Source: Nitrospirota bacterium
GTDB lineage: Bacteria > Nitrospirota > Thermodesulfovibrionia > SZUA-242
NCBI GenBank assembly: GCA_003235715.1
Contig: QJVM01000155.1
Coordinates: forward strand, 4,577 to 68,576
Direction of reading: 5' to 3'
Length of the DNA stretch: 64,000 bases
The translations under genes were made by a program, and so were the position numbers. The notes beneath the pieces were generated by a model that saw only the letters and a list, made by a program, of their open reading frames with translations, was not told the origin of the DNA and made no database searches. Below, piece after piece: positions 1 through 64,000 of this stretch. The stretch's first letter is position 1, and every line of letters begins with the position of its first letter.

Positions 1-687
1 GCCGAGGCAGAGACCGCCGTCGAGGAAGACATCAGCCTCGAAGACCCGTTCGCCGATGCCTTCGAGGAGGAGGCCCCCCCGGTCTACGACCCCCTGGAGC
101 CCATGAACCGGAGCCTGTTCTGGGTTAACGACAAGCTCTACGTTTTCCTCCTGAAGCCTGTGGCCCGCGTATACCGGGTTGTTCCCGAGCGGGTCAGGGT
201 ATCTGTGTCAAACGCCTTCTCCAATATCACCGCGCCGGTCCGGATGGTCAATGCCCTCCTCCAGTTCCGGGGCGAGACCTTCTGGAATGAGCTGGCGCGT
301 TTCGAAATCAACACGACCGTTGGTCTCTGCGGCCTCTTTGACCCGGCACGCAATGTTTTTTCGCTCGAAAAGCGCGAAGAGGACTTCGGGCAGACCCTGG
401 GACACCATGGAATGCCGCCCGGGCCCTATCTTTTCCTCCCCTTTTTCGGACCGTCGAACATTCGGGATGCGGCGGGCACCGGGGTGGACTTTTTTCTGAA
501 CCCGGTCACCTATCTGACCTGGGACTGGACCTTCCTGGAGCAGGCTGGACTCAAGACAGGAGAAGGCATCAACACCCTTTCTCTGGACAAGGATACCTAC
601 GAAGCCATCAAGAGGGATTCTCTCGACCCCTACCTGTTTATCCGGAATGCCTATGCCCAGCACCGAGAGGGGTATATCAGGAAGTAG
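1..687 (+). CDS. mlaA: MlaA/VacJ family outer-membrane lipoprotein; 5'-partial, the ORF is open to the window edge
   Basis: Frame 1 is open from nt 1. The DPLEPMNRxxFxxND...L.PVA..Y motif characteristic of MlaA/VacJ is present, followed by GLCGLFDP and a Pro/Gly-rich stretch. Confidence 0.8.
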   Translation, partial: AEAETAVEEDISLEDPFADAFEEEAPPVYDPLEPMNRSLFWVNDKLYVFLLKPVARVYRVVPERVRVSVSNAFSNITAPVRMVNALLQFRGETFWNELARFEINTTVGLCGLFDPARNVFSLEKREEDFGQTLGHHGMPPGPYLFLPFFGPSNIRDAAGTGVDFFLNPVTYLTWDWTFLEQAGLKTGEGINTLSLDKDTYEAIKRDSLDPYLFIRNAYAQHREGYIRK

Positions 688-836
688 CGGAAGGACCTGT
701 TTCCCTGTTCCGTCAGGAATTTCCGCTGCTAGCGGAACGCGGAGGCGGGGCCGGATGCTAAGATAGGATGCCCCTCGAAAACTGCACGTAAGCGGCACGG
801 CCCGGGGAGCAGTCGGAAAGATGCGGAGGTTGTTCC

Positions 837-1439
837 ATGAAACAAGGAATCATCGTTGCCTGTCTTTGTCTCACCTTGTTCGTCGGTTTACAGGGGTTGG
901 CCAACGCGGGACCCAAGGACGATGTCCAGGGCTCCGTGGACGCCATTCTTGAGATCCTGCGAAACAAGACTCTGCCCAAAGAGGAGTCTCGAAAGAAGAT
1001 ATCGGAAGTGATCCATGCCCGATTCGATTTCGAGGGCATGGCCCAGCGCACCCTCGCCACCAACTGGAAAAGCGCCACGGTCGAGCAGAGAAGGCGGTTT
1101 ACGGACCTTTTTGCCGAGATTCTGGAACAAACGTATATGGGACGGATCGAAGCCTATACGGATGAGAAGGTGGAATACGGCGATGTCAAGACCAAGGGGA
1201 AATCCGCTCTGGTGGAGACCTCCATCGTGACGAGTTCCGTCACGATTCCGATTCATTACAAACTGACTCAGGAGGGTCCGGAGTGGAAGGTCTACGATGT
1301 CGTGATCGAGGAAGTAAGCCTGGTCCGGAACTACCGGGACACCTACCGTGAAATAGTGAAAAAGGACGGCTTTGACGGCCTTTTTGCAAAGATGGAGGAA
1401 AAGATATCTGAAATGAAGAGCGGAAGGGAACAGGGCTGA
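837..1439 (+). CDS. mlaC: MlaC/Ttg2D-family periplasmic phospholipid-binding protein
   Basis: 200 aa with an N-terminal signal peptide (MKQGIIVACLCLTLFVGLQGLANA). It has the Tgt2/MlaC-like layout (ILRNKTLPKEESRKKISEVIHARFDFEGMAQRTL...W) and lies immediately downstream of mlaA. Confidence 0.8.
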   Translation: MKQGIIVACLCLTLFVGLQGLANAGPKDDVQGSVDAILEILRNKTLPKEESRKKISEVIHARFDFEGMAQRTLATNWKSATVEQRRRFTDLFAEILEQTYMGRIEAYTDEKVEYGDVKTKGKSALVETSIVTSSVTIPIHYKLTQEGPEWKVYDVVIEEVSLVRNYRDTYREIVKKDGFDGLFAKMEEKISEMKSGREQG

Positions 1440-1443
1440 AGGA

Positions 1444-1911
1444 ATGACCGACTTGCCGGAAAACGTCTGCCTGCGGGTCAAAGGGGAACTTGCGGCCTTT
1501 CGATTCCTCAATGATGAGGACATGGAAGACCTGCCCTGTTATTTCGGAATTCGTGAAATCCCGGCAGGAACGACCATATGGAAGGAAGGTGATCCCTGCG
1601 ATTACATGGCTTTCATCATCGCCGGCAGACTCGAGGTTAAGAAGGAAACCGAGTTTGCGGGCAAGCAGGTGCTTGTGGGCGTCTACAGCAAGGGAGCGAT
1701 TGCAGGGGAACTCTGCATCCTTGAAGGGCACCCCAGAGAGGTCACGGCGGTTGCCCTCGAGGACACAACGCTCATCGTACTCACGCGGACCAATTTCGAT
1801 CGTCTGGTCTGGGAGCGCCCCGCCCTTGGGGTCAAGTTTATGAAAGGCATCCTGCTCACCGTCTCCAAGCGCCTCCGTAGGTCCTTTGACCGCCTGGCCG
1901 CCATCTTCTGA
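1444..1911 (+). CDS. cyclic-nucleotide-binding (CAP effector-like) domain protein
   Basis: 155 aa. The cNMP-binding fold pattern is present (GD.cDYmafIIaGrLEV...GELcIL.G.PR..T.vALEDTtLivLtR.nF). Confidence 0.7.
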   Translation: MTDLPENVCLRVKGELAAFRFLNDEDMEDLPCYFGIREIPAGTTIWKEGDPCDYMAFIIAGRLEVKKETEFAGKQVLVGVYSKGAIAGELCILEGHPREVTAVALEDTTLIVLTRTNFDRLVWERPALGVKFMKGILLTVSKRLRRSFDRLAAIF

Positions 1912-1979
1912 ACACGTTCCGAGAAAGAAAGCCCTTCAGCCCAACGACCGCAGGGCTCTGAAGGGAACCGGCGATGATC

Positions 1980-3689
1980 CTATGCGGGCCGGATGGCCTT
2001 CAAATGCATCTGAAGGGACTGCCGGCCTTCCCATTCGTTGACCTTCGGCACGAAAGCCACGTCAAGTTTCTCTCCCCCGTTCAGGGCATCAAAACCCTTG
2101 TCGCCGGCATCGAAGAATATGGCGTCGAGAAAGTTGGGCCCTCCGGAGAGGCGCATTTTCAGATGATTACGGCCTACAAGTCGCGAGGAGGCCACGGCCA
2201 GGCCCTTGCATCCGAGCAACGGGGTCTCGTTCCCAAACCCCGTGGGTTCGAGAGATTCCAGTTCCCTGACCAGATCGAGGTTCAGTTCCCCAGCGCCAAC
2301 CCCGGCGTCTATGCTCAGAGGCGGATTCAGGTCTTCCGGTTTCACGCGAGCGCGGAATACCTCGGACAGGCGCATCCGCAGGTCTTGAACCCGGTCGGTC
2401 CCAAGCCTTATCCCCGCGGCCTGGTGATGCCCCCCGAAGCCATCGAGGATATCAGAGCAGGTTTCCAGGGCCGATGTGAGATCGAAGGGAGGAATACTGC
2501 GGCCGGAGCCCTTGGCCAGTCCGTCCTGGACCGCAAGCAGAAAGACAGGGCGTCCCAACCTTCCCACAAGCCGCGCCGCCGCGATGCCGAGCACGCCCGG
2601 GTGCCACCCCTCGGAGCCAAGAACCATAACGTCGGAAATCCCCTCGGATTCGGCCATGGCCCGAGCCTCGGCAAAGACAGCGGCATCGAGTTTCTGTCGC
2701 GCCCGGTTTGCCTCTTCCAGGTAACCGGCCAGACCCTCGGCCTCCGTGGGGTCTTCGGTCTTGAGCAGACGGACCACCGGATGCGCATCACCCATTCGGC
2801 CTGCCGCGTTCAGCCTCGGGGCCAGAACATAGCTCAGTCGGGTACTCGTTAGCCCGGAAGGATCCAGTCCGGCCGCCCTGCACAGGGCCGCAAGACCCGG
2901 TCGCGGCGAGGTTCTCATGACCTCAAGCCCAGCCCGTACCAATATCCGATTCTCATCGCGAAGCGGCACAATGTCCGCCACCGTGCCAAGAGCCACCAGG
3001 TCTAGATACCCCGTCGAGGCTTCCCGCCCGAGAAGCACCTCGGCCATCTTGTAGGCCACCCCAACCCCCGCCAGGGCCGTAAAGGGATAGCGGGCATCGT
3101 TTCGATGGGGGTCGACCACAGCCAGAGCACCGGGAAGAACCCCGGTCTGTTGATGATGGTCCGTGATGATCAGGTCCAGTCCCAGAGAGGCGGCCGCCCT
3201 CGCCTCTTCCACGGCCGTGATCCCGCAGTCCACCGTGACGACCAGCGTATTCCCCTCGTCTGCGGCCTTCTCTAGAAAAGAGACCTTGAGCCCATATCCG
3301 TCCGTCAGCCGGTGTGGAATGACATATCGACATGAAACTCCGAGCCGCTCGAGCACATCCGTCAGAAGGGCCGCAGAGGTCAGACCGTCCACATCGTAAT
3401 CCCCGACCACGAGGACTGACTCTCCCCGTCGGGCCGCCTCGCGGATACGGTCGCAGGCCACCTCCATATCAGGGAGATCCAGGGGGTCGTGAAGGTCTGC
3501 CAGGTCAGGCTCAAGAAAACGGCTCACCTGCTCGGGGGTACGAATTCCGCGCCCCACAAGAATCTGGGCCATGACCCTGGAAATAGAAAAACGTGAGGAC
3601 AGAAAATGGAGGTATTCCGGGTTGGTCCGCGAAACGGTCCAGGGACGATGTCGATCGAAGAAATCAGACATGGACGGGATACCCCTCAT
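1980..3689 (-). CDS. recJ: single-stranded-DNA-specific exonuclease RecJ
   Basis: 569 aa with DHH motifs (VVGDYDVDGLTSAALL; ITDHH) and a DHHA1 C-terminal region, giving RecJ-wide similarity. The start may instead be the internal Met at MSDFF. Confidence 0.9.
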   Translation of the reverse strand: MRGIPSMSDFFDRHRPWTVSRTNPEYLHFLSSRFSISRVMAQILVGRGIRTPEQVSRFLEPDLADLHDPLDLPDMEVACDRIREAARRGESVLVVGDYDVDGLTSAALLTDVLERLGVSCRYVIPHRLTDGYGLKVSFLEKAADEGNTLVVTVDCGITAVEEARAAASLGLDLIITDHHQQTGVLPGALAVVDPHRNDARYPFTALAGVGVAYKMAEVLLGREASTGYLDLVALGTVADIVPLRDENRILVRAGLEVMRTSPRPGLAALCRAAGLDPSGLTSTRLSYVLAPRLNAAGRMGDAHPVVRLLKTEDPTEAEGLAGYLEEANRARQKLDAAVFAEARAMAESEGISDVMVLGSEGWHPGVLGIAAARLVGRLGRPVFLLAVQDGLAKGSGRSIPPFDLTSALETCSDILDGFGGHHQAAGIRLGTDRVQDLRMRLSEVFRARVKPEDLNPPLSIDAGVGAGELNLDLVRELESLEPTGFGNETPLLGCKGLAVASSRLVGRNHLKMRLSGGPNFLDAIFFDAGDKGFDALNGGEKLDVAFVPKVNEWEGRQSLQMHLKAIRPA

Positions 3690-3867
3690 GGCCGACGGAA
3701 CGCTTCAACGAGCCCAACGGCGTCTTACGGTCGTTCCGCCCTCCGTGGCCCCGGGGTAAAGGAGGCCCCGTCGGGACGGGAACCCCAGCCTGTTGAAGCC
3801 TGCACAGGCGGTCCGGCTTATCCCGAAGGAATCCCCTGAAAACCGTGAAGCAGCCCGGAGAACGCGC

Positions 3868-4782
3868 TCAGGACTTTCGCCCCTTCACTCGCCGCTCCCA
3901 GACGAGCACGACAGGGCTTGCAACAAATACGGAGGAGAAGGTTCCGATGAGGATACCGAGGATCATGGCAAAAGAGAAGTCGTGGAGGACTTCGCCGCCA
4001 AACACAAAGAGAGCCCCGGCCGCCAGCAGGGTCGTCAACGATGTCACGAGGGTTCGAGAGAGAACCTCATTGACGCTGAGATTCATAACGTCCATCATGG
4101 TCGCCCCTCGCCTGCGCTTCCCGAGATTCTCACGGATTCGGTCGAAAACCACCACGGTGTCGGTCAGAGAATATCCGGCAATGGTCATCAGAGCCGAAAG
4201 GAAGATCAGGTTAATCTCCTTCCCCATGATCTGGAAGATCCCCAGCACCGCCATCACATCATGGAACGTCGCCACGGTGGCCCCCACGCCGAACTTGAAC
4301 TGAAAGCGCCACGCAATGTACATCAGGATGAAGACCGTGGCCATGATCACCGCCCAGAAGGCATCCGTCTTCAGCCGGGCGCCCACCTTGGGGCCGATCT
4401 CGGTCGTGGAATCCACCACAAAGGTGTTCCCCGGAAGCCCGCTGGAAAGGCTTTTCACGATATTCTCGGAAATGGCGCCCAGCGTCTCCTCCTGGCCTTT
4501 GACCCGGATCAGAACCTTGTTCACGTCGGGAAAGTCCTGAAGGTCCACGTCCTTCACGCCGGCCGAGTCCAGCACTGCTCGAATTTCCTGGAGGGTGACC
4601 GGCTTCTCGAACTTGAGCTGAACGGACGTCCCCCCCGCAAAATCGATTCCGAGATTCGCTTTTCCGGTGATGATCTGCGTCAGCGCAAATAACCCGAGAA
4701 CGAAGAAAATACCCGAAACCACATAGGCAAAGTGGCGCTTGCCCAAAAAATCAATCTTGGTCTGTCCGACAATCGTGATCAT
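3868..4782 (-). CDS. secF: protein-export membrane protein SecF
   Basis: 304 aa. The SecF signature N-terminus (IDFLGKRHFAYVVSGIFFVLGLFAL...GIDFAGGT) and six TM helices are present. It overlaps the secD stop by 4 nt. Confidence 0.9.
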   Translation of the reverse strand: MITIVGQTKIDFLGKRHFAYVVSGIFFVLGLFALTQIITGKANLGIDFAGGTSVQLKFEKPVTLQEIRAVLDSAGVKDVDLQDFPDVNKVLIRVKGQEETLGAISENIVKSLSSGLPGNTFVVDSTTEIGPKVGARLKTDAFWAVIMATVFILMYIAWRFQFKFGVGATVATFHDVMAVLGIFQIMGKEINLIFLSALMTIAGYSLTDTVVVFDRIRENLGKRRRGATMMDVMNLSVNEVLSRTLVTSLTTLLAAGALFVFGGEVLHDFSFAMILGILIGTFSSVFVASPVVLVWERRVKGRKS

Positions 4783-6407
4783 ATGCTGAGACTCGTGACC
4801 TCCTTCCGGCTGTGGACTATATCAAAGACCACCTTGGTGCCAATCAGAGCCGTGAAGAGGTTGATCGAGACACCGAGAAATAGCGTCACCGCGAACCCCT
4901 TGATGGGACCGGTTCCAAACTGGAAAAGGACCGCAGCCGTAATCAGCGTGGTGACATGGGAATCCACGATGGTGATAAAAGCCTTGTCATAACCTGAATC
5001 CACGGCGGCCCGAGGGGTCTTTCCGATCTGCAATTCCTCCCGCATTCTCTCGAACATGAGCACGTTACTGTCCACGGCCATCCCGATAGCCAGAATAACG
5101 CCTGCAATGCCCGGCATCGTGAGGGTCGCACGCAGCCACGCCAACGCCCCCAGAAGCAGGAAGATGTTGAGAACGAGAGCCAGGTCCGCAATCATTCCCG
5201 CCATGCGATAGTACACCAGCATGAACACCACCACGAGGATCATTCCGTACAGACCCGCCTTCTTGCCGGCCTCGATGGAATCCCGGCCCAGGGACGGACC
5301 CACCGTCACATTCTGAAGCATCTTGACCGGCGCCTGAAGCGCACCCGCCTTCAGAACAATGGCCAGGTCCTTGGCGGAGTCCATGGTAAAGCTGCCCGAT
5401 ATCTGAGCCCGTCCACCGGCAATCTTTTCCCGAATCACCGGAGCGGAATGGACGTTGTTGTCAAGAACGATGGCAAACCGCTTGTTGACGTTTTCTCCCG
5501 TGATTTCCTCGAAGAGTCGGGCCCCCTCCGCATTAAACTCAAGGGAGACATACGGTTCATTGAACCGGGAATCAATGCTGACGCGGGCGTCCGTCAGAAG
5601 GTCTCCCGTAATGCGAGACTCCTTCCGGACCAGGTACACCCGCTTGAAGGTCTCGCCCGTCTGTTCATTGACCTCCCGGCCAAACAGGATCTCGTCCTGA
5701 GCAGGGATCCGGTCACCGAATTCCTCGCGGATCCGGGCCTCGTCGGTCACCGCAATCGTAGGAGGCAATTCGGCCGCAACAGGGCTGTCTTCATCCAGCA
5801 TTTTGAACTCGAGCAGGGCCACGCGGTTGATCAGGTCGATAGCTCTCTTGGGGTCTTTCACCCCGGGCAACTGCACCACGATCTCGTTGGCACCCTGACG
5901 ATGAATGGTCGGTTCGGCCACGCCAAATTGATCGATTCGGTTACGAATCGTCTCCAGCGCCTGATCCACGGAATTGGATTTGATGGCCCGGACCTCGCTG
6001 GAACTGAGAGCATAGGTGAGCCCTTCGCCGGTGGTGAAGGATTTCTCGAAGACCGGATACTGATCGGACATGACCTTCTCGGCGGCATCCTGATTCTCGG
6101 ATACGATGCGGATTTCGGTGTCCGTCCGCGTGACCTCGGCCTCGACGCCGTCCCTCTTCAAGGCATCGCTCACACTCCGGGTCAAGCGTTCCATGGTCAC
6201 GTCGACCGCCTTGTCCCATTCCACCTCAAAGACAAGGTGCAATCCCCCCTGAAGGTCCAAACCAAGCACAATCCCGCGCGATGGCATGTTGTCCTTCCAC
6301 CATTGCGGAAGCCGGTCATAAACCGGCGTGGCCGGCAGCAGGAACACCAGTGAAAGAAGTATTGAGGCGGCGATCAGTGCCAGCCGCCATGTGATGTTCT
6401 TCTTCAT
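4779..6407 (-). CDS. secD: protein-export membrane protein SecD
   Basis: 542 aa with SecD topology: N-terminal TM, a large periplasmic domain (LGLDLQGGLHLVFEV) and a C-terminal SecD/F TM bundle. Confidence 0.9.
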   Translation of the reverse strand: MKKNITWRLALIAASILLSLVFLLPATPVYDRLPQWWKDNMPSRGIVLGLDLQGGLHLVFEVEWDKAVDVTMERLTRSVSDALKRDGVEAEVTRTDTEIRIVSENQDAAEKVMSDQYPVFEKSFTTGEGLTYALSSSEVRAIKSNSVDQALETIRNRIDQFGVAEPTIHRQGANEIVVQLPGVKDPKRAIDLINRVALLEFKMLDEDSPVAAELPPTIAVTDEARIREEFGDRIPAQDEILFGREVNEQTGETFKRVYLVRKESRITGDLLTDARVSIDSRFNEPYVSLEFNAEGARLFEEITGENVNKRFAIVLDNNVHSAPVIREKIAGGRAQISGSFTMDSAKDLAIVLKAGALQAPVKMLQNVTVGPSLGRDSIEAGKKAGLYGMILVVVFMLVYYRMAGMIADLALVLNIFLLLGALAWLRATLTMPGIAGVILAIGMAVDSNVLMFERMREELQIGKTPRAAVDSGYDKAFITIVDSHVTTLITAAVLFQFGTGPIKGFAVTLFLGVSINLFTALIGTKVVFDIVHSRKEVTSLSI

Positions 6408-6577
6408 TCAGCCTCCTGGTTCATTTCCACGGGACCGCCGCCTCCGGGACGGCCGTCCCCACAGTTTCACGCATAGTTCAGCCCGGAGCACCTGACGGAT
6501 CTCCGTCAAAGCCCCGGGGGCCACCTGCCATCAAGCTATGAAGGTCTGTCAACCGAAACAGAGAAAGGCGTACTGAA

Positions 6578-6913
6578 TCAGTCCTCGCCGGCCCCCGTCC
6601 TCAGCCGGGCCACTGAAGCCCGGTCAAGTTTAACCTTGACGTTTTCCGCAATCTTGACCGTCACCGTCTTATCAGAAAGGCTGTCCACCAGACCATGCAC
6701 GCCCCCGGCGGTTACGATCTTGTCACCCTTCTTGAGGTTGGCCAGCATCTCCCGCTGTTCTTTGGCCCGTTTCTGTTGCGGGCGAATAATCAGGAAATAA
6801 AAAATAACGAAAATGAGAATAAGAGGGAAAAACTGCATGAGGCCGCCGGCGGCTCCGGGCTGCCCTCCCGCATCCGGCGCGGGGGCCATTGCATAGGCAA
6901 TATCGGTCAGCAC
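6578..6913 (-). CDS. yajC: preprotein translocase subunit YajC
   Basis: 111 aa with the YajC hallmark FFPLILIFVIFYFLIIRPQQKRAKEQREML...GDKIVTAGGVHG. The yajC-secD-secF order is conserved. Confidence 0.85.
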   Translation of the reverse strand: MLTDIAYAMAPAPDAGGQPGAAGGLMQFFPLILIFVIFYFLIIRPQQKRAKEQREMLANLKKGDKIVTAGGVHGLVDSLSDKTVTVKIAENVKVKLDRASVARLRTGAGED

Positions 6914-6997
6914 AAATCACCTCCAAAAAAATTTGACTACTATACACCCTCAACTTCCGATTTGCAAGGGTAACGCCACGCAACTCATTGTTGTTTC

Positions 6998-7026
6998 AAA
7001 AAAAAACCGATTCCCCGGGGAATCGG
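6998..7026 (-). terminator. intrinsic terminator downstream of the zinc-ribbon gene (perfect 20-nt palindrome plus T-tract on the - strand)
   Basis: ccgattccccggggaatcgg (7007-7026) is a perfect inverted repeat. It is followed on the - strand by a run of 9 T (A-run at 6998-7006 on +). Confidence 0.5.
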
Positions 7027-7052
7027 TCCACAGCAAACGACGACCTGAGCGG

Positions 7053-7808
7053 TCACAGTCCCGCGAGTTCGGCCCTGCGCCTCTGATAAAAGTTTTCCAC
7101 AGCCTCCCTATAGAAATCACTCGTGGCGCGGATTTCCGGAGCGATGCGGCTGTTATAGAGCTTCATTCCCTCTCGGATCTCGTCTCCCATGACGTCAAAA
7201 AAAGTATCGTTCCGGATGGAATCCTCCACCATACGAATATGGTAGAGAGCGATATCCGACATGATCGTGCGCGCCAGTCGGCGGGCCCGTTCAATCTCCT
7301 GGCCGGAGGTATCCTCATCCCTCCCTGCCTCCGGCCTTCCCGAAGACTCCTCCGGTGGGTTCACAGAAGCAATTCCGAGAGGAGGTGACCCTACGGCAGA
7401 TTCGGACTCTTGGTGAGGTTCCAACGGAGGGTCCAGGCCAAAGTCTCCTGTCGGGGATTGACTCTCAAAATGCCCTGCCGGCCCGGGGACGGGGTCATTC
7501 CCCCAGCCGGAAAGCGGGTTTTCCAGCCGTAATGAATGCCCCTCCCCTTCTTCCGGGGCGTCTTCGTCACTTGGTGTTTGCCCAAAGCCCGAAAGTACGG
7601 AGCCCCGTTCCTCCGGGGCCGGAGCCTCCTCCGGAGGTTCCGGCCTTGTCATTTCCGGGTCAGGAGGGGGGAGCGGTTGGGCCGGTGCAGGTCCTCTGAC
7701 GAGAAAGATGCCGCCACAAGCCGGACATCGAAACTTCATTCCGCCCCCCCCCACCTTCTCATCCTGAACCTTGAGCTTCTTTGTGCATTTAGGACAACGA
7801 ACGAGCAT
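7053..7808 (-). CDS. MJ0042-type zinc-ribbon protein with a Pro-rich linker and a conserved C-terminal domain of unknown function
   Basis: Start chosen at ATG 7808, which has a GAGGAG RBS 8 nt upstream, rather than the ORF-track start. The N-terminus MLVRCPKCTKKLKV...FRCPACGGIF is a 4-Cys zinc ribbon. It is followed by ~150 aa that are P/E/G-rich and then a ~75-aa helical C-terminus. Confidence 0.6.
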   Translation of the reverse strand: MLVRCPKCTKKLKVQDEKVGGGGMKFRCPACGGIFLVRGPAPAQPLPPPDPEMTRPEPPEEAPAPEERGSVLSGFGQTPSDEDAPEEGEGHSLRLENPLSGWGNDPVPGPAGHFESQSPTGDFGLDPPLEPHQESESAVGSPPLGIASVNPPEESSGRPEAGRDEDTSGQEIERARRLARTIMSDIALYHIRMVEDSIRNDTFFDVMGDEIREGMKLYNSRIAPEIRATSDFYREAVENFYQRRRAELAGL

Positions 7809-7991
7809 GATGAAAGTCTCCTCTGGATTGAAATCGAAGGGTCCGGCCCGCACCCACAAATGGGGGCCAGACCCGGGGACATCAGCACCTCACTGCCCTC
7901 TTCTATCGGCTATTCGGGGGCCGGACTGAAGGTCGCCGCCAGACAACGAGCCTGATTTGACAAACCTGCCCCGGGCCCGGAACAATGCCTC

Positions 7992-8777
7992 ATGTCAGAA
8001 CCTCTTCGGCGTGAGAAGGATGCCCAGCCGGGGCGGGTTTCCCTCGAAAACGGAACCTTCCGGTTTTCCTGCCGTCCCGAAAACCCCTGCTTCAACAAGT
8101 GCTGCCTCAATCCGGACCTCGAGCTTTATCCCTACGATATCGTTCGGTTGAGCGGCCATCTCGGCCTCACCTCGGACGTCTTTCTGAAAACCTACACGTT
8201 CAACAAGAAACGGTCAAACCCCTATTTTCCGTCGGTCATGCTGACGATGAGCAGGGAGCCCGGGCGGCCCTGCCCCTTTCTTTCGCCGAAAGGCTGCCAG
8301 GTCTATGACGATCGGCCCGATGCCTGCCGGATGTTCCCGTTGGAGCGAGGAGTTTCGGTGGTTCCCTTTTCCGATGCCCCACCGCAGGAGCAGTACTGGT
8401 TGCAGCGCGTTCCCCACTGCCTGGGTCACGGTCTGGGAGACGAAAAGAGCGTGGCCCTATGGTGTGAGGAACAGGGACTGGACCCGTATAACCGGATGGG
8501 GCTGCTTTGGACCGAGATGAGCCTCCTTTTCAGGAGAAACCCCTGGGGGCCTGATGGGGCTGAAGGACGTCTCTTCCGGATGGCCTATATGGCCTGCTAC
8601 AACGTGGACCAGTTCAAAAGTTTCGTCTTCGAGTCGTCCTTCCTTCAACGTTACCGACTTCATGAAAACTGGGAGGAGCGCCTCGCAGGAAACCGGGAAG
8701 ATCTCCTTGAATTCGGTTTTGACTGGTTGAAATACTTCATGTTCAACGCACGGCCCCGCCTCTTCACACCGGCCTGA
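7992..8777 (+). CDS. YkgJ/UPF0153-family putative Fe-S/Zn-binding protein (CxxCxxCC cluster)
   Basis: 261 aa containing the FSCRPENPCFNKCC...C...C cysteine pattern typical of the YkgJ family. Confidence 0.7.
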   Translation: MSEPLRREKDAQPGRVSLENGTFRFSCRPENPCFNKCCLNPDLELYPYDIVRLSGHLGLTSDVFLKTYTFNKKRSNPYFPSVMLTMSREPGRPCPFLSPKGCQVYDDRPDACRMFPLERGVSVVPFSDAPPQEQYWLQRVPHCLGHGLGDEKSVALWCEEQGLDPYNRMGLLWTEMSLLFRRNPWGPDGAEGRLFRMAYMACYNVDQFKSFVFESSFLQRYRLHENWEERLAGNREDLLEFGFDWLKYFMFNARPRLFTPA

Positions 8778-8855
8778 CGCCGGCCGCCGCACCCCGACCA
8801 GAAGCGAAACTCCATCCAAGCCTCTTCGAGGGCCTCTCCTTCTGGACCCTTGCTC

Positions 8856-10787
8856 TCAGAGTGCGCTCCGGACCCGGGCCACCAGCCGCCCCAGTTCAGG
8901 GCAGGAAACCTCCAGGAGGTCTTTCTCAACGAGGGAAACGGCCGGTTCCATGAAACGAAGGAAGCGCTTTTTGTTTCGGACATTGGAAAGAAAAGCATAG
9001 GCCCCGAGCGCCTGCATATGACGCTGTATCCTGCAGGCCGGCAGGCTCTGCATAAATTCGACAGGGTCAAAGCCCTTATGCTCCTTGCGCAGAAACAGAT
9101 ACTGATTCACCAGAGACTCCCGCAGGCCCTGCGGAAGGCTGACATAGGGGTCCCAAAGGAGCGAGGCCAGGTCATAGGCCGGAGGACCGATACGGGCTCC
9201 CTGGTAATCAATCAGCACCGGTTCCCCGGACCCTGGCAGCATGACGTTCTGTGACTGGAAATCCCGATGTACCACGGAAGGACGAAAAGCTGCGGCCGCA
9301 CGGGCCAGATCATCCAGCTCATCGGAAAGTGCCAACTCGTTGTCGAGGGCCAGTTTCATATGTCGGTTTATGAATTCTGAAAGAAAATAAGAGGACTCCC
9401 ACCTGAAATGTGCGAAATCAAAGGCGCGGAAGTCTGTCCTCCCCTTCTCTGGTTCCGCCCCAAGAGGAAGTCCATGCACCAAGGCCATGGTCCGAAGCAC
9501 TTGCTCGTAAATGCGCTGCACCTCGACCACCGGACGGCGACACTTCATCCAGGTGTACAACGAAACGTCCCCCAGGTCCTCGAAAGCCGCCAGCCCGGCG
9601 CTCTTATCAAGACCCAGAAGTTGAGGAACCCGAACCCCGTGTCGGGCGAAAAACTCTGTATACCGGATATGCCTATTGAAATCGGGGTCCGTGGCATCGC
9701 AACAGGCAAGAACACAGGTTCGCCCGACCTGTTCGGCTCGCATATAGCGTCTTGGAGAACCGCCAAATCCGATCTCCCGGAACCGGGCATGCTCCATCCC
9801 AAGCTCGGACAACAGGGGCGACCCGGAGACTTCTTCGGGACTCCGGTCCTTGTCCCCAAGGAGAGAAACCCTCACTTCATAATCCGGGCCCACAAGCGCT
9901 TCTCGGACAGACCTGTCGGAAGGCACTATGGCCCCGGGAAGCAGGATCACATCCTGCAGCACGGCCCCCCGTCCCACCGTCGCGCCCTCCTCCATGACCA
10001 CATGTCCCTTCAGAACCGCACCGTCACAGCCACTCGAGCCGGGATGCAGGTAGACAGACTCACCCTCTCGATCCAGCAGGTGAAAAACCGCGCGGGCATA
10101 GTTCTCTGCCGTGCCCAGGTCGCTCCAGAACAAGCCGTCTAGCTTGAGGGTGCCTATGCGCTGGCCGTGAGCGAGGGCATGCAACCATGAGGGCACCACG
10201 TGGGACACACCGGCGGGGAGGTAATCCAGGAACATGGGTTCGTAGGCCGCGATCCCGGTAAATGCAACCACCGAGGCCGTTTCACTTCCGGAAGGTTTGC
10301 CCCCGTCGACCAGCCCCGCCAGGAAACCGTCCGTGTCCACCCTGAGCCGGTTGTAGGCAGGACAATCGTGCACAACCAGGGTCACCAGGTTGCCGGAACG
10401 GGCATGGTGGCGGATCAGGAGACTGACGTCAAGGTCACAAAGAACGTCGCCGTTATAGACGATAAACGGTGCCGAACGAAGGAAGTCAGCCGCATTGATG
10501 AGACCGCCCCCCGTCCCGAGCAGGGCCGTTTCCCGGAACAGGCGGACGTGAGGCCTGAAGTGTGAGCGGCTCACCCAGTTTTCCAGTCGCTCGGCAAGGT
10601 GATGCGTATTGATGCCGACCTCGCGGACGCCTGCCCCCACAAGTCTGGTCATCACACGTTCAATTACCGGCAGCCCAAGCACGGGCATCAGAGGCTTGGG
10701 CAGATGCCGGGTAATCGGAAGGAGTCGCTCGCCGTGTCCTGCGGATGGGATAAAGGCACGAAACAAGGGCATCATAGGTCGAGGCAA
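8856..10787 (-). CDS. bifunctional N-acetylmuramate-alpha-1-phosphate uridylyltransferase (MurU-like NTP-transferase, N-terminal) / anomeric MurNAc/GlcNAc kinase (AmgK-like, APH-fold, C-terminal)
   Basis: 643 aa. The N-terminal ~230 aa is a nucleotidyltransferase fold (AGHGERLLPITRHLPKPLMPVLGLPVIE). The C-terminal ~350 aa is an aminoglycoside-phosphotransferase-like kinase (VVHRDFQSQNVML...LIDYQGARIGPPAYDLASLL). It lies immediately downstream of NamZ. Confidence 0.75.
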   Translation of the reverse strand: MPRPMMPLFRAFIPSAGHGERLLPITRHLPKPLMPVLGLPVIERVMTRLVGAGVREVGINTHHLAERLENWVSRSHFRPHVRLFRETALLGTGGGLINAADFLRSAPFIVYNGDVLCDLDVSLLIRHHARSGNLVTLVVHDCPAYNRLRVDTDGFLAGLVDGGKPSGSETASVVAFTGIAAYEPMFLDYLPAGVSHVVPSWLHALAHGQRIGTLKLDGLFWSDLGTAENYARAVFHLLDREGESVYLHPGSSGCDGAVLKGHVVMEEGATVGRGAVLQDVILLPGAIVPSDRSVREALVGPDYEVRVSLLGDKDRSPEEVSGSPLLSELGMEHARFREIGFGGSPRRYMRAEQVGRTCVLACCDATDPDFNRHIRYTEFFARHGVRVPQLLGLDKSAGLAAFEDLGDVSLYTWMKCRRPVVEVQRIYEQVLRTMALVHGLPLGAEPEKGRTDFRAFDFAHFRWESSYFLSEFINRHMKLALDNELALSDELDDLARAAAAFRPSVVHRDFQSQNVMLPGSGEPVLIDYQGARIGPPAYDLASLLWDPYVSLPQGLRESLVNQYLFLRKEHKGFDPVEFMQSLPACRIQRHMQALGAYAFLSNVRNKKRFLRFMEPAVSLVEKDLLEVSCPELGRLVARVRSAL

Positions 10788-10801
10788 CGATCCCGCACCG
10801 T

Positions 10802-11980
10802 TCAGTAAAGGAAATGTCTTGAGGCAGTCCGTTTCATAAACGCGGCGACCTCGGACTTCCAGCCGCGTTCCATTTCCCGTAAGTGCCGTCCCGATTCAAG
10901 GTCGCTGCGAAACCCGTCGGACCCTGCCAGGATATCGATGGGAAGTTTCTTGTTTTCATATTCATACGGCGGGCGCTTCCAGCGAAACTGACGGGGATAG
11001 AGGTCCATGACCGCCCGGAGCACCGCCGCCCCCGTGAGAAAAGGCCGGAACCGCGTTCGGTCCAGGACGTGAATCTGGGCTCCACCACAGAGCCTTCCCG
11101 CGTGTTTCTGAAACGTAGGCTGGAAAAACAAGGGTCTGAAATGGACCGCGGGCAATCTGAAGTCCCGGAGACGGGAAACGAGACGTTCCGTCTCTATAAA
11201 TGGAGCTCCGAAGATTTCGAAAGGTCTGGTGGTACCGCGCCCTTCGCTCAGGTTCGTACCCTCGAGCAAACACATGCCAGGGTAAACAAAGGCGGTATCC
11301 ACCGTGGGCATGTTCGGGGAAGGCAGGCACCAGGGGAGTCCGGTCGCTTCAAAGTCATAAGACCTCTTCCACCCGTTCATCCCGATCACAAACATTTGCA
11401 GATCCGGGTGAAACGTGTCCCTCAAGTACCCCGCGACCTCGCCCATAGTCATGGCATGCCGGACCGGAAGCCTCCGGCGCCCCACAAAGGACGCCCATCC
11501 TTCCTCCAGTACAGGGCCCTCTGCGTGAATACCGCCGATGGGATTGGGTCGGTCCAGAACGACCAGGGCCTTACCCGCCTTGGCCAACGCGTCCATGCAA
11601 AGGTCCAGAGTCCAGATAAACGTGTAATACCGCGCACCCACATCCTGAAGGTCCACCGCCAGAACGTCGATGGACTCCAGCATGGCCGCGGTCGGCGTTC
11701 GGGTCTTCCCATAGAGACTGAACACCGGCACCCCCAAAAGACGGTCCCGGTATCCCGTCCATTCGATCATGTTGTCCTGAGTCTGGCCCAGAAATCCGTG
11801 CTGGGGACCGAACAGGGCCGTGAGGCACACCACACGCGTCCTTGAGAAACGCTCCCGGGCGTGGCCATACCGGGCATCGATCGATGCGGGATGCGCAAGA
11901 AGACCAACACGCGCTCCCCTGAGACTCTGAGGCCAGGCGGAAGGGAACCGGTCCAGACCAGTCTCTACGTGCTGTGGCAT
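10802..11980 (-). CDS. namZ: DUF1343 family protein (exo-beta-N-acetylmuramidase NamZ-like)
   Basis: 392 aa with a DUF1343/NamZ-type N-terminus (GLDRF...LRGARVGLLAHPASID) and the conserved FGPQHGF and VFPD/LQDVGARYYT blocks. Confidence 0.75.
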   Translation of the reverse strand: MPQHVETGLDRFPSAWPQSLRGARVGLLAHPASIDARYGHARERFSRTRVVCLTALFGPQHGFLGQTQDNMIEWTGYRDRLLGVPVFSLYGKTRTPTAAMLESIDVLAVDLQDVGARYYTFIWTLDLCMDALAKAGKALVVLDRPNPIGGIHAEGPVLEEGWASFVGRRRLPVRHAMTMGEVAGYLRDTFHPDLQMFVIGMNGWKRSYDFEATGLPWCLPSPNMPTVDTAFVYPGMCLLEGTNLSEGRGTTRPFEIFGAPFIETERLVSRLRDFRLPAVHFRPLFFQPTFQKHAGRLCGGAQIHVLDRTRFRPFLTGAAVLRAVMDLYPRQFRWKRPPYEYENKKLPIDILAGSDGFRSDLESGRHLREMERGWKSEVAAFMKRTASRHFLY

Positions 11981-12019
11981 GAAGGGCGAACCCGGACACT
12001 GCGGATTCCGGATGTTGTC

Positions 12020-12700
12020 CTATTCATATTCGACGAGATCACGATAACGATACACTTCCGAAAGCACAACGTCCACGAATGCTTCATCATGCCCGAACTT
12101 GGCCAGCATCTTGTCCCGAAGCGAACCGTCCTCGGGCCCCAGATAGGAGGTCTTCCGGTGCAGGGCGGCATCAGAGAAATCCACAGCGGAGATGATTCGG
12201 GCGATATCGACAACCTCCCTCAGCGTCTCCGGTCCCATATCGTCCGGAATTTCATCGCACCGGATACCGTAGGTTCCGCCTCCCCCCATCTCATGGTGCA
12301 GCCCGGCGATCAGGGCCGAAAAGAGATGGACATCCTTGAGCAGGGCAAATCCCTTCTCGGCATGCTCGGTGATCCGCCGATACTCTTCCGGGCTTACGTC
12401 GTGCCCGTCGAAGAGTTGAGCCGGAAGGAGGATCTTTCCATAGTCGTGGAGCAGTCCGCCGTAAAAAGCGGCACGAGAATCCCGTCCGGTCTGGCGGGCC
12501 ACCCGGTCAGCCGCCAGGGCCACGCGACACGTGTGAGACTTGACCGTGGGGTCAAACCGGTTCAGGGCATTGAGGTAGTCGTGGCACGTGTCGGCAATAT
12601 GGCCTCGGTTACCGTAAACCTCGAAGCGGCCTTCGATGAGTTCCGATAGGGTCATTCCGTTCTTGAGGGGTCTCCGGCCCGGCGTCTTTGTCTCTTCCAT
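12020..12700 (-). CDS. HD-domain metal-dependent phosphohydrolase
   Basis: 226 aa with H...HD (GGLLHDYGK) and a downstream HxxxG...D pattern. It heads the HD-namZ-murU/amgK - strand operon. Confidence 0.7.
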   Translation of the reverse strand: MEETKTPGRRPLKNGMTLSELIEGRFEVYGNRGHIADTCHDYLNALNRFDPTVKSHTCRVALAADRVARQTGRDSRAAFYGGLLHDYGKILLPAQLFDGHDVSPEEYRRITEHAEKGFALLKDVHLFSALIAGLHHEMGGGGTYGIRCDEIPDDMGPETLREVVDIARIISAVDFSDAALHRKTSYLGPEDGSLRDKMLAKFGHDEAFVDVVLSEVYRYRDLVEYE

Positions 12701-12794
12701 GCCCGGGCTTTCATTTTGCTATAATCGGTCTCACAAACCGGACGGGGACTCCTCGTCCGTCAATCCCGGAGCCCCGTCCCGCATCCCTCATTGC

Positions 12795-13865
12795 ATGAAG
12801 ACACCGACTTTCAACCGGACCGTCTTCCGCGAACTGGTTTACACGTTTTCGCTGACCCTGGTTCTTTCCAGCACGGTGCTGCTCTTTGAAAGCCTGTACC
12901 GGATCATGAAGATGAGTCAGGGAGTCCCCATGCGCGAGGTCGTGAAACTCATCGTGTGGATTCAGCCGTCGTTTCTCGTTCTGGGAATACCGATGTCCCT
13001 CTTGATTGCCGTCCTGGTGGTCTATGGACGCATGACCATGGACAACGAGACCATTGCCCTCTCCGCCCTTGGAACTCCGTTTTCAATCATAGCACGCCCC
13101 GCCGTAGGTTTCAGTGCCCTGTGCCTTGTCCTGGCCCTCGGTGTAAGCCTGTATTTCTTCCCCCTCGGCAACCGCCTCTTCCGCGAAACCCTGTACGAAG
13201 CCATGACGAGTCACCTGTCCATCGATCCGGGCGTTATTAACGACCAGTTTCCAAACCTTCTCCTCCAGGCCAATATCAAGCATGACGATCGGACCTTCGG
13301 GGAACTCTTTCTGTATAACACAAAGGACCCGGAACGTCCCGTGGTCGTGACGGCACGCAGAGGCGAGGTGTATTCGGATCCCCAACGGGGAGTCTTCCAG
13401 TTTGTGCTTGAGGATGGGGACGTCCATGTGAACACCTCCGGGACGTCGTATACCTATCTGACCTTTGGTCGGTATTTCATGGAATTCAGTCTTGCCGGAG
13501 CCGGTGTGGCCTATGGCGGGACAGAAATGTTTATTCCGGAACTCTGGAAGGCCGCTACACGAGGGCCGGAAGACAAACGGCAAAGCCGCCTGACCCAGTT
13601 CCACAAACGTCTGGCCCTTCCCGTTTCCTGTCTGCTTCTGGGCTATCTGGCCCCAGGACTGGCCGGGTTCGTGGGGCGCGCGGGCCGGCTCGGGGGGTTT
13701 GCCCTGGCCCTGGTGGTGATATGCGGCTACTACGCCCTTCTGGTATTCGGGGAAAGTCTCGCCCGGACGGGCCAAATGCCGGCCGGGGTCGCCGTATGGG
13801 GCGCCAATGGCCTTCTGGGCATCGTGGCACTCAGCGTATATCGCTGGAAGTCCCGCGGCCCCTAG
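12795..13865 (+). CDS. lptF: LPS export ABC permease LptF (YjgP/YjgQ family)
   Basis: Start moved to ATG 12795 because the ORF-track start overlaps the divergent HD gene. It has 6 TM helices plus a periplasmic beta-jellyroll (FRELVYTFSLTLVLSSTVLLF...) and is paired with lptG. Confidence 0.8.
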   Translation: MKTPTFNRTVFRELVYTFSLTLVLSSTVLLFESLYRIMKMSQGVPMREVVKLIVWIQPSFLVLGIPMSLLIAVLVVYGRMTMDNETIALSALGTPFSIIARPAVGFSALCLVLALGVSLYFFPLGNRLFRETLYEAMTSHLSIDPGVINDQFPNLLLQANIKHDDRTFGELFLYNTKDPERPVVVTARRGEVYSDPQRGVFQFVLEDGDVHVNTSGTSYTYLTFGRYFMEFSLAGAGVAYGGTEMFIPELWKAATRGPEDKRQSRLTQFHKRLALPVSCLLLGYLAPGLAGFVGRAGRLGGFALALVVICGYYALLVFGESLARTGQMPAGVAVWGANGLLGIVALSVYRWKSRGP

Positions 13866-13901
13866 GCGTACGGAACGGATGTCCAACAGGGACCCAAACC
13901 C

Positions 13902-14975
13902 ATGACCATCCTTACACGCATGTACCTCCGACAAAGCCTGAACGTTCTGGCACTGACGGTTTGCGCCGTACTCAGCCTGTCCCTGTTGTTCGAGTTCTTT
14001 GAAGTCGTGAAATCGGCCTCGAAGACGGATGCTTCCATGGGACTCGTGGTTCGCTATCTTGCCTACGCCGCTCCCCGCTATGCGGTTTTCGCCATTCCCC
14101 TGGGCGTTCTGCTTTCCACGATGATTGTTCTGGGAATGTCCGCCCGGAAACAGGAACTGACAGCCGTCCGCTCCCTTGGCGGGTCCCTTCGCCGGATGTC
14201 CCTTGTCTTTGTCGCCATGGGATTCTTCTGGACAGGGGTCACCTACCTCCTTTCCGAATACATCATCCCGGAGGCTTCGAAGAAAGCCGTGCACATCCTG
14301 ACCGTGGAAATCGAGAAGAAGGAAACCCAGGGTTCCTATCTGCGCGACAAACACTGGCTTCGGATGAGAAACGGAGGGCTCGCCGAGATCGACGTCATGT
14401 CCGGCGATGAAATCCGGGGGGTCTCCCTTTATGAGTTCAAAAGCGGCATGGAGAAAAGAATCGAGGCCTCCGGAGGACAGTGGAAAGAAAACCGGTGGGT
14501 CCTCACGGACGTTGAAATCTTTACGTTCCGTGACGGGGCCATGACGACGGAACGCTCGGACACCCTTGAGGTATACATCCTGCCAGCTCCCCGTTTGCTC
14601 CGGGAAGAACAGAGAAAGCCGGATGAGATGACATTCAGGGAACTTCGGACCTATGCCCGCAACCTGGAGAGAGCGGGCATACGTGCCGACCGATACCGGG
14701 TCACGCTTCAGAGCAAGACGGCTTTTCCTCTCGTCTGTGTGGCCATGGGCCTGTTAGGGGCCGGACTGGCGTTGCGGGAGCGCTCAGGAGGGTCACGCTT
14801 CCGGATGATCGCTCTCTGCACGACGGTCATCGTCGCCTATTGGGGCCTGAACATGCTCATGCTCTCTCTGGGTTATGTGGGCCGCATTCCGCCCGTGGCT
14901 TCGGCGTGGCTGACCCCCGTCGTGTTTCTGGGTGGAGGCTCCTTTGTTTTTCTGCGGGCCGAAAGGATTCAATAG
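13902..14975 (+). CDS. lptG: LPS export ABC permease LptG (YjgP/YjgQ family)
   Basis: 357 aa with the YjgP/YjgQ architecture (MTILTRMYLRQSLNVLALT...), immediately after lptF. Confidence 0.8.
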   Translation: MTILTRMYLRQSLNVLALTVCAVLSLSLLFEFFEVVKSASKTDASMGLVVRYLAYAAPRYAVFAIPLGVLLSTMIVLGMSARKQELTAVRSLGGSLRRMSLVFVAMGFFWTGVTYLLSEYIIPEASKKAVHILTVEIEKKETQGSYLRDKHWLRMRNGGLAEIDVMSGDEIRGVSLYEFKSGMEKRIEASGGQWKENRWVLTDVEIFTFRDGAMTTERSDTLEVYILPAPRLLREEQRKPDEMTFRELRTYARNLERAGIRADRYRVTLQSKTAFPLVCVAMGLLGAGLALRERSGGSRFRMIALCTTVIVAYWGLNMLMLSLGYVGRIPPVASAWLTPVVFLGGGSFVFLRAERIQ

Positions 14976-15019
14976 CCGTGAAAGACTGTCCGGAGATCGA
15001 GGGGAATGAAAAGGAACGC

Positions 15020-15802
15020 ATGATAGAGGTGGGTGTCGTCCAAATGTCGATCCGGGACGGCCAGGTGGAGGAGAATCTCGAAACGGCGCTTGGCCTCATC
15101 TCGGATTTCCCCGGAGGGCAGATTTACCTCCTGCCGGAACTGTTCACGACGGGTTACGCCTATGAGGCGTGGCCGGCCGCGGGAAATGCCTATGAAGGGA
15201 TTCTTGAGAGACTTTCCTTCTTTTCGCGGGAGGTCGGAGCCGTAATTTGCGGGACCGTGATCGCCCGGGAAGCGGACGGCCTTTTCAACAGAATGGTGGC
15301 GGTTTTTCCGGATATGAGGCCCGTGGTGGCCTATAACAAAGTACACCTGTTCAGACCCATGAAGGAGGAGCAACACCTGCGCCCCGGGAGGTCGATTACG
15401 GGCTTTGCGCACGCCGGCCTCCAGTGGGGTATGGCCGTCTGTTACGACCTCCGTTTCCCTTCGATGTTCCAGCACATGGCACCAACCACGGACGTGTTTC
15501 TGGTCCCCTCCGAATGGCCCGAACCTCGTTGTGAAACCATGAAACTCATGGCCCGGGCCCGCGCCGCGGAGAACCAATGCTATCTCGTTTTGTCCAACCG
15601 CTGCGGTGGAGACCAGGCGGGAACCTTTTTCTGCGGTCATTCCATGATCATCGGACCTGATGGGCGCGTGATGGCCGATGCTGTACACGAGCAGACCGTG
15701 CTGCGTCTGCCGTTGTTTACTCGCGAAGTTCGTTCAGTTCGCAACCTGATGAATGTCCTTGTCGATAGGGTGGACGGGATAGACTCGGAGGCCTCAGACT
15801 GA
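15020..15802 (+). CDS. carbon-nitrogen hydrolase (nitrilase/omega-amidase superfamily)
   Basis: Start at ATG 15020 (MIEVGVVQM). The E-K-C catalytic triad context is present: the Glu in YLLPELF and the Cys in GMAVCYDLRFP. Confidence 0.8.
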   Translation: MIEVGVVQMSIRDGQVEENLETALGLISDFPGGQIYLLPELFTTGYAYEAWPAAGNAYEGILERLSFFSREVGAVICGTVIAREADGLFNRMVAVFPDMRPVVAYNKVHLFRPMKEEQHLRPGRSITGFAHAGLQWGMAVCYDLRFPSMFQHMAPTTDVFLVPSEWPEPRCETMKLMARARAAENQCYLVLSNRCGGDQAGTFFCGHSMIIGPDGRVMADAVHEQTVLRLPLFTREVRSVRNLMNVLVDRVDGIDSEASD

Positions 15803-15818
15803 CCTCATCACGACGCAG

Positions 15819-15847
15819 TTGACAGACGCCAGGTTCCCATGTAAGCT
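15819..15847 (+). promoter_or_regulatory. candidate sigma70-type promoter at the 5' end of the long rho leader
   Basis: TTGACA (15819-15824), a 17-nt spacer, then TAAGCT (15842-15847). It is the only good -35 match in the 645-nt AT-richer gap upstream of rho. Confidence 0.35.
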
Positions 15848-16447
15848 AACGACAGTCGCACTTCCAGTTCAGACCGCACGTTACCCGTACTCCAGCAACG
15901 TTTTCTCTAGGTCAAACGAAACGCATCTCCATAAATTCCTTTTTGGCGTAGTAAGGTCCGTCATCGTTTGAAAACAAAATGAAACATTATGGAAGTCGGG
16001 TTCGGAGGGAGGCCGGGGAATTTTCGGTCGTTTAAAGTTCAAAAGCGCTATATCCGATACTTTAGGCATATCTGCATAACGGGTGATTCGAAGCGTCCGT
16101 GCTCCTCGGAATGCGAAGGAACGATCACCCTCCCAACAGGGTCATACCTGATTTCATACAGGTCGCACGAAACTCTATCTCCTTAACCAATACCGTCTCA
16201 CAGGATACGAACGAATCACGGCGTCCAGATAACGCGGACAGTTCGAAGGATTCAGACCTTTCTGGAACGAAGTTGGTGAACCAGACCATACCGGGGTGAC
16301 TGGGGGTTCCGGTCCGTTTCGGGACTTTCCCAAATCCTTGACCGTTTGGCCGCCGGATGGATTTTAGACATACGGGGTTCTGAGCTGTAACGCCCGCCTG
16401 TGCGGGACCATTTCCGAAGATTCAGACAGATGCAAGAGGTTGTGAAG

Positions 16448-17830
16448 ATGGATAACCCAAGCGAAACCAAGTCCGCAGCGCCGCGTGCGCCAAGGAGTTC
16501 CCGAACTCCGCGCAACAACCCTACAGTCGCGCGAACCGAACGTGTTCCAAACGGGACCGATGACAAGCGGACGCCTCGCATGAACATTACAGAGCTGAAG
16601 GCGAGAACCACGGAGGAACTCACCCAGATGGCCGCTTCACTGAATATTGAGGGAGCCAGCGGCCTTCGGAAACAGGACCTGATTTATGCCATCCTGCAGG
16701 CCCAGACCGAAAAAACCGGCAACATCTTTGCCCAGGGAGTACTTGAAATCCTCCCCGACGGTTTCGGTTTCCTCCGCTCGCCGGATTTCAGTTACCTTCC
16801 CGGGCCAGACGATATTTACGTTTCCCCTTCCCAGATTAGGAGATTCAATCTCAGAACAGGAGATCTGGTTACCGGACAGATACGTCAACCCAAGGACAAT
16901 GAGCGCTACTTCGCTCTTCTCAAGGTGGAGGCCATAGGACATGAGCCGCCCGAAAACTCCGTCCAGCGCCAGCTCTTTGATAATCTGACGCCCTATTACC
17001 CCACGGAAAAACTTCACCTGGATTACGCACCGGAGAACTATTCCACAAGGGTTATGGATCTGATCACCCCTGTCGGGAAAGGGCAAAGAGGACTGATCGT
17101 GGCGGCTCCCCGGACCGGAAAGACCATGCTTCTCCAGAACGTGGCCGTGGCCATTCGGAACGCCAACCCGGAGGTTCATCTCATCATCCTCCTCATCGAT
17201 GAGAGGCCGGAGGAGGTCACCGACTGGAAGCGCACCGTCGAAGGCGCGGAAGTCATCAGTTCCACCTTTGACGAACCGGCGCAGAGGCATTGTCAGGTGG
17301 CCGAAATCGTCATTGAACGGGCCAAGCGGATCGTGGAGAGCAAAAAGGACGTGGTGATTCTTCTGGACAGCATCACCCGCCTCGCCCGAGCCTACAATGC
17401 CATCATCCCCACGAGCGGCAAGGTCCTTTCCGGCGGTCTCGATGCCAACGCCCTTCAGAGACCCAAGCGGTTCTTCGGCGCCGCCAGAAACATCGAGGCC
17501 GGGGGATCGCTCACGATCCTCGCCACGGCTCTGGTCGATACCGGGAGTCGTATGGATGACGTCATCTTTGAGGAATTCAAGGGAACCGGGAACATGGAAC
17601 TCCACCTGGACCGGAAACTGGTGGAGAAGCGGATATTCCCCACCATAGACATCAACGCCTCCGGAACGCGGAAAGAGGAACTGCTCGTGGAGAAGGATGC
17701 CTTGAACAAGATATGGATCCTGAGAAAGGTTCTTCACCCGCTCAGTTCGGTAGAAAGCATGGAGTTTATCCTGAGCAAGCTGAGAGGGACCCGGAACAAT
17801 ACCGAGTTCCTGGAAATGATGAACAAATAG
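16448..17830 (+). CDS. rho: transcription termination factor Rho (with a ~45-aa basic/disordered N-terminal extension)
   Basis: Start at ATG 16448 (an AGAGG RBS is upstream). It has the [41 protein letters not shown]-terminal domain, an OB/CSD-like RNA-binding region, and RecA-type Walker A (AAPRTGKT), Q-loop and R-loop motifs. Confidence 0.9.
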
Positions 17831-17867
17831 AGTCGACGCCCCTTATATGCCGGGGTTCGCCGTTTTT

Positions 17868-18410
17868 TCATTTTCCGGACCCGGATTCCGGCTGAGTTCG
17901 TCTGTTCATGATCTTTTCCAGGGTATCCCGGTAGGTGGCCGTGGCGACGGCATCACCGGCCTTCATCGCCAGGTCGACGGCCTGACGGGACAGGTTCTCC
18001 GCCTCCTCAAGGTCTCCTCCCCGCTCCAGCATCAGCCAGGCCAGGTTATTCAGGGCTTCGGCACATTCGGGCTCCAAATCCAGTGCGACCCGGTAGTGTT
18101 GTTCCGCAGTGTCATACTTTCCTTTACCAAACCAGGCGTTGCCCAGGCACAGTTCGGCCCTGGCCCGGTGCTTGCCTCTCCGCGCCAACTCGTATTGGCC
18201 AATCGCGAGGTCCCACTCCCCTCTTTGTTCGTAGGCCGCACCCAGAGCGAGATGGTCCTCCGGGCCGAGGGGGTCCTCGATCACCCGGATGCTCGGTCCG
18301 GTACACGCGGCTCCGGGAAAGAGCAATACGGCCATCATCAATACCGAGAGGATTTTCAACGACCTTCTCCTGGGCTCAGAAACATGCCCCACCGACCCGT
18401 ACGTTCCCAT
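17868..18410 (-). CDS. secreted/lipoprotein TPR-repeat protein
   Basis: 180 aa with a signal peptide (RRRSLKILSVLMMAVLLFPGAAC) followed by 3-4 TPR units (ALGAAYEQRGEWDLAIGQYELA...AEALNNLAWLMLERG). Its 5' end overlaps the upstream C39-like gene by ~55 nt if ATG 18410 is the start. Confidence 0.65.
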   Translation of the reverse strand: MGTYGSVGHVSEPRRRSLKILSVLMMAVLLFPGAACTGPSIRVIEDPLGPEDHLALGAAYEQRGEWDLAIGQYELARRGKHRARAELCLGNAWFGKGKYDTAEQHYRVALDLEPECAEALNNLAWLMLERGGDLEEAENLSRQAVDLAMKAGDAVATATYRDTLEKIMNRRTQPESGSGK

Positions 18411-18958
18411 TTTCTCAGCAGACCAGGGTAATCCTCGTGGACGTCTTTCTTGTTTCCATCATGTACGAAGAGCCCGTTGTCATCAAAACCCGTAATTACC
18501 AGAAAGTGTCCCTGCCGCACGATCCAGAATCCTTCGTCCACGAGCAAGAGAACCGGGCGTCCCCCCCGGATTTCCTCCCGGACCGCTTCAAGGTCCAGAG
18601 CGCCCTGCTGCACGTTGTAGCCTTGATTCTTGGCAAACAGGTAAAGGTCCAGGGTCAGCGTTCCCCGGGCCTCGGAAGAGAAGACCGCCTCTGAGACGGC
18701 CTCCGGGGTGACCGGGTTTCCCCAGAAATTCAGAATGGAAGCTAGGGCCGCCGGGCCACATTGGTGGGCCGTCTGCTGGTGAAATGGAACCTTCAACAGG
18801 GTGAGGGAGGACTCCACGACTCCCGCAAAGGTCGGAGAGAGCACCAGAAATAATAGAAAACCGAAGAAACCTCTTTTCCGGCCACACCCCCGAAAAAACG
18901 CCGGGGCCCATAGGCCCCGGCCCGGTAAGAATTTCCGGGGTTGCAGGCCCCCGCACAT
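18356..18958 (-). CDS. C39-like (papain-fold) cysteine peptidase domain protein
   Basis: The motif QQTAHQCGPAALASILNFWG (Cys in a Q-C-G-P context) plus downstream His/Asp blocks (VITGFDDNGLFVHDG) match C39-like peptidase domains. The start is uncertain because a terminator-like hairpin lies 40 nt inside the ATG-18958 reading frame. Confidence 0.65.
   Translation of the reverse strand: MCGGLQPRKFLPGRGLWAPAFFRGCGRKRGFFGFLLFLVLSPTFAGVVESSLTLLKVPFHQQTAHQCGPAALASILNFWGNPVTPEAVSEAVFSSEARGTLTLDLYLFAKNQGYNVQQGALDLEAVREEIRGGRPVLLLVDEGFWIVRQGHFLVITGFDDNGLFVHDGNKKDVHEDYPGLLRKWERTGRWGMFLSPGEGR
18891..18920 (-). terminator. intrinsic-terminator-like hairpin (8-bp GC stem, 4-nt loop, T6) between the secretin/small-protein genes and the C39/TPR genes
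   Basis: On the - strand: ccggggcc-tatg-ggccccgg followed by cgttttttc. + strand coordinates 18901-18920 with the A-run at 18893-18898. Confidence 0.4.
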
Positions 18959-18963
18959 CGTCC

Positions 18964-19368
18964 CTACTCGATAATGACCTTATGCCCCGTAAGCTGGAGC
19001 AGGATGACCACCAGAATGGCAATGACCAGGATGGCGATGACCGCCCCAAGTGCCCCGTCGCCCCCCTTTTGAAGCAGGTCGAAGTTCGTGGCCATCTCAT
19101 GCAAGGTTGCGTCGTCGAGCTGGGCCAGGCGTTCCTCGACCTCGGCAGGGTTCAGGCCCAGGTCCTCCATCCTTTCCGTAACCACACGCGTTTCCAGGGC
19201 CTGCCTGATGCGCTCGAGGCTATCGCTCCGATCCGTTCCCTCGTCGCTGTAGAGCGTGGCAGAGGGGACAAATCCCGCAAACACATCGCCCGGAAAAGAG
19301 CCCACGATAAAAAGGGCTAGGGCAAGATACGAACCCATCAGGCGAAAATAAACTTTATCTCTGGCCAT
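18964..19368 (-). CDS. small bitopic membrane protein (N-terminal signal/TM, acidic middle, C-terminal TM)
   Basis: 134 aa. The N-terminus LMGSYLALALFIVGSFPGDVFA and the C-terminus GALGAVIAILVIAILVVILLQL are both hydrophobic. It sits 23 nt downstream of the secretin gene, and its stop is 5 nt before the C39 ATG. Confidence 0.5.
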   Translation of the reverse strand: MARDKVYFRLMGSYLALALFIVGSFPGDVFAGFVPSATLYSDEGTDRSDSLERIRQALETRVVTERMEDLGLNPAEVEERLAQLDDATLHEMATNFDLLQKGGDGALGAVIAILVIAILVVILLQLTGHKVIIE

Positions 19369-19391
19369 CTTCTTACCTCCTCCCGGTGAAA

Positions 19392-21347
19392 CTAGATATC
19401 TTCATGGTCAATGCGCTTTCGAATCAGGCGCACACGGTTGCGGTACTCTTCAGTGATAGCATCCGCTTCCTCGGAACCGGTCACGATATGAGGGGTCACT
19501 ATGATGAGGAGTTCCGTCCTGTCGCTCTTATCACTCGTCACGCCGAACAGGGCTCCCAGGTAAGGAATATCCGACAGGAAGGGGACCCCGCTGTGTGTCT
19601 TGTTCGCCACCTCCGAAATCAGTCCTCCGATGACCAGCGTATGGCCATCCTCGACAATCGCGGTCGTCTTGGCCTTGCGCGTATTGAAGACCGGGGAATT
19701 AATGCCCTCCACAAGAGCGTCGGCCACCGTGCTGATCTCCTGGGAAATCTTCAGGGTTACCATGTTCTTGGCATTGATCTGGGGCGTAACCTCGAGAATG
19801 GTTCCGGTGGTCCGATACTGGATCTGGCCCACCGTGGAGCCGGTGCTTGTATCCGTGGTCAGGTTGCCCGTGGCGGTGGGAACATCCCTACCCACCTCGA
19901 TCCGTGCCTCCTTCGAGTCGGTCGCAAGGATGGTCGGGCTCGAAAGAACCTTGAGCTGGTCTCTCTGGGCGTACAACCTAAGAAGAGCAGAAAACCGGCC
20001 TGCATCGAGAACCGCTGCAAAGGCCCCCGAGGAAGGAATAACCATTTCATTGACACTATCGATGCCACCCTGAACCATTCCTGTCGCCACATCCACCACG
20101 CGCCCCCCGACCTTGGCCGTATCCCTGAGAAGCCATTCGAGTCCGTACTCCTCTGCATCCGTCAGCGTCACTTCGGCCACCATCACGTCGATCAGGACCT
20201 GGCGCCTCGGCGTATCGAGTTTCTTCAGAGCGTCCACGATGGCCAGGTATTCCTTGGGCGTGGATTTGATGATAATGGCATTGATGTCCTCATAGGCCGT
20301 GATCACGACCTCCCCAAACGTCTCGCCGGATATTGTCGTGGGCGTCGTTGTTTCAGGCGTGGTCGTCTTTGCGGCCGCCTGTCGGGTGGCCAGGGCCCGA
20401 CGTCGTGCGGCCGCAAGCTGGGCCGCCCTGGAGGCGGCAGCGGTGGCGGCCGGCGTTGGCCTCTCCCCTGTGGTATCCGCGAAAATCTGCTTCAGAATCT
20501 CCACCAGAGACTTGGCCTCTCCATGCTCCACGTAATAGACAAACGTCCGGATGCCCTCGGATTCGGTCTCGGCCACATCGACGGCTTCCAAAATCTTCAT
20601 CAGGCGTCTCAGTGCATTGGGCCGGGCCGTAATGATGAGGAGATTTGTCGGCTCGTAAACCACGAGGTCCGCGCCACGGGGCAGGAGGTTCCGGAGTATC
20701 CCGGCCGCATCCGCCGCCTTCACGTTCTCGACCACCACGATCTGGGTCACAAACCCTGAATCGAGCTTCATCTCGATTTCCTTCCCCTTGCCAACCCCAA
20801 GCGGCATCCCCTTGGCCTGATCAATGGGAAGAATCGTGTAAAAGTGACCCTCCTGCACGGCGGTGAGATTGTTCATCTCGAGTATCGCCTGAAACACCGT
20901 AAAGAGGTCCTCGACCGGAAACTTGCTGTTGGACTGGATGGTGACGCTACCCGAGATGCCGGGCCCCAAAATGTAATTGATGCCCAGGATATCGCCCACG
21001 GTCTCGATGACCGTGTTGATATCGGCATTCTCGAAGTTCAGAATGATGTTCTTGGTGTCATCCGTCTCCTCTGTCGTGACCCTTCGCCGCCTCCGAGCCT
21101 CCTCCTGTTCAGCGGCCTGCCGGGCCGCCTCCTGCTCAGCAAGAAAAGGCTCGGGCAGCGCTTCCTCCGCAGCGGGCTCCCGCGAGGGCTCCTCGGCCGC
21201 CGGTTGAACGATAACGGGCTCGACCGCCTCCTTCGTGGAGGCACACCCTCCGGCCATGACCAGCCATGACAACGCCACAACCAGCAGGGCGAGAGCCGGC
21301 AGACGCCTATTGCTCAGTTCCATAAGAATTGGTCCTTGTTCTATCAT
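19392..21347 (-). CDS. gspD: secretin, type II secretion system GspD family (lipidated N-terminus)
   Basis: 651 aa with signal peptide plus lipobox (LVMAGGCAS), N0/N1-type domains (NIILNFENADINTVIETVGDILGINYIL), a Thr/Pro linker and a secretin C-domain (VPFLSDIPYLGALFG...ELLIIVTPHIV). Confidence 0.85.
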   Translation of the reverse strand: MIEQGPILMELSNRRLPALALLVVALSWLVMAGGCASTKEAVEPVIVQPAAEEPSREPAAEEALPEPFLAEQEAARQAAEQEEARRRRRVTTEETDDTKNIILNFENADINTVIETVGDILGINYILGPGISGSVTIQSNSKFPVEDLFTVFQAILEMNNLTAVQEGHFYTILPIDQAKGMPLGVGKGKEIEMKLDSGFVTQIVVVENVKAADAAGILRNLLPRGADLVVYEPTNLLIITARPNALRRLMKILEAVDVAETESEGIRTFVYYVEHGEAKSLVEILKQIFADTTGERPTPAATAAASRAAQLAAARRRALATRQAAAKTTTPETTTPTTISGETFGEVVITAYEDINAIIIKSTPKEYLAIVDALKKLDTPRRQVLIDVMVAEVTLTDAEEYGLEWLLRDTAKVGGRVVDVATGMVQGGIDSVNEMVIPSSGAFAAVLDAGRFSALLRLYAQRDQLKVLSSPTILATDSKEARIEVGRDVPTATGNLTTDTSTGSTVGQIQYRTTGTILEVTPQINAKNMVTLKISQEISTVADALVEGINSPVFNTRKAKTTAIVEDGHTLVIGGLISEVANKTHSGVPFLSDIPYLGALFGVTSDKSDRTELLIIVTPHIVTGSEEADAITEEYRNRVRLIRKRIDHEDI

Positions 21348-21898
21348 CGCCGGCGACGACTGGCGGGCCGGGAAGCTGGCTCCGCCGGTTCAGGCGTCTG
21401 GCCTCGAAGCTTGAGGTCCACGGGTTCACCCTTCCAGGTGAGCCGGGCCTCGAGAATCCCGATCTCCACCACTTCAAAGTTATCGAACATGTCTCCCACC
21501 CGGTAGGGCTGGGACCTCTCGTTATCCACCGAAATCAGGGCAATGCGCTCCCCGGACGGGTCCTCCAGAACCCCCTTGAGCATCACCGCCGGCATGGGCT
21601 CCGGAGGTGGGGGCGGTTCCTCCGGCATAACCACGACAGGTTCCACCGGCGGAGGCGGCGGGGGGGCCTTCACCACGCCGGTTCGGGTCGGGTGAAACAG
21701 GTTCCTTTCGAAAATATCCTTCCCCCCCGTGGCCCTGTACTCCGTGTCCGGCAGACCTCCAACAGACCGGGTGGCCGTCCCGACCGAACCGGCCGCATCA
21801 GCCACCGGATCGTACCCGGTCAGAATGGCCCGCACCGTAAACAAAGAATAGAGGAGAAGGCCCAACAAGACAAGCTCAAGTGCAACTTTACGTATCAT
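21344..21898 (-). CDS. GspC/PilP-like secretin-interacting protein (TM + poly-Pro + HR-type beta domain, no PDZ)
   Basis: 184 aa with an N-terminal TM (LELVLLGLLLYSLFTV), PPPPPP runs, and a C-terminal domain (VMLKGVLEDPSGERIALISVDNERSQPYRVGDMFDNFEVVEIG) resembling GspC-HR/PilP. It is overlap-coupled to gspD and to the gspM-like gene. Confidence 0.5.
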   Translation of the reverse strand: MIRKVALELVLLGLLLYSLFTVRAILTGYDPVADAAGSVGTATRSVGGLPDTEYRATGGKDIFERNLFHPTRTGVVKAPPPPPPVEPVVVMPEEPPPPPEPMPAVMLKGVLEDPSGERIALISVDNERSQPYRVGDMFDNFEVVEIGILEARLTWKGEPVDLKLRGQTPEPAEPASRPASRRRR

Positions 21899-22428
21899 AA
21901 CCGCATTATCCCGTGCACGGCAATTTTTATGTTCAGCGTTTCCGGGTCACGAACATTGGCCACAGAAACAGTAAGTTTGCTCACGTAAAGCCCCAGCCTT
22001 GACCGTTCAACCTTCCGGACAAAGTCTCTCAGGGAGGCTATTCTACCCCTGAACTCGAAGAGGAGCGGAACCTGGACAAAGTCCCCCCGTTCCAGAGGGG
22101 GCATGGGCTTCACCGTCTGAAGACTGAGACCCACGCCCTCAGCCATATCGCTCACCACCCGCTGCAGTTCAGCCGAGGCCAGCGCCGGTCCGGGGCTCGT
22201 CATAAACCGTTCCTCATACGATCTCAGTTCGTCATCGAGATCGGCCGCGAGACTCCCTAAGCCGTCGAACTGTTCGGACATGGACCGGTACTTGACGAGG
22301 AGCCGGTACCGGCTGAACAGTTCATCCTGCACGTTGACGTCATCGCTCCCAGGCCCGGCCACCAGGAGGTAGCCGATCACCACAACGCCCAAGGCCATCA
22401 CGAGAATCTTTCTTTTACTGACCTTCAT
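21895..22428 (-). CDS. GspM/PilO-like inner-membrane T2SS assembly protein
   Basis: Start at internal ATG 22428 (MKVSKRKILVMALGVVVIGYLLVA). It is bitopic with a ~150-aa periplasmic domain; the call rests on position between the gspL-like and gspC-like genes. Confidence 0.5.
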   Translation of the reverse strand: MKVSKRKILVMALGVVVIGYLLVAGPGSDDVNVQDELFSRYRLLVKYRSMSEQFDGLGSLAADLDDELRSYEERFMTSPGPALASAELQRVVSDMAEGVGLSLQTVKPMPPLERGDFVQVPLLFEFRGRIASLRDFVRKVERSRLGLYVSKLTVSVANVRDPETLNIKIAVHGIMRL

Positions 22429-23722
22429 GGCTGACCTGTTCCCAATACATTCGGATCGAAAAATGTTCTCCCATGGGCTGGACGATGACCGGGCCGGCCA
22501 TTTCCGCTCCAACAAACTGGTCCGATTCCTCCAGAAGTGCCAGGATTTCAGAGGAACGCGAGGAATAGCCGTCTATTTCGATCTTGCCCTTCTCGTCCAT
22601 ATCAAAGTTCACGAGCCACGTGTCCCGGGGCAGAATCCGGCTCAACTCCCCAAGAGCCACAAAAGGCCGATTCCGGTCAGCAAAGAACGGCCGGAGCACT
22701 TTAAGCGACCGGATCACGTTCTCGCGCTCCTTCAGCGGGCCCGAAGCCGAGTCAACGTTCTGGCGGAGCGTATTGAGTTCCTGGGTAACTTCGGCAAGCG
22801 CCCTCTCGTCGATTCGGGATTTCACCGTGACCTGAAAATAGAACGCGACCACCAGGAGACTCATGAGAAGCCCCAGAATAATATTGTGAGGATTCCGCTT
22901 GGTTCGGAAGGATTCCGGAAGAAGGTTCAGGAGGAAACTCCCCCGCGGGGTTTTCGTCCCGTCTCCTGGAAGCGTTTCTGCGACTTTTACGTTAATCCCC
23001 CTCAAGCTCGAGGCCGCCGTCCTGATCCCGGACTCGTTCCTTCCGTAAAACCAGACTTCCCTGCACCGGTGAAGCTCAGCCTCCCTTTCGATGGACTTCG
23101 CAATCATCACGGGATGGAGGTCCGGGTCAGGCGGAAGTTCGAGCGCTTTCAGATCCAGGGGTCTTCCGCCCTTGATCACGGCGAGGTCCGCCGTATCCTC
23201 CCCCATCCCCACCGAAAGAACGTCCGGGCCTGTCGCCTGCAGGGCATGGAACCGAAGGGCGCCCAGTTCAACGGAACGCACCACAATCTCCGCAGCCTGA
23301 AGGGCCTCGAGAAAGGGCGTGAGAAAGGAACGGGGGACTCCGGCTGCAAGGGCTTTGACCCCCTTTGCCCCGGACTCCAGAAAAGAGTAGGCCCAGTAGA
23401 AATTGTCCAGCGAAACCGGAAGCTTGCGCTCAAACTCAAAGGGGAGGGCCTTGCGGGCATCCGCGATCTTCATGGGCGGAAGTTCCAGAAGCGAAACCAC
23501 CGTCCGGTCAAGGGGCAACTCCAGAAGGACCCACTCCACCTTGCGTTCCTTGAGAAATCCGGTAAGCAGAAGGGGCGCCGGCTTATCTCCGGCCGCCTCA
23601 CCGCCCTGTTCCGGCCGGATGACTCCTCTTCCGCGGTCAGGCGCCCCCAGGGCTTCCTTGTCCGTCAGAACATAGGGAAACGCCGCCCCATCCAGCCTGA
23701 CGATGGCCCCTCGCTTAGACAT
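22415..23722 (-). CDS. GspL-like T2SS protein (cytoplasmic actin-like domain + TM + periplasmic domain)
   Basis: Start at ATG 23722 (MSKRGAIVRLDGAAF). It has a ~240-aa cytoplasmic part, a single TM (NIILGLLMSLLVVAFYFQV) and a ~140-aa periplasmic domain, matching GspL (or a PilM+PilN-like) architecture. Confidence 0.6.
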   Translation of the reverse strand: MSKRGAIVRLDGAAFPYVLTDKEALGAPDRGRGVIRPEQGGEAAGDKPAPLLLTGFLKERKVEWVLLELPLDRTVVSLLELPPMKIADARKALPFEFERKLPVSLDNFYWAYSFLESGAKGVKALAAGVPRSFLTPFLEALQAAEIVVRSVELGALRFHALQATGPDVLSVGMGEDTADLAVIKGGRPLDLKALELPPDPDLHPVMIAKSIEREAELHRCREVWFYGRNESGIRTAASSLRGINVKVAETLPGDGTKTPRGSFLLNLLPESFRTKRNPHNIILGLLMSLLVVAFYFQVTVKSRIDERALAEVTQELNTLRQNVDSASGPLKERENVIRSLKVLRPFFADRNRPFVALGELSRILPRDTWLVNFDMDEKGKIEIDGYSSRSSEILALLEESDQFVGAEMAGPVIVQPMGEHFSIRMYWEQVSHEGQ

Positions 23723-24671
23723 CGTCCCTCCACTGGAGCACGCGAACCTTGTAACCCGCCCCGTGGGGTTCCCGGCGAACAAAGGCCTCCAGGGATCTCG
23801 TATACTCTGTCCCCGCCGGTTTGGCGGAAGCCGCGATCCGGAAGCAATCCGAAGCCGTGGCGGTTATCCCCACTTTCCGGGCCGAGGCGGGGACCACCAG
23901 CACGGGGCCATTGGCCCGTTGCAGGAGGATGCTTTCGATATCGGTGTAGGGGACGCCGAGCAGGCTCATGGTTTCCGCCGAAACGGTATTCACGTTCATG
24001 CCGGTCTGAGGACAAATGCTCAGATGCCCGTAAATCCCCGTCAGTTCCCGCTCTGGATTTCCGAAGAGCACGTCGATGTCCATTCCCTTGACCATGAGAA
24101 GTTCGTCAATCGTGCTGAAAGGACCGTTCTTGGCCACGTACCCTTCGGACTCATAATGGTCTGTCTCGGCGCCGTTCAAAAGCCTCTCGTCATCCGGATC
24201 CCGCCAGTCCAGTATCGAATCGGCCAATTCATCGGCAGCTTTATCCTCCACACCACTTCGGAGGAGGAGGTCCATGATGGCATTGCGGGAAGCCGTATTG
24301 AGGTTCAGTTTGGCACTCTCATCGTTGATCCGGACGTCCACGGTTCCAAAATCCAGTTCCCGGTGCCCCTCAAAGGCTTCCCCCTCGGTTTCAACCACCA
24401 GTCGGCCTTCAGGGTCCTCGAAATCCACGCTCCGGTCGGGGTCGTTCATCAGAAACCGGACCGCATCTTCGTAAGCCGCAACAGCTTCATAATAGGCTTC
24501 GGCATCCTCCTTGAAATTGCGCACGCTGGTCAGCCCGGTTCGCATGCTGAGGGCAAAGGTCGCGCCGATAATCGCAAGCAACACCACGACCCAGAGGGTC
24601 ATCAGAAGGGCGATCCCTCTCGGTGTTCCCGCCACCCGCGACCATAAGGAATGGGTGCCCTTTGGGCTCAT
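23715..24671 (-). CDS. gspK: T2SS minor pseudopilin GspK-like
   Basis: 318 aa. The N-terminus RGIALLMTLWVVVLLAIIGATFA is the GspK-type pseudopilin segment, and the large periplasmic domain contains a GspK-like helix-hairpin-helix region (NLNTAS...LL). Confidence 0.65.
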   Translation of the reverse strand: MSPKGTHSLWSRVAGTPRGIALLMTLWVVVLLAIIGATFALSMRTGLTSVRNFKEDAEAYYEAVAAYEDAVRFLMNDPDRSVDFEDPEGRLVVETEGEAFEGHRELDFGTVDVRINDESAKLNLNTASRNAIMDLLLRSGVEDKAADELADSILDWRDPDDERLLNGAETDHYESEGYVAKNGPFSTIDELLMVKGMDIDVLFGNPERELTGIYGHLSICPQTGMNVNTVSAETMSLLGVPYTDIESILLQRANGPVLVVPASARKVGITATASDCFRIAASAKPAGTEYTRSLEAFVRREPHGAGYKVRVLQWRDDV

Positions 24672-24686
24672 CGCGTCCTTCGGGGC

Positions 24687-26369
24687 CTAGGTGACCCGAA
24701 GGACCTCCTCCAACGTGGTGATACCTTCATAAGCCTTGTTGAGACCATCCTCGTACAGGGTTTTCATTCCCTGTTCCATCGCATAGGTCCGGATCCGGTT
24801 TGATGTGGCATTCTCCATGATCAGAAGCCGCAGGTTGTCATCCACCCGGAGAAACTCATAGATCCCTATTCTCCCCCTGTATCCCGAGCCGTTGCATTCC
24901 GGACAGCCGGCCCCCCGGTGAAGCACCTCGACTTTCCGGCCAAAGATCTGGTCCGCATCCTTGCCCGGTTCATAAGGAGTGCGGCAGGAACCGCAAATTC
25001 TTCGTACCAGGCGCTGCGCCATAACCCCAACGAGGGTCGAGGATACAAGAAAATTCTCTACGCCCATGTCCAAAAGACGCGTGATCGCCCCCGGGGCGTC
25101 GTTGGTATGCAGCGTGCTGAAGAGGAAATGACCGGTCAAGGCGGAATGAACCGCGATCCCCGCCGTCTCGAGATCTCGGATTTCGCCGACCATGATGATG
25201 TCCGGGTCCTGCCGAACGATGTGCCGGAGTCCGGTGGCAAAGGACAGACCGATCTTGGGGCGCACCTGGATCTGGTTGATACCCGACATCTGGTATTCGA
25301 CGGGTTCTTCGATGGTAATGATCTTCTTGTCCGGTGAGTTCAGTTTGTCCAGGGAGGCATACAGCGTCGTCGTCTTGCCGCTTCCGGTCGGTCCCGTAAT
25401 CAGGAACATGCCGTAGGGAAGTTCGATAAGCTCTTCGTAATGTCTCTTGAGATCGCCGCTGAACCCGAGGTCCTCGAGTGAATAAAAGGCCGAAGACTTG
25501 TCAAGCACACGCATGACCACGCTCTCGCCATGAACCGTGGGAAGGGTGGAGACGCGGAGGTCCACTTCCCGCCCTCCGTAGACCCCCTTGATCCGTCCAT
25601 CCTGGGGCAGTCGCCTCTCGGCAATGTTCATCTGGGCCATGAGTTTCACGCGAGACGACAAAGCCGCCTGCATGCGTTTGGGAAAGGTCTGAGATTCATG
25701 AAGGATACCGTCAATCCGATACCGAACCCGGAAGACCCCCTCAAACGGTTCCAGGTGAATGTCGCTGCACCGGTCATTGACCGCATTCTCGATGATCACA
25801 TTGACCAGTTGAATGATGCCCCTGTCCTGGGCCAGGTCCTTGAGCTGGCTGACCTCGCCCGACTCCGGAATCGGACCTCCCGTTCGATCCTCTTCCTCCT
25901 CTTCCTCCACCACGTCCATGATTCGCTTCATAACGGCCCCGCGGGAACCGTAGAGCGATTCAAGAGAGTCCAGGATGTCTTCTTCAAGCCCGACAAATAT
26001 CTCCAGCCGGCGGCCAAGGGACGTCTTCAGGTTGCTGAGGGCCACACGATTCCCGGGGTCGGCCACCACCACCGTGAACACGTCGGCCGTCATCTTCACA
26101 GGAAAGATTCGATTCTCCCTCAGGAAGTCAAAGGAAATGGGATGGTCCACGAACGCGTCCTTCGGAAACTTCTCGGAAGTGAGGTACGGATACCCTGTAT
26201 GACGACTGATGGCCTTGAGAAGGTCTTCCTTGGACAGCCCGAACTCAAGAAGAATCTCGCCCACCCGCCGCGGAGGTTCCTCGGTTTGCTGGATTTCCAG
26301 CACATGGTCGACCTGCTCTCGCGAAGCGAGACCCAGTTCCACCAGAATGTCACCAAAATGGGTCGCCAA
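24687..26369 (-). CDS. gspE: T2SS/T4P-family secretion ATPase GspE (N-terminal GSPII_E_N/MshEN domain)
   Basis: 560 aa with Walker A (GPTGSGKTTTLYA), Asp and His boxes, a tetra-Cys Zn motif (CGSC...CPEC) and an MshEN-type N-domain (ILVELGLASREQVDHVLEIQQ). Confidence 0.9.
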   Translation of the reverse strand: MATHFGDILVELGLASREQVDHVLEIQQTEEPPRRVGEILLEFGLSKEDLLKAISRHTGYPYLTSEKFPKDAFVDHPISFDFLRENRIFPVKMTADVFTVVVADPGNRVALSNLKTSLGRRLEIFVGLEEDILDSLESLYGSRGAVMKRIMDVVEEEEEEDRTGGPIPESGEVSQLKDLAQDRGIIQLVNVIIENAVNDRCSDIHLEPFEGVFRVRYRIDGILHESQTFPKRMQAALSSRVKLMAQMNIAERRLPQDGRIKGVYGGREVDLRVSTLPTVHGESVVMRVLDKSSAFYSLEDLGFSGDLKRHYEELIELPYGMFLITGPTGSGKTTTLYASLDKLNSPDKKIITIEEPVEYQMSGINQIQVRPKIGLSFATGLRHIVRQDPDIIMVGEIRDLETAGIAVHSALTGHFLFSTLHTNDAPGAITRLLDMGVENFLVSSTLVGVMAQRLVRRICGSCRTPYEPGKDADQIFGRKVEVLHRGAGCPECNGSGYRGRIGIYEFLRVDDNLRLLIMENATSNRIRTYAMEQGMKTLYEDGLNKAYEGITTLEEVLRVT

Positions 26370-26378
26370 CTCGACTCC

Positions 26379-27911
26379 TCACTTTCCGGAAAATCCGGAA
26401 AACGTACCCAGCATGTATTTCAGGTCCTCGTCCTCGAGACGGATGCCGCCACCCAGGAACAGACCGCTCGAATGCGCATTCAGCGCATTATCCCAGCCCG
26501 CGACCAGAATCAGATGATTCCAGAGCGCATACTGCGCTCCAACCTTGAGGTGGGGGTTCTCAGCCTGAGGTTCATTTTCCTTGAAATCCCAGATATCTGC
26601 AAATAAGGACAGTCTGTCGTCAAAAAGATGGTAGGCCGTCCCGAAACCAAAGGTGTTTTCCATGAGCCCGGCCCGAAACTCCAGGTCATGATAACTTCTT
26701 GACAACAAAGCCGTAAATTCGAAGTTTTCCCGGGTGGTTTCCTGGACGGTGGTGGTCGAAACGCCGTCGACCGTGGTCACGGTCCTCTTTTTCCGCGTGT
26801 ATCCGAGGGGGTCGCTCACAACGCCGATGAGATAATACCGGTCCGGCGCCGGCTGGAACCGAATATTCAAATACCCCTTGGTCTCGCCGATGCGGGTGAG
26901 GCTCTCGCCCTGGAAGTCCACAAACGTCCGGAAGCGCCGTATCCGGCCGAGTTCGGCATCGATCCCTTCAGCCGCTTTGGTCACGGACTCATACAGGCGG
27001 TCATCGGTGACGAGCTTTCCGAGCGTTCCCTCGCCCTTCTCCACCTTGTCCGTCATGCGATTCAGGGACTCCATGGCCTGTCCGGCCTGAACGGACAGTT
27101 TCTCGAGTGATTTGGCGCCTTCAATGGCAGGCTGTCGCATCTCTGAAATGAGGACCCTCAGGTCTCCGGCGGCGGCCGTGATCTGCTCCAGGGCCATGGG
27201 GGCCTCCCGGTTCAGATAGTCCGTAAGCTCGTTAAGTCCCGTCAAGGTCTTCGAAACCGAGGGACCCTCGCGGTCGATCAACCCCTGGACGGAAGCCGTC
27301 ACCTCCGTCAGGCTGTCCAGCAAGCGCCGAAGTTTTTCGTCGTTCACCGCCACCGCATCATTCAGATGCTCCGTGATCGAGCGCATATTCTTGGCGCTCT
27401 CTGCAATGGCCTGGGTGGTTTCCTCGTCCCCGAGCACGCGGCCCACCGCTTCCGCGATATCCGCGAATCTCGAGGCCATGGACGAAAGATTGGCCACGAG
27501 GGCATCGTAATTGGTGGGCTGAACCGTATGGACAACCGTATCTCCGTCCTTGAGCGCGGGGGTCCTCTCGGTTCCGGTTTCCAGCGCCACGTACTTGTCC
27601 CCCAGCAGCCCGAGCGACTGTATCGAAGCCACCGCATCTTCATGAACCAGAACGCCGGGATCCAGACGGAGAACGACCCGGGCCCTTCCTTCCTGAAGCT
27701 GAACCTCTTCCACAATTCCCGCATTCACCCCGGCCACCTTTACCCGCGTATCCCTTTCCACTCCCACGATACTGTCGAAGAAGGCATAAAGGACGTAGCC
27801 TTCCTTCTCCTTGAACTTAAGTCCTCCAACCTGCAGGGTCATGAAGGAGAGAATCAGGATGACCAGGACGGCAAACAGGCCCACCTTAAGCTCGGGAGAA
27901 AGCACTTTCAT
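26379..27911 (-). CDS. mlaD: MlaD/MCE-domain protein with a ~330-aa C-terminal extension (coiled-coil plus beta-rich domain)
   Basis: 510 aa with an N-terminal TM (VGLFAVLVILILSFMTL), a canonical MCE domain (YAFFDSIVGVERDTRVKVAGVNAGIVEEVQL...SLGLLGDKYVALETG), then heptad-like helical sequence and a C-terminal domain with alternating hydrophobic strands. A typical MlaD is ~160-190 aa. Confidence 0.8.
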   Translation of the reverse strand: MKVLSPELKVGLFAVLVILILSFMTLQVGGLKFKEKEGYVLYAFFDSIVGVERDTRVKVAGVNAGIVEEVQLQEGRARVVLRLDPGVLVHEDAVASIQSLGLLGDKYVALETGTERTPALKDGDTVVHTVQPTNYDALVANLSSMASRFADIAEAVGRVLGDEETTQAIAESAKNMRSITEHLNDAVAVNDEKLRRLLDSLTEVTASVQGLIDREGPSVSKTLTGLNELTDYLNREAPMALEQITAAAGDLRVLISEMRQPAIEGAKSLEKLSVQAGQAMESLNRMTDKVEKGEGTLGKLVTDDRLYESVTKAAEGIDAELGRIRRFRTFVDFQGESLTRIGETKGYLNIRFQPAPDRYYLIGVVSDPLGYTRKKRTVTTVDGVSTTTVQETTRENFEFTALLSRSYHDLEFRAGLMENTFGFGTAYHLFDDRLSLFADIWDFKENEPQAENPHLKVGAQYALWNHLILVAGWDNALNAHSSGLFLGGGIRLEDEDLKYMLGTFSGFSGK

Positions 27912-28666
27912 GCATATCCTCCTTCAACGCGAATGGGGCCCTCGGCCCGGCCAGCCACGAATTGACTCACCACCGGACTGGAGGTCTTACGGATTTCCTC
28001 CGGGGTTCCGACTTCGATGATTCTTCCGGAATACAGCATCGCGATCCGATCCGCAATTTTAAATGCACTCGTCATATCGTGCGTAATGGTCACCGAAGTT
28101 ACGCTGAGCCGTTCCCGGAGCGAGAGGATGAGATCATTGATGATGTCCGCCATGATGGGGTCCAGACCCGTTGTGGGCTCATCATAAAGGATACACTCCG
28201 GCTCGGTGGCAATGGCACGCGCCAGTCCGACCCGCTTCCGCATACCCCCTGACAGGTCGGCCGGCATGACGTCTTCGATTCCGCTCAGGCCCACCATACG
28301 GAGTTTCTCTGAAGCAATGCGCCGAACCTCCCGCGGCTTGAGCGAGGTATGTTGTCTCAGGGCAAAGCCCACATTCTCCCAGACGCTCATGGAATCAAAC
28401 AGGGCCGCGCCCTGAAAAAGCATACCCATCCGTCTTCGAAGATCATTGAGCCCGTGCTCGTCCAAACCGGAAATGTCGCTTCCGTCAATAAGAACCCGGC
28501 CGCCATCCGGCCGGAGGAGCCGAATGATGTGCTTGAGAAGCACGCTCTTTCCGGAACCGCTCCCGCCGATGACCACCATGCTTTCGCCCCGCTTGACTTC
28601 CAGGTCCACGCCGTCCAGGACCGCCTTGTCCCCGAAGGATTTGGTGAGTCCCTCGATCCGGATCAC
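27908..28666 (-). CDS. mlaF: ABC transporter ATP-binding protein MlaF
   Basis: The start was reassigned to GTG at 28666-28664, preceded by AGGAGG with a 9-nt spacer; the ORF-track start would overlap mlaE. Walker A (GGSGSGKS), LSGGM signature and Walker B (ILYDEPT) are present. Confidence 0.85.
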   Translation of the reverse strand: MIRIEGLTKSFGDKAVLDGVDLEVKRGESMVVIGGSGSGKSVLLKHIIRLLRPDGGRVLIDGSDISGLDEHGLNDLRRRMGMLFQGAALFDSMSVWENVGFALRQHTSLKPREVRRIASEKLRMVGLSGIEDVMPADLSGGMRKRVGLARAIATEPECILYDEPTTGLDPIMADIINDLILSLRERLSVTSVTITHDMTSAFKIADRIAMLYSGRIIEVGTPEEIRKTSSPVVSQFVAGRAEGPIRVEGGYA

Positions 28667-28679
28667 CTTCGAACCCCTC

Positions 28680-29480
28680 CTATTGAAACAGCCAGGACGA
28701 TAGGAAATAGTCCGATATGAGAACCGCCATGGAAGCCATGACGACCGCCCGGGTGGTGGCCCGGCCCACGCCCGCCGCCCCGCCCTCGGAGTGGTACCCC
28801 TGGTAGCAGGAGATGAGCGCAATGGCGCCCCCGAAGAAAATCGCCTTGTAGAGCCCGTGGTAGATGTCGGTGATGGTCAGATAGTCCCACGTTCGGTTCA
28901 GATAGAGCGTCGGATTGGCCCCCAGAACCCGCGTGCTCACGAAATATCCTCCCAGGATCCCCACGGCATCCGAAAAAACGGTAAGGGCCGGAAGCATGAC
29001 GATCCCCGAAAGAAATCGAGGAACCACAAGATACTGGACGGGGTTTGTGGCCAGGGTCTCGAGGGCATCGATCTGCTCCGTCACCCGCATGGTTCCCAGT
29101 TCAGCAGCCATGGCCGCCCCGGCTCGCCCGGAAACAATAAGGCCGGTCAGCACCGGTCCGAGTTCCCGGGTCATGGAAAGGGCCACGACCGAACCCACGA
29201 GGCCCTCGGCCCCAAACCGCTTGAACCCGATGTAGCTCTGGAGCGCGAGTACGGCACCCGTAAAGGCCGCCGTAATGAGAACCACAGGCAGCGAATTCAC
29301 ACCAATCTCCACCAGTTGGCGGAAGAGATTCCTCAAATTATAAGGCGGCGCGAACACGAGCCGGAGGGTTTTGGCAAGCATGATGACCAGGCCTCCGGCC
29401 AGCGAGAGAGGCCTCATCAGGATGGCTCCCAGATATTCTACGGGCCGGAGGAGAGCAGGCGTCGACGCCTCAGCCCTCAT
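28680..29480 (-). CDS. mlaE: ABC transporter permease MlaE
   Basis: 266 aa with the MlaE/Ttg2B permease pattern (LVEIGVNSLPVVLITAAFTGAVLALQS...TEQIDALETLA). Confidence 0.85.
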   Translation of the reverse strand: MRAEASTPALLRPVEYLGAILMRPLSLAGGLVIMLAKTLRLVFAPPYNLRNLFRQLVEIGVNSLPVVLITAAFTGAVLALQSYIGFKRFGAEGLVGSVVALSMTRELGPVLTGLIVSGRAGAAMAAELGTMRVTEQIDALETLATNPVQYLVVPRFLSGIVMLPALTVFSDAVGILGGYFVSTRVLGANPTLYLNRTWDYLTITDIYHGLYKAIFFGGAIALISCYQGYHSEGGAAGVGRATTRAVVMASMAVLISDYFLSSWLFQ

Positions 29481-30577
29481 GGTAAACCCTCCGAACGCGC
29501 CGACCCACAGAAGTGAGAATCTCGTAGGGAATCGTACCGGCGAGTTCGGCGACCCGATCCGCCCAGAGTTTCGTATTCTCGCTTTCGCCGATGAGAATCG
29601 CTTCGTCTCCCACCTGGACCGGCCCTGCCTCGGTCACGTCCACCATGGTCAGGTCCATGCAGACCCGGCCCACCACCGGCACCTCGGTACCCCCGACGAG
29701 AACCCGGCCCTTGTTCGATAGCGCGCGGGAAAACCCGTCCGCATATCCCACACTGAGGGTGGCGATGAGGCTTTCCCGAGATGTCCGGTACGTACGGCCA
29801 TAACTGATGGGGGTTCCCGGCGAAACGCGCTTGATGGCGATCACCCGCGTGGACACTCTCATCGCCGGCCGCAGCCCAGCCTCCTCGAGGGCAGGAGCGG
29901 GGTTATATCCGAAGAGCATGAGCCCCGGCCGGACCATATCAAAATGAGCAGTTGGAAAACGGATGACCGCCGCGCTGTTGGCCATATGTTTGAGCGGGAT
30001 GGAAACGCCTTCCTTCGCGAGGCCTTCCGAAACCCTGGTGAAAACGCCTACCTGATCTTGAACGACGGCCGGGTTTTCGAGTTCCGCATCCGAAAAATGA
30101 CTCGACAGGCCCTCCACTGCTATTCCCGGCAGACCGCTGATCTGCAGGATGGTCCCCACGGCGGCCTCCGGAAGCAGTCCGACCCGCCCCATCCCTGTGT
30201 CCAGTTTGATATGAACCGGGATCCTCCGTCCTGTCCGCGATGCCTCGGCCGAAAGAACTTCCGCCTGGGGCACGCTCCAGATCACAGGGGTCAGGTTGTG
30301 GTGAACAACCTCGGCGACGGCAGACGGTTCCAGCCCGAAGAGAAGAACCAAAGGGCATGAAAGCCCGGCGTTGCGAAGCTCAAGCGCCTCTTCGAGGTGA
30401 GCCACGCCGAGCGCTTCGGCGCCGGCCGCGAGGAGGGTTCGGGAAACGGGAACAGCCCCGTGCCCGTAAGCATCGGCCTTTACGATCGCGAGGATCTTGC
30501 AGTTTCCAGCCCGGGAGCGGACGACACCAAGATTGTGGCGTATGGCCCCCAGGTCAATATGAGCCTCCAGGTAACTC
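29470..30577 (-). CDS. alr: alanine racemase (the start codon is non-canonical or unresolved)
   Basis: The conserved N-terminus IDLGAIRHNL...AIVKADAYGHG (PLP-Lys) lies upstream of the ORF-track start, which is actually a GTG at 30405. The in-frame region back to the TAA at 30586-30588 contains no ATG/GTG/TTG, only CTG and ATT. The C-terminal half is clearly Alr (VPVVGRVCMDLTMVDVT). Confidence 0.8.
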
Positions 30578-30806
30578 AGACGGTCTTACCTTCGTCGTTC
30601 TCTTCCTTCTTTTCCTCAACCTTCTTTTCCTCAACCTTGTCGCGCGGAGGCGATACATCAATCTCATCGTGGGAAACCGATTTCTTGAAATTCTTCATGG
30701 CCTCGCCGATACCCCGTCCGAGTTCGGGAAGGCGCTTCCCCCCGAAAATCACGATGACAATGATAAGGATGATGATGAGTTCCGTGGCTCCCAAACCGCC
30801 GATCAT
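30576..30806 (-). CDS. tatA: twin-arginine translocase subunit TatA/E
   Basis: 76 aa. [42 protein letters not shown] is the TatA TM-plus-amphipathic-helix signature, followed by an acidic/Lys-rich tail. Confidence 0.8.
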
Positions 30807-31053
30807 AGGCCTTCGCCTCCCTTGGGAAAGGTGGGATACGACGGGCAGGCAACCCGCAACCCATAGACCTCAGGCCTGCCCCGAATCCGTGAGAAAAAGA
30901 ACACCTAAACTTTACTTTGGGCATGCTTTTTTGTCAATCTTTGATCCGGAAAATCCAACGGTTTATTAAGTACTTAACAAGTCCACTCGTGGGAGGGTTG
31001 CCCTTGACTCCCCTTCGGTCTCCCCACGAACGGAACCCCTGGGGGGGAGAGGA

Positions 31054-31666
31054 AAGAGGATTCGTGCCCTATATAGGCCTGACCGGGGTTTTTGGGAGCG
31101 GGAAGTCGACCGTGCTCGGCCTTCTGGCCTCTCTTGGAGCCTGCTGCATCGATGCTGACGGATTGGTGCGGGCCATCACCGATTCGGACGAAGCCGTTCG
31201 AAGGGAAATTGCCCGACGGGTCGGCCCCTCAGCTCTGGATCAGGACGGGAACCTGGACCGGAAGGAAGTGGCCCGGATTGTATTTTCGGACGAACACAAA
31301 CGCGCTGACCTGGAGGCCCTGCTTCACCCCTATGTTTTTGCCGAGTCGGAGAGGCTAAAGGACGCGGCGTACCGTGCGGACCCGCACCGGGTGGTGGTGC
31401 TCGAGGCTCCTCTTCTGTTTGAGGCGGGTTACGACCGCATGATGGACGCCACCCTTGTGGTCACCTGCCCCATGGAGACCATTTTCACACGCCTCGTCAG
31501 CCGCGGATTTTCAAAAGCCGAGGTCCTGACCCGGCTTCGCTCCCAGATGAGCCAGACCGAAAAGGCGGACCGGGCCCGGTATCGGGTGGACAATGGGGGA
31601 AGTCTGGAAGATACAGAGGTCCAGGTCAGAGCAGTCTATGAAAGGATCCGGACCGGAAGGGGATAA
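31054..31666 (+). CDS. coaE: dephospho-CoA kinase
   Basis: Start at GTG 31054 (an AGAGGA RBS is upstream). The P-loop is IGLTGVFGSGKST, and the CoaE pattern includes HPYVF and LLFEAG. Confidence 0.75.
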
Positions 31667-31695
31667 GGAGAAACAGAGGTCGAAGACCAACCGGG

Positions 31696-33609
31696 TCAGG
31701 CGGCCCCTGAGAGCCCAGTAGGCCGGCTCAGGGAGGCGGGCTGGGGCTGGACAGAAGAGTCTGGTTCGTAACCTTCCACAAGGTCCGAAAGGTAGGCCTT
31801 GAGCACGGCGGGGTCCGGATTGGCCAGCAGGTCCTCGAGCAGGGGAATCCTTTGGAGCACGCCCGTTACAGGCGTCGAGGCGTCGCGGGCTCTGAAGATC
31901 TTGGTATGGTTCGTCGGTCCCGTATTTTCCCTGGAGGTCAGCAACTCTTCGTACATCTTTTCACCCGGCCGTATTCCTGAGAACACAATGGGGATGTCCA
32001 CGTCCGGCTCAAGGCCGTGCAGCCGGATCATCTCCCGGGCCACGTCGAGGATTCTTACGGGATCCCCCATGTCCAGGACAAAAACCTCTCCACCCTCCCC
32101 CATAGCCCCTGCCTGAAGGATAAGAGAGACCGCCTCTGGAATGGACATGAAATACCGGGTCATCTGCTCATGCGTGACCGTCACCGGCCCCCCCATGCGG
32201 ATCTGCTCCTGAAAGACCGGAATGACGCTGCCTCGGCTCCCCACAACGTTCCCGAACCGCACGGAAACGAATCGGGTGGAATCCTCCCGGTCCAGTTCTC
32301 TAAGGATCTTTTCAGCCACACGCTTGGTCGCCCCCATGACGTTGGTGGGTCGAACGGCCTTGTCCGTGGAAACCAGCACAAACAACTCCGTTCCGAACTC
32401 CACGGCCATCTGGCTCACGTGATACGTTCCGAGAATGTTCGTCTTCACCGCCTCTTCCGGATAGTGTTCCATGATGGGAACATGCTTGTAGGCGGCCGCG
32501 TGAAAGACCACGTGAGGCTTGTGATTCGCAAAGACCCAGCGCATCTTGTCCCGGTCCCGAATATCCCCGACGACCGGGCAGAGGGTGGTGCCCTGCGGAC
32601 CGCCCTTCAGTCCGCCTTCGAGGTTGAAAAGCTCTGTTTCGTCGATGTCCAGTGCAATCAGACGTTCCGGGGCATAGGAAACCACCTGCCTCACGACTTC
32701 TGACCCGATGGACCCCCCCGCGCCAGTAACGAGAACCCGCCGCCCTTTCAGCCGCTCACGGATGAGAGAATCCTCCACCGTGACCTGTTCCCGACCCAGA
32801 ATATCCTCGATACGAATCTGCTTGATGTCGGAGAGGCTTACGTTTCCCTGGAGAATTTCATTCAGTCCCGGAATAGTTTTTACCTCGGTTACACCCGAGT
32901 CGCGGATGTAAGTAAGAATATCCCGGACCTCACGGGACGCGGCCGAGGGAATGGCGATGAGAACGACACTGACGTCCTTCTTCCGTACGACCTGCGGTAT
33001 CCGTTTCCGTCCGCCGAAAACTCGGACTCCGTGGATATAGAGGTCCGCTTTCCGGGGGTCGTCGTCTATGAAAGCCACGGGGACGTAACTGGAATCGGGG
33101 GTCCTCCGCATCTCGCGTACGATCTGTTCGCCGGCATCACCGGCCCCGATGATCAAGGTCCGCTTTGCGCCTTCGCGCGACAGGCCGCCGCCGATCTGCT
33201 GATAGAACCGCTTGGAAATGCGCAATCCGCTGACAAAGAAAAGGGAGCAGAAGAAATCGATGAAGAAGAGGGAACGAGGCATCGCTTCGAAGAGACTCGC
33301 TCCCCTGAATACAAATGAAACCCCGATCAGCATGAGGGAGGAAAATGCGAGAGCCCGGACAATGCCCCACATTTCGTACATTCCGAAATAGGACCAGCTC
33401 ATCTGGTAAACGTGACTCAAGAGAAAGGCCATGACCTTCACGGTGACAAAGATTGCCGCGATGGGAAGCACCCTGCTCGCGTAATGGGCCGGGATCTCCC
33501 CTCCGAACCTGAGAAGGTACGAAAGGTATACGGACAGGGACAGGAGCAGCGCGTCCGAGATAATGAAGAAAACAGCCCTTCGGAGGGGAGTTTTTTGGAT
33601 TCGAAACAT
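31696..33609 (-). CDS. membrane-anchored UDP-GlcNAc 4,6-dehydratase (WbpM/PglF/CapD family)
   Basis: 637 aa with 4 N-terminal TM helices, a Rossmann GxGxxG (LVTGAGGSIGSE), a YxxxK motif (AAAYKHV), and a CapD-type C-terminal domain. Confidence 0.8.
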   Translation of the reverse strand: MFRIQKTPLRRAVFFIISDALLLSLSVYLSYLLRFGGEIPAHYASRVLPIAAIFVTVKVMAFLLSHVYQMSWSYFGMYEMWGIVRALAFSSLMLIGVSFVFRGASLFEAMPRSLFFIDFFCSLFFVSGLRISKRFYQQIGGGLSREGAKRTLIIGAGDAGEQIVREMRRTPDSSYVPVAFIDDDPRKADLYIHGVRVFGGRKRIPQVVRKKDVSVVLIAIPSAASREVRDILTYIRDSGVTEVKTIPGLNEILQGNVSLSDIKQIRIEDILGREQVTVEDSLIRERLKGRRVLVTGAGGSIGSEVVRQVVSYAPERLIALDIDETELFNLEGGLKGGPQGTTLCPVVGDIRDRDKMRWVFANHKPHVVFHAAAYKHVPIMEHYPEEAVKTNILGTYHVSQMAVEFGTELFVLVSTDKAVRPTNVMGATKRVAEKILRELDREDSTRFVSVRFGNVVGSRGSVIPVFQEQIRMGGPVTVTHEQMTRYFMSIPEAVSLILQAGAMGEGGEVFVLDMGDPVRILDVAREMIRLHGLEPDVDIPIVFSGIRPGEKMYEELLTSRENTGPTNHTKIFRARDASTPVTGVLQRIPLLEDLLANPDPAVLKAYLSDLVEGYEPDSSVQPQPASLSRPTGLSGAA

Positions 33610-33693
33610 GTTTTGGATTTTACGGCAGATAGGAAGCGGGCCGCAAGAAAACCTATGGCCTCATTAAGAATCGAATGGAGAACCCGTACGCCT

Positions 33694-34689
33694 TTACCCT
33701 GTCGTGGGCCGTCCCGTCTGTTCAGCCCTTCCCACCAGTAGGGCGGCCACGCCGTAAACCACTCCCCAGGCCCCCAGAACCGCAAGAGTCACCGTTGGCT
33801 CCGAATTCTTCATGAGAACGGTGGCGGTCAACCCGCATCCCATCATGAAGCCATATTCCGCAAGAACGGTCCTCCGGTGACTCCAACCGGCCCGAACCAG
33901 CCTCTGGTAATAGTGAGTCCGATGGGCCTCCCACACCCGTTCACCCCGGATGAGCCGCCTGACCAGGGTCACCGTAGCATCCACGATAAATGGGGAAAAG
34001 ATCAGGAAGGGAACCTCTGGAGGAAGCCACCCCGCGCCAATCCCTCTCCAGGAATAGGCCGCAGCAAGAAATCCCATGGTGGCGGAACCAACATCTCCCA
34101 TGAAAATCCTGGCAGGCGGGAAATTGCAGAGCAGAAAGCCCAGGTTTGCCGCAGCAATCACCAGAGCCGACCATGCGTAATCGGGCTGGCCGGCAACCCA
34201 TCCACAAAGGGCCAGAAAACCGAATCCCCAGGCTCCCATCCCTCCGGCAAATCCGTCCATGCCGTCCATGAAGTTGTACAGGTTGACCATCCAAACGACC
34301 GCTAAAACGGAAAAGCCCGCCAACCAACCGGCCACTTCTGGAAAATTCGCCCCCCAGAGCAGCAGGACCGCAGCGGCGACGTGGACTCCGAGACGCACGG
34401 TCGCTGGCATATGCCTGAGGTCATCGGCAAGCGATACTACGGCGACCATTCCGGCCCCGACCAGTTGCGGTGTGAGGGCAAAGTCCTGGCCCGAGGCCCA
34501 TCGCACAACAGAGACCGCCCCTATACCTGACAGGATACCAAGCCCCCCACCGCGCGGTTTGGGCTTCGAGTGTAGAGAGCGGGCCCCCGGTGGATCCATG
34601 ATCCTGAAGGGCGACGACCCAGAGGCAAGCCAGGCCGTCATGCCCCATGCAACCAGAAATGAAACAACCGGTCCCAGAAGAGCGTTCAC
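33694..34689 (-). CDS. glycosyltransferase family 4 polyprenyl-phosphate HexNAc-1-phosphate transferase (WecA/WbpL/MraY-like)
   Basis: 331 aa, polytopic, with the NLYNFMDGMDG and IFMGDVGS motifs of the MraY/WecA superfamily. Confidence 0.75.
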   Translation of the reverse strand: MNALLGPVVSFLVAWGMTAWLASGSSPFRIMDPPGARSLHSKPKPRGGGLGILSGIGAVSVVRWASGQDFALTPQLVGAGMVAVVSLADDLRHMPATVRLGVHVAAAVLLLWGANFPEVAGWLAGFSVLAVVWMVNLYNFMDGMDGFAGGMGAWGFGFLALCGWVAGQPDYAWSALVIAAANLGFLLCNFPPARIFMGDVGSATMGFLAAAYSWRGIGAGWLPPEVPFLIFSPFIVDATVTLVRRLIRGERVWEAHRTHYYQRLVRAGWSHRRTVLAEYGFMMGCGLTATVLMKNSEPTVTLAVLGAWGVVYGVAALLVGRAEQTGRPTTG

Positions 34690-35666
34690 CGGGCTCTCAC
34701 CACGCTATGAACCATTTCCGGAATGCTGTCCATGAGGTTACGGGTCGGCCGAAACCCAAGTTCCCGCATGATCTTGTCCGACCGGTAACATGCCGACCCG
34801 GACATTTTCGCAAAGGCTTCGCTGTCAAACGGCATTCTGCGCCGCATGACCCACCCCGCCCCGTCACCCAGGCGGGCCAGAAACCGGAGCCAGCGACTCT
34901 GGAAGGTCCAGTCCGGGACCTTCTTGCCGAGGGCACGGAGCATCCCTTCATACATGCTCCGGGTGGAATAGGTCGCTCCGTCTGTGACGATATAGGCCTG
35001 TCCGTTGGCTTCAGGCCTTTCAGCGGCCAGAATCGCCGCTTCAGCAAGGTCCCGAACATGAACGAGCGAACGTCGGTTGTTCGTTTCCTCGAGGGGTGGA
35101 AACCGGTTTCCGGCAACGGCTCGAATCATACGTTCGAGATTTCCTTTCACCCCGGGCCCGTAGACCAGCGCCGGCCGCAAGCAGGATACGTGGAGTCCGC
35201 AACCCCGACCAGCCTGGAGGACCAGGGCCTCGGCCCGCCTCTTGGACAAGCCATACGCATCGTGCGGCTCAGCTTCCCACGATTCGTCCACGCAGTCCTC
35301 CCCCGGGTCGGCCATGGCCTTTACGCTGCTGACATAGACCAGAGCCCGTACCCCATCCCGGCATGCCTGTTCAACGAGACGCCGGGTCCCTTCCACGTTG
35401 ACCTGGAAGTACAGCTTCTCCATGCCGGGTACCGGTTTGAGCGCATGCGCCACGCCCGCAAGATGAAAGACCGTATCGACCCCTTTCATCAGGGGTGCCG
35501 GGAGGTCATCGGCGGGCAGGTCGCAAAGAAGAACCTCGTCCCACGGGCCGGTCTGCGGTTCGCCTCTCAGGAGAGCCCTGACCCGGTACCCCCTCTGCCT
35601 GAGGGTTTCGCATAGGGGGCGCCCCACGAAGCCTGCAGCGCCTGTGACCAGAGCAAGGGAACTCAT
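34686..35666 (-). CDS. NAD-dependent epimerase/dehydratase (SDR; WbpK/WbpV-like 4-reductase candidate)
   Basis: Start at internal ATG 35666 (MSSLALVTGAAGFVGRPL is the Rossmann motif). It has YxxxK (DAYGLSKRRAE) and lies between the WbpM-like and hldE genes. Confidence 0.75.
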   Translation of the reverse strand: MSSLALVTGAAGFVGRPLCETLRQRGYRVRALLRGEPQTGPWDEVLLCDLPADDLPAPLMKGVDTVFHLAGVAHALKPVPGMEKLYFQVNVEGTRRLVEQACRDGVRALVYVSSVKAMADPGEDCVDESWEAEPHDAYGLSKRRAEALVLQAGRGCGLHVSCLRPALVYGPGVKGNLERMIRAVAGNRFPPLEETNNRRSLVHVRDLAEAAILAAERPEANGQAYIVTDGATYSTRSMYEGMLRALGKKVPDWTFQSRWLRFLARLGDGAGWVMRRRMPFDSEAFAKMSGSACYRSDKIMRELGFRPTRNLMDSIPEMVHSVVRAR

Positions 35667-35866
35667 TTTCGTCCGTTCACTGTTACGTATGAAAAGGCGG
35701 GGAAGCATCTCCAATCGCCATGAAGGAGCCCAAATCCCCTCCGTCTGCGGAATAAAGGAGTCCTGTTCTCGGGGGCGTGTCCGCCTCGAGACCTATTCAG
35801 CCAAAATCTGAGACCGGCCCCCGTTTCTCAAACCGCATCAAATCCCGACGCTTTATGCGACGAAGC

Positions 35867-37318
35867 CTAGTCGCCTGTCTTCAACCCTTCCGTGATCCGG
35901 GTGACCACTCCCGTGGTACTTCGGCCCTCGGTCAGCGGGATGAGAGCCACCCGACCTCCCCAGCTTTCCACCAGTTCATGGCCCACAACGCGTTCACGCG
36001 TATAGTCCGCCCCTTTGGCCAGCACGTCCGGCTTGAGCTGCCGGATCAGCTCAAGAGGAGTATCCTGGTCAAAAAGGACCACCAGGTCCACACATTCCAG
36101 GGCTGCAACGATGCTGGCCCGGTCATTCTGGTCCAGAATGGGACGCGTGGGGCCCTTCAGGCGTCGGACGGAGCTGTCCGAGTTCAAGGCCACCACGAGC
36201 CGATTGCCCTCCCGGGCCGCCGCATGCAGAAGGTTCACGTGCCCGGCGTGGAGAAGGTCGAAACATCCGTTGGCAAAGACGACCTTCTGGCCCATATCAT
36301 GCCATTGCGCAAGGCGTCGGGCCGCCTCCTCCCACGAACAGATCTTGGGATTGTGTCCGTCTCTTCTCCCTACGGCCCGGTCCAACTCCTCCAGAAAGAC
36401 CGGCTGCGTGCCCACTTTGCCCACCACAATACCGGCGGCCGTATTGGCCAGTTCGGCCGCCTCGCGCCAGGATTTTCCTGACGTCAGGGATGCGGCAAGG
36501 GTCGCGATTACCGTATCGCCCGCGCCGGACACATCATAGACCTCTCGGGCAATAGCGGGAATGAACGCAGGCTCTTCGCCCCGCCCCGCGAGCAGCATCC
36601 CGTCAGCCCCCAGGGTTACGAGCAGATGATCAAGCTGGAGATCTTCAAGAACCTTCCGGGCCATGGACAGCAGCGAATCCCGGTCTGCGGCTCCGGAGGT
36701 TCCGGTAAAAGCGGCGAATTCTTTGGCGTTGGGCGTGATGCAGCTTGACCCAAGATACCGCTGCCAGTCGGTTCCCTTGGGGTCCACGAGGACGGGAATG
36801 CCCTGCTTGCGGGCCCCCTCGACCACCTTCCGGCATATTGATTCTGTCAGGAGTCCCTTTCCGTAGTCCGAGAGAATCACGCCGTCCGCCGCCTCCATCC
36901 GGGTCATCACCCCCGACATGAACTCGTCCTCGTCGTTCCTTGCCATAGGGATGACGGTCTCCTCGTCCAGACGCATCAGTTGCTGGTTGTGGGCCATGAT
37001 TCTCTGCTTGGTGATGGTCGGACGGTCCGCCACCACGAAGAGATGGTCCCCGATCCCATGGGTGTCCAGGAGTTTGGCCAACTGCTCGCCCTCTGAATCG
37101 TCGCTGCGAACGCCGAAGAGGTCTACCCGGGCCCCCAATCCCACCAGGTTATTGGCCACGTTGCCAGCGCCCCCAAGGACATGGGTCTTTCTGCGGACGT
37201 GCAGGACAGGAACAGGGGCCTCGGGAGAGATGCGCCTCACGTCGCCCCAGACATAACGGTCCAGCATGACGTCGCCGATGACGAGGATCCGTACATCACG
37301 AAAGTTCAGCAACATCAC
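35867..37318 (-). CDS. hldE: bifunctional D-glycero-beta-D-manno-heptose-7-phosphate kinase / heptose-1-phosphate adenylyltransferase
   Basis: 483 aa. The N-terminal is a ribokinase-like kinase (ILVIGDVMLDRY...GGAGNVANNL) and the C-terminal a cytidylyltransferase (VVFANGCFDLLHAGHV). Confidence 0.9.
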   Translation of the reverse strand: MMLLNFRDVRILVIGDVMLDRYVWGDVRRISPEAPVPVLHVRRKTHVLGGAGNVANNLVGLGARVDLFGVRSDDSEGEQLAKLLDTHGIGDHLFVVADRPTITKQRIMAHNQQLMRLDEETVIPMARNDEDEFMSGVMTRMEAADGVILSDYGKGLLTESICRKVVEGARKQGIPVLVDPKGTDWQRYLGSSCITPNAKEFAAFTGTSGAADRDSLLSMARKVLEDLQLDHLLVTLGADGMLLAGRGEEPAFIPAIAREVYDVSGAGDTVIATLAASLTSGKSWREAAELANTAAGIVVGKVGTQPVFLEELDRAVGRRDGHNPKICSWEEAARRLAQWHDMGQKVVFANGCFDLLHAGHVNLLHAAAREGNRLVVALNSDSSVRRLKGPTRPILDQNDRASIVAALECVDLVVLFDQDTPLELIRQLKPDVLAKGADYTRERVVGHELVESWGGRVALIPLTEGRSTTGVVTRITEGLKTGD

Positions 37319-37887
37319 GTCGCCCCCATTCGGGTTTCAATGTGTTCCGCCAGGTAGTGAATCAGGAAGAGGTGACCTTCCTGCACCCGCGCCGTCACGG
37401 GTTCGGGAATGAGGAGGGCATGATCCACGGCATCCTTCAACCGGCCGCCACTTCCTCCAAGGATTCCGAAGGTGGTCATCCCTTTGCCCTTGGCCGCTCG
37501 GACCGCCTCCATAACGTTTGTGGAATTGCCGGAGGTCGAGAGGCCGACCAGGACGTCTCGCTCCTCCCCCAAAGCCTCCACCTGTCTTGCAAAGACCCGG
37601 TCAAAACCATAATCGTTTCCAACGGCTGTAAGGACCGAGGTGTCTGTCGTCAGGGCGATGGCCGGCCATGCTCGTCGTTCTTCCTGAAAACGACCGACGA
37701 CCTCAGCGGCAAAATGCTGGGCGTCCGCCGCGGAGCCTCCATTGCCACAGGCCAGTATCTTCCTCCCCTCCTGAAGCCTCTTCACAAGTAATTCACCCAT
37801 CTCGTAAGCCTTGTTTTCCAACTCGGCAACCATCCTCAGCATCTCTTTATGCGCGCGTAGTCTTTCCTGGTACATGGGGCTCTCCAT
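37315..37887 (-). CDS. gmhA: phosphoheptose (sedoheptulose-7-P) isomerase
   Basis: 190 aa with an SIS domain (ILACGNGGSAADAQHFAAE...LVGLSTSGNS). It shows the classical 4-nt overlap with hldE. Confidence 0.9.
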   Translation of the reverse strand: MESPMYQERLRAHKEMLRMVAELENKAYEMGELLVKRLQEGRKILACGNGGSAADAQHFAAEVVGRFQEERRAWPAIALTTDTSVLTAVGNDYGFDRVFARQVEALGEERDVLVGLSTSGNSTNVMEAVRAAKGKGMTTFGILGGSGGRLKDAVDHALLIPEPVTARVQEGHLFLIHYLAEHIETRMGAT

Positions 37888-38000
37888 TCGTGTTGTCCCG
37901 AAAACTCAAACGAATCTATAGGAAACCGGCGCTCCGATTCAGGCCCAAGCGATCGACCGGGTTTCCGGCCGGTCCTGAGGCCACGTCCCTGGTGCGCTTC

Positions 38001-38708
38001 TCAGGGAAATATCTTATATCGCAGAATACAATAAAGTGCTTGTAACCCGTCCCGCCAGCCGATCTTCTTGCCTTGCGCGTACGTCCGGCCATGATAGGAG
38101 ATCCCCATCTCGTAGACCCGTGCACCGGACCGGGCAATCTTGGCCACAATTTCAGGTTCAAAACCGAACCGGTCTTCGCGGAGTCGAAGGCCTTTGATCA
38201 GACCGGCCTTAAAAACCTTGTAGCAGCATTCCATATCGGTCAGGTTGAGATCGGTCATCATGTTGGAGCACAGAGTCAGGAACTTGTTGCCCACGTAATG
38301 CCAGAAATAGAGGACTCGGTGTTCCTCGCTCGTCAGGAATCGGGACCCGATCACCACATCCGCCACATCGCGCCGGAGGGGTCCAAGAAGTCTTTTAAGG
38401 TCCTGCGGATCATATTCCAGGTCGGCATCCTGAACAGCAATATAATCCCCGGTCGCACAGGCCAGGCCCGTCCGGATGGCCGCTCCCTTCCCTCGGTTTC
38501 TCTCGTGCGTCAGCACCCGTATTTCCTTATGTCGGTCCATCAGGGAACGGGCTATTTCCGGACTCCGGTCTCGTGAGGCATCGTCCACCAGGATCAATTC
38601 GAGGTCCAGTTCCCGATCCCGCAGGGCAAGCACACGTTCAACGAGGGTTTCCAGGGTTGACTCCTCGTTGAAGCAGGGCACAATGACGCTTACCAGGCAG
38701 GCGCTCAT
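38001..38708 (-). CDS. glycosyltransferase family 2 (polyprenyl-phosphate sugar transferase-like, soluble domain only)
   Basis: 235 aa with a GT-A fold (VSVIVPCFNEE...LVDDASRD...VQDADLEYDP). Confidence 0.8.
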   Translation of the reverse strand: MSACLVSVIVPCFNEESTLETLVERVLALRDRELDLELILVDDASRDRSPEIARSLMDRHKEIRVLTHERNRGKGAAIRTGLACATGDYIAVQDADLEYDPQDLKRLLGPLRRDVADVVIGSRFLTSEEHRVLYFWHYVGNKFLTLCSNMMTDLNLTDMECCYKVFKAGLIKGLRLREDRFGFEPEIVAKIARSGARVYEMGISYHGRTYAQGKKIGWRDGLQALYCILRYKIFP

Positions 38709-39277
38709 CGGTGTACGCTCCTTCCGGTCATTCCGTCACTTCTCGTCATACAGGCGTCTCCGGACCACGGAAGAATTGTCGCAGGACTGGACAAGAATCC
38801 CTATTCAGCTGAAACACGAGCCCGCCCCGGCTTCGGCTCAGTGCGGGCGCCCTTGATGACAGATAGAACGACGTCCCGTGTGGCCCCGTCCGGAGCATCA
38901 GGTCAATTTTCGCAGGAATACCTGGAGGCACGGCCCACGGGGGCTTGCCTGGTGGACATAGATGGGCGCCAACGAACAGGGCCAAGGCTTCAAGCCGGAG
39001 AAGACCGATATCGCGTACCGGGACTCGGCTCACACCTGGGGAGTCCCCACTTCCGGATAACCTTAACCGTCACGCTGCCACCCCACAGCCTCGCCGGAAG
39101 CTCGGGGCAGAGGTGCGTCAAGTGGTTTCTCCGTGCCCCCCCAATGACGGGCTTAGGGCGTCCCTCCCACAAGGACGAATAATTTTAACACAGCGAGTTC
39201 TAGGACGAGCGCTGAGGCGAGGGGTTCGCGGGCTCTGCAGCGCAGCCCCTTTGGAGAGAGCATGGAGCGGACCATCC

Positions 39278-40057
39278 CTACTTGAGGAGAAGCCCGAGGG
39301 CGGTCATCAGCACGGCTGCCGTGACCACCTTCTTGATCCAGTCATGCCCCTTCCGGAGCGCCCTCGTGCTAGCAATCTGGGCGCCAATCACATTCCCCAC
39401 ACCAAGGACGAGACCGGCCCATAAAACCATCTTTCCCGCAGAGACAAAGATCGCACAGGCTGGGAGGGTGAGGATAAAGATCACGATCAGCTTGAGAGCG
39501 CTGACCCGGACGAGGTCCAGACCCACAAAGACCAGCGAGGCGATAATCAGAAAGCCGATGCCGGCCTGGACAAACCCTCCGTAGATCCCGATGATGAAGA
39601 ACACAGGAAACAGCCCTGCCCGTTGCCACCCCGAAAGGCCGCTTTCTTCCCGCGGCGGGGCGTTCGGCAACGGTCCTGCCTTTGGATTCCATAACGCAAG
39701 AAGCGTCATCACCAGCATGATCACGGCGAGGGCTTTCTGAAAGGCCTCGTCACCGATAGTCACGGCCCATCGGGCCCCGAGAAGGGAGCCGGCAACAGCC
39801 GGAATCGAGAGGAGGAGCGACAGTCTGAGGGGGAAATGCCCGGCACGGCGAAAGGTTCGGATAGCCGCGATATTCTGCATCAGAATACCTATGCGGTTGG
39901 TGCCGTTGGCCACGGTGGCCGGAAGCCCTAGAAACATGAGAGCCGGCAGGGTCAGAAAGCTCCCCCCGCCGGCCAGCACATTGATGAATCCTGAAAAGAT
40001 GCCCACCGCGACCAGGAGCACAAGTTTCAGAATCGAGACCTCCTCCATTGAGGCCAC
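39278..40057 (-). CDS. TauE/SafE (DUF81) family anion/sulfite exporter-like membrane protein
   Basis: 259 aa with 7-8 TM helices and an internal duplication carrying the G(S/T)GGG-type motif (LAGGGSFLTLPALMFLG). Confidence 0.8.
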   Translation of the reverse strand: MASMEEVSILKLVLLVAVGIFSGFINVLAGGGSFLTLPALMFLGLPATVANGTNRIGILMQNIAAIRTFRRAGHFPLRLSLLLSIPAVAGSLLGARWAVTIGDEAFQKALAVIMLVMTLLALWNPKAGPLPNAPPREESGLSGWQRAGLFPVFFIIGIYGGFVQAGIGFLIIASLVFVGLDLVRVSALKLIVIFILTLPACAIFVSAGKMVLWAGLVLGVGNVIGAQIASTRALRKGHDWIKKVVTAAVLMTALGLLLK

Positions 40058-40070
40058 GAAGGTCTTCAGC

Positions 40071-40439
40071 TCAGAACGTCAGGTTCTGCCGGCTCATCAG
40101 CAGCTCCCCGAGGAACGAACCCGGCTTGACCTCGGCCCCGTCAATCAGTTCCTTGCCCGCCAGTCCCTCCGGTTCCACGCACGAAGCACAGACATAGAAC
40201 TTGCAGCCAAAGTCCTCGGTCACTGTCTTGATCAGTTCCTTCAGAGGCGAGAAGGCGTGCTGCCAGGTAATCTGTTGAGCAAAATCCTTTCGCGCCAGGT
40301 GTACCCCCCGGAGCATCAGGAAAAAATCGATACTGGCATCAAAAGCAAGCATGTTGGAGGCCAGTTGCAGGGCGCCCGCAGCCCGCTCCGGGTCGTCGAC
40401 CGAGTGCGTGATGACAAACACGAATTCCTTGTTCTGCAT
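40071..40439 (-). CDS. DsrE/DsrF/TusD-like sulfur-relay family protein
   Basis: 122 aa with a DsrE-like fold pattern (FVFVITHSVDDPERAAGALQLASNMLA...YVCASC). A conserved Cys sits near the C-terminal part. Confidence 0.6.
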   Translation of the reverse strand: MQNKEFVFVITHSVDDPERAAGALQLASNMLAFDASIDFFLMLRGVHLARKDFAQQITWQHAFSPLKELIKTVTEDFGCKFYVCASCVEPEGLAGKELIDGAEVKPGSFLGELLMSRQNLTF

Positions 40440-40536
40440 GGATAACCTCCCGAATCAAATGGTGTCCCTGATGCGAAATTAAGGGCGGGGGCGAACCCCC
40501 GCCCTGTACATCAGGACCGTGCTCAAGCCCCTGCCG

Positions 40537-41415
40537 CTAGCGGACGAGTCCGTACTTCTGCAGGACGCTCCGAAGCTTGGCCTTGTTTTCCTTGGACATC
40601 GGGCACAGGGGCAGCCGGAATTCTTCCTTGATCTTCCGCATCATCGCCAGGGCCGTTTTTACCGGGATAGGGTTGGACTCGATGAACATGGCCGCATTCA
40701 GTTCCTCGAGCATGAAATGAATTTTACGAGCGCCGGCAATATCGCCCTTCTTGATCAGAGCCATCATATCGGCCACGGCTCCAGGCATCACATTGGCCAC
40801 CACGGAGATTACACCTCGACCGCCCAGACAGCCCATCGTGAAGGTCGTAAAGTCATCCCCGGAAATGATGTTGAAGGCTTTTGGACACGCTCGGATCAGA
40901 TCGCTCGTCTGCCTCATGTCTCCGGTCGCCTCTTTGATCCCCACGATACTGGGAATCTTTGCAAGCCGGGCCACAGTGGCCGGCAGCATGTTGGAAGCCG
41001 TTCGGCCGGGCACGTTGTACAGGAGAAGCGGGAACCCCGGCACGGCATCCGCAATAGCCTTGTAGTGTCGGTAGATTCCTTCCTGGGTGGGCTTGTTGTA
41101 ATACGGCGAGACCAGCAAGGCTCCGTCCGCCCTGGCCTCCCTGGCCCTCCGGGTAAGCATGATGGCTTCGTCCGTGGAGTTGGCTCCCGTCCCCGCGATG
41201 ACCGGCACACGCCTCTTCACCGCCTTGACCGTAAGCTCAATCACCTTCAGATGTTCGTCGTAGTCCAGCGTGGCCGACTCGCCGGTCGTTCCGCAGGGGA
41301 CAATGGCGTTCGTTCCCTCGGCCAGGTGCCAGTCCACAAGATTGCGGAGTGCCTTGGCGTCGATCTTTCCGTTTCTGAATGGTGTGACCAGTGCAACAAT
41401 CGAACCCTCAAACAT
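40537..41415 (-). CDS. dapA: 4-hydroxy-tetrahydrodipicolinate synthase
   Basis: Motifs IVALVTPF, GTTGES, the Schiff-base Lys context (YNVPGRT) and the DapA C-terminus are present. The start is assigned to ATG 41415 (MFEG). Confidence 0.9.
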   Translation of the reverse strand: MFEGSIVALVTPFRNGKIDAKALRNLVDWHLAEGTNAIVPCGTTGESATLDYDEHLKVIELTVKAVKRRVPVIAGTGANSTDEAIMLTRRAREARADGALLVSPYYNKPTQEGIYRHYKAIADAVPGFPLLLYNVPGRTASNMLPATVARLAKIPSIVGIKEATGDMRQTSDLIRACPKAFNIISGDDFTTFTMGCLGGRGVISVVANVMPGAVADMMALIKKGDIAGARKIHFMLEELNAAMFIESNPIPVKTALAMMRKIKEEFRLPLCPMSKENKAKLRSVLQKYGLVR

Positions 41416-41461
41416 GTGACTCACCTCTTCACCGTATTTTCACCCCCCGACTACGGGTGGT

Positions 41462-42325
41462 CTAACCTAAATGATTGGGGTCGTCCAACTCAACCAGGCC
41501 TTCGAATACTTCGGCCGCAGGCCCGGTCATGAATACCGTGTCGGAGGCATCCCATTCAATGCGGAGATCCCCTCCGCGAAGGTGGACGGTGGCCGTCCGC
41601 TCATTCACGCCCCGAGCGGCCCCGGCCACGACCGTGGCACAGGCGCCCGTACCGCAGGCCAGGGTCTCGCCGGAGCCTCGCTCCCACACCCTCATTCGGA
41701 CTTCACGGTTTGAAAGAATCTGGACAAATTCCACATTGATCCGGTTGGGGAAGAGAGGAAGAACTTCAATTTTAGGCCCAATCTCGTTAACAGGGAAACG
41801 GTCCACGTCGTCCACGTAGATCACGGCATGCGGATTCCCCATGGACACGCAGGTGATCCGGTAACTCTTCCCATCCAGTTCAATCGGATGGTTGACCACG
41901 CGTCCGTCCAGAGCCACCGGGATCTTTCGAGCGTCCAGTTCCGGAGGGCCCATGTCCACCCGGACCAGATCCCCCACCCTTTCCGGACGGATGGTGCCGG
42001 CCAAGGTTTCAATATCCAGAACCTTTTTCTCCGACAGCCCCCGGTCCCAGACATACTTGGCAAAACACCGGATGCCGTTTCCACACATCTCGACCTGGCT
42101 CCCGTCGGCATTAAAAATGTCCATACGGAAATCGGCCTTCAGGGAATTCCGGAGGACCAGTACCTGGTCCGCTCCGATACCGAAGCGCCGGTCGCAAAAC
42201 CGGGCCGCAAAACTTCGGCACTGGTCCGGCGTCGCCAGGACCGCCGCCGCATCCGCACGGCTGTAGGTATCCACGACGATGAAGTCGTTGCCGGTGCCAT
42301 GCATCTTGATGAAAGGAATCTTCAT
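41462..42325 (-). CDS. dapF: diaminopimelate epimerase
   Basis: 287 aa with both catalytic Cys motifs (MCGNGIRC and ACGTGACA) and the N-terminus HGTGNDFIVVD. Confidence 0.9.
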   Translation of the reverse strand: MKIPFIKMHGTGNDFIVVDTYSRADAAAVLATPDQCRSFAARFCDRRFGIGADQVLVLRNSLKADFRMDIFNADGSQVEMCGNGIRCFAKYVWDRGLSEKKVLDIETLAGTIRPERVGDLVRVDMGPPELDARKIPVALDGRVVNHPIELDGKSYRITCVSMGNPHAVIYVDDVDRFPVNEIGPKIEVLPLFPNRINVEFVQILSNREVRMRVWERGSGETLACGTGACATVVAGAARGVNERTATVHLRGGDLRIEWDASDTVFMTGPAAEVFEGLVELDDPNHLG

Positions 42326-42378
42326 AAGAACCTCAATCCGTGACGTGCCGGGGCCCCAAGGGCTGCTCCCGGTCGGTT

Positions 42379-43662
42379 CTATTTCGCAGCGCGTTTCCGT
42401 GACGGTTTCAGGAAGGACGGGACCTGCTCTTTGGCCATCAAATCGGAATAGGTCTCTCGGCGGCGAACCACGTGGAATCGATCGCCCCGGACCAGCACCT
42501 CAGCCACTCGTGGCCGGGAGTTGTAGTTGGACGCCATGGTAAAGCCGTAGGCCCCGGCTGACCGCACCCCGAGGAGGTCTCCTCGCCGGACCTCCGGAAG
42601 GTCACGGTCGTGCGCGAAGAAATCTCCCGATTCACAGATGGGGCCCACTATGTCGGCCCTGATGATCGCCCTCTTCTTGCGCACCAGGGGTTCGATGCGG
42701 TGATAGGCGTTATACAGGCTCGGTCTTATGAGATCGTTCATACCGGCATCCACGATAATAAAGTTTTTGAGGTCGTTCCGCTTCCGGTAAAGAACACGGG
42801 TGACGAGCATGCCGGCATTCCCGACAATGGAACGCCCCGGCTCAATGACCAGCGTGCAGCCTGTAGACCGGACCACCGGAATCAGGTTTCGAAGCCACTC
42901 CGAGGGTTCCGGCGGCGTCTCCGTATCATAACGGATGCCCAATCCCCCCCCCATGTCGAGATAACGGATGTCCATTCCTTCGGCCCGGATACGCCCTACA
43001 AAATTCACCAACCGTTCCGCGGATTCAAGGAAGGGTTTCATTTCCGTGAGCTGGGAACCAATATGCTTGTGGACGCCCACAACATCCACATTCCGCAGCC
43101 TTCGGGCCAGCCGGTATCCCTCGAGGGCTTCTTCCACCGGCATCCCGAATTTGTATTTCTTCATCCCGGTCGTGATATACGGGTGTGTCCCGGCATCAAT
43201 ATCGGGGTTCACGCGCAAGGCTATCGGTGCGCGCCTGGCCATCAACCCGGCCACCCGGTCAATCTCCCGGAGTTCCTCCGTACTCTCGACGTTGAACATG
43301 AGAATGCGGGCGCGGAGCGCATCACGTATCTCCGATTCGGTCTTTCCCACCCCCGCATAGACGATCTTCTGTCCCGGGATTCCGGCTTTCCGCGCCCGGA
43401 ACAGCTCGCCGCCCGACACGATGTCGGCCCCCATTCCGGCCTGGGCCAGAAGTCGCAGAACGGCCCCGTTTGAATTGGCCTTCAGGGCATAACACACCAC
43501 GTGAGGGTACCCGTTGAAAGCAGACTCCATCGCCTGGATGTGTCGCGCAAGCGTGGCATGGCTGTACACGTAGAAGGGGGTGCCCACTTTCGCGGCCACA
43601 TCGGACAGGTTCACGTCCTCGGCATAAAGTCTTCCTCGTTTGAAATGAAAATGGTCCAAAAC
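42379..43662 (-). CDS. lysA: diaminopimelate decarboxylase
   Basis: It has a fold-III PLP decarboxylase core (YALKANSNGAVL with the PLP-Lys, a GGG loop, and EPGRSIV...CESGD). The canonical N-terminus DHFHFKRGRLYAEDV begins at TTG 43662. The ORF-track N-terminal extension (to 43833) is a low-complexity S/R-rich stretch and probably not coding. Confidence 0.85.
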   Translation of the reverse strand, partial: VLDHFHFKRGRLYAEDVNLSDVAAKVGTPFYVYSHATLARHIQAMESAFNGYPHVVCYALKANSNGAVLRLLAQAGMGADIVSGGELFRARKAGIPGQKIVYAGVGKTESEIRDALRARILMFNVESTEELREIDRVAGLMARRAPIALRVNPDIDAGTHPYITTGMKKYKFGMPVEEALEGYRLARRLRNVDVVGVHKHIGSQLTEMKPFLESAERLVNFVGRIRAEGMDIRYLDMGGGLGIRYDTETPPEPSEWLRNLIPVVRSTGCTLVIEPGRSIVGNAGMLVTRVLYRKRNDLKNFIIVDAGMNDLIRPSLYNAYHRIEPLVRKKRAIIRADIVGPICESGDFFAHDRDLPEVRRGDLLGVRSAGAYGFTMASNYNSRPRVAEVLVRGDRFHVVRRRETYSDLMAKEQVPSFLKPSRKRAAK

Positions 43663-43844
43663 CTGATGTCCTGTTTCCGGAAACGCTCGATTTCCTGTTC
43701 TTTGGAGAGAGAAGTTTCGCACACGAAAACCGATGTTGTAAAGAACAGGAGAGGCCTGGCAATCCAGTGCAAGCCCCCGAGATCTTGAACTTTTTCGAGA
43801 CCCCCGGCTTGACTCGCCGGATTCAAAGGGCAAAGAATAGCCCC

Positions 43845-44111
43845 ATGAAGTTTGAGGAAGCGTTGAAGAAGCTCGAGGAGACCGTGGCCCGCATGGAACG
43901 GGGTGACCTCTCCCTGGACGCGTCCCTCAAGGCCTTCGAAGACGGAATACGCCTCTCGCGGTTCCTCAACGCCAAGCTCGAGGAAGCCGAAGGCAAAGTG
44001 GAAATCCTGCTCAAAGACTCCAAGGGCAACATCGTAACCGCCCCTTTTGAGGAAGAACCCGGCCCCGATGGAACTGAAGAGTTACCTGAAGACGCAGAAG
44101 ACGAACATTGA
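43845..44111 (+). CDS. xseB: exodeoxyribonuclease VII small subunit
   Basis: Start at ATG 43845. MKFEEALKKLEETVARMERGDLSLDASLKAFEDGIRL is the XseB signature, and the xseB-ispA-dxs synteny is conserved. Confidence 0.8.
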   Translation: MKFEEALKKLEETVARMERGDLSLDASLKAFEDGIRLSRFLNAKLEEAEGKVEILLKDSKGNIVTAPFEEEPGPDGTEELPEDAEDEH

Positions 44112-44952
44112 CGGGTTCCTCAGAGATTACCTGTCCCCCCTCGACATCCCCCCCCGGCTCAAGGAGGCCATGCAGTATTCCCTTGGGGCGGGAGGGAAGC
44201 GACTTCGACCGGTTCTGGTGCTGGCTGCGCATGATGCGGTAGGCGGAAAGAGCCGCGCGGCGGTGGCCGTGGGGGCGGCCATTGAAATGATCCACACCTA
44301 CTCACTCATCCATGACGACCTGCCGGCCATGGACAACGACGATTTCCGCCGGGGCAAGCCGACCTGCCACCGGGTCTTTGGCGAAGCCATGGCCATTCTG
44401 GCCGGCGATGGTCTGCTGACTCAGGCCTTTGAAATACTTTCCGACCCGTCGCATATGGAAGAGGTTCCCGCCGAGGTCTGCGTCCGGGTCGTGGGGGAGG
44501 TCGCCCGCGGAGCCGGGTCCACGGGGATGGTGGGGGGCCAGGTTCTGGATATGATTTCGGAAGGGTCCGATATCGATGCGGCCGCGCTTCAGAACATGCA
44601 CCTCAGAAAAACGGGAGCCCTTATACGGGCCTCCGTGGCGGCGGGGGCTCTTCTCGGAGGAGCGGACGACGAGGGCCTTGAGGCCCTTCGCGGTTACGGC
44701 ACGAAAATAGGCCTGGCCTTTCAGGTGGCCGACGACATCCTGGACGTCACCCGAACAGAGGAGGAACTGGGCAAATCCACCTCCGACGTGGCCCGGGGGA
44801 AACGCACGTACCCCTCTCTGTATGGACTCGAGGGCGCGCGCGCCATGGCCGAGACCCTGGTGACCGAGGCCCTGAAATCTCTGAAAGGCTTTGATGGCGG
44901 CGCGACTCCCCTACGAGAGATCGCCCGATATATCATCACGAGGGCCCACTGA
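44068..44952 (+). CDS. ispA: (2E,6E)-farnesyl/geranyl diphosphate synthase
   Basis: It has FARM (LIHDDLPAMDNDDFRRGKPT) and SARM (FQVADDILD) motifs. The start at ATG 44068 overlaps the xseB 3' end by 44 nt. Confidence 0.85.
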   Translation: MELKSYLKTQKTNIDGFLRDYLSPLDIPPRLKEAMQYSLGAGGKRLRPVLVLAAHDAVGGKSRAAVAVGAAIEMIHTYSLIHDDLPAMDNDDFRRGKPTCHRVFGEAMAILAGDGLLTQAFEILSDPSHMEEVPAEVCVRVVGEVARGAGSTGMVGGQVLDMISEGSDIDAAALQNMHLRKTGALIRASVAAGALLGGADDEGLEALRGYGTKIGLAFQVADDILDVTRTEEELGKSTSDVARGKRTYPSLYGLEGARAMAETLVTEALKSLKGFDGGATPLREIARYIITRAH

Positions 44953-45024
44953 CCATGGCGGATGCCATGGCCTCAGGGGTCCGGCCGTGCGAAAAGCACG
45001 CAGGAAGGAGACGGAAGATTCATC

Positions 45025-46902
45025 ATGTCCATACTCCAGCAGATTAAGTCGCCCGAAGATATCAAGAAACTGCCCCTCGAGGAACTGAACCCCCTGGCCG
45101 ACGAGATACGGGAACTGATCATTGAGCGGGTCTCGTTGAACGGCGGACACCTCGCGTCCAACCTGGGGGCCGTGGAATTGACGCTGGCCCTTCACCGCGT
45201 CTTCGACTCGCCGCAGGACAGGATCGTTTGGGACGTCGGACATCAGTGTTACGCCCACAAACTGATCACAGGGAGGAAGGACGAGTTTCACACCATCCGC
45301 AAGCCGGGAGGGATATCCGGATTTCCCAAGCGGACAGAAAGTCCGCATGACGCCTTCGGCACCGGCCACAGTTCCACCTCCATCTCGGCTGCACTGGGCA
45401 TGATGGAGGCCATGAGAAAGACGGGCAACACCGGCGAGGTCGTGGCGGTTATCGGCGATGGGGCCATGACCGCAGGACTTGCCTTTGAAGGATTGAACCA
45501 CGCCGGTCACCTGAAGAAGAAGCTGATCGTCGTGCTTAATGACAACGATATGTCCATCTCCCCCAACGTGGGAGCCCTTTCCGGATATCTGAACCGCATC
45601 ATGACCGGCGCGCTTTATAACAAATTCAAGAAAGAGACCAAGCAGCTTCTGGAAGGGATCCCCGGCGTCGGCGAATCCATGCTGAGGGTCGCTCAGAGGG
45701 CGGAAGACACCTTCAAGGGTTTTTTCGCCCCCGGGATGCTTTTCGAAGAGCTGGGATTCGAATACATGGGGCCCGTGGACGGCCACAGGCTGGAGGCCCT
45801 TATCGAAACCTTCGAACGGGTCAAGAAGTTTGACTGGCCCACCCTTGTTCACGTGATCACGAAAAAGGGCCGCGGCTATGAACCGGCTGAGAGAAATCCA
45901 AGCCTGTTTCACGGGATTGGACCCTTTGATATCGAAACGGGGCTGGTAGCGGGCAAGAAGGAAGCACCATCGTACAGCCGGGTCTTTGGCAACGCCCTCA
46001 CGGAACTGGCCCGAGCGGACGAACGTATCGTCGCCATCACCGCGGCCATGGCGGAGGGGACCGGACTGGACGAGTTTGCGCGGGCCCTTCCCCGAAGGTT
46101 CTATGACGTCGGGATTGCTGAACCCCACGCCGTAACCTTTGCCGCCGGCCTTGCGGCCGGAGGACTTAAGCCCGTGGTCGCCATCTACTCGTCGTTTCTT
46201 CAGCGTGGATACGATCAGATCATCCATGACGTCTGTCTGCAACAGCTTCCCGTGGTTTTCGTGCTGGACCGGGCCGGCATCGTCGGAGAGGACGGTCCAA
46301 CGCACCATGGCGTGTTCGACCTCAGCTACCTCCGCCACATTCCAAATCTCACCATCATGGCCCCGCGGCATGAGAACGAATTGCAGCACATGCTGAAGAC
46401 CGCCGTGGAGTTGAACGGGCCGGCGGCCATCCGATTTCCGCGAGGGAAAGCCATGGGCGTGCCCATGGATGAGGAGATGCACGCCCTGCCCCTGGGGAAA
46501 GCCGAGATCCTGATGGAGGGGAACGAGGTGGCCATTTTCGCCATCGGGAACTCGGCCAACCACGCCCTCAAGGCCGGGGAACGGCTCGCGGCAGAGGGAC
46601 TCCGCCCCACGGTGGTCGATGCCCGCTTCGTGAAACCTCTCGACCTGAATACCCTTCGTTCGGTGGCCGAAAGGACCCCACGGATCCTCACGGTCGAGGA
46701 GAACGCCGTGCAGGGAGGGTTTGGCAGCGCTGTTCTCGAGTCGCTGGCCTGGATGGGTCTTTCGGGCCTAACCGTGAGAAACCTGGGTATCCCCGATGGC
46801 TTTGTGCCCGCCGGATACCAGAGCGAGCTTCTGGCGGACATAGGGCTCGATGCGGAGGGAATTGCCCGCGCCGCCCGGGACCTCGCTGTACAGGTCCGCT
46901 GA
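45025..46902 (+). CDS. dxs: 1-deoxy-D-xylulose-5-phosphate synthase
   Basis: Start at ATG 45025 ([16 protein letters not shown]). A TPP-binding GDGAMTAG...NDN motif, a transketolase-like Pyr domain and a C-terminal domain are present. Confidence 0.9.
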
Positions 46903-46975
46903 CCGAGGGTCGAAACGCTCCCCCCGCGGGCGAATCCCTTTACCCCAATCCGTGGGTTCATCCCGTGCAAAGGCG

Positions 46976-47716
46976 ATGGAAAAGGTCCGCGTTGATCGGT
47001 TGATGGTTGAGCAGGGTCTGGCGCCGTCGCGTCACAAGGCCCAGGCGCTCGTCATGGGCGGCAAGGTACGCGTCAACGGCGTCCGTGTGGACAAGGCCGG
47101 CACCCTGATTCCCCTGGACTCGGAAATCGAGATCAGCGAAGATCTCCCTTACGTGAGCCGCGGGGGTCTTAAGCTGGAAGCCGCCCTGCGGGCCTTCAGC
47201 ATCGACCCTCGTGGACGGAGAGCTATGGATATCGGCGCCTCTACGGGCGGCTTTACGGACTGTCTTCTGAAACATGGAGCCGACGAGGTCGTGGCCGTGG
47301 ACGTGGGGTATGGTCAGTTGGACTGGTCGCTTCGAAACGACCCCCGTGTTATTCTTCTTGAGAAAACGAACATCCGTTACCTGAACCCCGAGGCCAGTGG
47401 AGGGCTCTGCGACCTGATCACGATCGACGTGTCGTTCATTTCGCTTTCCCTGGTGCTCCCCAAGGCTTTGGAATTCCTTTCGCCGGGAGGCACACTGGTC
47501 GCTCTGATCAAGCCGCAGTTTGAGGTGGGCCCCTCGGAGGTGGGCAAGGGCGGAATCGTTCGGGAACCTGCAAAACACCAACGGGTGGTCTCGGAAGTTT
47601 GTGACTGGGCACGGGGGCTCGGACTGGAACTCGTCGGCACCCTTCCCTCGCCGCTCACCGGAGCCAAAGGGAATCGTGAGTTTATCGGCGTCTGGATAAA
47701 GCCCCGGCGGGAGTGA
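46976..47716 (+). CDS. tlyA: TlyA-family rRNA 2'-O-methyltransferase (S4 + FtsJ domains)
   Basis: Start at ATG 46976. It has an S4 RNA-binding N-terminus (RVDRLMVEQGLAPSRHKAQALV) and the SAM-binding motif DIGASTGGFTDCLL. Confidence 0.8.
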   Translation: MEKVRVDRLMVEQGLAPSRHKAQALVMGGKVRVNGVRVDKAGTLIPLDSEIEISEDLPYVSRGGLKLEAALRAFSIDPRGRRAMDIGASTGGFTDCLLKHGADEVVAVDVGYGQLDWSLRNDPRVILLEKTNIRYLNPEASGGLCDLITIDVSFISLSLVLPKALEFLSPGGTLVALIKPQFEVGPSEVGKGGIVREPAKHQRVVSEVCDWARGLGLELVGTLPSPLTGAKGNREFIGVWIKPRRE

Positions 47717-47740
47717 GCAGGCTGTGGAGAGGAGAGTCCC

Positions 47741-48439
47741 ATGACAGAGGAAGTCCGTCAGATCGGACTGGATATGAGTCTGATGTCCGCCGGGGTACTG
47801 GAATTGCTTCTGGACCAGGAAAACCTCGAACCGGACTTCTACACCGAATGCCTGGCCGCAAACCGCCACCGTCCTGAAATCCTGCAGGTCCTGATGAGTG
47901 ATTTTCGTACCCCGTTCGAGGTTCGGGCCGAGGCCAGCGGCATCCTGCACCTGCCGGCCCCTGACGAGAAACAGCTGGCCCTGCTGCGCAAGAAGGCGGA
48001 GGAAAGGCCGACGGAAGAGAAGAAGCAGACCCTGCTCACCAAGATCGCAATCATGAATGTTGGGGAGAAGATACAGCTGGCCATGCGGGGAAGCCGGGAG
48101 GTCCGGAATATCCTGATCAAGGACACGAACAAGGAGGTCGTGAAAACGGTCATGCAGAACCCGAAGATGACGGAAAGCGAGGTGGAACTGATCGCTATGA
48201 ACCGGAACATCTCCGAGGAAGTCCTGCGAACCATAGGCTCGCGTCGGGAATGGATGAAGAACTACGCGGTTACCCTGGCTTTGGTGACGAATCCGAAGAC
48301 ACCGGTCGGGGTGTCCTTGGGCCAGATCCCTCGTATCAGGAAGGGGGACCTGGTCAAGTTTGAGAAGAACCGGAACCTGCCCGAGGCCGTTCGGGCTGCG
48401 GCCAAGGGGCTGCTGGCCAAGCAGAAGAAACAGGCCTGA
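47741..48439 (+). CDS. hypothetical protein (helical-repeat-like; unknown function)
   Basis: 232 aa with no recognisable catalytic motif. It has Lys-rich termini and internal pseudo-repeats (…EVLRTIGSRREW… / …EVRNILIKD…). Confidence 0.5.
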   Translation: MTEEVRQIGLDMSLMSAGVLELLLDQENLEPDFYTECLAANRHRPEILQVLMSDFRTPFEVRAEASGILHLPAPDEKQLALLRKKAEERPTEEKKQTLLTKIAIMNVGEKIQLAMRGSREVRNILIKDTNKEVVKTVMQNPKMTESEVELIAMNRNISEEVLRTIGSRREWMKNYAVTLALVTNPKTPVGVSLGQIPRIRKGDLVKFEKNRNLPEAVRAAAKGLLAKQKKQA

Positions 48440-48457
48440 TCCCCTGCGGGCACGGAC

Positions 48458-49615
48458 ATGAAGATCAAGCGCTTTGACCTGAGCAAACTCCCTCCTTGGA
48501 TGACCTTGAGGAGTACGGCCAAGAAGGCCGTGGACTACCTGAAAGCCACGGATCGGGTCACCCCCTATCTTCTCATTGACCGGGACCGTCTCGAACGAAA
48601 AGCCAAACTAATTGGCCTGAATATTCCGGGTTCCACCGTTTATTACGCCGTGAAAGCCAATCCGCACCCCGAGATTCTCCGGGTCGTTCAGGACGGTGGT
48701 CTTGGATTCGAGATCGCCTCCGAGGGAGAACTCCGCGTTCTGGTCCAGATGGGCGTGCCCCCGGAAAAGATGATCTCGAGCAATCCGATGAAGACCCCCC
48801 TGTTTCTCAGGGAAGCCTACGAAGCCGGGGTACGTTATTTCGCACTGGACAGTCTGCCTGAGGTCCGGAAGACGGCAGAACTGGCCCCGGGTTCCTCGGT
48901 CTATGTACGGCTGTCAGTTCCGAATGAAGGAAGCGAGTGGCCCCTCAGCCGAAAGTTCGGTGTGGAAATCGAAGAGGCCCTCCTCGTCCTGAAGGAAGCA
49001 GGAGAAAAGGGCCTTGTTCCGGCCGGACTCACCTTCCACGTCGGCTCCCAGTGCACCAACCCCTATACCTGGGAGACGGCCCTGGACAAGGCTGCCCGCC
49101 TTTGGGAACTGGCCGCCGAATCCGGAATCCGGATGAACCTTCTGAACATCGGCGGGGGGTATCCCATCCAGTACACCCGGAACGTGGTGGAAGTGGAGTC
49201 CGTGGAAAGACGCGTCCAGGAGCGCATCCTCGCCCTCTTTCCTCCCGAGGTTCGGGTCATGATCGAGCCCGGTCGCGCGGTGGTCGGAGACGCGGGTGTC
49301 TTCGTGACCTCTGTTACGGGCAAAGCCAAGCGGGTGGATGCCAACTGGCTCTATCTTGACGTGGGGGTCTTCAACGGACTGATGGAGGCGGTCGGAGGAA
49401 TCCGGTACACGTATGTGACGGAGAACGTGGCCCCCCTCCGGAAGTGGACCATTGCCGGGCCCAGTTGTGACAGTTTTGACGTCGTGGGAACGGACATTGA
49501 ATTGCCCGAACCCGAGGTGGGCGACCGTTTGCTGGTACTCGGAGCCGGAGCCTACACGACCAGCTATGCGTCGGAGTTCAACGGATTTTCGATTCCGGAT
49601 ACGATTCTGATCTGA
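48458..49615 (+). CDS. fold-III PLP-dependent decarboxylase (ornithine/lysine/arginine/carboxynorspermidine decarboxylase family)
   Basis: 385 aa with the PLP-Lys motif YAVKANPHP, a Gly-rich loop (NIGGGYP), and EPGRAVV...CDSFD. It is adjacent to speE. Confidence 0.75.
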   Translation: MKIKRFDLSKLPPWMTLRSTAKKAVDYLKATDRVTPYLLIDRDRLERKAKLIGLNIPGSTVYYAVKANPHPEILRVVQDGGLGFEIASEGELRVLVQMGVPPEKMISSNPMKTPLFLREAYEAGVRYFALDSLPEVRKTAELAPGSSVYVRLSVPNEGSEWPLSRKFGVEIEEALLVLKEAGEKGLVPAGLTFHVGSQCTNPYTWETALDKAARLWELAAESGIRMNLLNIGGGYPIQYTRNVVEVESVERRVQERILALFPPEVRVMIEPGRAVVGDAGVFVTSVTGKAKRVDANWLYLDVGVFNGLMEAVGGIRYTYVTENVAPLRKWTIAGPSCDSFDVVGTDIELPEPEVGDRLLVLGAGAYTTSYASEFNGFSIPDTILI

Positions 49616-49687
49616 CACAGGGCTTCCTTTGGCACCGGGACCGCGCGTGGCCCCGAACAAAGGTTCAAGGATACACAGGAGGAAAGA

Positions 49688-50524
49688 ATGATTCGTTTCA
49701 CCAGCAAGGACCCGCGCTCACCGGTCGAATGCTCTTTTGCCGTGCAGTCTGTGCTCTTTCGCGAACAGAGTGAGTTTCAGGAAGTCCTCGTCATCGATAA
49801 TCCGTTCTTCGGGGAGATGCTCGTTCTGGACGGGGCCGTGCAGATGACGACACGGGATGAATTCCTTTATCACGAAATGCTCGTCCACGTCGCGATGCAG
49901 GCCCACCCGTCTCCTGCCTCGATAGCGGTCATCGGCGGTGGCGACGGGGCCGCGGTACGGGAGGTTTTGAAACACGAAAGCGTGGGTTCCGTCCAGGTGG
50001 CGGAAATCGACGAGACGGTCATCCGGGCAGTGAAACAGTGTTTTCCGGATGCGGCCGGAGCCCTGGACGATCCCCGGGTCCGGCTTCACGTCTTGGACGG
50101 GACCGAATTTGTGCGGGTGCCGGATATGTCTTTTGACGTGATGATTGTGGATGCGGGTGACATTACGGGCTACGAGGGCAGTTTGTATACGGCTGATTTT
50201 TTTCAGGCCTGTTTTGATCGGATGAACGGAAACGGGATTCTTGTGACCCACACCGGCTCCCTTCATTTTGACAGTAAGCGCGTCCGTGAGGTTCAGTCCC
50301 GACTGAAGGACATCTTTCCGAAGGTGGCCCTCTACACGTCTTCCGTCCCTTCATACCCTGGCACGTGGTGGACCTTTTCCGTCGCTTCCAAGAAATATGA
50401 CGTCCTCCGGTCTGGCCGTCCATGTAAGGTCAGGACCCGATATTACGCTGAGGATGTTCATACCGCCTCTTTTCTTCCTGAAAGCCTGTATCAGCGGCTC
50501 ATGGATGCGGGGCTGGACTGGTAG
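49688..50524 (+). CDS. speE: polyamine aminopropyltransferase (spermidine synthase)
   Basis: 278 aa with the VLDGAVQMTTRDEFLYHEM and VIGGGDGAAVREVLKH (GGGDG) motifs and a D...D catalytic context. Confidence 0.85.
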   Translation: MIRFTSKDPRSPVECSFAVQSVLFREQSEFQEVLVIDNPFFGEMLVLDGAVQMTTRDEFLYHEMLVHVAMQAHPSPASIAVIGGGDGAAVREVLKHESVGSVQVAEIDETVIRAVKQCFPDAAGALDDPRVRLHVLDGTEFVRVPDMSFDVMIVDAGDITGYEGSLYTADFFQACFDRMNGNGILVTHTGSLHFDSKRVREVQSRLKDIFPKVALYTSSVPSYPGTWWTFSVASKKYDVLRSGRPCKVRTRYYAEDVHTASFLPESLYQRLMDAGLDW

Positions 50525-50557
50525 GCTTTCGCACGCAACGTGTCCTGATACGGTGCC

Positions 50558-50587
50558 TTGACACGGCCGCCGCTCCCTTGGTTCAAT
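50558..50587 (+). promoter_or_regulatory. candidate sigma70-type promoter immediately upstream of CIRCE
   Basis: TTGACA (50558-50563), an 18-nt spacer, then TTCAAT (50582-50587). CIRCE begins 4 nt later, the classical promoter-operator arrangement. Confidence 0.4.
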
Positions 50588-50590
50588 GTA

Positions 50591-50617
50591 TTAGCACTCA
50601 TTCTTATCGAGTGCTAA
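50591..50617. promoter_or_regulatory. CIRCE operator (HrcA binding site), perfect consensus
   Basis: TTAGCACTC-attcttatc-GAGTGCTAA, a 9-nt inverted repeat with a 9-nt spacer, lies in the AT-richer gap 100 nt upstream of hrcA. Confidence 0.9.
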
Positions 50618-50719
50618 AATTATTGTTTTTATCTTAATAATCAAGCCGTTAAGAAAAGACGAAGCCCATCGCCCCCTGGGGAACCGGGGTGCGGGGGACG
50701 CACGTGCCTGGCAGGAACG

Positions 50720-51805
50720 ATGAGCGCCAACCCCATTATCGATGAAAGGGCCCGACGGGTCCTGACCGCTATTATCGAAACGTACGTAGAAACCGGCGAA
50801 CCGGTGGGGTCCAGACCCCTTACCAAGAAACACGGGTTCAACCTCTCGCCGGCGACCATCCGGAACATCATGGCCGACCTTGAGGACCTGGGTCTCCTCA
50901 CTCAACCGCACACCTCGGCGGGGCGCGTGCCCACGGAGAAAGGTTACCGGTACTACGTGGATGCGTGTATCGGGGCAGGAGACGCGTTCAAGGAGCGGTT
51001 GACAGAAGAGACTCAATATCATCTGGAGTCCGTTCGGAAGGATGCCTCCGCCATCGTCCAGGACGTTACCCAGGAACTCTCGCGGTCTTCCAGTCAGCTC
51101 AGCGTGGCCGTGGCCCCAAGGTTTCTCAAAAGCAGGCTCTCGCGTGTTGAACTGGTCCCAGTAAGAGGCGCTACCGTCCAGGCGGTGGTCATCTCTGAGG
51201 AAGGGATCGTGAGAAACATGCTGCTCGACCTGAACGAACCCTATACGTCAAAGCACCTCCGGCGGATTAGCGGCTACATCAACCGCCATTTGGCAGGGTA
51301 TACGGTGCGGGAGGCAAGGGAGCGGGTGATCAATCAGGTGCTCGAGCACAAGGCCGCTTATGACACGCTTATGGCCGAAGCCATGAGGGTCGGCCAGGTT
51401 ATCATGGAACGCCAGAGCGAGGACCGCATCTTCGTCGAAGGCGTCTCCGAAGCGCTCCAAAGGCTGAAGTTCAGGAGCCGGGACGCCCTCCGTGACCTAT
51501 TCAGAGCCATTGAGGACAAGCATCTCATGATCCAGGTTTTCAATATGGTGGAGGAGATGGAAAGCGGGGTTCAGGTCATTATCGGCTCGGAAAACCCGGT
51601 GGGCGAAATGCACGACTGCGCCATGGTCGCATCGCCCTACCTTCGCGAAGGGCGCGTAATTGGAACGATTGGAGTGATCGGGCCGGTGCGTATGCATTAT
51701 CCAAGCGTGATCTCCATGGTGGACCGTACAGCCCGGTTTTTGACCCGGGTCTTTTCTCAGGAGGAAGGAGGGGCCGCAGCGGATGGACACATCGGGAAAC
51801 CCTAA
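50720..51805 (+). CDS. hrcA: heat-inducible transcription repressor HrcA
   Basis: 361 aa with the HrcA N-terminal wHTH (RARRVLTAIIETYVETGEPVGSRPL...SPATIRNIMADLEDLGLL). Confidence 0.9.
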   Translation: MSANPIIDERARRVLTAIIETYVETGEPVGSRPLTKKHGFNLSPATIRNIMADLEDLGLLTQPHTSAGRVPTEKGYRYYVDACIGAGDAFKERLTEETQYHLESVRKDASAIVQDVTQELSRSSSQLSVAVAPRFLKSRLSRVELVPVRGATVQAVVISEEGIVRNMLLDLNEPYTSKHLRRISGYINRHLAGYTVREARERVINQVLEHKAAYDTLMAEAMRVGQVIMERQSEDRIFVEGVSEALQRLKFRSRDALRDLFRAIEDKHLMIQVFNMVEEMESGVQVIIGSENPVGEMHDCAMVASPYLREGRVIGTIGVIGPVRMHYPSVISMVDRTARFLTRVFSQEEGGAAADGHIGKP

Positions 51806-52481
51806 GGTGACGAGGCCGGTGGAAGACGAGGAGGCCGTTTCAGGGACGCAACCCGGGAAGGAGGAACTGGATCCGATCCTCCCGCCGGAGGACGAGGCTG
51901 GACCCGCGGAAGGAACCGGGCCTGGAGAAAAGGAAACCGATACCGAAGGGCGGGCCGTCGCCCCCGAGAGCGCGAAACTGGACGCGCTACGGAAAGAACA
52001 CGCTGATTTGAATGAGCGTTATCTGCGCCTCCACGCGGAATTTGACAACTATAAGAAGCGTATGGCCAAGGACCGGGAGGAACTGAGAAAATTTGCCAAT
52101 GAAGGGATTATCATGGAGCTTCTGTCCGTCATTGACCATCTGGAAATGGCGGTACAGCATGCCCAGGGAGACGCACTGGCCAACGTGGTCAAGGGGGTGG
52201 AGATCACGCTTAAGGAGTTTGAACGGGTGCTGGAGAACAACGGGGTGAGAAGGATCGAGGCCCAGGGGCAGGAATTCGACCCGAACGTTCACCATGCCAT
52301 GACCCAGGTGCCGACGGCAGAGGCCAAGGCGAACACGGTTATGGAGGAATTCAGAAAGGGATACCAGCTTCATGACAAAGTCATCCGCCCCTCCCTCGTG
52401 GCGGTGGCCGCAGCACCCCCGGAACCGGACTCGGAAGCCCCGCGGGACGCTTCGGCCGAAGAGAGTCCGGACTCTGGGTGA
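51783..52481 (+). CDS. grpE: nucleotide exchange factor GrpE
   Basis: The GrpE coiled-coil and beta domain are present (RLHAEFDNYKKRMAKDREE...GYQLHDKVIRPSLVAV), with an acidic N-terminus. It overlaps the hrcA end by 23 nt. Confidence 0.85.
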   Translation: MDTSGNPKVTRPVEDEEAVSGTQPGKEELDPILPPEDEAGPAEGTGPGEKETDTEGRAVAPESAKLDALRKEHADLNERYLRLHAEFDNYKKRMAKDREELRKFANEGIIMELLSVIDHLEMAVQHAQGDALANVVKGVEITLKEFERVLENNGVRRIEAQGQEFDPNVHHAMTQVPTAEAKANTVMEEFRKGYQLHDKVIRPSLVAVAAAPPEPDSEAPRDASAEESPDSG

Positions 52482-52530
52482 ACCGGCTTTTCGTGGTATC
52501 CATTCTTGATCAAAGAGGAGGATCAGCTGT

Positions 52531-54456
52531 ATGGGCAAGGTCATCGGAATAGATCTGGGAACAACCAATTCAGTCGTGGCGGTCATGCAGGCGGGAGACC
52601 CCATCGTCATCCCCAATCAGGAGGGGAATCGCACGACCCCCTCGGTGGTTGCGTTTACGGACAAAGGGGAAAGGCTCGTCGGTCAGGTCGCCAAGCGACA
52701 GGCCATCACGAACCCGCAGAACACCATATTCTCCATAAAACGGCTCATGGGTCGGAAGTTCACTTCCCCGCAGGTACAGAACGCGATAACCCGGCTGCCG
52801 TACAAGATCGTCGCGGCTGACAACGGGGATGCGCACGTGGAGATTTCGGGCAAGCGCTACTCGCCTCCGGAGATCTCCGCCATGATTCTGCAGAAGCTGA
52901 AGAAGGCGGCGGAAGACTATCTCGGAGAGACCGTCACCGAAGCGGTCATTACGGTACCCGCCTATTTCGACGACAGCCAGCGCCAGGCCACCAAGGATGC
53001 CGGGCGTATCGCGGGCCTGGACGTCCTGCGCATCATCAACGAGCCCACGGCCGCGGCCTTGGCCTACGGCATGGACAAGAAGAAGGAAGAGAAAATCGCC
53101 GTCTACGACCTTGGGGGCGGAACCTTTGATATTTCGATTCTTGAGATTGGAGAAGGCGTAGTCGAAGTGAAATCCACCAACGGGGACACCTACCTTGGCG
53201 GTGATGACTTTGACGAGGCCATCATCGACTGGATGCTCGCCGAATTCAAGAAGGATTCCGGGATAGACCTCAAGGCCGACAAGATGGCGCTCCAACGCCT
53301 GAAAGAAGCGGCGGAGAAGGCCAAGGTCGAGCTCAGTTCCGCCACGGAAACCGAAATCAATCTTCCCTTTATCACAGCCGATGCTACCGGTCCCAAACAT
53401 CTGATGCTCAAACTGAGTCGGGCCAGGTTCGAACAGCTGACCGAGAGCCTCATCAAGAAAGCGCTGAGCCCGTGCCAGAAGGCCTTGAGTGATGCAGGGA
53501 TGAAAAACAAGGACATCAACGAGGTCGTCCTCGTGGGCGGTCAGACGAGGACCCCGAGGGTTCAGCAGGAGGTCAACAGCTTCTTCGGGCGCGAACCTCA
53601 CAAGGGAGTGAACCCCGACGAAGTGGTCGCCGTGGGAGCGGCCATCCAGGGCGGAGTCCTGAGGGGAGACGTGAAGGAAGTGCTTCTTCTTGATGTGACC
53701 CCCCTGTCCCTGGGCATTGAGACCCTTGGGGGCATCTTCACGAAACTGATCGAAAGGAATACAACCATTCCGACCCGGAAGAGCCAGGTCTTTTCCACGG
53801 CCTCGGACAACCAGCCGGCCGTTACGGTCAAGGTTTGCCAGGGTGAGCGGGAAATGGCCGCCGATAACAAGCTGCTCGGAAACTTTGAACTGATCGGCAT
53901 TCCTCCGGCTCCGCGGGGCGTTCCCCAGGTCGAAGTAACCTTCGATATCGATGCCAATGGCATCCTCCACGTCTCGGCAAAGGACCTCGGGACCGGGAAG
54001 GAACAGTCGATCCGGATCACCGCCTCCAGCGGCCTTACGGAAGAGGAAATCAAACAGATGACCGCGGACGCTCAGAGCCACTCGGACGAGGACAAGAAAC
54101 GCCGGAAACTGGCGGAAGCCCGGAACGAGGCGGACACCTTGATCTATACCGTGGAGAAATCCCTGGGGGATTACGGCTCCAAGATATCCAGCGAAGAGAA
54201 GGCTCAGATTGAATCCGCGCTGACGAAACTGAAAGAGGTGACCCAGTCCAGCAGCAACGCGGAGGAGATTCGCGAAGCCATCAACGCACTGACGTCCGCT
54301 TCGCACAAGATGGCGGAACACATGTATCAGCATGCGGGACCCAGTCCCACCGGTGAAGGGACCGGCGGACCGGAAGCTGGCACCAGTACCGGCTCAGGAC
54401 AGGCCGACGACGTGGTCGAGGCCGAGTTTGAAGAGGTGGACAAGGACAAGTCCTAG
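52531..54456 (+). CDS. dnaK: molecular chaperone DnaK (Hsp70)
   Basis: 641 aa with [26 protein letters not shown] and the full Hsp70 signature set. Confidence 0.95.
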
Positions 54457-54488
54457 GTCCCCCGGCCGCCCGACTGGACCTGAAAGCG

Positions 54489-55613
54489 ATGCCCACTACG
54501 GATTATTACGAAACACTTGGCGTCGACCGCAACGCCACGGATGAAGAGATCAAGAAGGCGTTCCGAAAGCTTGCCCTCAAACATCATCCCGACCGCAATC
54601 CCGGCGACAAGGACGCCGAGGAACGGTTTAAGCAGATCAACGAAGCCTATGCCTGTCTGGGCGATCCGCAAAAGAAGTCCAATTACGACCGGTTCGGCAC
54701 AGCGGACGGTATGGGCGGCCCCGGGATGGGGGGCTTTGGCGGATTCGGGGATGTCTTCGAGGACTTGTTTGGGGACGTCTTCGGCGGATTCACTGGAGCC
54801 CGGCGGGGGGGCCCCCGGCCCGTCCGGGGTTCTGACCTTCGTTACGATATAGAAATTTCGCTTGAAGAGGCTGCGCTCGGGACCGAAAGGGACATCCGGA
54901 TCCCTCGACGCTTCACCTGCGAGACATGCGGCGGGAATGGCGCCCAACCCGGAACCGCCCCGTCCACATGCCGAGCCTGCCATGGCCGCGGCGAGATCCG
55001 CATGCAGCAGGGGTTCTTCAGCATTGCCCGCACCTGCGGTCAATGCGGCGGCCGCGGAACGGTAATTTCCAATCCGTGCCCCGATTGCCGTGGGACCGGG
55101 AAGGTCACACGGGAGCGGGATATCTCGGTGAAGATGCCGGCGGGGGTCGATACCGGCACCCGTTTGAAGATGACGGCCGAGGGTGAACTGGGAAGCCTCG
55201 GGGGCCCCCCGGGCGATCTCTATATCGTGGTGACCGTGGCGGACCATCCCCGGTTTGTCAGAGACGGAGACCACCTGGTTTCGGATTTCCGTCTCTCCTT
55301 TGCCCAGGCCGTCCTCGGAGCGGACGTAAAGGTCCCGACCCTGGACGGAAAGAGCGCGAGCCTGCACATACCCCCGGGAACCGAATCGCACAGCGTTTTT
55401 CATATCAGGGGAAAGGGAATGCCAAGCCTGCGCTCCCCGCGGCGGGGGGACCTGCTCGTCAGAGTCGTCATTGATGTTCCGAAGAGACTCTCAGAAAAGC
55501 AGAAATTGCTCCTGAAGGAATTTGCGGCCCTGGGAGGGGAAACCCTCGAACAGGAGAAAGGCTTTGTAGACCGGCTGGAGGACAAGGTCCGCGACTTTTT
55601 CACCAGCGAATGA
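54489..55613 (+). CDS. dnaJ: molecular chaperone DnaJ
   Basis: J-domain with HPD (KHHPDRN), a G/F region, and four CxxCxGxG zinc-finger repeats. Confidence 0.95.
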
Positions 55614-56356
55614 TTCCCTCCCTCCTTCTGGAAGCCCTCCCGGATCCCGACGAAACCGTTACCCTCAACCGCGAACAGACCCACTATGTCAGCCGGGTCC
55701 TCAGACTGCGAAACGGCGACCGCCTGTTCCTTTTTGATGGCCGGGGGGAGAGGCGACAAGCCGTGATAACGGACATGGCCCCTCGGACTGCCGTCCTTTG
55801 CTGCACACTCAGGGTGTCTGCCACCGCTGAATCCCCCCTGCGGATAACCCTGCTCCAGGGTGTCCCCAAAGGCGAGAAGATGGACCTTATCGTCCAGAAG
55901 GTGACGGAGTTGGGAGCGTACGCCGTCGTTCCGGTGGTTACACAACGGGCCCAGGTTCAGAAGGGTGGCCGGACGGCACGTTGGCGCCGCGTCGCCGAAG
56001 CGGCTGCGGCCCAGTGTGGTCGAAGCACGGTGCCAACCATATCGGACCCCATGACCGTGGAAGCCGCTCTGAAATATCGCAGGGTACCCGGGATTGTCTT
56101 CTGGGAAGAAGAGGCGCCCCCCCTGTCCCGCCTGGCAAACCTCCGGCCTTCCGGAGAACTTTGCGTATTGGTCGGACCTGAAGGTGGGCTTACAGAAACA
56201 GAGGTGGCGCAGGCCGAAGAATCCGGATTCCGACGTGCCGGACTGGGGCCCCGGCTTCTTCGCACGGAAACCGCGGCCATTGTGGCCGTGGCCCTGGTCC
56301 AGCATCTTTATGGAGATCTCGGGAATTCAACCAGGGAACGTGAACGGACCGGCTGA
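55610..56356 (+). CDS. rsmE: 16S rRNA (uracil1498-N3)-methyltransferase RsmE
   Basis: 248 aa with a PUA-like N-terminus and a SPOUT C-terminus ([14 protein letters not shown]). It shows a 4-nt overlap with dnaJ. Confidence 0.85.
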
Positions 56357-56381
56357 GGACAACAGGACCCGAAACAACCTC

Positions 56382-56567
56382 TCACGCCCCTGATAAACGA
56401 ACGGAACTGACACGGTCTAAAAGAATGGTCGTCCAGCCCCCGGGAGATTCCAGATGAAGGTCCTCCTCGCCCATCTCCACAAGCCGTCCCCGATAGACCA
56501 TCCCATCGGCCGTGACCTCGACCTCTTTCCCCACCAGACGATGATAATCAAAATTTTCGATAGGCAT
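56382..56567 (-). CDS. small hypothetical protein (61 aa); weak call
   Basis: MPIENFDYHRLVGKEVEVTADGMVYRGRLVEMGEEDLHLESPGGWTTILLDRVSSVRLSGA has a beta-rich, Sm/KOW-like feel. An overlapping + strand ORF competes, so coding status is uncertain. Confidence 0.25.
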   Translation of the reverse strand: MPIENFDYHRLVGKEVEVTADGMVYRGRLVEMGEEDLHLESPGGWTTILLDRVSSVRLSGA

Positions 56568-56831
56568 GACGGTCCCTGCTTCTGGCCATTTTACCTGTCC
56601 TGCGGGCCACGTCAACTGCCCCGGCCGTCGGCGCAAGCGAAGGGGTTCCGTCGGGACAACGAATCGTCCATCAGCGGCCCCTCCGGGAAGTCTGAACGCC
56701 TGGAGGTTTCCCGCCCCAGGGGCCTTTTTCCGGCAACCCATCGAATAATGATGATGAACATCTTAGGAAATTTGTGCTAACATTTGTGGTTTATGTAGCA
56801 CAGAATTTTCAGCATCCAGGGAGTTACGCCC

Positions 56832-57122
56832 ATGCCAATCTACGAATATGTCTGCACCAAATGCCGGAAGCACACGGAGGTCATGCAGCGCATCTCGGAT
56901 GCGCCCCTCACCAAGTGTTCCTCGTGCTCCGGAAAATTGAGAAAGCTCATGTCCAGCACCTCCTTTGTCCTGAAGGGCAGCGGATGGTACAAGGACGGAT
57001 ATGCCACTCCGCAGTCTTCGGCCAAGTCCGATACCTCGACGTCATCCACCGCTCCGGAAAAGAAGGAAGGGAAGACCTCCGCCTCATCGGAAAAGAAAAA
57101 GGCTGACCCCGTTGCCGCGTAG
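56832..57122 (+). CDS. FmdB-family zinc-ribbon protein
   Basis: MPIYEYVCTKCRKHTEV...CSSCSG is the FmdB Zn-ribbon hallmark. It has a Ser/Lys-rich tail. Confidence 0.75.
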   Translation: MPIYEYVCTKCRKHTEVMQRISDAPLTKCSSCSGKLRKLMSSTSFVLKGSGWYKDGYATPQSSAKSDTSTSSTAPEKKEGKTSASSEKKKADPVAA

Positions 57123-57135
57123 CCGGGCGGTCCAT

Positions 57136-57891
57136 GTGCCGTTCCCGCGGCTGCCCGAATCCTGGGAGTGGCTTCGGGAAAGGCGTCTGGACGTGGAGAT
57201 CATGTTTTCGGCTCCCGTCCTGGACCGTCTGACGGATTCGGACCTTGACCGAACGCTGGCCACACCCGGATACACACCCCGGATTTCTGTCCATGCGCCC
57301 TTTATGGACCTTTCCCCGGCCGCCGTCGACCCGCTCGTTCGGGAAGTTACCCTCCGCCGATTCAGGCAGGTGACACGAATAGCCCGGAAGTTTCCGGTTG
57401 CCACCATAATCTTTCATTCGGGTTACGAAAAGTGGAAATATCACCTTCACCCCGAAATATGGCTGGAACGGTCGGCCGCGACCTGGCACGACGTTCTGCG
57501 CGGACTCGACGACCTGCCGACATGCATCGCCATCGAAAACATCTTTGAGGATAGGCCGGACAACCTCGTTGCCCTGGCTCAACGAATGGACCATCCGCGC
57601 TTCGGATTGTGCTTCGATTCGGGCCACTTCAATCTCTTCGCCCGTCTCGACCTTTCCGAATGGCTCCGGCAAACCTCTCCCCATATTTTTCACCTGCACC
57701 TGCACGATAACGACGGAACCGCTGACCGGCATCAACCACCGGGAGAAGGCACTTTTCCTTTCATCCGACTTTTTGAGTGGTTCGGATCCCAGTTGCCGCC
57801 GCACACACTCGAAGCTCACGACCGGGAGGGGATGCTGAAGGGCCTGGCGGCCCTGGATACCCTCTTGGGTCCGTCCGGGAAGGAAACATGA
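57136..57891 (+). CDS. xylose-isomerase-like TIM-barrel protein (sugar-phosphate isomerase/epimerase / AP-endonuclease-2 superfamily)
   Basis: Start tentatively at GTG 57136, just after the FmdB stop. It carries metal-ligand motifs typical of this fold (IIFHSGY, IAIEN, FDSGHFN, LHLHDN). Confidence 0.65.
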   Translation: MPFPRLPESWEWLRERRLDVEIMFSAPVLDRLTDSDLDRTLATPGYTPRISVHAPFMDLSPAAVDPLVREVTLRRFRQVTRIARKFPVATIIFHSGYEKWKYHLHPEIWLERSAATWHDVLRGLDDLPTCIAIENIFEDRPDNLVALAQRMDHPRFGLCFDSGHFNLFARLDLSEWLRQTSPHIFHLHLHDNDGTADRHQPPGEGTFPFIRLFEWFGSQLPPHTLEAHDREGMLKGLAALDTLLGPSGKET

Positions 57892-59279
57892 ACGAATCGC
57901 CCTTCGGCAGCGAGTACCTCATCGACTCGCACTGCCATCTTCAGATGGAGGCATTTGCCGGGGACCTCGATCAGGTCCTTGAACGGGCACGCGTCAACTC
58001 GGTCCGGTACGTGGTGGTCCCGGGGTCTGACCGGAAGGATAATGAACGGGGCCTGGTCCTTGCGGAAAGGCGCCCGGAACTCTACGTCGCCTGCGGCATT
58101 CATCCGCACGACGCCTCCGCTTTTGATCAGACTCTTGCGTCGTCTCTCGCCGAATGGCTGGAGCATCCGAAGGCCGTGGCGGTCGGGGAAACAGGGCTCG
58201 ATTATCACTATATGAACTCGCCCAAAGACGTTCAGGTCGCGGTATTTGAGCAGCATCTCGACCTTGCCGAAGAGAGGAATCTCCCGGTGGTAATTCATTC
58301 GCGGGAAGCCGGCACCGATACGCTCGATATTCTTGAGGCCAGAAGAGGTCGTCTCCACGGCGTGCTTCACTGCTTCTCCGGTGACGTGAATATGGCCCAT
58401 GCGATTCTTGACCTGGGGTATTACATCTCCATTGCAGGCCCGGTGACCTACCCCAAGGCCGTAGATTTACGCCAGGTGGTGCTGGAAACCCCCATCGAGC
58501 GACTGCTGATTGAAACCGATGCGCCATACCTGGCGCCTGTTCCCTACCGGGGCAAACGGAATGAGCCGGCTCACCTCGTGCATACGGCACTGGAAGTCAG
58601 CCGGCTGAAAGGTCTGCACCCCGAGGACGTGGCCCGAATCACGTCGCTGAATGCCCGACGGCTCTTCGGTATCAGGACCCCGGAAGAAAGTTCCCGAATC
58701 GCATACCGCATCCGCGATTCCCTGTATCTCAACCTGACCAACCGCTGCACGAACCGGTGCTGTTTCTGCGTCCGTCAGCGCGACCCCTATGTTAAGGGTC
58801 ATAATCTTTGTCTCGACCGCGAGCCTTCGGCCCTGGAGATTATCGCCGCCATTGGCGATCCTTCTCCCTACAAGGAAGTGGTGTTCTGCGGATATGGAGA
58901 ACCCCTGCTGCGCCTGGAAACCGTACGGGAAGTCGCGCAATGGCTGAAGGAACGGCACGCGAGGATTCGCGTCAACACCAACGGACAGGCATCACTGTTT
59001 CACGGGCGGGATGTGATTCCCGAACTCTCCGGGCTGGTGGACGAATATTCGGTCAGCCTGAATGCGCCTGATCGAGAAGAATACAATCGCCTTTGTTCCC
59101 CGGAGAACCCGAGCGCCTGGGACGCCATGCTGGATTTCATAAGACGGGCCCGGGAATCATCAGCAAACGTCTCCGTTACGGCCGTGGCCATACCCGGAGT
59201 GGATATGGACGCCTGCCGGGCTTTGGCCAGCGAACTGGGCGTTTCTTTCCGTCCCCGGGCCTATAACGACATCGGCTGA
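57888..59279 (+). CDS. TatD-family metal-dependent hydrolase fused to a C-terminal small radical SAM domain (TatD-associated rSAM type)
   Basis: Start at ATG 57888, overlapping the upstream stop as ATGA. The N-terminal 260 aa are TatD (LIDSHCHLQ, GIHPHDA, GETGLDYHY, VIHSRE). The C-terminal 200 aa carry CTNRCCFC (CxxxCxxC) and GYGEPLL. Confidence 0.75.
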   Translation: MNESPFGSEYLIDSHCHLQMEAFAGDLDQVLERARVNSVRYVVVPGSDRKDNERGLVLAERRPELYVACGIHPHDASAFDQTLASSLAEWLEHPKAVAVGETGLDYHYMNSPKDVQVAVFEQHLDLAEERNLPVVIHSREAGTDTLDILEARRGRLHGVLHCFSGDVNMAHAILDLGYYISIAGPVTYPKAVDLRQVVLETPIERLLIETDAPYLAPVPYRGKRNEPAHLVHTALEVSRLKGLHPEDVARITSLNARRLFGIRTPEESSRIAYRIRDSLYLNLTNRCTNRCCFCVRQRDPYVKGHNLCLDREPSALEIIAAIGDPSPYKEVVFCGYGEPLLRLETVREVAQWLKERHARIRVNTNGQASLFHGRDVIPELSGLVDEYSVSLNAPDREEYNRLCSPENPSAWDAMLDFIRRARESSANVSVTAVAIPGVDMDACRALASELGVSFRPRAYNDIG

Positions 59280-59370
59280 TTCGCCGACGCTCCCGCTGAG
59301 GGTCGCCTCTTCATATTGTCTTCAAACTCAGCTGATAACTTTTCAGTACGATAGACTGGGGACAGAGAGT

Positions 59371-59730
59371 ATGGATCTGCGCGACAAGGGATGGATCAGG
59401 GCCTGCCTTCTCATGATGGGAGGGTTTATAGGTGGATTTGGGCTCGCTCAGGCGGAAAACAGCGGGAAAATTGCCGTCAGCCTTGAGGAAAAGAGTCCTT
59501 ACGGAACCTTCACCCCGGTATCAAGCCACGTATACGGAAACCGTGAAAAGGTTCTGAAACCGATTGAGGCGCAGAAGATCCTTACAGATTATTATGTTCC
59601 TCGAGGGCTTCGGATTGGCTCTCTTTCGCAACGAGGGGATTTCTTTGAAACGGACGTATTCAGGGGGGACAAACGGGTCGACCACGTCATCATTCACCGG
59701 GTCACCGGCAGAATCCGGTCGGTTTATTGA
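59371..59730 (+). CDS. PepSY-domain small secreted protein
   Basis: 119 aa with a signal peptide/TM (IRACLLMMGGFIGGFGLAQA). The C-terminal PepSY-like block is KPIEAQKILTDYY...DKRVDHVIIHRVTGRI. Confidence 0.55.
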   Translation: MDLRDKGWIRACLLMMGGFIGGFGLAQAENSGKIAVSLEEKSPYGTFTPVSSHVYGNREKVLKPIEAQKILTDYYVPRGLRIGSLSQRGDFFETDVFRGDKRVDHVIIHRVTGRIRSVY

Positions 59731-59879
59731 GGTCCCTGGTCCAGTTTTTCCGCATCCCTACCCTTCCCGGAACCTGTGCTTGCTTTCTTCACCCTGGCGT
59801 TCACTGCCGGTGACGAAGCGGATTATACTGTCGGCCTTATAGGGCGACGCCCATGAGGCCCTAAACGGAGGAAACCTGC

Positions 59880-61229
59880 ATGCCACAAACATCTCGGGGA
59901 AACCGGCTCTTTTCAGGAACCCTGACCCTGCTTCTCCTTTTCCTTTCGGTCACTGCGGCCCGTGCCGCCTACCCGGTTCATGAAGAAGTTCTCGAGAACG
60001 GGCTTAAGATTCTCGTTCTCGAAAACCGTAAGGCACCGACCGCCACATTCCAGATCTGGTACCGGGTCGGCGGCGTGGACGACCCACTGGGCCGAAGCGG
60101 AATCAGCCATCTTCTGGAACATATGATGTTCAAAGGTACGGAGAAATTCGGTCCCAAGACCTTTTCTCAAACGATCAAACGGGCCGGCGGCGTCGACAAC
60201 GCTTTCACCTCCAAGGACTACACCGGGTATTTCCAGCTCATGTCGGCCGACCGCCTCCCCATTGCCATGGAACTGGAAGCGGATCGCATGTCGAATCTTC
60301 TCCTGCCCGAGCAGGAGGTCATGTCCGAGCGAGACGTTGTGAAGGAGGAACGCAGACTCCGCTACGAGGACGATCCGCAGAGTCTCGTTTATGAGGAGGT
60401 CATGGCCGCAGCGTTCAAGACCCATCCCTACCATCGTCCGGTAATCGGGTGGATGTCCGACCTGAACAGTATTGTCCCCTCTGACCTCGTAGAGCATTAT
60501 CATCGCTTTTACACGCCGAACAACGCCGTCGTGATGGTGGTCGGGGACGTCGATACCGCTGAAACCGTGGAGCGTATACGGTCTTGGTTCGGCCACATCC
60601 GGCCCGGGCCGCCTTTGCGAAGGTCGGATCTTGAGGAGGGGCCGCAGTACGGAGAACGAAGGGTCATGGTCCACAAGGAGGCCCAGTTGCCCTACGTGAT
60701 GATCGTATTCAAGACCCCGGCGCTTCCACACCGAGATGCCTATGCCCTGGACGTACTTGCAAGCATTCTTTCGGAAGGCCGGACGTCGCGCCTCTACAAG
60801 GCCCTGGTCCATGAACAGAAGCTCGCCCTTTCAGCGTGGGCCGCCTATGACGGTCTTGCCAACGGGCCCGGCCTTTTATATCTGGGAGGGACCGCCGCAT
60901 TGGGGAAATCCGGAGAGAACCTAGAGCAGGCCCTTCTCGCGGAAGCCGAACGAATAAAGCAAACGCCTCCAACAGAACGGGAGATCCAGAAGGCGAAGAA
61001 TCAGGTCGAAGCGGGTTTCATCATGGAGCAGGACTCCATCTACATGCAGGCCAGAACCATCGGGGGCTTCGAGATGGCCGGGGGATGGAGACAGATCGAT
61101 GATTACGTAAACGGCATACGGGCTGTGACCGCAGAAGACGTCAGCCGTGTCGCACGCGAATATCTTATGGATGACCGGAAAACAACAGGAATCCTGATAC
61201 CTGAAACAAGCCCCGGGGGGACCCTATGA
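59880..61229 (+). CDS. M16-family zinc metallopeptidase (pitrilysin-like, active subunit), secreted
   Basis: 449 aa with a signal peptide, an inverted zinc motif HLLEH (HxxEH) and the downstream Glu in ERDVVKEE. Confidence 0.85.
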   Translation: MPQTSRGNRLFSGTLTLLLLFLSVTAARAAYPVHEEVLENGLKILVLENRKAPTATFQIWYRVGGVDDPLGRSGISHLLEHMMFKGTEKFGPKTFSQTIKRAGGVDNAFTSKDYTGYFQLMSADRLPIAMELEADRMSNLLLPEQEVMSERDVVKEERRLRYEDDPQSLVYEEVMAAAFKTHPYHRPVIGWMSDLNSIVPSDLVEHYHRFYTPNNAVVMVVGDVDTAETVERIRSWFGHIRPGPPLRRSDLEEGPQYGERRVMVHKEAQLPYVMIVFKTPALPHRDAYALDVLASILSEGRTSRLYKALVHEQKLALSAWAAYDGLANGPGLLYLGGTAALGKSGENLEQALLAEAERIKQTPPTEREIQKAKNQVEAGFIMEQDSIYMQARTIGGFEMAGGWRQIDDYVNGIRAVTAEDVSRVAREYLMDDRKTTGILIPETSPGGTL

Positions 61230-62584
61230 GTTTCTTCACACCGCCTAGAAGCTTTCTTGGCCCCGCTTCCTGTTGGGTTCTGCTATCCAGTCTCCTCCTC
61301 TATCCGGCTCTTGCGGGAGCCACCCCCGCGAGACTGGCCGAGCGGGAGATTCTCTCCAACGGGATGGTGCTTCTTCACAGCGAAAAACGCACCTTGCCCA
61401 TCGTAAAGATTACCCTGGGCGTCCATGCGGGCCAGACCGAAGAGACGGAAGAGTTGGCCGGCCTCTCCAGCCTCACGGCCTCTCTCCTCAGCGAGGGCAC
61501 AAGCTCTCGCACCGCAGACGAACTCAACGAGGCCATTGAGTTTGTTGGAGGCTCCCTCTCGGCTGAAGGCGGGGGGGAATATGCGACGATCAGCCTGTCC
61601 GTGCTCAGTAAGGATCTTCCACTCGGATTCGAACTTCTCTCCGATATCCTTATGCACCCGACATTTCCCGAATCCGAGGTCGTCCGAAAGAAAGCGCAGT
61701 TCAAGAGCAGTATCGCGCGCCAGAAGGAGGATCCGGGAAGCATCGCCGGGAAGACTTTCGCCCGGGAGTTGTACGGAAACCACCCATTGGCCTGGCCGCC
61801 CGAGGGGACCGAGGAATCCCTCGACCGCATCAACCGGTCGGACATCGTCGAATTTCATGACCGGTACTACCGACCGAACCGTGCATGGATGGCCGTCGTG
61901 GGGGATGTGGACCGGGACGAGGTCGTGGCCCTGGTAGACCGTTTCATGAAGGACTGGAAGCCCGGGGAACCGGCTCAGGAGAAGCCGTACACCCTGTCCT
62001 TACCGGACGCGCGAAAAATCGTTCGGATCGACAAGAAGATCACCCAGGCCAATATTATCCTCGGACATCCGGGCATTCATCGGTCGCATCCTGATTATTA
62101 TGCGGTGCTCGTCATGAATTACATTCTCGGCGGCGGAGGGTTTGCGTCCCGGCTCATGGACACCGTACGGGACGATATGGGCCTCGCTTACGACATCCAC
62201 AGTTCCTTCGCCCCCAACAAGACGACCGGCGCCTTCGAAGTCGTGTTCCAGACCAAGAACGAATCGGCGGCCACCGCGGTGGGCCAGGTGCTGAAGGAAA
62301 TGGAACGCATACAAACCGAGCCGGTGACAGACCAGGAACTCGCTGACGCCAAGGCCTACATCACGGGGAGCCTGCCTCTGCGCATGGATTCAAACGCAAA
62401 GATGGCCGGCCTACTGGCTTCAGTGGAGTATTTTGGTCTGGGCATGAATTATCTGGAAGATTACCTAGATGCCGTAAATCGGGTGACGACGCAAGACGTG
62501 CTGCGGGTGGCCCAGGAGTACCTTCACCCTGACCGATTCATTCTCGTGGTCGTCGGGGATCAGAACGTGGTCAGCCTCGAGTGA
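61226..62584 (+). CDS. M16-family peptidase homologue lacking HxxEH (non-catalytic partner subunit), secreted
   Basis: 452 aa with an M16 fold but no HxxEH. It is overlap-coupled (4 nt) to the upstream M16 gene, a typical heterodimeric pair. Confidence 0.8.
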   Translation: MSFFTPPRSFLGPASCWVLLSSLLLYPALAGATPARLAEREILSNGMVLLHSEKRTLPIVKITLGVHAGQTEETEELAGLSSLTASLLSEGTSSRTADELNEAIEFVGGSLSAEGGGEYATISLSVLSKDLPLGFELLSDILMHPTFPESEVVRKKAQFKSSIARQKEDPGSIAGKTFARELYGNHPLAWPPEGTEESLDRINRSDIVEFHDRYYRPNRAWMAVVGDVDRDEVVALVDRFMKDWKPGEPAQEKPYTLSLPDARKIVRIDKKITQANIILGHPGIHRSHPDYYAVLVMNYILGGGGFASRLMDTVRDDMGLAYDIHSSFAPNKTTGAFEVVFQTKNESAATAVGQVLKEMERIQTEPVTDQELADAKAYITGSLPLRMDSNAKMAGLLASVEYFGLGMNYLEDYLDAVNRVTTQDVLRVAQEYLHPDRFILVVVGDQNVVSLE

Positions 62585-62661
62585 TCTCCGCGACCGCGCC
62601 AGCCGGTCACTTCAAGACACTCCCGGCACTTGCCCGCCGGAACCCCGGATGAAAAGCCGGG

Positions 62662-63816
62662 TTACGCCGGTCGGATGCCGAAGGCCGCGCATTTGACCGG
62701 GTCTGGGCCCAAGGGGTCTCCCGCCTTCTCCGCGCGGTAACGACAGCCGCCTCGGCAGTCGTCCAGGTGACAGCAACGACAAGACAGGGCGTCTGTTCCC
62801 TGTCTGGGAAGACGGGCCCACAGAGTTTCAAGTCCCTCCCGGACGTGGCCCACAGGACGGTCTGTGTAGTAACCGCATTTGCAGCCCGTCCCCTGGGCGG
62901 TAATCGTCATCAGATGACAGCCGCAGAGGCTATTGTCGCCCCCTTCATGCAGGCTGCCTCCAAAACCATAGGATAAATACCGTCCCGCCTCTTCGGCAGG
63001 AACCAGTAGACTTCGATTCCGGGAGAGCGTCCCGGCATCGGCCGGGGCATCCACGGACCATTCTTCGGCGCCGAGGTCACGGACCAGGCCAGCCAGTTCG
63101 TCAAGCTCGTCGAGATTGCCTTTATGGACCATGGTGGCCACAGACACGGCCTTCCCGGCTTCTCGGAGGTCAAGGATGGCCCTTAAGGTCTTGTCAAACG
63201 AGCCGGCACCCCGCAGGGCTTCGTGGCCCGCCTTCATTCCGTCAAGGCTCACCTGAACTTCGTGGACATTCAGCTCCCGGGCGACCGTCCTGTCTATCAG
63301 GGTCCCGTTTGAAAGAAGCACCACCCTCACCTTCGTGGCCCGGAACATCCTGTTCAGTTGATGGAATTGCGGATGCAACAGAGGCTCCCCCCCGGAAACC
63401 AGAAGCCGGAGGCCCTGCATCTGTTCAAATTGCCGGAGAACCTGCCTCACCTCCGCGGCGGTCAGGTCCACGGCACGCGCCGGTCCGAGATAGCAGTGAA
63501 GACATCTCAGGTTGCATCGATTGGTAACCTGAAGCTCAAGATATCGGAGCGAGGGGACAGGACCGGGTTTCACGGCAACCTGTCGTGGCCGGGGTTTCCG
63601 GGAACGCCTCTCGAGTATCCCTTCATCCAGGCAATATTCGATGAACTCCGGATCCTCCGCCCCGGACTCAGGAACCCCGGTCTCCGCGCAGCCGAGGAGA
63701 AACTGAAAAGCGTCCTCATCGATTTCGAAAAGGGTGTCCGTATCCGGCTGGTAGACTGCAGGAGTTTCGAGCTTCCTGAGAAGAACGCCGTCCCTCAGAG
63801 CCAGCCAGGAGAGCAT
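62662..63816 (-). CDS. radical SAM/SPASM-domain enzyme with an N-terminal PqqD-like (RRE-type) domain
   Basis: 384 aa. The N-terminal ~100 aa has a PqqD-like pattern (LRDGVLLRKLETPAVYQPDTDTLFEIDEDAFQFLLGC...EFIEYCLDEGIL). The rSAM motif is TNRCNLRCLHC, and the C-terminal SPASM Cys clusters are CGCH...CKCGYY...CRCCHLDDCRGGC...C. Its ATG lies 2 nt after the aat stop. Confidence 0.8.
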   Translation of the reverse strand: MLSWLALRDGVLLRKLETPAVYQPDTDTLFEIDEDAFQFLLGCAETGVPESGAEDPEFIEYCLDEGILERRSRKPRPRQVAVKPGPVPSLRYLELQVTNRCNLRCLHCYLGPARAVDLTAAEVRQVLRQFEQMQGLRLLVSGGEPLLHPQFHQLNRMFRATKVRVVLLSNGTLIDRTVARELNVHEVQVSLDGMKAGHEALRGAGSFDKTLRAILDLREAGKAVSVATMVHKGNLDELDELAGLVRDLGAEEWSVDAPADAGTLSRNRSLLVPAEEAGRYLSYGFGGSLHEGGDNSLCGCHLMTITAQGTGCKCGYYTDRPVGHVREGLETLWARLPRQGTDALSCRCCHLDDCRGGCRYRAEKAGDPLGPDPVKCAAFGIRPA

Positions 63817-63818
63817 CG

Positions 63819-64000
63819 CTAGAATCCTACCTGAAGCGACCAGGCCTTCCCCAGAAGCCTCAGGTACTCGGCTCGGGATATCTCCACGGCGCCCAGGGGA
63901 ATCGTCGCGCGTGTGGCCATCTGGCAGTCCAACAGGCTCATTCCTCGTTCTTTCATTCGCGCCACCAAGGCAGCCAGGCCCACTTTGGAGGCATTGGAGA
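63819..64000 (-). CDS. aat: leucyl/phenylalanyl-tRNA-protein transferase; 3' end only, the gene continues past the window edge
   Basis: The - strand translation ...SNASKVGLAALVARMKERGMSLLDCQMATRATIPLGAVEISRAEYLRLLGKAWSLQVGF* matches the conserved Aat C-terminus. Confidence 0.7.
   Translation of the reverse strand, partial: SNASKVGLAALVARMKERGMSLLDCQMATRATIPLGAVEISRAEYLRLLGKAWSLQVGF

Follow-up and report, generated by a model that had tools for sequence, protein, structure and literature searches.

The RiPP maturases SuiB, SkfB, CteB and TigE combine an RRE domain, a radical SAM domain and a SPASM or twitch domain. Substrate peptides normally dock at the RRE domain, and fusions of enzyme and substrate are also known in RiPP biology, as in the borosins. 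QhpD is a SPASM enzyme that cross-links the cysteines of a small protein subunit, QhpC. Amino acids can also be added to proteins, both by ATP-grasp-type ligases and by Aat, whose gene has clpA as its usual N-degron partner.

We analyzed a 64-kb stretch of Nitrospirota DNA (the window), at one end of which a radical SAM/SPASM gene lies between aat and two M16 peptidase genes (Table 1). For the window itself, the outcome is mostly a correction of the grouping of these genes. Beyond it, the analysis defines a widespread RRE-radical SAM-SPASM family whose highly conserved Cys-rich partner had not been annotated before.

Table 1. Positions of the genes and protein domains discussed, numbered from the first nucleotide of the window.
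Feature	Position	Strand	Basis or remark
Secreted M16 peptidase, active subunit (M16A)	59880..61229	+	Pfam Peptidase_M16 and M16_C; HxxEH is HLLEH
Secreted M16 peptidase, inactive subunit (M16B)	61226..62584	+	Pfam Peptidase_M16 and M16_C; no HxxEH; convergent with the radical SAM gene
Radical SAM/SPASM enzyme gene	62662..63816	-	384 aa plus stop; ORF call
Divergent SPASM-type auxiliary-cluster region, residues 298-376	62689..62925	-	Seven invariant Cys
AdoMet radical core, residues 96-243	63088..63531	-	Pfam PF04055, 75.8 bits (cutoff 29.5)
RRE-like winged-helix domain, residues 1-75	63592..63816	-	Fold level
aat (leucyl/phenylalanyl-tRNA-protein transferase), 3' end	63819..64000	-	Pfam Leu_Phe_trans, TIGR00667

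Architecture of the radical SAM/SPASM enzyme

The gene next to aat encodes a genuine radical SAM enzyme, one of the peptide- or small-protein-modifying type. The match of its core to Pfam Radical_SAM (E 5.8e-21) places it in the radical SAM superfamily, and the CxxxCxxC motif reads CNLRCLHC (residues 101-108, positions 63493-63516). ORF call, Pfam match and translation thus bear out the gene and the core described in the initial annotation. The product is cytoplasmic and consists of three domains: the RRE-like domain, the AdoMet radical core, and a SPASM domain with predicted auxiliary Fe-S clusters. Alignments of the full-length AlphaFold model (pLDDT 90.9) with SkfB (E 1.8e-15) and SuiB (TM 0.67) ran from one end to the other and spanned more than 400 columns. 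Together with the fold of the isolated N-terminal domain, this supports the proposed architecture of a peptide-modifying maturase.

The N-terminal domain comprises about 75 aa and not the 100 aa or so assumed at first. In isolation, it has the RRE fold, a beta sheet followed by helices, and is superposable on known RREs. No PqqD/RRE profile matched it in a Pfam search at E<=10 (including PF05402), and the two matches from a profile search of PDB sequences were due to chance, with no PqqD/RRE chain among them. The RRE character of the domain is visible only at fold level; the sequence pattern that had been claimed for it was not found.

At the C-terminus, the expected cysteine pattern was indeed present: C298-x10-G309-x4-C314 ... 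C346-x-C348-x5-C354-x3-C358 ... C376. None of the seven cysteines varies among 119 homologues or among 83 sequences taken from the loci, and they follow the seven-Cys SPASM motif (C-x9-15-G-x4-C...C-x2-C-x5-C-x3-C...C) with one deviation, CxC for Cx2C. The NCBIfam SPASM model TIGR04085 aligned over positions 1-84 of 93 with a score of 18.8 bits (a homologue reached 22.8), below the cutoff of 27, and a search with the Pfam SPASM model (PF13186) gave no match. On homologues, JGI uses the name 'radical SAM protein with 4Fe4S-binding SPASM domain'. The usual eighth cysteine, at the 95%-conserved position 259, is replaced by Ala in the window's protein alone.

The enzyme has more than 3400 homologues, its full-length orthologues are 49-55% identical, and the family comprises over 3400 protein clusters, among them 96 at 50% identity with E<=1e-30, and occurs in anaerobes, chiefly Thermodesulfobacteriota and Nitrospirota. 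We found neither an experiment nor a publication on this family. None of the equivalog models for sactipeptide, ranthipeptide, PqqE or mycofactocin enzymes reached its curated cutoff; in the best matches, ScmE scored 100.5 (cutoff 400), MftC 100.1 (265), StsB 79 (625), AlbA 61.7 (850) and PqqE, TIGR02109, 60.6 bits (381). The locus also differs from PQQ biosynthesis in having no Pfam PqqD match and no PqqA-like Glu/Tyr peptide. Compared with SuiB, SkfB, CteB and TigE, the enzyme is only 13-20% identical, and its first SPASM spacing is CxC, not Cx2C.

Members of non-peptide SPASM groups appeared among the matches as well. NirJ and AhbC/AhbD, which act on haem, were among the best NCBIfam hits (86-92 bits), and BlsE and the anaerobic sulfatase maturase (anSME) were among the PDB sequence and fold matches. 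It is nevertheless very improbable that the enzyme belongs with these haem enzymes, with the sulfatase maturases or with the BlsE-like decarboxylases. The NCBIfam scores for these groups fall well short of the curated cutoffs (400-650 bits; 500-650 for the haem enzymes and anSME), and the alignments are restricted to the core that the enzymes share. In full-length fold comparisons, SkfB and SuiB, which bear an RRE, matched best, and conserved haem, sulfatase or nucleoside genes are lacking near the family loci. To our knowledge, the enzymes of these groups have no N-terminal RRE domain. The assignment to a haem or sulfatase-maturase family that the initial annotation had considered fatal to its proposal was not observed.

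A cysteine-rich partner of the enzyme family

Orthologous loci with 8-kb flanks were compared in 80 species and four metagenomes (84 loci). The conserved partner of the enzyme is a small unannotated protein of 54-120 aa with three invariant cysteines (C-x2-C-x-F...C), which occurs in two forms, one with a single repeat (54-85 aa, C-x2-C-x-F-[YFW]...C) and one with two repeats (about 115 aa). In 56 of 79 informative loci, it is encoded directly upstream of the enzyme. Among the 80 species loci, it lies immediately upstream in 52, co-directionally in 29 (with gaps of mostly 2-40 nt) and divergently in 23; it is also upstream in all four metagenome loci. Seven cases of in-frame fusion to the N-terminus of the enzyme were found (L073 and the 50%-identity cluster representatives P0243, P0250, P0251, P0254, P0281 and P0330), and in some loci the partner is fused to a cupin domain. 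All 518 partner clusters are named 'hypothetical', and no family in Pfam or NCBIfam matched. Accessory genes, ATP-grasp or cupin, are lineage-specific.

A partner gene adjacent to the maturase, a candidate for the substrate gene typical of RiPP clusters, is seen in the wider family but not in the window. No partner motif or homologue occurs within the 64 kb, and neither a partner gene or motif nor an ATP-grasp or cupin gene was found in the window or in four related contigs, so the substrate is unobserved in this lineage. The RRE domain of the window's enzyme retains E17, D27 and C62, which are invariant across the 119-sequence alignment, suggesting that it has the same partner as elsewhere in the family.

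The explanation that we consider probable is that the window encodes an orphan RRE-radical SAM-SPASM maturase, which is carried on the clpA-aat operon, is unrelated to the M16 genes and modifies a Cys-rich partner encoded elsewhere. The RRE domain would dock this small protein, and the radical SAM and SPASM machinery would then modify it. Such a modification would most plausibly be a cross-link centred on Cys, as in sactipeptides, ranthipeptides or QhpC, although the chemistry is a guess. The partner gene presumably lies elsewhere in the genome, as in about one quarter of the other lineages, which lack an adjacent partner.

QhpD and QhpC offer a parallel in that a SPASM enzyme is paired with a small conserved protein rich in Cys and Asp/Glu and not with a short peptide. 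In contrast to QhpD, the enzyme does not have TIGR03906 among its significant matches, and there are no amine dehydrogenase genes nearby; cross-linking as in QhpD/QhpC is purely inferred for this family. The partner also differs from the short, variable leader-core peptides of SuiB, SkfB, CteB and TigE, being a highly conserved Cys protein that is sometimes fused to the enzyme. With 75-96% identity between species, it is unlike a typical secreted RiPP core. This dissimilarity counts against the orphan-maturase explanation, as do the absence of a partner gene from the window and the four related contigs, the N-terminal domain and SPASM region falling below curated sequence thresholds, and the missing Cys259.

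Alternatively, the Cys-rich protein might be no substrate at all, but might assist the enzyme by binding metal or transferring electrons, as an auxiliary module resembling rubredoxin or ferredoxin. The recurrent fusions to the enzyme and to cupin are no less compatible with an auxiliary domain, metal or redox, than with a substrate. In addition, each partner has one or two CxxC-type knuckle motifs, the conservation is very high, and Nitrospirota family loci lie among rubrerythrin-like, superoxide-dismutase-like and oxidoreductase genes. Against such a role, the short form has just three invariant cysteines and lacks a conserved fourth ligand, and no metal-binding family in Pfam, NCBIfam or the PDB sequences matched the partner. 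Moreover, an RRE usually docks a substrate and the family loci contain no other conserved small ORF, and the borosins provide a precedent for enzyme-substrate fusion. An auxiliary role is in our view unlikely, if still a serious alternative.

With its natural fusions and its ATP-grasp or cupin accessories, the family provides a concrete enzyme-partner pair for a possible new post-translational modification, for which sulfate-reducing and syntrophic anaerobes are the candidate setting.

Coupling to the clpA-aat operon

The start codon of the radical SAM gene lies 2 nt behind the stop codon of aat (TAG-CG-ATG), exactly as initially annotated, and the two genes are very likely co-transcribed. The aat fragment in the window (63819-63998, minus strand) covers only the last 59 residues and matches Pfam Leu_Phe_trans and TIGR00667 with 38.3 bits. 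A full-length Aat is encoded at locus L001, where the translated radical SAM gene is exactly the window's protein; its TIGR00667 score of 209.4 bits exceeds the equivalog cutoff of 143.55. At L082 and L085, the gene 5' of aat encodes the C-terminus of ClpA, and clpA probably also precedes the window's aat beyond the window edge, in the same operon. Hence, Aat and the preceding ClpA resemble the canonical N-degron pair, and the placement of Aat behind clpA explains its presence without the radical SAM enzyme. In one small clade only, and unlike in the canonical pair, a radical SAM/SPASM gene follows aat after a 2-nt spacer.

This clade (55-100% identity) is the only one with the aat-radical SAM pair. 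The order clpA-aat-radical SAM was seen only in L082, L083/84 and L085, and the coupling is found in only four of the more than 3400 protein clusters. At the 84 orthologue loci of other species, no aat lies within 8 kb, and aat, M16, p119 and TatD-radical SAM genes are all absent within this distance in the 80 species loci. In a neighbor-joining tree, the aat clade was placed next to L073, which has a fused partner. In the window's lineage, the enzyme gene has probably relocated behind aat, at the 3' end of the clpA-aat housekeeping operon, with which it is inherited. While the tight junction and likely co-transcription uphold the proposed coupling of aat and radical SAM gene, the confinement of the pair to one small clade speaks against a functional grouping.

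A functional link without M16 was considered, in which the enzyme acts in the N-degron pathway, on an Aat-aminoacylated protein or on clients of Aat/ClpS/ClpA, and Aat replaces the ATP-grasp-type ligase that follows the radical SAM gene in 16 main-clade loci. Stop-start junctions were kept in three lineages (2 nt, 2 nt and a 1-nt overlap) across the identity range of the clade, while aat and the radical SAM gene diverged in parallel (73/58% and 64/55% identity), and the usual Cys-rich partner is absent here. Such a link is nonetheless improbable, given the canonical equivalog status of Aat behind clpA, the rarity of the coupling, the retained RRE residues that suggest the family's usual partner, and the quarter of other lineages that have neither an adjacent partner nor aat. 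Similarly improbable is a wider version in which the enzymes and Cys-rich partners of this family together constitute an undescribed maturation system of anaerobes for a protein or cofactor, sometimes self-contained through fusion, that was rewired here to the N-degron operon with Aat in place of the ATP-grasp ligase. A single target would then receive both N-terminal aminoacylation by Aat and radical SAM chemistry.

The M16 peptidase pair

An active/inactive M16 pair with signal peptides, convergent with the radical SAM gene, had been described in the initial annotation and was recovered. The two genes overlap by 4 nt, HxxEH occurs only in the first, and both N-termini are signal-peptide-like as read from the translations. 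The closest solved structures to M16A are those of the heterodimeric M16B zinc peptidase of Sphingomonas sp. A1 (3amj/3ami, E 4e-98, full length), which is likewise an active/inactive two-gene pair. A PqqF/PqqL-type leader peptidase was rejected for the M16 genes, as they scored 47.1 and 15.4 bits with TIGR02110 (cutoff 320) and show no linkage to the maturase at the 84 other family loci. We judge the pair to be an ordinary secreted heterodimeric peptidase that is functionally unrelated to the radical SAM enzyme.

According to an earlier model, aat, the radical SAM gene and the M16 genes form one RiPP-like unit, in which M16 trims a peptide modified by the radical SAM enzyme and Aat adds an N-terminal residue. 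The genes adjoin, aat and the radical SAM gene are tightly coupled, the enzyme has the appropriate architecture, and the 65%-identical relative L083 keeps the window's arrangement including M16. Yet M16 genes are absent within 8 kb at 84 of the 84 other family loci and also from L085 of the same aat clade, where a TPR gene lies downstream instead. This is the unlinking in related genomes that had been set beforehand as a refutation, and the proposed RiPP link between M16 and the enzyme is not supported. The two sets of genes are, moreover, convergent, the M16 proteins bear signal peptides while the radical SAM enzyme is cytoplasmic, and M16A falls far below the PqqF cutoff. The reported absence of a precursor ORF held as well: the 77-nt gap between M16B and the radical SAM gene (62585-62661) contains no ORF and no significant structure. 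A single unit of all these genes is accordingly a highly improbable reading, and we conclude that their grouping is a lineage-specific juxtaposition and not a biosynthetic unit. The synteny break between L083 and L085 coincides with the 77-nt convergent spacer, and the neighbouring synteny block consists of a TatD-radical SAM fusion, a small secreted protein, M16A and M16B.

Domains and relatives of the radical SAM enzyme

The initial annotation had described a radical SAM/SPASM gene (rSAM) preceded by aat, the gene for the Leu/Phe-tRNA-protein transferase, and convergent with an active/inactive pair of M16 peptidase genes (M16A and M16B). ORFs, Pfam matches and motifs confirmed the enzyme gene, the aat junction and the M16 pair at the locus. 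The radical SAM core spans residues 96-243 (Pfam, E 5.8e-21). The C-terminal cysteines (C298-x10-G-x4-C314, C346-x-C348-x5-C354-x3-C358, and C376) form, judging from the sequence, a SPASM pattern with one spacing altered. In an alignment of 119 sequences, the three core cysteines and seven C-terminal ones were invariant. An eighth auxiliary-cluster cysteine, at position 259 in a DxPC motif, was kept in 113 of the 119 homologues (95%). It is replaced by Ala in the window protein and in P0001, a homologue 99% identical to it, and by Ser in five others. With Ala at this position, one of the auxiliary clusters may have a free coordination site.

Pfam gave no PqqD or SPASM match for the protein, and its N- and C-terminal parts, searched separately at E<=10, matched nothing at all. 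The SPASM-domain model of NCBIfam aligned over nearly its whole length, with a score of 18.8 bits (cutoff 27). The N-terminal domain had been taken for a PqqD-like domain of about 100 aa; its length is about 75 aa. A profile search with its alignment against PDB sequences returned no RRE and only chance matches, and structure comparison with Foldseek supported an RRE fold. Since there are fold matches without profile matches, the PqqD/RRE identity holds for the fold and fails for the sequence profile.

The AlphaFold model, based on the 119-sequence alignment, had a pLDDT of 90.9. Its best full-length fold matches in the PDB were SkfB (E 1.8e-15, 411 columns), also the top PDB sequence match, and SuiB (TM 0.67, 458 columns), in agreement with the peptide-maturase architecture proposed from the sequence. 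No curated cutoff was reached among the NCBIfam equivalogs, and all matches were confined to the core, the best scores being those of ScmE (100 bits vs. a cutoff of 400), MftC (100 vs. 265), NirJ (92 vs. 515) and PqqE (61 vs. 381). Identification as PqqE, as a haem/NirJ enzyme or as anSME was rejected. The enzyme can be likened in its working to SuiB, SkfB, CteB and TigE, but it lies outside every one of their curated families.

A search of 5.8 billion proteins yielded more than 3400 matches, with a dense set of full-length orthologues (approximately 388 aa, 49-55% identity), mainly from Thermodesulfobacteriota MAGs. Their database names go no further than 'radical SAM protein' or 'radical SAM protein with 4Fe4S-binding SPASM domain', and keyword searches of the literature found nothing on the enzyme family or on a link between aat and rSAM. 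The enzyme belongs to an uncharacterised family of RRE-rSAM-SPASM maturases, for which the domain architecture, the RRE fold and the invariant cysteine clusters are established.

Features of the window and of related rSAM loci (L-numbers)
Feature	Locus	Position	Strand	Basis or remark
rSAM ORF, 384 aa	window	62662-63816	-	translation
CxxxCxxC motif CNLRCLHC	window	63493-63516	-	translation
rSAM residue 259 (Ala)	window	63040-63042	-	alignment of 119 homologues
M16A	window	59880-61229	+	Peptidase_M16 and M16_C (Pfam)
M16B	window	61226-62584	+	Peptidase_M16 and M16_C (Pfam)
119-aa protein	window	59371-59730	+	signal-peptide-like N-terminus; just upstream of M16 pair
TatD nuclease/TatD-associated radical SAM fusion, 500 aa	window	57777-59279	+	
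96-aa ORF starting MPIYEYVCTKCRKHTEV	window	56832-57122	+	judged by eye
Two-repeat partner domain fused in frame to enzyme N-terminus	L073	1269-2771	+	
ATP-grasp-like gene, ~304 aa (example)	L015	9223-10137	+	ATP-grasp_3, E 2e-6 (Pfam)
Cupin at C-terminus of two-repeat partner (fused)	L032, L045, L066			
Cupin encoded separately beside the system	L056, L065, L079			
Cupin encoded separately beside the system	L073	2755-3096		

A conserved Cys-rich partner

The value of the finding lies chiefly in a family-level pair of enzyme and partner rather than in the window locus. One genome per GTDB species was scanned, and the best 80 of the 503 loci obtained were retained; assumption-free clustering of the ORFs around these revealed a small Cys-rich protein encoded directly upstream of rSAM. 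This partner adjoins the enzyme gene in 52 of the 80 loci; five of the remainder have less than 600 nt of upstream sequence. A metagenome scan with a single-protein query returned mostly generic radical SAM genes and family members at four loci only, all four of which carry the partner.

In Thermodesulfobacteriota, Chloroflexota and Actinomycetota, the partner has 54-85 aa and is co-directional, typically ending 2-40 nt before the rSAM start. Its invariant residues are C13, C16, F18, C28 and L34, within the motif L-I-C-x-x-C-x-F-Y-K-E-x-x-K-D-L-E-C-G-A-[YF]-K-I-L. The Nitrospirota form contains two repeats (approximately 115 aa) and is divergently transcribed at a distance of 36-333 nt. Nothing significant was found for the partner in Pfam, NCBIfam or PDB sequences, and a database search returned 518 clusters at 75-96% identity, all 'hypothetical protein'. 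Within the libraries and literature text searched, the family appears to be undescribed.

In locus L073, the two-repeat partner is fused to the enzyme itself, and the library of 50%-identity representatives contained six further fusions (P0243, P0250, P0251, P0254, P0281 and P0330, the last with an incomplete rSAM part). In these proteins, a two-repeat Cys-rich domain of approximately 100-125 aa is N-terminal to the RRE-rSAM-SPASM enzyme. The conserved adjacency of the partner and its fusion to the enzyme are established. Accessory genes accompany the pair in some lineages. In 16 Thermodesulfobacteriota loci (range L002-L025), an ATP-grasp-like gene lies directly downstream of rSAM, so that the partner, rSAM and ATP-grasp genes make up a unit of three; the ATP-grasp-like product shows weak similarity to RimK and TTL. 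Seven loci have a cupin-like domain of approximately 100 aa, either as a fusion with the partner or encoded after it.

We propose that the RRE would dock the small Cys-rich partner and that the enzyme would modify the docked protein. As to the chemistry, our guess by analogy is a Cys-centred cross-link, which seems most plausible given that the closest characterised enzymes, of the SPASM/twitch type, form thioethers or cross-links and that Cys, Asp and Glu abound in the partner. The main rival to modification of the partner is that its Cys domain serves as an auxiliary metal or redox module, which fits the fusions, including those with a cupin, as well as the very high conservation of the partner.

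In Nitrospirota loci such as L056, L074, L077 and L029, the partner-rSAM pair lies amid rubrerythrin-like proteins (Pfam Rubrerythrin) and putative genes for Fe/Mn superoxide-dismutase-like, nitroreductase-like and DsrC/TusE-like proteins and 2-oxoacid:ferredoxin oxidoreductase. These surroundings may represent a redox/oxidative-stress neighbourhood, or only lineage synteny. Six Nitrospirota loci (L033, L041, L071, L074, L076 and L078) also encode a shorter radical SAM paralogue of approximately 330 aa, 1-2 kb downstream, with conserved neighbours of its own.

The aat-rSAM operon and the orphan enzyme of the window

The last 59 codons of aat lie in the window, upstream of rSAM on the same strand (Leu_Phe_trans and TIGR00667 matches), with the junction TAG-CG-ATG. 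Aat scored above its own equivalog cutoff, and the gene preceding it is the ClpA C-terminus. Among the contigs with the closest relatives, L082 (99% identity) carries the ClpA C-terminus, aat and rSAM, followed by a convergent M16 gene. The whole window synteny is present in L083/L084 (65%), including M16B, M16A, the TatD-rSAM fusion and, at the place of the 119-aa gene, a 99-aa gene. In L085 (55%), ClpA, aat and rSAM, the last two with a stop/start overlap, precede a TPR gene, and M16 is missing. Junctions in the clade read TAG-CG-ATG, TGA-CG-ATG and TAATG, and the identities of Aat and rSAM fall together (73/58% and 64/55%). Because of this parallel divergence and the close junctions, the pair is, on this evidence, a real and vertically inherited operon arrangement. 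The coupling of aat and rSAM noted earlier thus stands, with co-transcription very likely from the close junctions, but it is lineage-specific, limited to a clade of four protein clusters among thousands.

By tblastn, Aat, M16A, M16B, the 119-aa protein and the TatD-rSAM fusion were each missing from all of the 80 best loci up to a distance of 8 kb from the orthologous rSAM gene. The suggested link between M16 and rSAM is refuted by their separation in all 80 species loci and in L085, and the lack of a conserved linkage of rSAM to aat or M16 is established. A functional tie of the window enzyme to Aat and the N-degron pathway is improbable, the operon structure being its only positive support; the position of aat is already accounted for by clpA.

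We searched the window for the partner by tblastn and obtained one chance match, inside a gene read as a GspE/PilB-type ATPase; a six-frame search for its Cys motif gave none. Neighbours resembling ATP-grasp, cupin, rubrerythrin, superoxide dismutase or DsrC were likewise not found in the window by tblastn. Across the 64-kb window and four related contigs, partner, ATP-grasp, cupin and the Cys motif in any frame were absent, and no credible cryptic partner emerged when 18 of the partner-less loci and L082, L083 and L085 were searched for motifs. A Cys-rich, zinc-ribbon-like ORF of 86 aa downstream of rSAM in L085 was rejected, its motif being unrelated. The window rSAM is an orphan enzyme whose partner is presumably encoded elsewhere in the genome, as in about a quarter of other lineages, which have no adjacent partner and no aat either. 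In a neighbour-joining tree, the aat clade adjoins L073, with its fused partner, and L026, without one. Three Nitrospirota loci (L027, L031 and L053) lack the partner within 8 kb and have rSAM immediately after a gene read as gpsA (glycerol-3-phosphate dehydrogenase), which looks like another attachment of the enzyme gene to a housekeeping gene.

The M16 pair and adjoining genes

M16A and M16B overlap by 4 nt. As read from the translations, both have signal-peptide-like N-termini and only M16A contains HxxEH. M16A is closely homologous to the heterodimeric M16B peptidase of Sphingomonas (3amj, E 4e-98); identification as PqqF was rejected, the score being far under the PqqF cutoff. The pair ends 77 nt from the rSAM stop. 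In this convergent spacer, where the initial annotation had seen no precursor, ORF listing and folding found no ORF and no significant structure; the folding, like a promoter/terminator scan, stayed at chance level.

The 119-aa protein belongs to no Pfam or NCBIfam family. The TatD fusion (TIGR00010, 286 bits; TIGR04038, 266 bits vs. a cutoff of 129.7) adds another radical SAM gene, unrelated to the first and 3.4 kb away from it; in L083 it again occurs in synteny with the M16 pair. The 96-aa ORF, which shares part of its span with a longer ORF read in a different frame (57001-57891), looks like a candidate CxxC zinc-ribbon protein of the FmdB family.
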